IMG/VR virus record: IMGVR_UViG_3300032007_000018
Location: 136,445 to 200,444 of that record
Length of the DNA: 64,000 bases
From: a virus
Strand: one strand, 5' to 3'
Below the pieces are notes generated by a model, which saw only the letters and a list, made by a program, of their open reading frames with translations, was not told where the DNA came from and searched no databases. Positions 1-64,000 of the stretch are shown piece after piece. The translations under genes and the position numbers were made by a program. Positions within the stretch are counted from its first letter, which is position 1. The number at the start of each line of letters is the position of its first letter.

Positions 1-10
1 TAATAGGAAT

Positions 11-709
11 ATGGTATTTGCAGGAAGACCATACCCATTCACCGCAGAAAAAGGGATTGAAATCATTAGGAAACAAATGCTTCCTACTTTGGGACTCGGT
101 AAATGGACAGATTGGAAAGATACTTTTCTTTCTTCGTTTAAGGATGAACGTTCGCAAGAATTATACCATTTTTCTAAATTAATTCCAATAGGAGATGGAT
201 TTAAGAGATATAGCGATGTAGTTCGCAACGGTCCAAATACGTGTCATTTTAATGATTTACTGCGCTCTACTTGTTACTCTCCGCTTTGGGCATATAAGAG
301 TATGGATTCACCTTGGTCCGGGGATAATACAGGTATGACGAGCGATAAAACCGAGGTTGTAGTTGGAAAACCCTGTAATTGTCCTGTTTGCGGCAAGGGC
401 AGGATAGCTTATACGGAATCTATGACTTGTCCGTCTTGCGCTGATAAATATGGATATTATAATAATGAAGATTATATAGAGTGTGAAATTTGTGGCACTA
501 TGACTCATTGTGATGATATTTATGAATTAGATTATTCTGGATTAAGGGTATGTCCTGAGTGTTTTGCACATGAGACAGCGATATGCCAAGAGTGCGGCGT
601 ACGGGATATGCCAGATGTAGTAAAATATAGAGATGGCGATTCAAGATGTTTGTGCCCAGACTGTTGGGCTAATAGTCAACATACGCCACCGGAAAGAATA
701 ATTTTTTAA
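11..709 (+). CDS. hypothetical protein with multiple CxxC zinc-ribbon motifs
   Basis: 232-aa intact ORF ending TAA; several CPxC/CxxC pairs; SD-like sequence downstream leads into next gene. Confidence 0.5.
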   Translation: MVFAGRPYPFTAEKGIEIIRKQMLPTLGLGKWTDWKDTFLSSFKDERSQELYHFSKLIPIGDGFKRYSDVVRNGPNTCHFNDLLRSTCYSPLWAYKSMDSPWSGDNTGMTSDKTEVVVGKPCNCPVCGKGRIAYTESMTCPSCADKYGYYNNEDYIECEICGTMTHCDDIYELDYSGLRVCPECFAHETAICQECGVRDMPDVVKYRDGDSRCLCPDCWANSQHTPPERIIF

Positions 710-720
710 GGAGATAAGAT

Positions 721-1035
721 ATGGCAAAAGGCAATGTAGCAAAAGAGAAAGTTGTAAAAATTATAGCAGATGCTCTTGGTGATGATTATATCGGTGAGTA
801 TGATAAGAAATATTATTGTTGGGCAGATGATGGCGGAAGTAAAATTCAGATTGCCATTTCTCTTACTTGTCCGAAAGTATATCGCGGAGTCGAAGAGACG
901 ACTTCGCCAGAAATGAACTTTGATGACGAGAGCGATTCACCTGCGGCCGCAGATGAAGGAAGTTTTAAACCTGCTGATATTACGCAGGAAGAACAAGATA
1001 CGTTGGCAGATTTAATGCGAAGATTAAATCTGTAA
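721..1035 (+). CDS. hypothetical acidic protein
   Basis: ORF after GGAGATAAGAT SD; ends TAA; contains CTGCGGCCGCAG palindrome. Confidence 0.45.
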   Translation: MAKGNVAKEKVVKIIADALGDDYIGEYDKKYYCWADDGGSKIQIAISLTCPKVYRGVEETTSPEMNFDDESDSPAAADEGSFKPADITQEEQDTLADLMRRLNL

Positions 1036-1114
1036 AGTTGGGCAATTTTATTTATTCTTCTTTATAAAATTTTTATATACAATAGAAGAATAAAATAAAA
1101 GGAGAGTAAATAAA

Positions 1115-2110
1115 ATGGGAAAAAAGATTGATTTAACAAATTAGCGTTTTGGAAAATTATTAGTATTAAAAGAAGGCGGACGAGACTCTTCTAATAAGAT
1201 TTTATGGATTTGTAAATGCGATTGCGGTAATATTAAAGAAGTCCGCGGCAGTGATTTAAGAAGCGGTAAAATTCTTTCTTGTGGTTGTTTTGGGAAACAA
1301 CAAAGAATTATTGGAAAACAAAAGTATTTACAAAACAAAGGAATTGGTTTTCGTAATGACTTAACAAATAAAAAATTTGGAAAATTATTAGTGCTAGAAT
1401 TCAATTAGGAAGAAACACAAAAACAAAGAGAAAAACGAAAAAATTATTCTAGTTTGTGGAAATGCAAATGCGATTGTGGAAATATAATTAACGTAGAAGG
1501 ATCTGCTTTAACAAGCGGACATACTAAATCATGTGGTTGTTTGCAAAAGGAATTGGCATCTAAGAATATGAAATAGAATATTTAGCCAATAGGAGCAACA
1601 ACTAGATTTATAGATTTAACAAATAAAAAATTTGGAAACTTAACAGTCTTAGAGCGTTGTTTAAAGAATAATCAACAAAATAAGCCTCGCTGGATTTGTA
1701 AATGCGAATGTGGAAATATAGTAATTGTTGATGGAAGTTCTTTAAGACAAGGACTAACTTAGTCTTGTGGTTGTATAGGTAATTCATTAGGTCAAAATAA
1801 AATTAGGCAAATTTTATTAGATAATCATATATTATTTTAGCAAGAAGTAAAATTTAAAGACTTGAAAGATTAGTCTTATTTACGTTTTGATTTTGGCATA
1901 TATGATTCAAATAAAAATCTTGTTAAATTAATTGAATATGATGGAAGATAGCACACAGACGAAAGAAGTGCTTGGCATAATGAAGAATTAATCAAGCATG
2001 ACTAGATGAAAAATGAGTATTGTAAAAATCATAATATTCCATTACAAAGAATCTCTTATTTAGACTATGATAAAATTGATTTAGAATATCTTTTGGACGA
2101 GGTAGAATAA
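1115..2110 (+). CDS. homing-endonuclease-like protein: repeated W-x-C-K/Q-C-D-C-G-N ... CGC zinc-finger modules plus C-terminal Vsr/DUF559-like PD-(D/E)xK domain; 8 in-frame TAG codons
   Basis: ATG after AAGGAG; single frame readable through to TAA at 2108 only if TAG is sense; C-terminus EYDGR*H... aligns to EFDGAQHF of the intact paralogue at 22033-23169. Confidence 0.5.
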
Positions 2111-2158
2111 TTTTCTACCTCGCTTTTTTATTTATGACACAAGAGGAATCTTCTTTCT

Positions 2159-2212
2159 TTGATTTTTTATAAAAAATATATTATAATATTTATAGAAAAT
2201 AAAGATAAGGAG
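2159..2212 (+). promoter_or_regulatory. sigma70-like promoter repeat (TTGATT -35, 17-nt spacer, TATAAT -10, AAGGAG SD)
   Basis: first of about 20 near-identical copies of tttgatttttataaaaaatatattataatatatatagaaaataaagataaggag. Confidence 0.6.
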
Positions 2213-2221
2213 TTGTTCAAT

Positions 2222-2485
2222 ATGTTCCTTGGTTATCACGATAGTCCTAGCTGCGATTTTGATCTTTGGAGTCCTAATCCTACCAGATGGGGTAATAACG
2301 CGATTGAGAATCGTGCATTCTCTCCGTTTGCAAAGCATCAGACCGAGCTGGATGAAATAGTCGAAATGATTGCGACCGGTAGCACTTCCTTTGAGCTGGA
2401 CGATGATTTCGGTCCTTCTGATCTGGAGTATATCCAGAATGAGCTTGAAAAACGTGGTATTTATGCCAATTTATCATTATCTTAA
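2222..2485 (+). CDS. hypothetical protein
   Basis: ATG 10 nt after AAGGAG of promoter/SD repeat; ends TAA. Confidence 0.5.
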   Translation: MFLGYHDSPSCDFDLWSPNPTRWGNNAIENRAFSPFAKHQTELDEIVEMIATGSTSFELDDDFGPSDLEYIQNELEKRGIYANLSLS

Positions 2486-2659
2486 AAGGGATGGTCATAT
2501 GAATGAAGCATAGACTTTAGAACAAAAAGTCAAATTGTATGTTGAATGGACTCCAGATAATCCATATTATGGTAATTATAAATATTTAGATGAACTTGGG
2601 ATGCAATATGGATATGGAGTTGTCTTTAAAGAAATTAAGCGTTAGAAAAAAGATTATAT

Positions 2660-2690
2660 TTGATTTTTATAAAAAATTTTGTTATAATAT
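2660..2690 (+). promoter_or_regulatory. promoter repeat copy driving the tRNA array
   Basis: TTGATT...gttataat about 35 nt upstream of tRNA-Tyr. Confidence 0.55.
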
Positions 2691-2723
2691 ATATACAAGA
2701 TAAGAAAAGAAAGAAAAAAGTAT

Positions 2724-2807
2724 GGGTCGGTATGCAAATTGGTGAAGCAAGCGGTCTGTAAAATCGTGACGTAAGAGACGTTGTTGGTTCAAGTCCAACC
2801 CGGCCCA
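2724..2807 (+). tRNA. tRNA-Tyr (GTA), class II, CCA encoded
   Basis: acceptor GGGTCGG/CCGGCCC, anticodon loop cuGUAaa, long variable arm, T-arm GTTGG-TTCAAGT-CCAAC. Confidence 0.6.
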
Positions 2808-2881
2808 CCAAAACTCCTTCACAACGTCTTGCGCGTTTACCCTACAGGAGTATAAACAAGAAGGAAGAACGCGCTACATAT

Positions 2882-2951
2882 GGGCTGGTAACACTGGGGA
2901 GTGTAGGGTTAGACCCACCGCGGAAAGTTGGTTCGACTCCAACCTAGTCCA
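2882..2951 (+). tRNA. tRNA-like gene with atypical anticodon arm (isotype unresolved)
   Basis: good acceptor (GGGCTGG/CTAGTCC), D-arm and T-arm (GGTTCGACTCC) and CCA, but no canonical 5-bp/7-nt anticodon stem-loop could be drawn. Confidence 0.35.
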
Positions 2952-3022
2952 CCATAAGAGAGATCTTTATAATTAGAGCGGAGAGGACGCTGAGATGCCC
3001 GCAAGAGTAAAGTCCTCATTAT

Positions 3023-3094
3023 GGCTCGTTAGCGTAGCGGTAGCGCAATCGGCTGTTAACCGATGGGTCGTAGGTTCGAATCCTACACGAGCCG
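3023..3094 (+). tRNA. tRNA-Asn (GTT)
   Basis: acceptor GGCTCGT/ACGAGCC, anticodon stem ATCGG/CCGAT loop cuGUUaa, CCA encoded. Confidence 0.7.
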
Positions 3095-3281
3095 CCAGAC
3101 CCGTGGATCCGAGGGTACAGTATCGGACAAAATACGCTGGCATATCGTAGAGAGTGCGCAATCTCAAATATGCATTGCCGTGTGATGAATTGACACGGGA
3201 TATAAAGATTGTCAATTCCAGGTCGCTTGAACCTGAAAGGCCCTGTCGGCGGTACGGGAGAAGAAAAGCATCCGCTTATAT

Positions 3282-3352
3282 AGGCGACTGGTGTAACGGT
3301 AGCATGCCGCTCTCCAAAAGCGTTGGTCAGGGTTCGAATCCTTGGTCGCCTG
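3282..3352 (+). tRNA. tRNA-Trp (CCA)
   Basis: acceptor AGGCGAC/GTCGCCT, loop cuCCAaa, T-arm GGTTCGAATCC. Confidence 0.55.
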
Positions 3353-3443
3353 CCATTTTTCCTTTACTCGTAGAGCAAAAGTCAGCTGTAACGAGTAGTC
3401 CTTATCAAAGCGACGCTTTTGAGCCAACTGCTGACTTATATAT

Positions 3444-3527
3444 GCGCGAGTGCTGGAATAGGTAGACAGTCAAGCTTGAGGTGCTTGTGTTCGTAAGAGC
3501 GTGCGGGTTCAAGTCCCGCCTTGCGCA
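3444..3527 (+). tRNA. tRNA-Leu (GAG), class II
   Basis: anticodon stem CAAGC/GCTTG loop uuGAGgu; long variable arm; CCA. Confidence 0.65.
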
Positions 3528-3534
3528 CCAATAT

Positions 3535-3606
3535 ACCTCGGTAGTTCAGCGGTAGAACGCCGGACTCATATTCCGTAAGTCGTTGGTTCAAATCCAACTC
3601 GAGGTA
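3535..3606 (+). tRNA. tRNA-Met (CAT)
   Basis: loop cuCAUau, D-stem GTTC/GAAC, T-arm GTTGG-TTCAAAT-CCAAC, CCA. Confidence 0.6.
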
Positions 3607-3767
3607 CCATTTTCTCTTTTCAAGCCACTTGATTGTGCGAATGACTGAACGCACGTAAAACCGGCGATGGGCAAGCCATAAGCGTATGCGATAAACCAAG
3701 AGGTCAACGCTATCGAACCGAATATACCGTGGTGTAAAAGACCAAAGGAGTAGTAGATAGCGTATAT

Positions 3768-3843
3768 GGGCAGGTAGCTCAGCTTTGGTAGTAGCACTTG
3801 GCTGAAGCCCAAGGTGTCGGGGGTTCAATTCCCTCCCTGCCCA
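3768..3843 (+). tRNA. tRNA-Phe (GAA)
   Basis: acceptor GGGCAGG/CCTGCCC, stem CTTGG/CCAAG, loop cuGAAgc. Confidence 0.7.
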
Positions 3844-3922
3844 CCACACGCCATATTGGTGGATAAAACAGAATCATTGCAACCGCGTTGGCGTTGTGTC
3901 CTCCGATATGGCGCCACCTTAT

Positions 3923-3994
3923 GGTGGAATTGGTGTAGTGGTAGCACGAAAGTTTGTGGCACTTTTAGTATCGGATCGTAACCGATATTCCACC
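3923..3994 (+). tRNA. tRNA-His (GTG) with genomically encoded G-1 opposite C73
   Basis: g|GTGGAAT acceptor, loop uuGUGgc, discriminator C, CCA. Confidence 0.65.
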
Positions 3995-4000
3995 CCATAT

Positions 4001-4077
4001 GCTGTAGTAGCTCAGTTGGTAGAGCGCCGCACTGATAATGCGGAGGTTTTTCGCAGGTTTGAACCCTGCCTGCAGCA
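4001..4077 (+). tRNA. tRNA-Ile (GAT)
   Basis: stem CCGCA/TGCGG loop cuGAUaa, D-arm GCTCAGTTGGTAGAGC. Confidence 0.65.
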
Positions 4078-4133
4078 CCAACAGTTTAGCCCCTAATTCG
4101 AGTCTTTCTGTCAAAAAGATGATGATTTTATAT

Positions 4134-4288
4134 CCCGTACTAGCTCAACCGGCCAGAGCATCCGACTTGCCGGTATAGTGTAACGGTAGCACGAAGGATG
4201 CCCCTCGTAATCTGGGGAGGAGTAAGTTCAATTCTTACTATCGGCGCCAATAATCGGAAGGTTCCTGGTTCAATCCCAGGGTGCGGGA
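4134..4288 (+). tRNA. split tRNA gene: 5' half (acceptor, D-arm, 5' anticodon stem) and 3' half (3' anticodon stem, variable loop, T-arm, acceptor, CCA) separated by an about 81-nt insert in the anticodon loop; the spliced loop would be cuUAUaa (Ile/AUA) if the insert is excised exactly
   Basis: CCCGTAC...GTGCGGG pair perfectly; TCCGA/TCGGA anticodon stem halves at 4161-65 and 4254-58; D-arm GCTC...GAGC; T-arm CCTGG-TTCAATC-CCAGG. Confidence 0.45.
4169..4246 (+). tRNA. tRNA-like element nested inside the anticodon loop of the 4134-4288 tRNA; its own anticodon region is 28 nt (CCCC/GGGG stem with 9-nt loop ucguaaucu)
   Basis: acceptor GCCGGTA/TATCGGC, D-loop GTGTAACGGTAGCAC, T-arm GTAAG-TTCAATT-CTTAC, discriminator G, CCA. 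Confidence 0.4.
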
Positions 4289-4322
4289 CCAGATAAAGAC
4301 ACACGCAGCAATCTTACTTAAA

Positions 4323-4393
4323 AAGTATATTAGTCTAATGGTTGGACGCAAATCTTGAAAATTTGAATAGTAGGTTCGATTCCTACATACGCT
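4323..4393 (+). tRNA. class-I (short variable arm) tRNA with anticodon UGA (Ser codon UCA); identity unclear
   Basis: anticodon stem CAAAT/ATTTG loop cuUGAaa; T-arm GTAGG-TTCGATT-CCTAC; acceptor has one A-C mismatch and a U3-G70 pair. Confidence 0.4.
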
Positions 4394-4409
4394 TTTGAGG
4401 TGTCTTGCT

Positions 4410-4592
4410 ATGAAAATCTTAAAAATCGGAAAAAGATATGAGTGGCCGGTAACAATTCCATTTGACGGAAGAAAGAAAAGCGGTTTGTTTACTGGTAAGT
4501 ATAAAGAGAATGGCAATGCAATTCTTATAACCAAGGACGGTCAAAGATGGAGCGTTCCTCCTGAGAATTGTTACTTGGTTAAAAAGAAGTAA
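4410..4592 (+). CDS. hypothetical small protein (60 aa)
   Basis: ATG after GAGGTG; ends TAA. Confidence 0.4.
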   Translation: MKILKIGKRYEWPVTIPFDGRKKSGLFTGKYKENGNAILITKDGQRWSVPPENCYLVKKK

Positions 4593-4593
4593 T

Positions 4594-4648
4594 TTGACAT
4601 TTATAAAAAAATTTTATATAATATATATAGAAAATAAAGATAAGGAGA
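4594..4648 (+). promoter_or_regulatory. promoter repeat copy (TTGACA -35, 17 nt, TATAAT, AAGGAG)
   Basis: consensus-spaced -35/-10 and SD. Confidence 0.6.
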
Positions 4649-4652
4649 AACA

Positions 4653-4826
4653 ATGGAAGATTGTAAATACAAAAAGCTTTTCCCGCTTACCAACAAAATA
4701 CATTGTTTTTCCTACTGCAAATCCAAAAGAAAAGATGGATTACACTGGGCTCATTATCCCTATTGCGAGGATAATGCGTGTCCTTTGAAACATCCTGAGC
4801 TTCTGGAGGGTGCAGAACTTCAGTAA
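4653..4826 (+). CDS. hypothetical Cys-rich small protein (57 aa)
   Basis: ATG 6 nt after AAGGAG; C-x-x-C pairs; ends TAA. Confidence 0.4.
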   Translation: MEDCKYKKLFPLTNKIHCFSYCKSKRKDGLHWAHYPYCEDNACPLKHPELLEGAELQ

Positions 4827-4829
4827 TAT

Positions 4830-4903
4830 GCGCGCTTAGCTCAGCTGGTTAGAGCACCACGTTTACACCGTGGGGGTCGGGGGTCCGAATCCCTCAGTGC
4901 GCA
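4830..4903 (+). tRNA. tRNA-Val (TAC)
   Basis: stem CCACG/CGTGG loop uuUACac; acceptor GCGCGCT/AGTGCGC; CCA. Confidence 0.7.
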
Positions 4904-4909
4904 CCATCA

Positions 4910-5335
4910 GTAATAGCTTAAAATTAGACCCTTAAGAGCGACCCGTGCGCAGGGGAAATGGTGAGAGAGAGGTTCACCTTACTGAGCCAGGCCAAGTATG
5001 CTACTGCTGAAAAATCGCGAGTAAGGCTTCGGGGATGCTTGGTGGTCGAGCCCCAGAAAAAAGACCACCCCAGGCGAGTGAGAGGATAACCGGTGCATAA
5101 CGGAAAAAGCCCCTAACATAAGCTCACTCAGTAAGAATAAGTATTTTGAGACGCATACAGCAATCATTATCAAGTCACTTGAAAATGATTTTTAGGGTAA
5201 AATATTGGTTCTACCGATGTGGTGTGGAAATCCACACTACCCCACCCGAAGTCCTTTGGTTGTGGACAGCTTCTGCTTCGGTTAGGTTTGATTAAAGCAT
5301 AGTCCTCTGTGTCTCGGAGCATTTAAGAGAGGTAC
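4910..5335 (+). ncRNA. candidate structured non-coding RNA (ORF-free, GC-richer, many local helices)
   Basis: no ORF over 65 aa; begins with ACAGCAAUC motif at 5158; multiple GGUUC/GAACC-type hairpins. Confidence 0.25.
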
Positions 5336-5336
5336 A

Positions 5337-5807
5337 ATGTTAAAAATATACACAAGCTATTTTTATCAAGTTCGATTTATGAAACCCCATATGGTGCCTC
5401 TTTCTACTGCGTGCTTTGACCCTCGCTGGTTTCATCAGAATAAAGGGCAAGATTTTGTTTGGAAAGATAAAAATGGTGTGTATAATGGTTTGCGCGCGCC
5501 GGTGTTTGCGCCCGGTCCTCTCTGTGAGAATCTATGTCGCGGGCCAGAAACCTGCGTAACGCGAGATCCGCAAACTTGTCTTTTTCTAAATACCTATCGG
5601 TATCAACTTGACCAACTTGATTTCAATGATGTAGTTGCTCGCTGTGAGCGTTTGGGCAAATATGTTCAATCATTAGAGCACTTCGCCGAAGAACCTGTGA
5701 TAATGCTCCTTGTTCACGAGGCGCCTCAGAATCCCTGCTCCGAGCGTCGTGTCATCCAGGAATGGTTCGCCGCAAACGGAAAGGAAGTAGTAGAATGGCA
5801 GAAATAA
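5337..5807 (+). CDS. hypothetical protein
   Basis: 156-aa ORF; start could be internal (ATG 5386). Confidence 0.4.
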   Translation: MLKIYTSYFYQVRFMKPHMVPLSTACFDPRWFHQNKGQDFVWKDKNGVYNGLRAPVFAPGPLCENLCRGPETCVTRDPQTCLFLNTYRYQLDQLDFNDVVARCERLGKYVQSLEHFAEEPVIMLLVHEAPQNPCSERRVIQEWFAANGKEVVEWQK

Positions 5808-6034
5808 CTTTACATTATACTCCAGAGGAATTGAAAGTTCTTTTAGATGCTTTGAATCACGGATGTGTTGCTCTTGGGAAAGTATATGCCGGCGCACGTC
5901 TTGGATGTGAAATTCCTGCCGAATTTGAGGCTAAATTTAAATCAATGACTTTTGAGGAAATTAACGAATATACGCGCTTTCGATTTAATAGTTTGCGTGA
6001 GTTGTATGAGTATCTTTTAACCTTTGAAGAATAA
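5795..6034 (+). CDS. hypothetical protein
   Basis: ATG after GGAAGGAAG; ends TAA. Confidence 0.45.
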   Translation: MAEITLHYTPEELKVLLDALNHGCVALGKVYAGARLGCEIPAEFEAKFKSMTFEEINEYTRFRFNSLRELYEYLLTFEE

Positions 6035-6081
6035 ATGCGGGTGTCGTATAACGGCTATTATACCTGGTTTCCACCCAGGAG

Positions 6082-6318
6082 ATGTGGTTTCAACTACCAT
6101 CACTCGCTCCAAAAATGAGGTATCATATGTATAGTTGTCCTATATGTAACAGAATATTTGAATCTGAAGAGGGTGTTGCGAAACACTCTTTGAAGTGTTG
6201 GAAAGAACAGAATCCTTATCATCAATCTAAGCCTGCTCCTCGTAGCGACGATATTGTTGAGCGAGAAGTAAGTGATGATGTTCTTAACTTTTTTGCGTCT
6301 TTCCAGAGAGGGAATTAA
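6082..6318 (+). CDS. hypothetical C2H2-like zinc-finger protein
   Basis: CPIC...H...C motif; ends TAA. Confidence 0.4.
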   Translation: MWFQLPSLAPKMRYHMYSCPICNRIFESEEGVAKHSLKCWKEQNPYHQSKPAPRSDDIVEREVSDDVLNFFASFQRGN

Positions 6319-6320
6319 CT

Positions 6321-6671
6321 ATGCAAGAAGTAATGGTAAAAACCCATCTTATTGTGACTGATGTTCACGAAGAATATAAAGTTGAATGGTGTGGTAAAAT
6401 CGCCAATACAAAACCTTTATTGCAGAATTGTATGCCAGTATTCGTGATTATTGGTTCAGAAGAGCGCGTAGAAATCAATACTATTGACATAAGATATGTA
6501 GAAGATTACGCAAAACGCCTTACGCATCCACGCGGTAGACAGGCTGTGACTACAGATATTTCACGTATTTATCTGATGCAAGAAGATCGCTCATTGGCGT
6601 TTATGGGTAAAGTTACTCACAATCATGTGAAACAATATCAGCAGATGTATGATCCTGTAAACAAGATATAA
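6321..6671 (+). CDS. hypothetical protein
   Basis: ATG 4 nt after upstream stop; 116 aa; ends TAA. Confidence 0.5.
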   Translation: MQEVMVKTHLIVTDVHEEYKVEWCGKIANTKPLLQNCMPVFVIIGSEERVEINTIDIRYVEDYAKRLTHPRGRQAVTTDISRIYLMQEDRSLAFMGKVTHNHVKQYQQMYDPVNKI

Positions 6672-6745
6672 AGATTTCCCTTTGATTTTTATAAAAAAAT
6701 ATATTATAATATATATGTAAGATAAAGAAAGGGGAAATATAAAAA

Positions 6746-6937
6746 ATGTTCGATGATTTTGACACCCAAATTCATAGCGATGAAGTTATCCCCGAAGAGT
6801 ATGAGGACTGGCTGCGTTTCTGCGCCAGAGCTTATGAAGAAGCCGAATATGAAAAATATGATCACTTCGAGGAGGATGAAGATGACTGCTTTGAGCCTGG
6901 TCGCCCTTTCGTTTCCATGTTTGAACTGAATCCTTAA
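6746..6937 (+). CDS. hypothetical acidic small protein
   Basis: follows promoter repeat copy at 6682; ends TAA. Confidence 0.45.
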   Translation: MFDDFDTQIHSDEVIPEEYEDWLRFCARAYEEAEYEKYDHFEEDEDDCFEPGRPFVSMFELNP

Positions 6938-7039
6938 ACAAAAGAACTTCCCATTGATTTTTTAAAAAAAATAATATATAATATATATGTAAGATAAAGA
7001 AAGGGAAAAAACCAAGATAGAAAATTGGACTTGGCAATA

Positions 7040-8260
7040 AGACCATCACCCAAGTAAAATCTTACATTGAACATCAGATGTGAAACTCGCCGTCCTTAGA
7101 CAAGACGTAAAATCCCTATGACTCACACGGAGCCTGTCCGCGAGTACTGAAGGGCTCTTGATGTTCAATATCGGCGGTAAAGCAGACAAATTGGAGCCAA
7201 TCGAATGCCGCCACTCCTTATACAATATCGCTCCCCATTAATATATAACTGCGCGGGGGACTTGGACAGCCGTAAAGGAAATCCTGAGTAGTTTCGTATG
7301 GCACAACGAAAGGGTTGGTATCGACAGATGACGCGCAAAGAGGTTAGGAGTTGCAAACGCTTCCCTCTATAATCTAAAGCGTATAGTTTATGGGGGATGG
7401 GACTGCATAGAGTGGTCATCTGTCTTGCACACAGAAAATCAGACGGGGGCGGTACCCGTATCCTCCACCAGCCGGTTCGTTTAGTGCGTTTCCTTACCGT
7501 TAAGAAGTGAAAGCTGAAGGCGATCTCCACGGAGGCGCACCGTGCTCGCCAAAAACGACGTCGTGTTTACTGCGGAAATGCGGGTTCGAGCCCCGTCCGC
7601 GCTCGTCCAGGAAGTGGGCGCGGTAGTTTCAATGGGTAAAACGCCCAGTAAATGAGTCCCGCACAGCTTACAGCCTCCACGTGGCGCGGGATGGGTAATG
7701 CTAATTGTAAGTGATTATTTCAACTCCGGCGTATAAAGGCGCCTGTCCTAGTAGCAGGTCTCACCGGCGGCAGTTCGTTTTGAAGTCATTCCTGTCGTTA
7801 TGAAGCGGTGGCCACCGTGAGGATATGATGGAGGGTTCCGGTCTCGAGAAAAGCTCGACCAACAGAGAGTATGTAATGTGCCGGTCATTACAGAACCTTC
7901 ATTTCGCACCCGTCTATGAAGTAAAACAAAGAGATTATAACGGGGTATGATGGATAATGTGCTTGGTCAATTACCTGCCCAATGTACCAGTCCATTGAAT
8001 GATGAATGAGGTGCGATTCCTCTGCACCATACAAGATGCTGTGCGGAATAGCGGTAAGGAAAACCGTTCTTGTATGGGTAAGGCGCCCTAGTGGGCGGGA
8101 TCTAAGGGCACACGTAGAGTTCCACGACAGTCGAACATCTCTTCCTTGGCGGGTTTGCGGTCAGCCCATAAAACCGCTCCGTATATGGCTCCGAGGGAAA
8201 ACGGGTTGATCCGCCAGCCTGTCTTGGATACTTACAAGGTATGTCTTTGGAAAAGGGATT
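7040..8260 (+). ncRNA. candidate large structured ncRNA (about 1.2 kb, ORF-poor, GC-rich relative to genome), GOLLD/ROOL-like by context or an intron remnant
   Basis: only short spurious ORFs; follows promoter repeat at 6954; lies inside the tRNA region; many GC-rich helices. Confidence 0.3.
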
Positions 8261-8267
8261 GGTGAAA

Positions 8268-8406
8268 AATGGAATTAAATCCTTCTCAAATAGGACAAGT
8301 AACAGAACTCAAATGCCAAACTTGGTTGATAGAGCATGGCTGGAATGTTCTTTTACCAGTTGGAAACTCTCAATATGCTGACGTAGCCCAATTGGCAGGA
8401 GGCACA
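8268..8406 (+). pseudogene. 5' remnant of a small nuclease gene (paralogue of 10660-11064) truncated where a tRNA gene begins
   Basis: MELNPSQIGQVTELKCQTWLIEHGWNVLLPVGNSQYAD resembles the N-terminus of ORF 10660-11064 and runs straight into the tRNA at 8377. Confidence 0.3.
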
Positions 8407-8451
8407 TGACTTAGGATCATGACAGTAAGAGTTCGAGTCTCTTCGTCAGTA
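8377..8451 (+). tRNA. class-I (short variable arm) tRNA with anticodon UAG (Leu codon CUA), A73, CCA
   Basis: stem CATGA/TCATG loop cuUAGga; T-arm AAGAG-TTCGAGT-CTCTT. Confidence 0.45.
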
Positions 8452-8668
8452 CCAAAAAGGTTGACTGCGCCTTTTGTCAAAAGCAAGTCTAAGCCTGTGA
8501 GCCAGGTCGATGGGAACCCTATAACACTCGTTAGGTGGGAAGGTGGCTTGGGAGTGCGATATGTAACTCCACTCGGGCACGCGAGGGGTCGGCTACGCGC
8601 ACTGGGCGCTAAAAGGGGTGACAGCCACCAGTTTTATATGCGGGTTTGATGTAAGAGGGAGCATAGTG

Positions 8669-8718
8669 GCTGGCTGAATCCCAGCCGCAGGTATGGGTTC
8701 GATCCCCATAGCCGGCAG
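8669..8718 (+). ncRNA. tRNA-like minihelix (acceptor plus T-arm, no D/anticodon arms, no CCA)
   Basis: GCTGGCT...ATGGG-TTCGATC-CCCAT-AGCCGGC. Confidence 0.3.
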
Positions 8719-28785: not shown

Positions 28786-29796
28786 TTAGTCCTCCAAAGT
28801 TTCAATATGTTTTAACCAAGCATCTATGGTAATATTTTCCATTTCCATACCTTCCATTACTGAACGTTGACGTACTTGATTAGAAATAACCATTTTATCA
28901 TTCTTCGGTATAGATTCCCACATTTCTTTATGCTTGGCAAAATAAGTCTTAAAACGATGTTCTGTTGCATCACGATATTCTTGATTCTCTTGGTCAATCC
29001 ATTCGGGTTTATTCATAAGATAGTAGGCATCAAAAATCATAAAAGTAGTATAGAACTTTGCCTTATCTTCCATTTTACGATTAATAAATTGATCAATTAG
29101 AGCATCATTGCTATCAAGCATATTATTATATGTTTTAAGAATATACTTAGGGTCATGGCGACATACACTTTCATCGCGCCAGCGCCAAAGATAAAATGGC
29201 GTTTGACAATATTTTACATTTTCACTACAATTTTGAGCAAGAATATTAAAATAACTATCTTCATGAATAGTAAGATCATCATTAAAGCGAATTTTTTTAT
29301 CAATTAAATATTGACGACGATGGATCTTCCCATGAACAAAAGTGCTGTCCATATCGTGATTGATGAAATTAGGCTCTTTTGGAACTAATTCATTAAATGT
29401 GCCATCATCGTTCATTGGCGGCATACGAGTTTCCTCAACAAAACAAGATACTAGTGAGTCAAAACCTGTTTTCATTTCTCTAAACAGTATCCATAAACCG
29501 CACATGTTGTAGAACATATCATCTGCATCACAAAACATCACATAATCTGCCGTAGCATGGTCAAGACATGCATTACGAGTAGCTGAAACTCCTCTATGTG
29601 GTTCTTTATAGTATTTGACTTCAAATGGATAACTATTAAGCAGCGAATCACTGAGATAGATATTACTGCCATCGTTGCAAATAATTACTCCAATTTCGGA
29701 AAAGTCTACTTGCTATTGAAGGGAAATGCTATCAAGAAGAGGTTTAACTACTTCGTCTGTTTCTTGATATTGAGGAATAAGAATTTGCAGTATCAT
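28786..29796 (-). CDS. family-2 glycosyltransferase, one in-frame TAG
   Basis: N-terminal ...EIGVIICNDGS (GT2 DxD-region motif) continues in frame (1011 nt) through TAG into ORF 28786-29541 (DADDMF...). Confidence 0.5.
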
Positions 29797-29850
29797 AAAA
29801 TTCTCCTTTTACTCTTTTTTATTGTATTATAACACAATTTTTAATAAAAG

Positions 29851-30528
29851 TCAAACCCCAACAAATCGACTTGAAAAGTATGTCCAGTTAGTTGCTGCCT
29901 TGTAGCTGGCTAAAAGACTCGCTGGAACATAAATAGAGCCATAAGTTCCAGCTGTGGTAGAATAACCACCAATCGGAGTGGATGAAAATGCATTGGAGTT
30001 AGCTAAAGTTGCAATGGATGAATTGGTTAGGTAGAAAGATTTGAGTCTTATACAGCCTCTAAAAGCATAGCTACCAATATATGTACATTTTGGAAAACTT
30101 GCAGTAGTAAGATTCAAACAGTATGCAAAAGCAGAGCTACCAATAGTTGTGCACGCAGGAAAACTTGCAGTAGTAAGGCTCTTGCAGCTTGTAAAAGCAG
30201 AGCTGCCAATAGTTGTACACGCAGGAAAACTTACAGTAGTAAGACTCGAGCAGCTTGTAAAAGCAGAGCTGCCAATAGTTGTACACGCAGGAAAACTTAC
30301 AGTAGTAAGACTCGAGCAGTTGAAAAAAGCAGCGTCACCAATAGATGTTATATTATCATTAGTATAAGTCGAAATGGTTCGACTAATTAATGTGTTTTCT
30401 TCATATTTATTATAATTTAATATAATATCATCTTCGCAATATTTACTGGAAGTATAAAATGTTTTTGAAGCTGAGCTTGTCAACTCTGCAATTGTACTGC
30501 CTTTGTATGCTACAGTTAAAACCGCCAC
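29851..30528 (-). CDS. BspA-type leucine-rich-repeat protein (putative receptor-binding or tail protein)
   Basis: tandem repeats SLTTVSFPACTTIGSSAFTSC. Confidence 0.55.
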   Translation of the reverse strand: MAVLTVAYKGSTIAELTSSASKTFYTSSKYCEDDIILNYNKYEENTLISRTISTYTNDNITSIGDAAFFNCSSLTTVSFPACTTIGSSAFTSCSSLTTVSFPACTTIGSSAFTSCKSLTTASFPACTTIGSSAFAYCLNLTTASFPKCTYIGSYAFRGCIRLKSFYLTNSSIATLANSNAFSSTPIGGYSTTAGTYGSIYVPASLLASYKAATNWTYFSSRFVGV

Positions 30529-30557
30529 GATAAATCACCACCTTCTATATAATTATA

Positions 30558-31373
30558 TCAAACACCAACAAATCGACTTGAAAAGTATGTCCAATTGGTT
30601 TTTACCTTGTAGCTGGCTAAAAGACTCGCTGGTACATAAATAGAGCCATAAGTTCCAGCTGTGGTAGAATAACCACCAATCGGGGTGGATGAAAATGTAT
30701 TGGAGTTATATAAGGTTGCAACGGATGAATTGGTTAAGTAGAGAGATTTGAGTCTTATACAGCCTCTAAAAGCATAGCTACCAATATATGTACATTTTGG
30801 AAAACTTGCAGTAGTAAGACTCGAGCAGCGTCCAAAAGCCGAATTAGCAATAGATGTACACGCAGGAAAACTTACAGTAGTAAGCGGACAGAAATCAAAA
30901 GCAGTCCTACCAATATATGTACACGCAGGAAAACTTACAGTAGTAAGACTTGTGCAACCGGAAAAAGCATAATCACCAATATATGTACATTTTGGAAATC
31001 TTGCAGTAGTAAGACTACGGCAGATCCAAAAGGCATAGTAATCCATACTTGTGCACGCAGGAAAACTTGCAATAGTAAGACTCATACAATATTCAAAAGC
31101 ATGACTCCTAATAGTTGTACATGCAGGAAAACTTACGGCAGTAAGGCTCTTGCACCATGCAAAAGCACCGTCACCAATAGTTGTTATATGATCATTGGTA
31201 TAAGTCGAAATAGTTCGATTAATTATTTCATTTATTTTATTGTCTGGTGGAGGGCTAAACTGTACTGCAATATTATCCAAACAATACTTCCCAGCTGTCT
31301 TCAATGTCTTAGTTCCATCTGCACTCGTAGTGAGTATTGTACTTCCATTATATGTAACAGTAATATCAGCCAT
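30558..31373 (-). CDS. BspA-type leucine-rich-repeat protein, paralogue of 29851-30528
   Basis: same LRR_5-like repeats; near-identical C-terminal 60 aa. Confidence 0.55.
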   Translation of the reverse strand: MADITVTYNGSTILTTSADGTKTLKTAGKYCLDNIAVQFSPPPDNKINEIINRTISTYTNDHITTIGDGAFAWCKSLTAVSFPACTTIRSHAFEYCMSLTIASFPACTSMDYYAFWICRSLTTARFPKCTYIGDYAFSGCTSLTTVSFPACTYIGRTAFDFCPLTTVSFPACTSIANSAFGRCSSLTTASFPKCTYIGSYAFRGCIRLKSLYLTNSSVATLYNSNTFSSTPIGGYSTTAGTYGSIYVPASLLASYKVKTNWTYFSSRFVGV

Positions 31374-32182
31374 TAAGACACACTCCCATCATACGTAGGT
31401 AGACTTGCCTGTGTCCATGTGCCATTAATAACCATCAGCACTTTTCCATTGTCAGAGGTAGTGACAGACGGAAGGGATTTACCATCAACATACTGCTTCG
31501 TTGCTACATCCATATTATTTGTAGGCGCAGCACCAACAGTCAATTTTCCAGCAAGCACTTCATTACCATTCCAGTCAAGTGTTCTGGCATTAGAACGAGC
31601 ATTGTCTGATGTACCTTTACCTACAATTTCTATATATTGACCACGAACTGTACCATCTTCTCCAATTGCGTCAAGGACATTGTATTCTCCAAATACATGT
31701 TGACTTTTTCTTTGCGCGGTTGTACCCTTGCCTTCTGTATGAGAAATGTCTCCAGAAGCGGTTGTACTCTTACCTTCCGCATGAGAAGCTTCTCCAGAAG
31801 CAGTTGTATCATCACCTTCTGCATGAGAATAAAAGCCAGAGGCGGTTGTACTACTACCTTCCGCATGAGAACTTTCTTCAGAAGCTATTGTACTACTACC
31901 TTCTGTATGAGAACAAAGTCCAGAAGCTTCTGTACTAATACCTTCTGCATGAGAAGCGGTCCCAGAGGCTTCTACATCCCACCCCTCAGCGGTAGCCTTT
32001 TCGCCAAGAGTCGTTCCAGCTAATCGACCAGCGGTTACATAATGACCATCAACATAAGTTTTTACACCGCCACTAGTAATTAAATTATTACTATCTTCAA
32101 TTGGAGTAGTATCTGGATTTAATGCTTTACCAATAGCAGTATTTACTTGCTATCCGGAATAACTTAAATTATAATCTTCCAT
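31373..32182 (-). CDS. tail-fibre protein with SHAEG-x-STTASG repeats, one in-frame TAG
   Basis: 810 nt in frame; repeats ASHAEGxSTTASG typical of phage fibre proteins; TAG at codon 11. Confidence 0.5.
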
Positions 32183-32197
32183 ACTTTATTACCTCCT

Positions 32198-32662
32198 TCA
32201 GCTTATTGTAACAACTGGCACAGTCAATCTATCACTAGTATTTGACTGTAAATATGCAGGATCTGTAGTAATTAAAAAATACTCATAATTCCAGACATTA
32301 TTATCATCTTGAACATAAAGCCCAATCCGATAAATACCATCTCCATCAGTCAATGAAGAAGTATTAATAGTAAAATTAAAATTAACATTAGCATCACGAG
32401 AAGTTAATTCATATAATAAAATACCAGTAGGATTAGTTTCTCTAATATCTACTAATATATCATTTTCAAATCCATAAGAATTGCCACTTTTTACTGCGGT
32501 AGCATAAAACTTTTTAAAATGAACAGAAGAAGAAAATGTTACAGTTATACTTGAACAATCAACTGTCGTACCGGTTGGCGTAGTATATGTTTTTCCAGAT
32601 AGCCGCTGGTAAATATTTCCAGTTCCCCAATTCACCGTATAAGTTAAAATAGGTTGTGCCAT
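32198..32662 (-). CDS. hypothetical tail-associated protein
   Basis: 154-aa ORF. Confidence 0.5.
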   Translation of the reverse strand: MAQPILTYTVNWGTGNIYQRLSGKTYTTPTGTTVDCSSITVTFSSSVHFKKFYATAVKSGNSYGFENDILVDIRETNPTGILLYELTSRDANVNFNFTINTSSLTDGDGIYRIGLYVQDDNNVWNYEYFLITTDPAYLQSNTSDRLTVPVVTIS

Positions 32663-32713
32663 TTTATTCTCCTTTCTTTATATAAAAAATAAGGGAAGAA
32701 GAAATTTCTTCCC

Positions 32714-33670
32714 TTATTTTTTCTAGTTTTCATTAAATTTTATTACATCCAAAAGCAGCGGAGCATTATAACTTTCCGCAATGGCAGGAACATCTTTATT
32801 TAAACATTTACTATCCCACCAGGGCTAATCTCTATACACAAAGGTATGTGATGGATTTACTCTTGGATCTAGTATAAACAATTCTCTTAATTCTTCATAA
32901 TCTACACCAATCTATTCGGCTAAATTAAAGAATTGCTGACAGAATGAAACTTTAGTCGCAAGGAATGAATTCTCCATATATTTAACCAACTCTGCGGTTT
33001 TAGCATCTACAATACGAAATATATGTCGTCCGTCATATACTTTTTGCAGTATTTGCTAAACTTTGCGACACGCCACCTTATCTCCTCCGAGAATTGTGTA
33101 ATCAAATGTAAAATTATTGCAATGTTGTGTCTCTCCATAATATTCTGGACTAAAAATTACTTTTTTTCCTGTTTCTTCGCAGAGTTTATCTACTGTCCCA
33201 GGAAGTATTGTGCTTTTTAGAACAAAAATATCTGCGTTATTTTCCATAATCGCATTTTTTACTTCGGTGGTATCACACAAACTTTTTTCATTCTTTGGAG
33301 TATCAACACAAATAAAAGCAATAGAATATTTTTTATTTGGATAATAATTTTTTTTCACATTTTTATATTTATCATAAATAGCAGGACTTAACAAAGAAAG
33401 CTCTTTTTCTAAATTATGTCCTACTATGCCATATCCAATAATTAAAACATTACTAGAATTTTTAATAGTATTAAACCAAGGTATTATTTGATCAAAAATG
33501 TTTATAGCCTATGGAATTTTATAATATTGAAGCATTTGTTTGAATTTAAATTTTCTTAATTCTTCATCTAAACTCTTATAAAAATCAAAGTAGCTTAATA
33601 CAAATTCATTGACTGCTTGATTAGCCTCGTCCAATACTTCTTTGGAACCATTATTCCAGGGAAAGATTTT
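32714..33670 (-). CDS. UDP-glucose/GDP-mannose dehydrogenase-like (N-terminal and central domains only), several in-frame TAG; in frame with upstream GT2 (possible fusion)
   Basis: VLIIGYGIVGHNL Rossmann motif, ICVDTP, STILPGT, FSPEYYGE...ILGGD; frame readable only with TAG as sense. Confidence 0.4.
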
Positions 33671-34414
33671 CTACCAAACATAAATCGTACTAAAAACTGA
33701 TGGAATTAACTGTTGATAAATATCTAATCTATTACGCTTCTTTAAATCTTCTGCCAAGAGAGAATAGCATTTTAAAGTATTTTTACAAGCAGAGATATGG
33801 AATAAAACATTTCTACGAGTAATAGAGTTTGGATTCCACTTCCAGATATAGAAGTTATTGTCAATCCAAGCTATCTTTTTTGTTAGCGAAAATGCTAGCC
33901 ATAAAAACATCATATCGCCACTATACTCAAGTTCATCGGGAAAACGAATTTTATTATCTATAAGATACTGTCTATTGAATACCTTACCATGGACTCTAAT
34001 AGCATCTTTCTTTATTTCTTCCGTTTTCATATCTTCTTGATTTTTGATATAATATTCCATTATATAGGGAGAACCAACAATCTATGCGTTAGTTTCTTCT
34101 GCTTTTTTCATTATGGATTCTAACCCATCTTCTTTAGAAAACATATCATCTATATCGCAAAACATTACATAATCTGCGGTCGCGTCATCAAGCATCACAT
34201 TTCTTGTATGACAAACTCCACTATGTGGTAAATAAGCGTATTTAATTGGAAATTGATATTGTTGAATAAATTCTTTTGTTAATTTAACATCTCCGCCATC
34301 ACTACATATAATTACTTCAAAGTTTTTATAGGTTTGTAATTTAATAGAATCTAAAAAACGATTAATAATATCAAAATTCTCTTTATAATGATTAACTAAA
34401 ATCTATAGTTTCAT
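33671..34414 (-). CDS. family-2 glycosyltransferase paralogue, in-frame TAGs
   Basis: FEVIICSDGG...FCDIDDMF; C-terminal half resembles 28786-29541 (RQYLIDNKIRF). Confidence 0.45.
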
Positions 34415-34492
34415 ATTTTTACTCCTTTTTCTCTTATAGGGGTAAATTATTTAATAATTTACCCCCTATTTATTTAACTGATTTTTAAATTA

Positions 34493-34891
34493 TTAAGTTT
34501 CTTTCTCTAATCGCGTTTTTAAATCACTAATACTTGACCAACATAATCCACCATTTTGGTAATCATAAAGTAAAACTCCAACGGATCCAGTGTCAGCAGT
34601 TGGTAATACTGGACTCCAATCGTAATTACCATTTCCATCATTCATGATGCCAATAGCAAACTATTCATCGTCGAAACTCGGATGAAATGGTGGTAATGAA
34701 CCTAAATCATAAATTGATATATTTTTATTTGTTCCATTTCCAACTGCCATTAAACTAATAGCATGAAAATCATATACGCTATTCTCTAGAATATATCCAA
34801 TACTAGATTCCATATTTTCTGGCAATGCACTGACATTCTCTAAAATAGAGTCAATCTCTTCGCCAGTATAATTAGATACATAATCTGCCAT
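34493..34891 (-). CDS. hypothetical protein, one in-frame TAG
   Basis: 399 nt in frame from ATG 34891 to TAA 34493. Confidence 0.4.
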
Positions 34892-34925
34892 AATTTTTCT
34901 CTCCTTTTAATTTAATAATAAATTA

Positions 34926-37547
34926 TTAACTACCAGTTTGAACCTGGAAGTTTTTACCGTCATTAGTTACGAAATTATCTCCATTACTAGTGGAAAAGCC
35001 TTGTGAATCTCCGCTTTGCTCAGGATCTTGACTTGGGCTCAACGCATGAACCGCAGACCAAGTTCCACCAACATCCTGACCATATACGATAATCTCATAA
35101 GCACCATCAACATCGTTTACAGCATCGGTAGCAGCAAAGTCAGCACCGAAAATTGTAGATGTGACAGTAGTATTAGCCTCGACAGGACCACCGCTCATAT
35201 TCGTAGAACCGCCAGTAGTTCCAATAGCTTGTGCGGTAGAGGCAACCTGACCAACAGTATTAACGCATACCTTGAATGCAGCAAGAGCCTCATTTGCGCT
35301 CCAGGTAAAGATACAAACATCATTGTACTTCTCGGGATTGACCGCAGTACCATTAGACTGGAGACGAGGTGTATGCTGCTTAGATACCTTATTATAGTCA
35401 GGAGCATTTACATCAATTACAGGAGGTTGAGTATCATAGGTAACAGTAGCAGATACGGTAGAAGATACGTTACCAGCCGCATCCATCAACTGTAATGTAA
35501 TAGTCTTTAAACCATCGCTATCAGTAAGAGTGAGACTATTAATTGTCATATAGGTCTATCCAGCGTCAGCCTCAAAGGTCTACCAATCACTAGAAGCCTA
35601 ATCAAAATCACCATATAACTTATAACTTACGACTGGAGAAGTCTGTGTATCAGATGCACCAATTCTAGCTACAAAACCTCTTACATTAGTTCTTGCAGGC
35701 TCAACAGTAATGCCGTCAGCCTTAAAGAGGTTAAGAACTGCATCTGGCTCGTCAAGGTCAAGGGTAGTAGTGCAGGTGACTGGTGTAGTCATCTCATTGC
35801 CAGCGGCATCTTTAAACAGAGCCTTAATTGTCTTAGAACCATCATTACCAGCTAAGGTAATTGACTTAGTCGCCGCAACACTTTCCCAAGCAGGCTCGGT
35901 TTCGCCATCCTGCCATACCTTCATTTGAGATACGCCAGAAACAGCAATATCACCCTTTGCATCAGAAGAACTTACAGTAACAGTAATTGTGCGACTATTG
36001 GTGTAAGAACCAGTAGAAATACTACCAGTAGGAGCAGTTATATCAACGATGAATTCAGAGCTGTTATAAACAGCGGATTCATTACCAACAGCATCCTTAA
36101 ACTGAACGTGTGCGATATGAGCGCCTTCAGTTACGTTAGCGAAGGAGTAAGAACCAGCAGCATAATCCTCCCAAGAAGCAGCATTGCTGTCTAAATAAAC
36201 CTTCATCTTATCCATACCGGCACCGCCAGTATCAGTACCACTTACAGTGACACTAATGCTTGTGCTAGTATAATAAGAACTTGCGGTTACAGAACCAGTA
36301 GGAGCAGTCTTATCAAGAGTAATAACAACTGTGGTAGAAATACCAGTATTACCAGCAGCATCAGTTACTTCAAGTGTGAAGCTCTTGTTACCTTCGCCGC
36401 TAGAAATAGCCTCAATTTCAGCTTGGGTTACGCTTACGCTAGCAGTATAAGCGCCGCTCTTAATAGTAGAGTCGCCAAGTTTCAATACATAGTTTAAACC
36501 AGCAGCACTATTTGCGTCAGTAGCACCGCAAGTAAATGTTACGGTATTAAATCCGCTTACCGCAGAAATAACAGAAACATCAGAGCTTAATGTAACAGCA
36601 GGAGCGGTTGTATCATAAACAACAGCATATGGAGTAAGAGCTGTTACGTTACCGGCAATATCTTGAATCTTTACATTAATTTCCTTTGTACCATCGCTAG
36701 GAGAAAGGGTAAGATTCTCAATAAGAATTCTTGGATTACTTGGATTTTGGGTTACAGAAGTCCATTCACTAGGCTCACTATCGCCAGTTTCCCAAATCTT
36801 ATATCCAATAATATCTGTATCTTCGGTTTCAATAGCTGCCGCATAATCATCGTCATTTACATAACCAGGAAGATTTGCAGTATCATCAGCAGTACGGAGT
36901 ACAAGAGTACCAACTGCGGCAGTAGTATCAAGAACGATTGTGTCAGAAGCACTGGCACTAGTATTACCAGCAAAGTCGGTTACAGTTGCAGTAACAGTCT
37001 TAGTACCATCCGCGCCCTACAGGTTAATGGTAATATCCTTATAACCAGCAGTTCTATCAGACGCACTTACTGTATAATTAGTCTTTTCAGCATTGGCAAT
37101 ATCACCAGAAAGAGTAATGTAATCTACTCCAGAAGTAGCATCACTAAATGTGACACGAACGGTATTTTCGGTAACACGGGTAAAACCATCACCACTATTG
37201 ATACTTACCGCATCAACGCTTGGAGCAACAGTATCATAAATAGTTGCAGAGCTATCTACAATAGCACTAATGTTACCAACATCATCCATAAACTGAGCGT
37301 GAACATATTGATTACCCTGACCGCTAAATGTTACAGTCTTGGAAGTATCATAGGCTTCCCAACTAGATGGATAGGTACTATCGCTTGTTGAACCGACCGC
37401 ATTCTGGTTAGTCCAAACCTTCATAAAGGAAGCTTCACTAGCACTAATAGTTACGGTAGCTGTACTATTATAATAACTGCTAAGACCACTAAGCACACCA
37501 CTTGAAGGAGCGGTAGTATCTAATGTCAAATTAAACCATTGGGCCAT
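34926..37547 (-). CDS. large Ig-like-repeat structural protein (874 codons), in-frame TAGs
   Basis: three tracked ORFs (34926-35549, 35598-36485, 37017-37547) share one frame; 2622 nt = 874 codons; tandem about 90-aa repeats (TITVTVSSS...GNESA). Confidence 0.5.
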
Positions 37548-37572
37548 ATTTTTCTCTCCTTATTTTAAAATC

Positions 37573-37797
37573 TTAATCTACACAACGCTTACCAGATTCA
37601 TAAACTAAAATAAACCAAGGGCGATGCATAGGTTCAGTACGATCGTATAAAATAGTACCATCAGTATTCTTATTTATATAAGTTTCACCATTCACAATCC
37701 AAGTTTTTTCACGCAGATCGCCTTTTATAATTTTACTTATTCCTATTGGATGACCTTCAACAAGCTCTCCATTAATAGGCATCTTTAATAATCCCAT
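37573..37797 (-). CDS. hypothetical protein
   Basis: 74-aa ORF. Confidence 0.4.
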   Translation of the reverse strand: MGLLKMPINGELVEGHPIGISKIIKGDLREKTWIVNGETYINKNTDGTILYDRTEPMHRPWFILVYESGKRCVD

Positions 37798-37808
37798 AGC
37801 AATTCACC

Positions 37809-38183
37809 TTACTCATGTAAAATTATATAAATAGTTGAACGACTGACGGTTTCTAAAGCATTATATTCTTCTATAGTGCCATACCATATTTTATTTTCTA
37901 TAGCTTGCTAAGCCTAAATAGCTTGTGCCGCATAGTTACCAGCTATAATAGCAGATTGGCTGGCGCGTTGTTCTGCGCCAGCCGTTTTAGAAAGAATATT
38001 TTCCGTATATTCATTAGCGATAGAAAGAGTACCATCACTTTTTACTACTAATCCTGTTCCAGGTTTAATAGTACCGGCCTTCTATGCGGTAGCAAGAGAA
38101 TTTTTACATGCTTTAACCTAAAGATTTATATAATCGACGAGTTGCTCTAAACCAGCCTCGTCTAAATATACTTTTTCGGCCAT
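37809..38183 (-). CDS. hypothetical protein with several in-frame TAG codons
   Basis: 375 nt in frame from ATG (AGAGAGGAGTTATCTAATG) to TAA. Confidence 0.3.
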
Positions 38184-38212
38184 TAGATAACTCCTCTCTC
38201 TTTATTTAATTA

Positions 38213-39478
38213 TTATCTATTATCAATGATATTGGCAGAAGCACCGTCACTAAGCAAAGTACTTATATCGCCATCAGTGCCACTTAATTGCATATTGCGT
38301 CCAACAGTAAGTTTAAATGTGCCGGCGGTTGCGCCAGGATATTTAGCAATTTCATCATAAACAACGGCATAAGGTCCAACCACGACACGGCTATCGCCAA
38401 CTTTACCAGTGAATCCAGGAGCACCATTAGCAACAATAGAACCACCATTGAGTTCAACTTCACCTGCGCGCATTACTAAACCTGCGCCATCAGAGATAAT
38501 TTCGCCGCCGTTCATAGTGAACTTACCAGTGTTAGGCATATAAACGCCGCAAGCGGTATAACCAGAAGTCTGAATACCAGCAATTAATTTACCACCATTC
38601 ATAACAATTTCAACATCGCCTTGACCAGCGGTACCATTACCTTGAATTGGACAATTATCAAAGCACTTGATTTCGCCATCATTAAGTTCTAATTTAGCAC
38701 CAGTAGTAACAAGGACACCAGACTCTTGAGCAGTTACCTTACCACCATTCATAATAACCTTACTACCTGCGCCAGTAGCGCTAATAGCAACGTCATTTAC
38801 ACTGGTAACTTCAGCATTGTCAAGGGTAAGGGTACCATCAAATACAGCAACAGGGCGACCATTACTTTCAACTGCGCCATTCTTTAAAACAACATCACCG
38901 CCGTCGCAACTAATAAGTACGCCAGTGCCTGTCAATTCTTTTCCGCCAAGATCAAAAGTAACCTTCTTACCTGCGGGAACAACAATGGCAGAAGAAAGCG
39001 CCAAATCATCATCAAGAATAACTTCTACTTCTGGCTTATCATTGGCTACCATAGCCTTAATGCCAGCTGCATTCTCAACAACAGCAACTTCACCACCATA
39101 AAGAATGCGAGTTAATTCATCCTGCGGAATAGCCTCAACATCTTCGGTCTGTAAATAATTACTTAAATCAGCAATTGAACCAAAGTCATCCCATTCAGTA
39201 CCAGTCCAAGCAACATTCATTCCATCTTCGGTAATATTATAAACATCGCCCTCAGCTGGATTTTGAATATTAGCAAGAGCAGCTCTAGTAGCAACAGTAC
39301 CACGGAAGTGATATACACCAGCAATCTTAGCAGATACTTCTGCTAAATCGCCTGTCGTAGCATAATTACTAAGAGCAGCCTCTTGGTCTGGGAAACTGAC
39401 CTTGCGGGAAAGTTGAAGATTAATATTTCTAACTAATCTTTCAACACCAGCAGCATCTAAATATTGTTTTACACTCAT
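38213..39478 (-). CDS. tailspike / depolymerase-like right-handed beta-helix protein
   Basis: GG(K/S)xxL.NG...V.NGG repeats typical of a parallel beta-helix; 421 aa. Confidence 0.55.
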   Translation of the reverse strand: MSVKQYLDAAGVERLVRNINLQLSRKVSFPDQEAALSNYATTGDLAEVSAKIAGVYHFRGTVATRAALANIQNPAEGDVYNITEDGMNVAWTGTEWDDFGSIADLSNYLQTEDVEAIPQDELTRILYGGEVAVVENAAGIKAMVANDKPEVEVILDDDLALSSAIVVPAGKKVTFDLGGKELTGTGVLISCDGGDVVLKNGAVESNGRPVAVFDGTLTLDNAEVTSVNDVAISATGAGSKVIMNGGKVTAQESGVLVTTGAKLELNDGEIKCFDNCPIQGNGTAGQGDVEIVMNGGKLIAGIQTSGYTACGVYMPNTGKFTMNGGEIISDGAGLVMRAGEVELNGGSIVANGAPGFTGKVGDSRVVVGPYAVVYDEIAKYPGATAGTFKLTVGRNMQLSGTDGDISTLLSDGASANIIDNR

Positions 39479-39537
39479 ATTTAGTTTTCTCCTTTCATAA
39501 TATTAAAAATAAATAATATATTAAAATATTATTTTAC

Positions 39538-39972
39538 TTAATTATTTTCAAAATAGCTGTCAATAGAATCGTTAGATATTGGGACCAAATCTATACCATC
39601 AACAGTGCCTAATTTTTCCCAATTACCATTTACATAAGTATATTCATCATATAAATTATTACTTTCATCCTGGTTATTAGGAACATAATAAATAATACCT
39701 GTTTCACCAATGTTTGGTAAAGAATTTACAACAATATAAGATGTTCCACCGCCAGATGGACTTGTTTGTCCTTGCGAATCTGATGAAGCGGTAGACTGCA
39801 TCTATACCCATTGTCTTTTTCCGTTCTTTATATATTCACGAGACTCGCTGATAACATAACAAGAACTGCCCATAGCGCACCAGGTTGGCAGCAACTTTAT
39901 ATCTTCAACAGAATCAGCGACGAAACTATAAATTCCGGAAGCCCTATTCAAATGTATTTGATTATAAGACAT
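39538..39972 (-). CDS. hypothetical protein, one in-frame TAG
   Basis: 435 nt = 145 codons from ATG 39972; TAA overlaps next ATG. Confidence 0.4.
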
Positions 39973-40302
39973 TTAATCACCCTCTCTTGAAAAGAATTCA
40001 TCGATTTGCTCTAACGAAATTTCTTTGAACACATCATCTATAATCTATCTAACATCAGTATCAAAATTATTGTTAAGTCTTTCCATAACCATTTCGTATA
40101 TCTAATCAGAATAATTCTATGTTTTTTCATTTATCATTGTCTAAATGTAATCTTTAATTTCATCTGTGTCATAATTTGAAACGACATTATAGTTATAATT
40201 GATAATAGTGTGAGGAGTTGCCCCCATAGGTGTAGAATAATCAAATCGATCAATTTCTAAAGGTGAGCGTCCTTCGCTTGATAACCAAGTATATAAAGAC
40301 AT
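39973..40302 (-). CDS. hypothetical protein, several in-frame TAG
   Basis: 330 nt in frame from ATG after AATGGGGAGTGATTTTTAATG. Confidence 0.35.
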
Positions 40303-40493
40303 TAAAAATCACTCCCCATTTTTTCTTTCTAAGGAAAATAAAAAAGCAAATAGATTGTTTAATCAAAAATGCCCTATGTTGATTTTTATAAAAAAATAAT
40401 ATATAATATATATAGAAAATAAAAAAGGGGCAAGAGAGATAAAATATATACATACCAATTTTGAAATATTAATAGTAAAAGGAGTGAATTGGT

Positions 40494-41207
40494 ATGTCAA
40501 AACTTATTGATTTAACAGGATAGAAATTTGGTCGTTTAACCGTTTTACATAAAGATAATTCTCGTAAAACTTCTACAGGTAGTTATTGGGTTTGTCAGTG
40601 CGACTGTGGAAATATTGTTAGCGTTAGAAGTTTATCTTTGCGAAATGGTGAAATATCCAGCTGTGGATGTTATAGAAAAGAAAAACTTAGTTAGTTAAAA
40701 ACTGAAAATTTAGCTGGAAGGCGTTTTGGATTATTAACAGTAATCTCATTATCTGAAAAGAAAAATAATAGAGTTACTTGGCTATGTTAGTGTGATTGTG
40801 GCAATAAAATAGAAGTAACTGCACATGATTTAAAATCTTATCACACATAGTCTTGCGGGTGTTAGCACGAATCTCTAGGTGAAAGAGAAATTAAATTAAT
40901 TTTAGATTAGAATAACATTCCATATATCCCTCAATATCGTTTTCCAGATTTTGTAAATCGCATATATGATTTCGCAATCGTAGAAAATAATACAATTACT
41001 CGCTTGATTGAGTTTGATGGAGAGTAGCATTATAAAGAAAATTTGCTTTGGAAAGATTCGCTTTTAGAAATATAGAATAGAGATAAAGAAAAGAATAATT
41101 ATGCATTAACTCATTCAATACCTCTGGTGCGGATTCCATATTGGGAAAGAGGCAAAATTACATTAGATAAATTATTTAATGACAAATTTTTAATTAAAGG
41201 AGAATAA
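40494..41207 (+). CDS. homing-endonuclease-like paralogue, 9 in-frame TAG
   Basis: WVCQCDCGN, WLC*CDCGN, HT*SCGC, EFDGE*HYKE...SIPLVRIPYWERG. Confidence 0.45.
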
Positions 41208-41211
41208 TATT

Positions 41212-51256: not shown

Positions 51257-52447
51257 ATGAGCGAACGTTCTTTGGCTCACGTAGAGCAAATTGTGGATAT
51301 TCAGCCCATCCCCGATGCAGATAAGATCGAGGTTGCCACTGTTCTCGGCTGGAGAGTTGTAATCGCTAAGGCTGATAATTTTCAGGTTGGCGATAAGGTC
51401 GTTTATATCGAGATCGATAGCAAAGTCCCTGAGCGTCCGGAGTTCGAGTTCCTCCGCGATCGCAAGTTCCGTGTTCGCACAATCAAGTTGCGCGGCCAGT
51501 ATTCTCAGGGATTGATCTTGCCTATCTCTATTCTCAAGAATAAGAACTACGAGATCGGTGAGGATGTAACCAAGGAACTCGGCATCACTTACTACGTCCA
51601 AGAGGATAATATTCGTAAGGCAAATAAGATTCCTGCGTCTGTAAAGTACCAGTCTATGGCTATGCGGCATAAGAATCTTTTCAAGCATCAGCCTTTCCGC
51701 TGGTTGATGAAGAGAAACTGGGGCCGTAAGATGCTATTTATCTTCTTCGGTAAGAAGAAGGATAAGCCGAAGGCGTTTCCTACCAAGTTCGCTTTCGTCC
51801 ATAAGACCGACGAAACTCGTATTGAGGCTCTACCTTGGCTGCTCGGTTATGATAAGCCGCTTATCGTAACTGAGAAACTCGATGGAACCAGTTCTACTTA
51901 TATTCTCGAGCGTACTAAGAGAAATAAGTATGAGTTCTGGGTCACTTCTCGTAATGTGCGGCAGTTGAAGGACGATCAAAACTGCTACCACGACTACAAT
52001 ATCTATTGGGCTATGGCTAAGAAGTATGATATAGAGAAGTATCTGCGCGAGTACCTTGAGGCTAACCTTGACCTCGAGTATGTCTGCCTACAGGGCGAGA
52101 GCGTTGGTAGCGTTCAGGGTAATCCTCTGAAACTCGCTGAGGACGATCTCTATATTTTCAACTTCATCGACTCCAAGCAGGGCCGTATCTCTTCTATCGT
52201 AGGCAAGGAGATTGTCGAGAAGTGGGGCATGAAGTGGGTTCCTATCCTTGACACCAACTTCATTATGCCAAAGGATATGGAGGAGTTCAAGGTTATGGCA
52301 ACTGCCAAGTCCGTAGTGAATCCTAAGGTTCTGCGTGAGGGTATTGTCCTGCGTGATCCTACCTGCGATTTGAGTTTCAAGAATGTCTCCAGAGAGTTCT
52401 TGATGAAGCATCAAGATGATCTTGTTGAGGAGGCTCAAAATGAGTAA
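51257..52447 (+). CDS. ATP-dependent RNA ligase with N-terminal OB/tRNA-binding-like domain (Rnl5/DraRnl-NgrRnl-like)
   Basis: motif I TEKLDGTSS (KxDG); N-terminus DIQPIPDADKIEVATV resembles the EMAP/Myf OB fold; 396 aa, TAG-free. Confidence 0.6.
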   Translation: MSERSLAHVEQIVDIQPIPDADKIEVATVLGWRVVIAKADNFQVGDKVVYIEIDSKVPERPEFEFLRDRKFRVRTIKLRGQYSQGLILPISILKNKNYEIGEDVTKELGITYYVQEDNIRKANKIPASVKYQSMAMRHKNLFKHQPFRWLMKRNWGRKMLFIFFGKKKDKPKAFPTKFAFVHKTDETRIEALPWLLGYDKPLIVTEKLDGTSSTYILERTKRNKYEFWVTSRNVRQLKDDQNCYHDYNIYWAMAKKYDIEKYLREYLEANLDLEYVCLQGESVGSVQGNPLKLAEDDLYIFNFIDSKQGRISSIVGKEIVEKWGMKWVPILDTNFIMPKDMEEFKVMATAKSVVNPKVLREGIVLRDPTCDLSFKNVSREFLMKHQDDLVEEAQNE

Positions 52448-52610
52448 AGAACTCTGTGTAAGAGCCAGCGTTATTCATAAAAGATACCGATGGTGGAAAT
52501 GCGGTAGAGTTATTTCATATAATCCAATCACAGGTACTGTAGTCGTACAGCAAGGTGCTGGTGCTTGGGCCGCACACGAAGATGAAGTGGAGGTTCAAGA
52601 TGACACCTGA
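52440..52610 (+). CDS. hypothetical small protein
   Basis: ATG overlapping ligase stop. Confidence 0.35.
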   Translation: MSKELCVRASVIHKRYRWWKCGRVISYNPITGTVVVQQGAGAWAAHEDEVEVQDDT

Positions 52611-52899
52611 ATATGTAACCAAAGACAGTATCTTTGATATTGTCTTTGGTGAGTTCTGCGCTTGCTCTGATGAAACTGAGCAGATATTGAATGACATTAT
52701 TGAGCAAGTAAAAGCATTGTCCGCCACGGATGTAGCGCCGATAATTCATGGTAAATGGCATGATGTCTATATGACAAGTCCAAGTTCTTTTGCAGCAACA
52801 TGCTCTATATGTGGTATATCAAATGATATTCCACATCCTATTAGCGCACATTATTGCCCTCATTGTGGAGCAAAGATGGATGGTGAATCTAATGTATAA
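52594..52899 (+). CDS. hypothetical protein with C-terminal zinc ribbon
   Basis: CSICG...CPHCG. Confidence 0.4.
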   Translation, partial: FKMTPEYVTKDSIFDIVFGEFCACSDETEQILNDIIEQVKALSATDVAPIIHGKWHDVYMTSPSSFAATCSICGISNDIPHPISAHYCPHCGAKMDGESNV

Positions 52900-53257
52900 T
52901 CCAGATACGCTTATAACCTCAAAAGAGGAGCAGTATGAAATTCCGCCTGCTCCTACCTTCAGAGAAGATCCGATGGACGCAATCTTTCGGATGTTCCAAG
53001 AGAATGGCACTGGAAATCCTCCATATATTCCAGTTGACCAGACCACGGTAGTTCGTCAACCTGAGCCGATAAAGCCAAAACTATGCCCATTTCGCAAGAA
53101 GACTGTCTTCTATCAGAATGATTATACTACTCGTATCGAAGGAGAAAAAGTTATGCTAAACCTTCCAAGAGCAGAGTGGATGGAGGAAGAATTTCTACCA
53201 TGCATTCGTGAAAAATGCGCGGTATGGAATGAAAAAGGGCAGGTATGTTGCTATTGA
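52893..53257 (+). CDS. hypothetical protein
   Basis: ATG overlapping upstream stop. Confidence 0.4.
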
Positions 53258-53570
53258 ATCTGTCATGGAGAATTAAATAAACAATATAAATAAAATTATA
53301 AGCCCTCTAGTTTCTAGAGGGCTTATTTGATTTTTATAAAAAATATGATACAATATATATAGAAAATGTGAAAGGAGCTTTGTAATGAATAAGTATTGTA
53401 CACAAATTGAAAGAGCATTGTGGTCTTATGAAAATTGCAAGCCCTATCACCCCTATTCCATTGAATGGATTTGCAATCGAATTAACTGGTGCTGGAAGTG
53501 GAAGAAAATTTCCCAAGAAGAAATGGAAAATTTCGCTGACAGAGCTATCAAAATTATGGAAGGAGAGTAA

Positions 53571-53772
53571 GATGAACGACAATACCGCTAAATGGGTTTG
53601 GGACCCAGATGGAATTGATTGGGGTATTGGAGCCTGGGTCTGTAATAGTTGTTGGTGTCCAAATCACAACCTTGATTCCTGCAAAAAGAATGAAAATCCA
53701 ATGCATTGGTCTGGCTCAAAATATTGCCCTAACTGCGGCCGCAAGATGTCGTATAATTATGGCAAAGTATGA
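53571..53772 (+). CDS. hypothetical zinc-ribbon protein
   Basis: CNSCWC...CPNCG. Confidence 0.4.
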
Positions 53773-53925
53773 AATTCACGGGTATATAAAACCTGCTCTT
53801 CAGATGCCGTGGATCCTTTTAGATCCGCCTCAAGGCTATGATACAGATGACTATCTACAAATTCAAGATTCCATGCGAAGGATAGGAATCAACTACTATA
53901 TTATTGAAGTAAGGAGGAATCCATT

Positions 53926-54708
53926 ATGGGTAGAACCTACGCCTGCGCCGACCTCCATGGACAATGGGGACTCTGGGAGCAAATCAAGCAGTATCTCCAA
54001 TCAGACGACAGACTCTACTTCCTCGGAGACGCAATTGACAGAGGACCCCATGGATACGAAATAATGAAAGAACTTCTGTCTGATAGCCGTGTTACTTATA
54101 TTAAGGGTAACCATGAACTCATGATGGAAGAAGCAATTCGCGAAATGAGCCATATCCAATACGATGATACTACCTATATGGGAGAAAAGTATCATCTATG
54201 GGCGTGGAACGGAGGCGCTCCTACTATCGCCGCTTGGGAAGAAGCCGGAGCGCACTATGATATAACGACTGTGCTTCATCAACTTTCAACTAAGGAAACA
54301 TATATTAACGCAGAAGGATATGAAGTCTGTCTATGCCATGCTGGATTTACTCCTGGTAATGAACCTTTTTGGACTTACGATATGGTATGGAATAGAGAAC
54401 ACCTGCTCCAAAAGATTCCTGACAAGTATAAGCACGGTAATTTTATCGTGGTTCACGGTCATACTCCTACCCCATATCTACTAATGGATATGGATCAGCG
54501 TAATCGTGAGCTGGTAGCTTTCTATGCCGACAAGTGTGAAACGCAAGCAATCCCGCAATATGATTACATAGAAAATAATGGCGCCGTCTTTTATGGAGAT
54601 GGAACGAAGATCGATATTGACTGTTGCTCTTTTGCGACTGGTCATACCGTTCTTCTTGACCTGGACTCCTGGCGGACAATCCCTTTTGACGCGGATATAG
54701 AAGAATAA
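53926..54708 (+). CDS. PPP-family Ser/Thr-phosphatase-like metallophosphoesterase
   Basis: CADLHG...GDAIDRG...GNHE. Confidence 0.6.
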   Translation: MGRTYACADLHGQWGLWEQIKQYLQSDDRLYFLGDAIDRGPHGYEIMKELLSDSRVTYIKGNHELMMEEAIREMSHIQYDDTTYMGEKYHLWAWNGGAPTIAAWEEAGAHYDITTVLHQLSTKETYINAEGYEVCLCHAGFTPGNEPFWTYDMVWNREHLLQKIPDKYKHGNFIVVHGHTPTPYLLMDMDQRNRELVAFYADKCETQAIPQYDYIENNGAVFYGDGTKIDIDCCSFATGHTVLLDLDSWRTIPFDADIEE

Positions 54709-54773
54709 TTTGATTTTTTTATAAAAATATATTATAATATATATAGAAAATAAAGAAAGGGGTTGTATCCGAA

Positions 54774-54998
54774 ATGAGTTCCTACGATTGGGAAGATGTG
54801 GGTGCCGTTATCGTCATCCTGCTAGTTGCACTGATACTCGCTCTGCTTGGGGCCTGGATTGGTGTCGCCTTGTGGGGTGCAATCATGGTTAAGGTCTTTG
54901 GTCTCCCCGCGCTGACTTTCTGGCAGTTTTACGGCCTCATGATTCTCCTTCATATTCTGCTCCCCGGTCGCGGAGTGCGGACGAAGAAGGAGGATTAA
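54774..54998 (+). CDS. small membrane protein (2 TM)
   Basis: hydrophobic 74-aa ORF after promoter repeat. Confidence 0.45.
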   Translation: MSSYDWEDVGAVIVILLVALILALLGAWIGVALWGAIMVKVFGLPALTFWQFYGLMILLHILLPGRGVRTKKED

Positions 54999-54999
54999 G

Positions 55000-55278
55000 A
55001 TGGCCAAGAGAACGAAATCTCCATCGTGTGAAGAACACAAATTTTACTGCCTTCTCTGCGGCCGTGAGGGTATTCCGCTCTTGCGGAAAACAGGCTTCCA
55101 GCACGGAGCATTACATCGTAAAAAGTTGTATTGCCCCTATTGTAAAGTGGAAGTAAATCATATTGAAATCAAAAACCGAGACGAAGAAGAACAATTCAAA
55201 GAAGATTTTCAGAATGGGGTGTATAAGGATGAAGCAGAAGAATCTCGTGCTTTTGTCGGGAATTCCAGGCGCGGGTAA
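55000..55278 (+). CDS. hypothetical zinc-finger protein
   Basis: CEEHKFYCLLCG...CPYC. Confidence 0.4.
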   Translation: MAKRTKSPSCEEHKFYCLLCGREGIPLLRKTGFQHGALHRKKLYCPYCKVEVNHIEIKNRDEEEQFKEDFQNGVYKDEAEESRAFVGNSRRG

Positions 55279-55732
55279 GTCTTACTGGGTGAAGAATCAC
55301 CTGCGCGAAGGCGATTCCTACGTTTCCCGCGACGAGGTACGATTCTCCATTATCGGCGATGATGAAGAGTACTTCTCCCACGAAACCGAAGTCTTTGACA
55401 AGTTCGTGGCAAAAATTGAAGATGAACTCAACGCCGGTAAGCGTGTCTTCGCTGATGCAACCCACATCAACCATGCCTCTCGCCGCAAGTTGCTTGAGCG
55501 CATCCACGATAAGGACAACATCGACATTGATGTTTATGTGTTTAAGACTTCTCTTGGTACTTGTCTTGAACGCAATGCACAGCGTGAGGGGCGTGCGCGT
55601 GTTCCCGAGTCTGCTATCTACCGCATGAGCGAGCAACTCACCGACCCTGCGCACGAGCCTTATAAGTACCGAGAAATCAAGTATATCTTTGAAGATGGAA
55701 AGGAGATATCCGTATGGCAGCCACATGGGTAA
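55229..55732 (+). CDS. P-loop kinase of the polynucleotide 5'-kinase family (AAA_33-like)
   Basis: LLSGIPGAGKS Walker A about 10 aa from the proposed start; DATH (Walker B-like). Confidence 0.55.
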   Translation: MKQKNLVLLSGIPGAGKSYWVKNHLREGDSYVSRDEVRFSIIGDDEEYFSHETEVFDKFVAKIEDELNAGKRVFADATHINHASRRKLLERIHDKDNIDIDVYVFKTSLGTCLERNAQREGRARVPESAIYRMSEQLTDPAHEPYKYREIKYIFEDGKEISVWQPHG

Positions 55733-56295
55733 CAAGCGATTGGCACTTCGGCCATGATCGCGAGTTCATCTGGAAAGCCCGCGGTTTCAGCTCTGTTGAC
55801 GCCATGAATGATAAGATTATCAAGGCGCATAACTTTGTTGTCGATCCCGACGATGATGTGTATGTCCTCGGTGACCTTATCCTGGGCGATTCCGCTAAGG
55901 GTCTTGAGTGCTTGAGAGCGCTCAATGGTAAACTGCACATTGTTCGTGGTAACCACGATACCGACAGCCGATGGGCCGCATATGCGACTTTGCCGAATGT
56001 CGTAGAGCAAAACAACGTCATTCTGCTCAAGTTCAGAAAGCACAACTTCTATATGAGCCATTATCCCACGCTGACTGGCAATCTGGAGAAGGAAAGTCTG
56101 AAACAGATGACTCTCAACCTGTTCGGCCATACTCACCAGAAGAGCAACTTCTATATGGATATGCCATATCTTTATCACGTTGGTGTAGATTCGCATGACT
56201 GTTTTCCCGTGAAGCTGGAGAATATCATTGGCGAAATGTATGCCAAGGTGGACGAATGTAAGGAGTTCCTCGATGAATCGAGCGAAGAAGAGTAG
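55714..56295 (+). CDS. metallophosphoesterase (lambda-phosphatase / Pnkp-phosphatase-like)
   Basis: DWHFGHD...GDLILGD...GNHD...GHTH. Confidence 0.6.
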   Translation: MAATWVTSDWHFGHDREFIWKARGFSSVDAMNDKIIKAHNFVVDPDDDVYVLGDLILGDSAKGLECLRALNGKLHIVRGNHDTDSRWAAYATLPNVVEQNNVILLKFRKHNFYMSHYPTLTGNLEKESLKQMTLNLFGHTHQKSNFYMDMPYLYHVGVDSHDCFPVKLENIIGEMYAKVDECKEFLDESSEEE

Positions 56296-56598
56296 AAAAA
56301 ACCTGTCGTGGCAAGCAGCCCGGCAGAAGATAACAGATAGGCTATTCTTTCCGTCAAACAAGCAATGCAATTATATAAATTATAGAATTGCGACAAATGC
56401 GTTTGGCAAGGAAACGAATGTCCTGGGCCAACCCCATGGAATCCCCCAAGTTGCCCACACGGACTCAATTTTAAGCGTGATCCACCAGATGGTGGATATT
56501 ATGGATAAATTAGGTTGTAATGATCTTGAAGCATTAGTACATGAATATGTAAATACTTTAATCAATAATTAAAATTAAATATAAAAGGAGAAAAGAAG

Positions 56599-58062
56599 AT
56601 GTTAAGTGCTATTTTGCCGTACCTTCCGTTCATTCTGATTGCCATTGTGGTAATCGCCGTTCTCTGTAGTGGTTATGTTAAGGCTCCGCCTGATATGGCC
56701 TACATCATTTCCGGTCTCCATAAAAAGCCAAGAATTTTGATTGGTAAGGCCGGCATTAAAGTACCTTTCTTCGAGCGAATTGATAAGCTCTCTCTTGGCG
56801 CAATTCAGATTGATGTTAAGACTGGTTCCGCCGTTCCTACCGCAGAGTATATCAACGTGAGAGTTGACTCCACAGTCTCCGTGCGCGTGGGCCGTACCGA
56901 TGAAATGATTGCGCTGGCTGCACAGAACTTCCTCAATGTGGGACGAGATGAAATTGCGCGAAAGATTAACGACCTCCTGGAAGGTAATATCCGTGAAATC
57001 GTCGGCCAGATGAAGCTGACCGAAATGATTGGCGACCGCAAGAGTTTCTCTGAAAAGGTGCAGGAGAACGCTGTTCCCGACCTTGCCAGATATGGTCTTG
57101 AACTGATTACCTTCAACGTGCAGAACTTCGTTGATGACAACGATGTTATCACCAACCTGGGTATTGACAACGTGGCGCAGATTTCCAAGAACGCTGCCAT
57201 CGCCCGTTCCAATGCGGAGCGTGAGGTTGAGGTCGCCAAGGCCGAGAACGCAAAGCAGGCAAATGACGCTAAAGTCAAGGCTGCTGAGGAAATCGCCAAG
57301 AGAAACAACGACCTCGCCATTCGCCAGGCTGAACTCCAGAAGGCTGCGGATACCGAGAAGGCTCGTGCTGAAGCGGCCAAGAGCATTGAGGCCGAGAATC
57401 AGCGTAAGCTGAAGGACGTTGCCGAGACCGAGGCCAACATCGCCAAGGCTGCCAAGGAAGCTGAACTGCGCCAGAAGGAAGTTGAGCTGAAAGAGTATGA
57501 GCTGACTGCGCTCGTGCGCAAGCAGGCTGATGCTGACAAGTACGCTCAGGAGAAGGCCGCTGAAGCGAAGATGATTCAACAGCAGAGAGAGGCTGAAGCT
57601 CGCGCTTACGAGCAGGTGAAGAAGTCTGAGGCTGCGAAGCGTGCGACCGAGCTTGAAGCGGAAGCACGTAAGTTGCAGGCAGATGCTGATAAGTATGCGG
57701 CGATGGCTGAGGCGGAAGCTATTCGCGCGAAGGGCGAAGCCGAAGCTGAAGCAATTCGTATGAAGGGTGAAGCTGAAGCTATCGGTATTGAAAAGAAGGC
57801 CGAAGCTCAGAAGAAGATGTCTGATGCATCTGTGATTGAAATGGTAATGAATGCATTGCCAAAAATTGCAGAAAATGTTGCGGCTCCTCTTGCAAATGTA
57901 GATAAAATCACAATGTATGGAGAGGGCGGTTCTACTAAACTTGTTGGCGATATTATTACCAACACGAGCCAGATTTTTGAAGGAGTTAAAGAATCTACTG
58001 GATTAGATTTGAATACTCTTCTTGCTGGATATCTTGGTGGCAAAGCCGTAGATAAAACTTAA
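56599..58062 (+). CDS. flotillin-like SPFH/band-7 protein with EA-rich coiled coil
   Basis: N-terminal TM; SPFH core; long AEAKAEAEA-rich region. Confidence 0.6.
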   Translation: MLSAILPYLPFILIAIVVIAVLCSGYVKAPPDMAYIISGLHKKPRILIGKAGIKVPFFERIDKLSLGAIQIDVKTGSAVPTAEYINVRVDSTVSVRVGRTDEMIALAAQNFLNVGRDEIARKINDLLEGNIREIVGQMKLTEMIGDRKSFSEKVQENAVPDLARYGLELITFNVQNFVDDNDVITNLGIDNVAQISKNAAIARSNAEREVEVAKAENAKQANDAKVKAAEEIAKRNNDLAIRQAELQKAADTEKARAEAAKSIEAENQRKLKDVAETEANIAKAAKEAELRQKEVELKEYELTALVRKQADADKYAQEKAAEAKMIQQQREAEARAYEQVKKSEAAKRATELEAEARKLQADADKYAAMAEAEAIRAKGEAEAEAIRMKGEAEAIGIEKKAEAQKKMSDASVIEMVMNALPKIAENVAAPLANVDKITMYGEGGSTKLVGDIITNTSQIFEGVKESTGLDLNTLLAGYLGGKAVDKT

Positions 58063-58490
58063 AATTTTTATGGGCGAAGCGTTATAAAATGCTTCGCCCA
58101 TTTTTCATATTATAGGTGATTAGCATTATAAATTTAATAGATATTTTTCTATAGATAATTACAATAGAGATTGTTTAAAAAATAAATATTGTTTGGAATA
58201 TAATATAAAATTATATAGAATTCCATACTCACAAAAGAAAAATATGAGAGAATGGAAAAGCATAGAAGAATTATTACAAGAACAGTTCATTGTAAAAGAA
58301 ATAGATCATTATCACTTGGGTATAGACGCCTAAAAGGCGTCTATACCCTTCTTTGTATCCGAAAACGGCCGAAGTTCGCCGCGCCCAGGCCCTAGCAAAT
58401 TTTTTTAGCAAATAGACGGATTGGTTGCGTTTCCTAAAAATTTTTGCTATAATTATTATATGAAAAATATGTAGAAAGGAATTTTATTAT

Positions 58491-58901
58491 ATGGCAACTA
58501 CAACGAATTTTTCAATTCCTAAAGTTGATTAGGGAACAGTAATAACTGCATCAGCAATGAATGCAATTTTAGATAAAATAGATTTGGAGATGAGTCAATT
58601 AATGATATATGAAAAATTAGTAAAAACGATAAGCGTCGTGAAGGATGTTCCTTCTAGTATGATTCCACTTACTCTACCGACAACTTGGCATTTTTGTAGA
58701 ATTATTTATGGAACATCTATGCCAAATAATGAAGTTAAACTTACACCAAGTGATTGGTAGGCAGGTTTTTCATTCCGTCAAATAGAAGGTAGTTCATACT
58801 CTTATGTTAATCTTACATACCATAATGGAACTTATTATGTAACAAATGGTTTTGCTGTATCGCTAATTTTTGAATTTTATCAATTAGTATATAAACTCTA
58901 A
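58491..58901 (+). CDS. hypothetical protein, in-frame TAGs
   Basis: reading through 2 TAG joins ORF 58557-58760 to flanking sequence. Confidence 0.3.
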
Positions 58902-59031
58902 GGGGGGGCTGAAATAATTGACAGAACCTAAGTTCTTTTTTAATCCAGAAAAAGGTTCTTCATTATGTGTTCTAACTACAAAAAATAAGACATATGTTGG
59001 AACAGCATAGTGTCGTGATGAAGACCGCGAT

Positions 59032-59352
59032 ATGATGAGTGAAAAAACAGGATGTGAAATTGCTTATCATAGAGCCGTTATTCATGCATTAGAAGATCAT
59101 TTAGTTGAATTAAAATCAGAGCTTTCTGGCTTAAATAAATATTTTTATACTATAAATCAAAGTAAATACTATGAGCCAGAATCATATATGGCACAAATGT
59201 TGTTTCGTCAAATCCAACAAAGAAATGACGATATCCGCATTACAAAAAATATGATTTCTAAAGAAAAAACAAATTTAAAACAATATATGGAAAATAAAGC
59301 AGAGTTTTACAAAAAAATAAGACATAATAGAAAGGCCGATTCTAACCAATAA
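59032..59352 (+). CDS. hypothetical protein (paralogue of 15434-15790); probably extends upstream through a TAG
   Basis: GTA*CRDEDRDMMSEKTGCEIAYHRA resembles GVAACDPKDTFDYEKGRKLAAGRCA. Confidence 0.35.
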   Translation: MMSEKTGCEIAYHRAVIHALEDHLVELKSELSGLNKYFYTINQSKYYEPESYMAQMLFRQIQQRNDDIRITKNMISKEKTNLKQYMENKAEFYKKIRHNRKADSNQ

Positions 59353-59649
59353 ATCCATTCGTTTTTTCATATATTTTGAACTAAAGAATGGAAAGGGTGA
59401 TTCTTATTACTATTCTATTAGTATTTCTCGCTGGGTACGCTTTTTGCGCCTGGGGAGTGCCATTACTTGATAATGTATCTAATACCTTAACAATTTGGTT
59501 TTAGAAATTACAAGGTAAAATGGCAGTAAAGATCACCGAAGATTCGGTGAAAGCAAGTAAACTAAAAAAATCTCTTGAAGAAGAAACTGGCGAAAAGTCT
59601 CGCGCAATCGGATTCTTTATTCAAGATGATGAAGTAGAGGAAGAAGAAT

Positions 59650-60902
59650 ATGATGATGACTAAGATTTATGATACTAGCAGTTTATTATTAGTTGGCGAC
59701 AATCTATTCGAAAATGATGTAAATGTTGTAATTACATCGATTACTCTTAAAGAGTTAGAACGAATTAAAACTTCTGCGAATAAAGATGCCAATATTAAGT
59801 ATGCGGCTCGTCAGTTGCTTCACTTACTGGACGAAAATCCCGACGCTTATGAGTGTTATATATATCGTCCACAAATGAATCAATGGCTGGAGAAGTATGA
59901 TTTAGAAATAAACGATGATGCTAAAATCTTAGCCGCAGCTTATGACTATGCTAATACACATCAAGGTGAAAATTCAATCTTTTATACGAATGATTTAGCT
60001 TTAAAAAAGATTGCTAAAATCTTCTTTGGTTATCAAGTTGATAGTGTGAAGACAGAAACTGATGACTATGTTGGATATAAAGAGCTATATCTTGATGAAA
60101 ATGAAATGGCATACTTCTATTCCAATCCACAAGACTATGGTGGAGAATTAAATATTAACGAATATGTTAATATATATGATAAAAAATCCAGAGAAAGAGT
60201 TGATACTCTACTTTGGACTGGCGAAGTATTTCGTCAGCTAAAATATAAAAGTTTTATCTCTAAACAATTAGGAGAAGTAAAGCCATACAAAGGCGATATT
60301 TACCAGGCTATGGTTGCGGATAGTCTTATGAATAATAAGATTACGATGATTAAAGGACCTGCGGGCGCAGGTAAATCGCATCTTGCAATCGGGTATTTAT
60401 TCTCTCTATTGGATAGAGGAAAAATTGATAAAATTATAGTATTTTGTAATACTGTCGCAACTAAAAACGCTGCTAAACTGGGATTTTATCCTGGCTCAAG
60501 AGACGAAAAACTTATGGATTCACAAATTGGAAACTTTTTAGCAAGTAAACTCGGCGGAAAACTTGCCGTTGAGTAGTTGATTGATAGTGAAAAACTGCTT
60601 TTACTTCCAATGAGTGATGTTAGAGGCTATGATACTTCTGGAATGAATGCTGGTATTTATATTACAGAAGCGCAAAATCTCGACGTTGAATTGTTAAAAC
60701 TCGCTCTGCAAAGAGTTGGTGAAGATTCAATTATCATCCTTGATGGTGATACCAAGAGCCAAGTTGACCTAGTTGACTATGAGGGCTTTAATAATGGTAT
60801 GCGTCGAGCCTCTTAGGTATTTAGAGGTAATGATATATATGGCGAGGTTGAACTTAAAACAATTCACAGAAGTAAAATTGCAGAAATAGCGAATAAAATG
60901 TA
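59650..60902 (+). CDS. PIN-domain plus PhoH-like ATPase (PhoH2), 2 in-frame TAG
   Basis: N-terminal PIN (DTSSLL...TNDLALK), Walker A GPAGAGKS; ORF 60577-60816 is the same frame across a TAG. Confidence 0.55.
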
Positions 60903-60948
60903 AGGTATCAATTAGATACCTTACATTTTTTATTAGGAGGGATTACAT

Positions 60949-62598
60949 ATGGCTAAAGTATTAATGATAGGCCACGCCACCGGAGATGAAAAAGGCGGTG
61001 CTTCTGGTGGTGCGGCTGGCGATTAGACCGGAAGAGAAGTATGTATATAGAAATGGTATTCAAGTGGAAGTGGATGGAATTTTGTATTACGTCCAAAATC
61101 ACCAATAATAGCAGAAAAAATGGCCGCTGCTTGCGAATGGATATGTGCTAGTAATTTAGTGGGATACGATCAAAGTCAAAGAAATACTCTTTATAATGAA
61201 TTAGAAAAGTTAAATTGGGATTATAAAAAACTGACTACTAAATGCGAAACAGACTGTTCCGCTTTTATGGGGACTTGCGCAAAAATTGCTGGTTCTAATG
61301 TATAGAGAGTCTATGGTAATTGTTGTTACACCGGAAATCAAGTGGATTTATTTATGAAGACTGGAGATTTTATTAAACTCACAGATCCTAAATATTTAAA
61401 TCAATCTACTTATTTACAACGAGGTGATGTATTGGTCCGTCATAATCCTATAACAAATGGTGGACATACTGCTATGGTTTTAGGCTGGAAAGAAGACGGA
61501 GTAATAACTCCAATATCAACAATTAATAATGGATCATTAACAAAAACATAGATCAAAGCAATGCAAGCATATTACAATACAACTGCGGATGGTCAATGGG
61601 GACCAAATTCTACTAAAGCTGCCGGTGGTCTTGGAGCAGATGAAGCTTGGAAAAAATATAGTGCAGCTGTGCCAGGAGATATAGACTTTGGAACTGGATA
61701 CATTTGCCGCAAAATTCCATTATCTAAAATAGAAAAAATTCAATACTATACAAATACTTCTAAAACAAAAACTTTAGATATTATAATGCAAGAAACAGGT
61801 GCAGACTATGGTATTAATGGTGTTCTATACGATATGCGTACCTGGAAACCTTGTGAAAATATAAAAGCAAACGGAGTAATTATTGCTTCGCAGCCAGCTT
61901 GGTCTAATGAAGGTTTTTATTGGACAACCGGTGCTGATATAAAGTGGGGTTATGTCCCTCTTGAAGCAGGAAAAGCTGAAAATTATATTCCAGGAAATGG
62001 CTTAATAACCAACTTAAATTATAAATTAGCAGTAAATTGGAATGCTGAATTATCCGGGAATCGCGGTCGTACATTAGTCGGTCTTGATAATGCTAACAAT
62101 GTAGTAATTTATCAATCTTTAGATGGAACAGCCGCCGCATTAACGCCAATAAAAGCCAGAGATAAAATGGTTCAATTAAATTGTGTAAAGGGTGCTTTAA
62201 ATCTTGATGGTGGTTCTTCTGTTGGCTGGTATGACAAAGCCCACCATTTATATAATAAACCAGGTAAGGGAACTGTTTAGAACTATATTTTATTTTATTT
62301 TAAAGGAAATAATAGTATAGATACTTCACCTTCAACTAAACCTTCACAAAATTCAAATCCATATCCTGTTCCTGCTAGAACATTAAACAAAGGCTCTAAG
62401 GGAGAAGATGTAAAATATGTTCAATATATTTTATATAAGATGGGATACGGAAAAGGCACATTGTCAAGTTTTGTAGATGGTGATTTTGGATCAAATACTG
62501 AAACTTCTGTTAAAATGTTTCAAAAATCAGCAGGATTAAAGCAAGACGGAATTGTTGGAGTAAGAACCCTATCATAGTTGCAGAAATGGAAGGGATAA
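60949..62598 (+). CDS. endolysin: CHAP/NlpC-P60-like peptidase plus NAGPA (phosphodiester glycosidase) domain plus PG_binding_1 domain; about 6 in-frame TAG
   Basis: tracked ORFs 61120, 61342 and 61561 share one frame with ATG 60949; NLDGGSS motif; C-terminal DGDFGSNTETSVKMFQKSAGLKQDGIVG. Confidence 0.5.
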
Positions 62599-62602
62599 AA
62601 TT

Positions 62603-64000: not shown

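Follow-up and report, generated by a model that had tools for sequence, protein, structure and literature searches.

We suggest, with moderate confidence, that the locus at 4134-4291 is a phage tRNA-Ile(UAU) gene interrupted at U34|A35 by a mobile, ribozyme-free intron that is itself shaped like a tRNA, and that this intron would be excised and the outer halves resealed in the manner proposed below. Positions are those of the window, the whole stretch of 64,000 nucleotides of viral DNA that was analysed. On the comparative sequence evidence, the tRNA-in-tRNA arrangement is not due to chance, and the anatomy described in the first-pass annotation of this DNA, a tRNA gene interrupted in its anticodon loop by a tRNA-like gene, holds and is strengthened by the comparison. 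Among the tRNA introns of bacteria and their viruses, a splicing mechanism is known, to our knowledge, for self-splicing group I introns only; a ribozyme-free intron with exact tRNA ends points to a route that combines RNase P with a 3' endonuclease and an RNA-repair ligase. The locus is made up of the following parts:

4134-4168, + strand: 5' exon of tRNA-Ile(UAU), nt 1-34 (from sequence, orthology, covariation and ARAGORN on the joined sequence), with acceptor 4134-4140, D arm 4143-4159, anticodon stem 4161-4165 and loop residues C32, U33 and U34 at 4166-4168.
4169-4249, + strand: 81-nt tRNA-shaped intron (from the Rfam tRNA match, covariance model R1 and pair conservation), with acceptor 4169-4175/4239-4245, D arm 4178-4192, T arm 4222-4238, discriminator G4246 and CCA 4247-4249.
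4196-4221, + strand: invariant central domain of the intron, 26 nt, GGATGCCCCTCGTAATCTGGGGAGGA (from alignment A1 and the 14-context table), within an aberrant anticodon region given as 33 nt and as 4193-4221.
4201-4204/4214-4217, + strand: possible CCCC/GGGG stem with the 9-nt loop UCGUAAUCU at 4205-4213, as one possible fold of this region.
4250-4291, + strand: 3' exon of tRNA-Ile(UAU), nt 35-76 (from sequence, orthology, covariation and ARAGORN on the joined sequence), with A35, U36, A37 and A38 at 4250-4253, anticodon stem 4254-4258, variable loop 4259-4263, T arm 4264-4280, acceptor 4281-4287, A73 at 4288 and CCA 4289-4291.

Read directly from the sequence, the outer gene consists of a 5' half, CCCGTAC TA GCTC AACCGGCCA GAGC A TCCGA CTT (4134-4168), and a 3' half, ATAA TCGGA AGGTT CCTGG TTCAATC CCAGG GTGCGGG A CCA (4250-4291), on either side of the 81-nt insert (4169-4249). 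The halves were said at first pass to pair, and they do: joined, they give a complete cloverleaf in which all 21 stem pairs form, one of them as G.U. ARAGORN calls the sequence joined in silico a tRNA-Ile(tat) of 77 nt, and the joined versions from L003, L012, L035 and L037 each receive the same tRNA-Ile(tat) call. Uninterrupted tRNA-Ile(TAT) orthologues lie in synteny directly after tRNA-Ile(GAT) in related phages (L056:2878-2954, L058:2968-3043 and L160:3046-3121, the last from L160/L161). The intact genes of L056, L058 and L160 carry the loop CTTATAA, and the L056 sequence TCCGA CTTATAA TCGGA AGGTT is exactly that of the joined window halves over the anticodon arm and variable loop. Because syntenic intact orthologues carry CTTATAA, only a single register is possible, T4168|G4169 and A4249|A4250, that is U34|A35. 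Exact excision therefore leaves the anticodon UAU, as originally read, and the neighbouring registers that would have given UGU or AAU are excluded by orthology. The complete cloverleaf, the loop CUUAUAA obtained after removal of the insert and the orthology to intact genes together identify the outer gene as tRNA-Ile(UAU). Comparison with related phage genomes also bears out the arrangement as such, which recurs in nine interrupted alleles, and the intact orthologues show that the two halves belong together.

Covariation argues strongly for the outer fold. Seven joined interrupted alleles were aligned with three intact genes: pairing holds in 99.5% of cells, and 15 of the 21 pairs have changes on both sides; none of 500 shuffles reaches the observed level of covariation, slid controls pair at 25-42%, and the seven interrupted alleles within the alignment show 100% pairing. 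Minimum free energy folding finds the full 159 nt no more stable than shuffled sequences (z -0.8), and the inner 81 nt likewise (z -0.4), so that the case for both folds is the comparative one.

The Rfam tRNA model (RF00005) matches the insert at 41.3 bits against a gathering score of 29, over model positions 1-71 (4169-4246), in keeping with the first description of these 81 nt as tRNA-like. An acceptor stem, a D arm and a T arm stand in cloverleaf order with a score above the curated threshold, but the canonical anticodon arm (5-bp stem and 7-nt loop, 17 nt) is replaced by 24 nt that the Rfam model skips. Here seven extra purine-rich bases are followed by what may be a 4-bp CCCC/GGGG stem with a 9-nt loop. 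The domain GGATGCCCCTCGTAATCTGGGGAGGA is unchanged in all 14 copies while the surrounding stems covary, an invariance that was partly imposed by the search pattern; the 4+4 bases that the pattern left free were always CCCC and GGGG. Since the central region is invariant, the stem and its 9-nt loop are not confirmable by covariation. The abnormal 9-nt anticodon loop first ascribed to the inner element is thus upheld as regards the aberrant region (24 nt for 17), whereas the 9-nt loop itself is one possible fold of it.

All 20 modelled pairs of the inner element form in every copy (100%), seven of the 20 with changes on both sides (three in the acceptor stem and four in the T stem). One base of the D loop and one of the T loop change together, being G with T in nested copies and A with G in free-standing ones, which suggests that the L-shaped fold is real. 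A covariance model, R1, built from 11 copies gives the 14 copies scores of 100-109 bits, and ordinary tRNAs reach no more than 42.5 bits. Its best match to an ordinary tRNA is the tRNA-Thr(TGT) of the window at 13871, and the two acceptors are alike; the 9-nt loop of the central domain moreover contains CUCGUAA, a Thr(CGU)-type loop sequence. From the loop and the acceptor taken together, the element is probably derived from a tRNA-Thr. We also considered and rejected a 7-nt mini-intron inside the element, since a canonical 5-7-5 arm cannot be had around CUCGUAA in any register; because no such arm can be drawn, we call the inner element tRNA-like and do not present it as a demonstrated decoding tRNA.

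Over 4090-4330, Rfam gave no ribozyme family match, and no Intron_gpI match, even at E up to 10. Two candidate pairings between insert and exons were rejected. CATCC of the outer tRNA (4159-4163) pairs perfectly with GGATG of the inner element (4196-4200) in the window; the pairing is not kept in L003 or L029, and we ascribe it to chance. As an internal guide, the invariant domain or the T stem offers the exon ends only a 4-nt AAGU match, which is missing in L029.

Relatives were collected from contigs around homologues of the neighbouring 156-aa protein (5337-5807) and by one metagenome pattern scan for the core of the insert, which together yielded a set of syntenic arrays. The 156-aa protein has hundreds of metagenome homologues, at least some of them from rumen studies. 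Copies of the element were found in 14 distinct sequence contexts. Nine are distinct interrupted tRNA-Ile(UAU) alleles (including those of the window, L054, L037, L003, L041, L158, L012 and L035; L164 and L165 are identical to L012 in both exons and intron). In L029 the element sits at 34|35 of a different gene, whose joined halves give CUUUUAA and are called tRNA-Lys(ttt), that is tRNA-Lys(UUU), and three free-standing copies (L007, L039 and L033) lie between ordinary tRNAs. The core 20-mer of the insert is absent from 185,579 bacterial and archaeal genomes and thus gives no sign of a cellular or prophage copy. Among GenBank phages, blastn returned only generic tRNA matches for 3000-6000 and no match for 4134-4292. 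An exact 18-mer junction scan of IMG/VR gave two chance matches, L001 and L002, with no tRNAs. Scanning IMG/VR for the D-arm pattern yielded ordinary tRNAs, together with a few other RNAs whose 5' ends are tRNA-like, and no new copy of the element.

The boundaries of the insert are the same throughout. In all ten distinct nested copies its ends correspond to tRNA model position 1 and to position 71 plus 3, and N(-1) is U and N(+1) is G. The bases after the inner discriminator are CCA in 6/10, CTA in 3/10 and CAA in 1/10 of these copies according to the 14-context table (the total for CTA and CAA is elsewhere given as 3/10); the middle base drifts, and the 3-nt distance from the discriminator to the 3' junction is kept in 10/10.

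Divergences of intron and exons disagree from allele to allele. L003 and L035 differ by 40% in their exons and by 5% in their introns, L012 and L035 by 6% in their exons and by 13% in their introns, and L158 combines exons of the L003 type with an intron whose 5' part is of the window type. It follows that the element moves horizontally between alleles, and it has spread to two kinds of target tRNA. Occupation of the same site in diverged alleles, discordant intron and exon phylogenies and empty sites in relatives, which together define a mobile intron, are all observed here. The 81-nt element carries no endonuclease gene and has made no target-site duplication; GIY-YIG and PDDEXK_5 endonuclease genes are frequent in these tRNA arrays. 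Judged from its sequence, the slot in L163 is a decaying empty site: two extra T residues exactly at 34|35 give a 9-nt loop, and this is the only allele of tRNA-Ile(UAU) that has both a 9-nt loop and a T-stem mismatch.

The same phage family holds a second class of ribozyme-free tRNA introns, in which a PDDEXK_5 endonuclease ORF is inserted at 36|37 with only about 12-30 non-coding nt per side and no tRNA-like part. These were found in tRNA-Ser(GCU), tRNA-Ile(UAU) and tRNA-Asn(GUU). In L059/L060 the slot studied here holds such a 36|37 intron, consisting almost entirely of the PDDEXK_5 ORF; the exons equal those of L054 exactly and those of the window except in the D loop. In L033 an ORF-interrupted tRNA-Ile(UAU) is followed, 6 nt after its 3' exon, by one of the free-standing copies of the element. 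The tRNA-Asp of the window (8187-8223) breaks off behind the anticodon, with a truncated PDDEXK_5 ORF next to it, which indicates that invasion of a tRNA gene without rescue does occur here.

We propose that the transcript of the array would fold into two nested cloverleaves. RNase P would cut at the intron's own +1 position (U4168|G4169) and leave a 3'-OH on U34, and an endonuclease would cut at the 3' end of the intron, four bases beyond the acceptor helix (A4249|A4250), and leave a 5'-phosphate on A35; the candidate for the second cut is an enzyme of the RNase Z/BN type acting after CCA. The tRNA-like RNA would be released as a product of its own, the outer acceptor and anticodon stems (12 bp) would keep the two halves aligned, and the nick between U34-OH and pA35 in the anticodon loop would be sealed by an ATP-dependent RNA ligase, for which the Rnl5-type enzyme of the phage is the candidate. 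Such a sequence of RNase P cleavage, 3' cut and ligation, already suggested in the first-pass annotation, is consistent with intron boundaries that fall exactly at +1 and N73+3. A U before the cut and a G as the first base are the preferred context of bacterial RNase P, which leaves an upstream 3'-OH, and a nick of the U34-OH/pA35 type belongs to the substrate class of ATP-dependent RNA ligases. Against the proposal, Rnl5 ligases have been characterised on nicks in duplex RNA and not, like T4 Rnl1, on anticodon-loop nicks.

The 3' enzyme is the weakest link of the proposed mechanism. Ordinary RNase Z cuts after the discriminator and would thus leave a 10-nt loop. Some RNase Z/BN enzymes (that of Thermotoga maritima and RNase BN of E. 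coli) make their cut behind an encoded CCA, with a 5'-phosphate on the downstream side; given CTA or CAA in place of CCA in 3/10 distinct nested copies, a CCA-specific 3' cut would not be general. We hold it possible rather than probable that phages have in this way a protein-only form of tRNA splicing, with neither ribozyme nor bulge-helix-bulge, in which a mobile intron disguised as a tRNA is excised by the enzymes of tRNA end maturation and the gap resealed by a phage ligase, so that one gene yields two RNAs. The intron is bounded exactly as a mature tRNA with CCA would be and so has the very ends that an RNA ligase would join; the element may therefore have entered the gene when a mature tRNA-like RNA was ligated into an anticodon loop cut by a nuclease and the product was copied back into DNA.

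The first-pass annotation had pointed to ligase, kinase and phosphatase genes in this genome, and Pfam, structure and NCBIfam matches place all three kinds in the window, in the following neighbourhood:

47115-47966: RlaP-type nucleotidyltransferase of the RNA-repair cluster (Pfam).
48902-49774, + strand: metallophosphoesterase of the RNA-repair cluster (Pfam).
49761-50240: NADAR protein of the repair cluster (Pfam).
50407-51240: RNase_T-type exonuclease of the repair cluster (Pfam).
51257-52447, + strand: ATP-dependent RNA ligase of Rnl5 type (N-terminal OB fold and nucleotidyltransferase domain), the candidate sealing enzyme, with a putative link to the tRNA.
53926-54708 and 55714-56295: two more metallophosphoesterases, three in all (Pfam).
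55163-55732, + strand: P-loop polynucleotide-kinase-like protein (Pfam AAA_33, 8e-19), the candidate end-healing enzyme, its link to the tRNA likewise putative.

The protein at 51257-52447 matches Pfam PHA02142 OB (5e-29) and RNA_ligase (9e-14), resembles the Naegleria gruberi RNA ligase 5cot (E=6e-27) and matches TIGR02306 RNA_lig_DRB0094 at 1e-33, below the curated (equivalog) cut-off; we assign it by sequence to Rnl5 (DraRnl/NgrRnl) at the level of the family only. The protein at 55163-55732 resembles the kinase domain of bacterial Pnkp (TIGR04075, 8e-14, far below the cut-off). Homologues of the ligase are widespread in related rumen phages whatever the state of the tRNA, and one is found on a contig with an uninterrupted tRNA-Ile (L109 and L058 share this contig); the contigs holding L003 are absent among the 80 ligase matches listed. 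A family that is widespread, and that occurs also beside an uninterrupted gene, is not specific to the interrupted arrangement. We therefore discarded co-occurrence as a test of the link between ligase and tRNA, the ligase being common regardless of tRNA state.

The state of the exons bears most directly on whether the outer tRNA is still used. The nine interrupted tRNA-Ile alleles belong to three exon families up to 40% apart and contain no stem mismatch and no indel; the interrupted tRNA-Lys allele of L029 has one T.T mismatch, in the T stem. Interrupted alleles also differ from one another by compensatory changes: the anticodon stem reads TTCGA/TCGAA in L037 and TCCGA/TCGGA in the window (U-A vs C-G), and the acceptor has A1-U72 and C3-G70 in L012 where L035 has G1.U72 and U3-A70. 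Both observations sit badly with a reading that we consider unlikely, in which the tRNA-like element is the sole functional product, its insertion having destroyed tRNA-Ile(UAU), and the halves are never rejoined and appear intact only because insertion is recent and recurrent. That reading draws its strength from the mobility evident in the discordant divergences, since the intact exons of a mobile intron's target could reflect recent insertion and not selection after it. It also gains from the free-standing copies, which show that the element has an independent existence, and from the ribozyme-free PDDEXK_5 endonuclease ORFs that have invaded tRNA genes here, the tRNA-Asp of the window, so invaded, being now truncated. 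Against it stand also L163, where the uninterrupted allele with the damaged loop has a T-stem mismatch as well, and the constant length of the 3-nt tail in all ten distinct nested copies. The latter is relevant only if the exons are rejoined; a length that is kept though the middle base drifts makes sense only if the rejoining is precise. Weighing the sequences in this way, and with AUA codons in use in the ORFs of the window, we lean towards a functional outer tRNA.

With no self-splicing RNA present, the outer tRNA, if used, must be repaired by protein enzymes, and such protein repair of an interrupted tRNA has not yet been described for bacteria or their viruses. The proteins could be others than those we propose. 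A dedicated phage or host endonuclease, shared with the other ribozyme-free introns, could leave a 2',3'-cyclic phosphate and a 5'-OH, to be healed by the Pnkp-like kinase and phosphoesterase and sealed by Rnl5, or else to be joined by host RtcB, the tRNA shape then serving a function of its own. The window encodes a full heal-and-seal set (kinase, three metallophosphoesterases, RlaP nucleotidyltransferase and exonuclease) and not a ligase alone, the 36|37 ORF introns with their short non-coding flanks cannot use RNase P in the same way, and the introns of Lak phages (see below) have a 5' hairpin ahead of their tRNA-like part. This pathway nevertheless leaves unexplained why both junctions coincide with tRNA ends in ten distinct copies; inspection shows no bulge-helix-bulge at either junction, and no splicing-endonuclease homologue was identified in the window. 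We judge it quite improbable. We give hardly any credence to removal of the intron by itself, through self-cleavage or self-splicing by the central domain. The 26-nt sequence is indeed invariant in 14 copies amid covarying stems, but it is kept in free-standing copies that have nothing to splice, the 81 nt are mostly tRNA fold with little room for a catalytic core, and no ribozyme family was matched even at the relaxed cut-off.

The closest precedent is found in the tRNA genes of Lak megaphages, which contain conserved 'enigmatic' introns that "may encode a tRNA" (Devoto et al. 2019, Nat Microbiol, PMC6784885, Fig. 4, Table S6). These introns are highly conserved between genomes, absent from some variants and unexplained as to splicing mechanism (PMC6784885). 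In both cases a phage tRNA gene carries a ribozyme-free anticodon-loop insert that contains a tRNA-like acceptor/T-arm unit (PMC6784885). The Lak introns, however, begin with a 20-30 nt hairpin and a spacer before the tRNA-like part, whereas here the intron starts at the tRNA-like +1. As we read Table S6, their insertion point is 36|37 or 37|38 and they stop 1-2 nt beyond the acceptor helix, in contrast to the position 34|35 and the ends at +1 and N73+3 found here. The present element thus shares the anticodon-loop, ribozyme-free insert with a tRNA-like unit and lacks the 5' hairpin and the insertion just 3' of the anticodon. Lak introns are AT-rich, and we saw no resemblance to our element, which unlike them occurs in two target tRNAs and in free-standing copies and belongs to a different phage lineage (contig of about 200 kb; about 39% G+C over the window). 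Given the additional 5' hairpin, RNase P alone cannot define the Lak 5' splice site. Our literature searches found no later paper with a mechanism for introns of the Lak type and, besides these and the group I introns, no further described class of tRNA intron in bacteria and their viruses. Judged by sequence, the element described here is of a different family, with exact tRNA-end boundaries, and the Lak introns are prior art.

Group I introns are found in anticodon loops of bacterial and phage tRNAs, for example in cyanobacterial tRNA-Leu(UAA), where the intron also lies between U34 and A35, and in tRNA-fMet with the PD-(D/E)XK homing endonuclease I-Ssp6803I. Like the present element they are mobile anticodon-loop insertions, and the PDDEXK_5 ORF introns of this phage family carry the same endonuclease family as the tRNA-fMet intron; group I introns differ in having a ribozyme core of about 200 nt or more, whereas the insert here has 81 nt and no Intron_gpI match. 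In the repair of T4 type, PrrC cleaves tRNA-Lys at 33|34, Pnkp heals the ends and Rnl1 seals them. Our proposed last step likewise seals a break with 3'-OH and 5'-phosphate in an anticodon loop, and kinase, phosphoesterase and ligase genes are present here. The ligase in this case is of Rnl5 type (NgrRnl/DraRnl-like) and not Rnl1, and the break, which in T4-infected cells is made by a host nuclease, would here be programmed by the structure of the gene. Protein-spliced introns and split or permuted tRNA genes of archaea and eukaryotes resemble the proposal in relying on proteins for the cutting and rejoining of a tRNA that is interrupted at or close to its anticodon loop. They differ in that the present locus has no bulge-helix-bulge, is not interrupted at 37|38 and has its halves contiguous and in order; a bulge-helix-bulge has two 3-nt bulges with a 4-bp helix between them, whereas manual inspection of the stretch from the outer anticodon stem to the inner acceptor stem shows only 3 nt (CUU) on the 5' strand opposite 8 nt (GCCA AUAA) on the 3' strand, and no such helix.

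If the proposed splicing is true, it would add a further mechanistic class of tRNA intron, and the RNA ligase and Pnkp modules of phages would have a constructive function besides their use against anticodon nucleases. It would explain the 'enigmatic' Lak introns at least in part, and would show how a non-coding mobile element invades tRNA genes without killing them. The system is small, comprising 159 nt and one ligase.

Standard tRNA finders miss genes of this kind, and estimates of phage tRNA repertoires and codon coverage are incomplete as a consequence. Run with default settings, ARAGORN overlooks the outer tRNA and reports instead a spurious hybrid, Leu(caa), at 4202-4291; once introns are permitted, 4134-4291 is found with an 81-nt intron, though in the wrong register. 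The tRNA array of the window is dense and on one strand, extending from about 2.7 to 22 kb with 33 genes called by ARAGORN, two of them CTA suppressors, and CCA is encoded on the tRNA genes read here, a context of bacterial type. AUA codons are used at 10.5 per 1000 in the ORFs of the window.

A second class of insertion in the tRNA genes of this phage family consists of introns that are little more than a PDDEXK_5 open reading frame (ORF). The tRNA-like features of the window and of one relative that bear on this and on the neighbouring genes are as follows.

Interrupted, remnant and variable tRNA genes
Window 10595-11129: interrupted class II tRNA-Ser(GCU), with a 445-nt insert in the anticodon loop at 36|37
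Window 10660-11064: PDDEXK_5 (I-Ssp6803I-family) endonuclease ORF (Pfam 2.8e-25)
Window 8187-8223: 5' part of a tRNA-Asp, the first 37 nt through the anticodon GTC, matching the intact genes of the related phage stretches L054 and L056 at 100% identity
Window 4324-4394: tRNA of variable anticodon, directly downstream of the split tRNA-Ile(UAU)
L039 (related phage stretch) 3288-3408: second tRNA-like gene, GGGGCTT...AAGCCCC, directly after the free-standing copy of the tRNA-like element

The identity of the interrupted gene as tRNA-Ser(GCU) is assigned from its orthology to an intact gene in a further relative (L003:11390-11484). Its insert is nearly all ORF and, since the non-coding flanks amount to only about 12-30 nt per side, a group I ribozyme cannot fit. 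Like ORF introns lie in tRNA-Ile(UAU) of three relatives (L059, L060 and L033) and in tRNA-Asn(GUU) of another (L058). An in-frame TAG occurs within the L033 ORF (about 232-240), and the window carries two amber-suppressor (CTA) tRNAs (19380-19455 and 19664-19738); together these suggest that at least some members of the phage group decode TAG as a sense codon.

The tRNA-Asp of the window looks like a tRNA gene that was once invaded and afterwards lost its 3' half. Its 37-nt piece is followed by unrelated sequence and then by an N-terminal PDDEXK_5 ORF remnant of 46 aa (window 8269-8409), which reads into tRNA-Leu(TAG). Neither a complete tRNA-Asp nor a tRNA-Ala was found in the window. Another altered gene is the intron-less tRNA-Ile(UAU) allele of the relative L163 (about 2505-2584), which has an extra TT exactly at 34|35 (CTT TT ATAA), giving a 9-nt anticodon loop, and whose T stem contains a C.A mismatch. 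The extra TT may be a scar, left either by imprecise intron loss or by endonuclease cleavage and repair.

We compared window 4296-4406 with its equivalents in L003, L054, L035 and L163. The tRNA at its centre is a single homologous scaffold whose anticodon is TGA in the window versus GCA, TTT, GTA and TTG in the relatives. On either side of this tRNA, AAGACAC (4296-4302) and GTGTCTT (4400-4406) pair to form a helix that encloses it, and L163 shows a compensatory change in this helix (AAGGCAC/GTGCCTT). The sole Rfam match in this region, to Vault RNA over 4310-4406, is insignificant (12 bits, E=4). The second tRNA-like gene of L039 has an insert in its anticodon region, of uncertain length (an intron of 23 nt by ARAGORN versus about 50 nt estimated by eye) and uncertain register, and this insert carries the GACAC...ACAGCAAT motif that precedes the variable-anticodon tRNA in other stretches.

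Several sub-threshold RNA matches lie among the tRNA genes. Two are weak matches to an HDV-like ribozyme of the F. prausnitzii type (7656-7712, 31 bits; 9795-9848, 24 bits). The latter begins exactly at the 3' end of tRNA-Met (9723-9795), the arrangement described for theta ribozymes, which process phage tRNA 3' ends (PMC10879173). The bacterial Y-RNA-like family YrlA is matched just upstream of tRNA-Pro (14802-14914, 36 bits) and at 7579-7642 (25 bits), inside a 1.2-kb G+C-rich stretch (about 7000-8190) that has no long ORF and probably encodes structured RNA.

The protein genes of note are these.

RNA-repair and vault-like protein genes of the window
47115-56295: RNA-repair gene cluster
59650-60576: PIN-PhoH protein
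41212-43626: major-vault-protein (MVP)-like protein
24075-25619: DUF2828/DUF7788/vWA protein
56599-58062: Band7/flotillin protein

The cluster encodes an RlaP nucleotidyltransferase, three phosphoesterases (the first two metallophosphoesterases), NADAR, an RNase_T-type exonuclease, an Rnl5 RNA ligase and a Pnkp-like kinase. The MVP-like protein matches the MVP shoulder (1e-20) and the vault repeat (2e-9), and with the DUF2828/DUF7788/vWA and Band7/flotillin proteins it makes a set unusual for a phage; the same genome also holds the tRNA-like and Y-RNA-like RNAs.

What the first reader, a model, noticed from the sequence alone, without database searches (positions are those of the whole stretch)
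4323..8451. Class-I tRNAs carrying class-II anticodons: UGA (Ser, UCA) and UAG (Leu, CUA)
The tRNAs at 4323-4393 and 8377-8451 have short 4-5-nt variable loops but anticodons that normally belong to long-arm Ser and Leu tRNAs. The UAG one has A73 (a Leu identity element); the UGA one has U73 and a U3-G70 pair. They could be mischarging or recoding tRNAs, decoys for host anticodon nucleases, or my fold could be wrong. A paralogue of the second (9050-9124) has a 9-nt anticodon loop containing UCA.
Basis: seen in the sequence. Interest (0 to 1): 0.6.

Follow-up and report, generated by a model that had tools for sequence, protein, structure and literature searches.

The report
Short-arm leucine tRNAs and a tRNA mimic
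Two of the three odd tRNAs belong to a widespread but little-noticed family of leucine tRNAs that lack the long extra arm. The third, with a serine anticodon, is most likely not a decoding tRNA but the tRNA-shaped part of a phage Y-like RNA that partners with a Ro60-like protein.

Summary
ARAGORN and Rfam both fold 4323-4395, 8377-8454 and 9050-9127 as short-variable-loop cloverleafs with UGA, UAG and CAA at positions 34-36.

The two kinds have different explanations.

(1) 8377 (UAG) and 9050 (CAA) are type I (short-arm) tRNA-Leu.
- About 200 phage records hold homologues, and every listed one that has an annotation is called tRNA-Leu.
- An anticodon-blind pattern scan found 120 or more bacterial genomes, and all 120 carry Leu anticodons.
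- A73, U8 and U48 are (near-)invariant, although none of them was in the search pattern.
- The Streptomyces coelicolor type I tRNA-Leu(CAA), with variable loop ACAGC, has been leucylated experimentally.
- In sister phages, class II Leu genes with the same anticodon occupy the same slots.

(2) 4323 (UGA) is AT-rich and has no encoded CCA.
- Its orthologues in the same slot of related phages carry GCA, UUU, GGU, UUG or UUC.
- It is enclosed by a covarying closing stem (AAGACAC…CAGCAAT…GTGTCTTG).
- That stem motif also bounds a full-length Rfam YrlA match at 14802-14914.
- The motif occurs 160 times, all on one strand, in relatives that encode a Ro60-fold protein (24075-25619).
- I read it as a Y-like RNA with an unpermuted tRNA-like module, not a Ser tRNA.

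Mischarging or recoding is unsupported.

The parts
8377..8454 (+). Type I (short variable loop) tRNA-Leu(UAG). Anticodon at 8412-8414, G1.U72, A73, encoded CCA, variable loop ACAGT, D arm GUAGCCCAAUUGGCAGGAGGC.
   Evidence: ARAGORN. Rfam tRNA 56.9 bits. 202 phage records with homologues, and all listed hits that carry an annotation are tRNA-Leu. Family analysis.
9050..9127 (+). Type I tRNA-Leu(CAA), paralogue of 8377. Anticodon at 9085-9087. Weakened anticodon stem (A27xA43, A31xC39), T loop UCCGAAU, A73, encoded CCA.
   Evidence: (49.1 bits). CAA is found in 15 of 120 family members. The syntenic slot in relatives holds Leu(CAA) of 77 nt or 85-86 nt.
4323..4395 (+). AT-rich (33% GC), CCA-less cloverleaf with UGA at the anticodon position (4356-4358). 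4-nt variable loop, U at position 73. Read here as the tRNA-like module of a Y-like RNA.
   Evidence: Rfam tRNA 54.1 bits with alignment. Orthologues with other triplets.
4296..4312 (+). 5' strand of the closing stem (AAGACAC, 4296-4302), a 3-nt spacer, and the conserved CAGCAAU (4306-4312).
   Evidence: Covariation of helix 1 (100% paired, 3 of 7 pairs with changes on both sides).
4400..4407 (+). 3' strand of the closing stem (GUGUCUU) followed by the conserved G.
14802..14914 (+). YrlA-like Y RNA. It has the same closing-stem motif (AAGGCAC…GUGCCUU) around a permuted tRNA-like domain (V, T arm, closed acceptor stem, D arm).
   Evidence: Rfam RF02553 covers model positions 1-114 of 114, at 36.4 bits. 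E is 6e-5 in 14 kb and 6.7e-7 in 156 nt. This is below the gathering score of 69.
24075..25619 (+). Ro60-like protein (DUF2828 plus DUF7788/vWA), the presumed protein partner of the closing-stem RNAs.
   Evidence: Pfam. phrog_850 'RNA-binding protein'. AF2 model with pLDDT 74. The top 8 Foldseek PDB hits are all Ro60/Rsr, including the Thermus phage phiLo Ro60, with E from 2e-6 to 1.4e-3 and full-length alignments.
9231..9286 (+). Closing-stem element without a tRNA-like insert, directly upstream of tRNA-Glu. Others of the same kind lie at 19460-19528, 19585-19650, 19784-19875 and 20997-21067. A variant lies at 5148-5315.

Best explanation
Two different things share the label 'class I tRNA with a class II anticodon'.

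(a) 8377-8454 (UAG) and 9050-9127 (CAA) are genuine leucine tRNAs of the type I (short-arm) tRNA-Leu family.
- Bacterial LeuRS does not need the long variable arm. It reads A73 and the D/T elbow (U8:A14, A15:U48, G18G19), all of which are present here.
- The host LeuRS should therefore leucylate them, and they should decode CUN and UUG normally. This step is inferred.
- Losing the arm may make them insensitive to defence nucleases that cut class II variable arms. This is speculative.

(b) 4323-4395 (UGA) is not a serine tRNA.
- It is the tRNA-shaped module of a roughly 110-nt RNA (4296-4407).
- The ends of that RNA form a conserved, covarying stem carrying a CAGCAA motif, as in Y RNAs.
- It most likely works as a Y-like RNA bound by the phage Ro60-like protein (24075-25619), within an RNA quality-control or repair ribonucleoprotein.
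- The triplet at positions 34-36 is not used for decoding, which is why it drifts freely between sister phages.
For: Part (a), the two Leu genes.
- blastn of 8377-8454 finds 202 phage records: Vibrio KVP40, Cronobacter CR9, and Mycobacterium, Streptomyces, Gordonia and Rhodococcus phages. Every listed hit that has an annotation is tRNA-Leu of 75-78 nt.
- A pattern that left positions 34-36 free retrieved at least 120 bacterial genomes. All 120 tRNAs are 74-80 nt and carry Leu anticodons: UAG 85, CAA 15, CAG 15, GAG 3, UAA 1, AAG 1.
- In 116 distinct sequences 98.9% of stem cells pair, with abundant compensatory change. A73 is 116/116, U8 is 116/116 and U48 is 115/116, and none of these positions was in the search pattern.
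- In close relatives the same two slots hold either class II (83-86 nt) or short (77 nt) Leu genes with the same anticodons.
- Literature: S. coelicolor type I tRNA-Leu(CAA), variable loop ACAGC, is leucylated by its LeuRS (PMC6614811). E. coli LeuRS identity rests on A73, A15-U48, G18G19 and A20a, not on the arm (PMC9976931).

Part (b), the UGA element.
- It is 82% identical to the syntenic 'tRNA-Cys(GCA)' of the sister contig, and 5 of 6 changed stem pairs stay paired.
- Across the related contigs examined, the slot carries UGA, GCA, UUU, GGU, UUG or UUC, while the neighbouring slots such as Tyr, Ile and Val keep their anticodons wherever those genes are present.
- The closing stem, the extended acceptor-like helix and the D, AC and T arms are together 95.8% paired. 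14 pairs show double changes, 0 of 500 shuffles reach this, and slid controls give 36-54%.
- The motif AAGRYNN-N3-CHGCAA followed by its complement occurs 160 times on the + strand and 0 times on the - strand in 1.43 Mb of Ro60-like-encoding phage loci. It occurs 0 times in 0.9 Mb of bacterial DNA.
- All 19 distinct stem-enclosed cloverleafs have 26-44% GC and no CCA, and they carry 12 or more different triplets. By contrast, 81% of the tRNAs with at least 40% GC in the same loci encode CCA.
- The same stem bounds a full-length Rfam YrlA match at 14802-14914.
- The protein at 24075-25619 has the Ro60 fold.
- Phage TROVE proteins with tRNA-like RNA partners have been described (PMC4201824; PMC7824862).
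Against: Part (a).
- No aminoacylation data exist for this phage or its unknown host.
- E. coli LeuRS failed to charge the Streptomyces type I tRNA-Leu, so charging depends on the host enzyme.
- 9050 has a weak 3-bp anticodon stem and may be decaying.

Part (b).
- The 4296-4407 element gets no YrlA or Y RNA hit itself at E up to 10.
- Its arm order is that of a normal tRNA (D, AC, T), not the permuted YrlA order.
- It scores 54 bits as a tRNA, and its loop keeps U33 and A37/A38.
- RNase P, RNase Z and the CCA-adding enzyme could therefore release a chargeable tRNA, as happens to M. smegmatis YrlA.
- Binding of the stem by the Ro60-like protein is inferred only from co-occurrence.
- The Ro60-like gene lies 20 kb away.
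- The extension pairs (AAA/UUU) never vary, so they carry no covariation evidence.
Confidence: 0.6

Rival explanations
1. The UGA element is a real, processed elongator tRNA. It would be built on a generic AT-rich scaffold whose anticodon is swapped between phage lineages, to replace whichever host tRNA the local defence system destroys. The closing stem would be only a precursor-processing or stabilising leader.
For: It has a canonical cloverleaf at 54 bits. U33 and A37/A38 are mostly conserved while positions 34-36 vary. The window lacks the class II Ser(UGA) that the sister phage has. Phage tRNAs are known to rescue translation from tRNA-targeting defences (PMC13096335). The window encodes an RNA ligase and a Thg1-like enzyme.
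Against: Bacterial SerRS needs the long variable arm and does not read the anticodon, so the UGA version has no obvious charging route. The acceptor-like helix varies from 5 to 9 bp across the family, and its would-be discriminator is paired. None of the 19 members has CCA, whereas 81% of ordinary tRNAs in these loci do. Triplets include ACA, AUA and UUA, and some loops are non-canonical, for example with C37. The sister phage also has a canonical tRNA-Cys(GCA) alongside its GCA copy.
Confidence: 0.22
2. The elements are mischarging or recoding tRNAs. They would insert a non-cognate amino acid at UCA, CUA or UUG, or read UGA through a 9-nt loop.
For: The phage does carry two Gln-like CUA suppressor tRNAs, so recoding occurs in this lineage. 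U73 and A36 are partial CysRS determinants.
Against: The Leu family shows perfect association of body and anticodon (120 of 120) and invariant A73. UCA, CUA and UUG are ordinary codons in the window's long ORFs, at 5.3, 5.9 and 7.3 per 1000, so mistranslation would be costly. The UGA triplet is not conserved in orthologues.
Confidence: 0.04
3. The UGA element and its relatives are decoys that soak up host anticodon nucleases or other tRNA-binding defence proteins. The triplet would be tuned to the host tRNA under attack.
For: Variation is concentrated at positions 34-36 within an otherwise tRNA-like loop, with different triplets in close relatives. The context is RNA repair, with an RNA ligase, a Thg1-like enzyme and a Ro60-like protein. 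The literature suggests a decoy or supplement role for phage tRNA-Tyr.
Against: There is no direct evidence. Variation at 34-36 is about what neutral drift predicts at 18% divergence. Positions 32 and 37 also vary in several members. This rival is compatible with the Y-like reading rather than exclusive of it.
Confidence: 0.1
4. The UGA element is a decaying tRNA-Cys pseudogene, made redundant by the canonical tRNA-Cys at 21929-22003.
For: The nearest orthologues carry GCA plus U73. The window copy has an A4xC69 mismatch and U21. A second Cys tRNA is present.
Against: Compensatory changes keep all helices paired across the 11 aligned orthologue sequences. The flanking stem and CAGCAA motif are conserved. 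The sister phage keeps both GCA copies.
Confidence: 0.04

Closest known systems
Type I tRNA-Leu(CAA) of Streptomyces coelicolor (Fan et al. 2019, NAR 47:6369, PMC6614811)
   Same: 5-nt variable loop ACAGY, a Leu anticodon and A73, coexisting with class II tRNA-Leu genes in the same genome. The same D-arm type was recovered in Streptomyces, Micromonospora and other genomes by the pattern scan.
   Different: The genes here are phage-encoded with encoded CCA, and 8377 uses the UAG anticodon with a G1.U72 pair. Charging by the unknown host's LeuRS is untested, and E. coli LeuRS did not charge the Streptomyces tRNA. I did not obtain the published S. coelicolor sequence itself, so the link rests on the shared loop motif and the Streptomyces hits.
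Short tRNA-Leu genes annotated in Vibrio phage KVP40, Cronobacter phage CR9, Bixzunavirus mycobacteriophages, and Streptomyces, Gordonia and Rhodococcus phages
   Same: 76-91% identity to 8377-8454, with the same D arm and variable loop, A73 and frequent G1.U72.
   Different: None in kind. In those records they are simply labelled tRNA-Leu, with no comment on the missing arm.
Bacterial and phage Y RNAs (YrlA, Rfam RF02553; D. radiodurans Yrn1) with Ro60/Rsr (Chen et al. 2014, PMC4201824)
   Same: A stem formed by the 5' and 3' ends with a conserved 5'-strand motif, and a tRNA-like domain with D and T arms. A Ro60-fold protein is encoded by the same genome, with several paralogous RNAs per genome. 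The arm order D, AC, T, with the Ro stem in the acceptor position, is as described for Yrn1.
   Different: The 4296-4407 element contains a complete cloverleaf, including a 7-bp-plus acceptor helix and a canonical 7-nt anticodon loop. It is AT-rich and gets no Rfam Y-RNA hit. The conserved motif (AAGAC…CAGCAA) differs from GNCGAAN0-1G. The protein is of DUF2828 type rather than an annotated TROVE protein.
Animal mitochondrial tRNA-Leu and tRNA-Ser (class I bodies)
   Same: Leu and Ser anticodons on short-variable-loop bodies. The mitochondrial LeuRS still uses A73 and A14 (PMC9976931).
   Different: There is no evolutionary link. The mitochondrial SerRS co-evolved to recognise armless tRNA-Ser, and nothing comparable is known in bacteria.

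Membership tests
Type I (short-arm) bacterial/phage tRNA-Leu | Cloverleaf with a 5-nt variable loop (N-C-A-G-Y) instead of a long arm | tested here: met
   8377 and 9050 both have ACAGU. The Rfam tRNA scores are 56.9 and 49.1 bits.
Type I (short-arm) bacterial/phage tRNA-Leu | A leucine anticodon (NAG or YAA) on this body | tested here: met
   The two genes carry UAG and CAA. All 120 tRNAs retrieved with a pattern blind to positions 34-36 have Leu anticodons.
Type I (short-arm) bacterial/phage tRNA-Leu | LeuRS determinants: A73, U8:A14, A15:U48, G18G19 | tested here: met
   All are present in both genes. Family-wide, A73 is 116/116, U8 is 116/116 and U48 is 115/116, and none of these was imposed by the pattern.
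Type I (short-arm) bacterial/phage tRNA-Leu | Leucylation by the host LeuRS | not testable with these tools
   There is precedent only: ScoLeuRS charges the Streptomyces member, while EcLeuRS does not.
Class II tRNA-Ser / tRNA-Leu | Long variable arm (stem-loop of more than 10 nt) | tested here: not met
   The variable loops are 4-5 nt in all three genes. True class II Leu(GAG), Leu(UAA) and Ser(GGA) genes are present elsewhere in the window.
Canonical elongator tRNA (for 4323-4395) | Anticodon conserved among syntenic orthologues | tested here: not met
   Six different triplets (UGA, GCA, UUU, GGU, UUG, UUC) occur among the syntenic orthologues examined, while neighbouring slots keep their anticodons wherever they are present.
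Canonical elongator tRNA (for 4323-4395) | 7-bp acceptor stem with a free discriminator and a CCA end | tested here: inconclusive
   A 7-bp stem with an A4xC69 mismatch can be drawn. However, the helix continues through 'U73' to 10-11 bp, its length is 5-9 bp in other members, and CCA is never encoded. CCA could be added after transcription.
Bacterial tRNA-Cys (for 4323-4395) | U73 plus a GCA anticodon | tested here: not met
   There is a U at position 73, but the anticodon is UGA. Only the L007, L284, L287 and L288 orthologues have GCA.
Y RNA / YrlA (Rfam RF02553) with Ro60 | A Ro60 (TROVE plus vWA) protein encoded by the same genome | tested here: met
   The ORF 24075-25619 gives Foldseek top hits that are all Ro60/Rsr, with probability 1.00 and E from 2e-6. 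TM-scores are only 0.40-0.44 and the model pLDDT is 74.
Y RNA / YrlA (Rfam RF02553) with Ro60 | A stem formed by the 5' and 3' ends with a conserved 5'-strand motif | tested here: met
   The AAGACAC/GUGUCUU stem with CAGCAAU is covarying. The same motif is aligned to the terminal stem of the YrlA model at 14802-14914.
Y RNA / YrlA (Rfam RF02553) with Ro60 | A match to the family covariance model with the permuted V-T-AS-D order | tested here: not met
   There is no YrlA hit on 4280-4425 at E up to 10, and the arm order there is D, AC, T. The neighbour at 14802-14914 matches at 36.4 bits, below the gathering score of 69.
Y RNA / YrlA (Rfam RF02553) with Ro60 | Physical binding by the Ro60 orthologue | not testable with these tools
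   Only co-occurrence is shown: 160 motif instances in Ro60-like loci against 0 in bacterial control DNA.

The most novel reading that the evidence does not exclude
The stem-enclosed AT-rich cloverleafs are a new class of phage Y RNAs that carry a complete, 'programmable' anticodon arm. Each lineage's triplet would direct the Ro60-like ribonucleoprotein to a particular partner. That partner could be a specific host anticodon nuclease, a synthetase, or a damaged tRNA species. The ribonucleoprotein might act together with the phage RNA ligase, the Thg1-like enzyme and the vault-like MVP-domain protein. On this reading the triplet turnover would be an arms-race signature rather than drift.
Probability: 0.12. 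Interest if true: 0.85.

Novelty: new variant of a known kind. Interest (0 to 1): 0.6.

Why it matters
[quoted passage not shown] Here one conserved armless tRNA-Leu family turns up in about 200 phage genomes from very different hosts and in at least 120 bacterial genomes, always with Leu anticodons. That makes it a natural test of arm-independent LeuRS recognition. It also raises the question of whether armless class II tRNAs escape nucleases that cut variable arms, such as Septu or retron-Eco7.

The UGA element is a warning for annotation: tRNA finders label Y-like RNA modules as tRNA-Ser, Cys, Lys, Thr and so on. It also points to a phage clade with a Ro60-like protein and around ten closing-stem RNAs per tRNA array. 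That is a rich system for studying what Y RNAs do during infection.

Tried and rejected
- blastn of 4323-4395 against 50,697 phage records found no match.
- Exact or degenerate DNA patterns for the UGA element in viral and metagenome contigs found only the two sister contigs.
- An ORF-length test for TAG, TGA or TAA reassignment was uninformative, because removing any stop codon lengthens ORFs.
- Loci fetched with the Cys-rich protein 22033-23169 were mostly unrelated phages and did not include the sister contig.
- A sequence search of the DUF2828 protein against the PDB did not reach Ro60. Only the fold search did.
- A literature search for DUF2828/TROVE gave nothing useful.

Ideas considered and dropped:
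- The UGA gene as a CysRS-charged Cys-inserting tRNA. The anticodon is a major CysRS determinant, and the GCA state is not ancestral to the whole family.
- The element as a T-box inducer. The fixed U at position 73 and the many non-GNN triplets do not fit.
- The closing stem as an RNase III site. At 7 bp it is too short.
- The closing stem as a known self-cleaving ribozyme. There is no Rfam hit.
- UCA in a 9-nt loop for 9050. The family register gives CAA.

Full report
**Context.** The window is part of a large phage genome. A protein 100% identical to ORF 5337-5807 lies on a 200,444-bp contig. ARAGORN tRNA genes between 2724 and 22003, all on the + strand, and 29 of them reach the Rfam tRNA gathering score. 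Almost all encode CCA. The exceptions are 4323-4395, the tRNA-like element at 8639-8718, and the tRNA-Met at 9723-9795. No phage in the 50,697-record collection is close at the DNA level.

**Observation check.**
- 4324-4394 has A1-U72, G2-C71, U3.G70, A4xC69, a 4-bp D stem, loop CUUGAAA, variable loop AAUA, T loop UUCGAUU and U at position 73, with no CCA. It scores 54.1 bits.
- 8377-8451 has G1.U72, A73, CCA, loop CUUAGGA and variable loop ACAGU. It scores 56.9 bits.
- 9050-9124 is its paralogue. Two mismatches in the anticodon stem allow a 9-nt loop to be drawn. The standard register gives UUCAAAA, that is CAA.

**The UAG and CAA genes are type I tRNA-Leu.**
- blastn of 8377-8454 hit 202 phage records from hosts as different as Vibrio, Cronobacter, Mycobacterium, Streptomyces, Gordonia and Rhodococcus. 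Identity was 76-91%, and every listed hit that has an annotation is tRNA-Leu.
- Six were fetched and refolded. All are 75-78 nt and share the D arm GUAGCCCAAUUGGCAGGAGGC, variable loop NCAGU and A73. Most have G1.U72. Their anticodons are UAG or CAG.
- A pattern covering only the D arm, U33 and CAG of the variable loop, with positions 34-36 left free, was scanned against one genome per prokaryotic species. Hits were mostly Actinomycetota, with some Acidobacteriota, Planctomycetota, Alphaproteobacteria and others.
- All 120 tRNAs are 74-80 nt and all carry Leu anticodons: UAG 85, CAA 15, CAG 15, GAG 3, UAA 1 and AAG 1. About half are solitary chromosomal genes and the rest sit in dense tRNA arrays.
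- In 116 distinct sequences 98.9% of stem cells pair, with many pair types per position. Positions not imposed by the pattern are (near-)invariant: A73 in 116/116, U8 in 116/116 and U48 in 115/116.
- These are the determinants reported for E. coli LeuRS, which does not need the arm (PMC9976931).
- A type I tRNA-Leu(CAA) with variable loop ACAGC exists in S. coelicolor and is leucylated by its LeuRS. E. coli LeuRS did not charge it (PMC6614811).
- Among this phage's relatives, the slot after Asp(GUC) holds a class II Leu(UAG) of 83-86 nt where the window has the 78-nt form. The next Leu(CAA) slot holds either a 77-nt or an 85-86-nt gene. This interchange argues for functional equivalence.
- In the window the swap coincides with a truncated tRNA-Asp at 8187-8223.

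**The UGA gene is something else.**
- It has no blastn match in the phage collection.
- Syntenic loci were fetched through the neighbouring ORF 5337-5807. They show an orthologue in the same slot, between Ile(GAU) or the nested tRNA and Val(UAC). The 5' half is nearly identical (AAGUAUAUUAGUCCAnUGGUAGGACGCAA), but positions 34-36 read GCA, UUU, GGU, UUG or UUC.
- Neighbouring slots such as Tyr, Ile and Val keep their anticodons wherever those genes are present in the same genomes.
- Against the sister copy (82% identity), 5 of 6 changed stem pairs remain paired.

**The conserved flanks.**
- All orthologues share 5' AAGACNN-NNN-CAGCAAU-(10-14 nt)-AAAAG and 3' CUUUU-(1-5 nt)-NNGUCUUG. The NN positions covary: CAC/GUG, CGG/CCG, CGC/GCG, UAC/GUA, CAG/CUG, and GGCAC/GUGCC.
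- On an 11-sequence alignment I counted the combined structure: the closing stem, the 10-11-bp acceptor-like helix, and the D, AC and T arms. It is 95.8% paired, 14 pairs have changes on both sides, and 0 of 500 shuffles reach this. Slid controls pair at only 36-54%.
- The would-be discriminator and the two following U pair with AAA upstream. Those three pairs never vary, so they carry no covariation evidence.

**The closing stem is a clade-wide motif linked to a Ro60-like protein.**
- The motif AAGRYNN-N3-CHGCAA followed within 330 nt by its complement occurs 6 times in the window, and four more divergent copies were found.
- It occurs 160 times on the + strand and never on the - strand in 1.43 Mb of loci fetched through homologues of ORF 24075-25619. 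It occurs 0 times in 0.9 Mb of bacterial DNA.
- Of 155 distinct elements, 19 enclose an ARAGORN-callable cloverleaf. All 19 have 26-44% GC and none encodes CCA. They show 12 or more different triplets, including ACA, AUA and GUA, and acceptor-like stems of 5-9 bp. By contrast, 81% of the tRNAs with at least 40% GC in these loci encode CCA.
- About 60 further elements contain a GUUCRA T loop without a cloverleaf call.
- One of these in the window, 14802-14914, matches the Rfam YrlA model end to end (36.4 bits; E of 6e-5 in 14 kb). Its AAGGCAC/GUGCCUU stem aligns to YrlA's terminal stem, and its domain order is the permuted V-T-AS-D.
- ORF 24075-25619 has DUF2828 plus DUF7788/vWA domains and matches phrog_850 'RNA-binding protein'. 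It was modelled at pLDDT 74. Its eight best PDB fold matches are all Ro60 or Rsr, including a Thermus phage Ro60. The alignments are full length with TM-scores of about 0.4.
- Y RNAs with tRNA-like domains encoded near Ro60 genes in bacteria and phages are established (PMC4201824; PMC7824862). Yrn1 of D. radiodurans has the unpermuted arm order.

**Interpretation.**
- The simplest reading that covers all of this is that 4296-4407 is a Y-like RNA whose effector module is a complete tRNA mimic. This accounts for the missing CCA, the low GC content, the variable helix length, the paired 'discriminator', triplet turnover no greater than neutral expectation at 18% divergence, the shared closing stem, and the Ro60-fold gene.
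- The triplet UGA is then incidental.
- What is shown: the structure, the orthology, the motif distribution, and the fold of the protein.
- What is inferred: protein binding, and the absence of decoding.
- The main rival is a real, processed tRNA with a lineage-specific anticodon. It cannot be excluded, because M. smegmatis YrlA itself is cut by RNase P and receives CCA. For UGA, however, there is no known bacterial charging route without the long arm.
- UCA, CUA and UUG are ordinary codons in the window's ORFs, which speaks against deliberate mistranslation.

**Verdict.** The Leu genes are new members of a known but under-appreciated family. The UGA gene is best seen as a new variant of the Y RNA theme that tRNA finders misread as tRNA-Ser.

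Noticed in passing
window 4134-4291: A tRNA-Ile(UAU)-like gene is interrupted between positions 34 and 35. Its acceptor is CCCGUAC/GUGCGGG-A-CCA and its anticodon loop reads CUU|AUAA. The insert is a complete 81-nt tRNA-like unit with its own CCA (4169-4249, Rfam tRNA 41 bits). An uninterrupted orthologue exists in L222 at 119-196. Processing the inner unit would split the outer tRNA.
   Followed up: partly
window 8187-8223: The 5' 37 nt of tRNA-Asp(GUC) ends exactly after the anticodon. The 3' half and the class II Leu(UAG) of the relatives are replaced by unrelated sequence plus the type I Leu(UAG). ARAGORN calls no intact Asp tRNA in the window.
   Followed up: partly
window 7393-7470: A tRNA-Ala(UGC)-like gene (GGGGGAU…AUCCUCC-A-CCA, G3.U70, loop CUUGCAC) has a non-canonical T loop (GGCGGUA) and was missed by ARAGORN and Rfam. 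The L222 orthologue has a normal T loop.
   Followed up: partly
window 19380-19455 and 19664-19738: Two CUA (amber suppressor) tRNAs have Gln-like acceptor ends (G73). This suggests TAG-to-Gln recoding somewhere in the genome. A crude ORF-length test on this window was inconclusive.
   Followed up: partly
window 9795-9848 and 7656-7712: There are sub-threshold matches to the HDV-like ribozyme of F. prausnitzii (24-31 bits). The first lies directly 3' of the CCA-less tRNA-Met at 9723-9795, as described for theta ribozymes in gut phages (PMC10879173).
   Followed up: no
window 41212-43626: An 804-aa ORF carries Major Vault Protein shoulder and repeat domains (Pfam E-values of 1e-20 and 2e-9). 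It lies in the same genome as the Ro60/TROVE-like protein, so a vault-like or TROVE-associated assembly in a phage is conceivable.
   Followed up: no
window 18152-18988, 51257-52447, 56599-58062: These ORFs encode a Thg1-like 3'-5' polymerase, an RNA ligase and an SPFH/flotillin-like protein. Together they form an RNA-repair toolkit next to the tRNA array.
   Followed up: no
window 8639-8718; L007 13071-13144; L281 10227; L286 10612: A second conserved CCA-less tRNA-like slot is GC-rich (acceptor UGCGGGUU/AACCGGCA). Its 'anticodon' loop differs or is non-canonical in every relative, and it has been called Phe, Ser, Thr or '???'. It lies inside GC-rich ORF-free blocks (7000-8270, 8455-9050) that may hold further structured RNAs. 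A weak YrlA hit lies at 7579-7642.
   Followed up: no
window 4830-4906, 9050-9127, 12274-12349, 21094-21170: Several otherwise canonical tRNAs have C instead of U at T-loop position 55 (UCCGAAU or UCCAAAU).
   Followed up: no
window ~4597, 6690, 6960, 9180, 19530; related loci: AT-rich sigma-70-like promoter repeats (TTGAC…TATAAT) recur. They are often followed within about 25 nt by a closing-stem element and then a tRNA, so the Y-like RNAs appear to be leaders of tRNA transcripts.
   Followed up: partly
L281, L286, L287, L288 (relatives of the window): Multiple GIY-YIG and PD-(D/E)XK homing-endonuclease genes are interspersed in the tRNA arrays. They are a plausible driver of the slot-by-slot tRNA gene replacement.
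   Followed up: no
L261 and L244/L258/L260 (related phage loci): tRNAs with A34 anticodons occur. Thr(AGU) and class II Ser(AGA) appear to be ordinary tRNAs. ACA and AUA occur in the AT-rich elements. A34 is rare in bacteria outside Arg(ACG).
   Followed up: no
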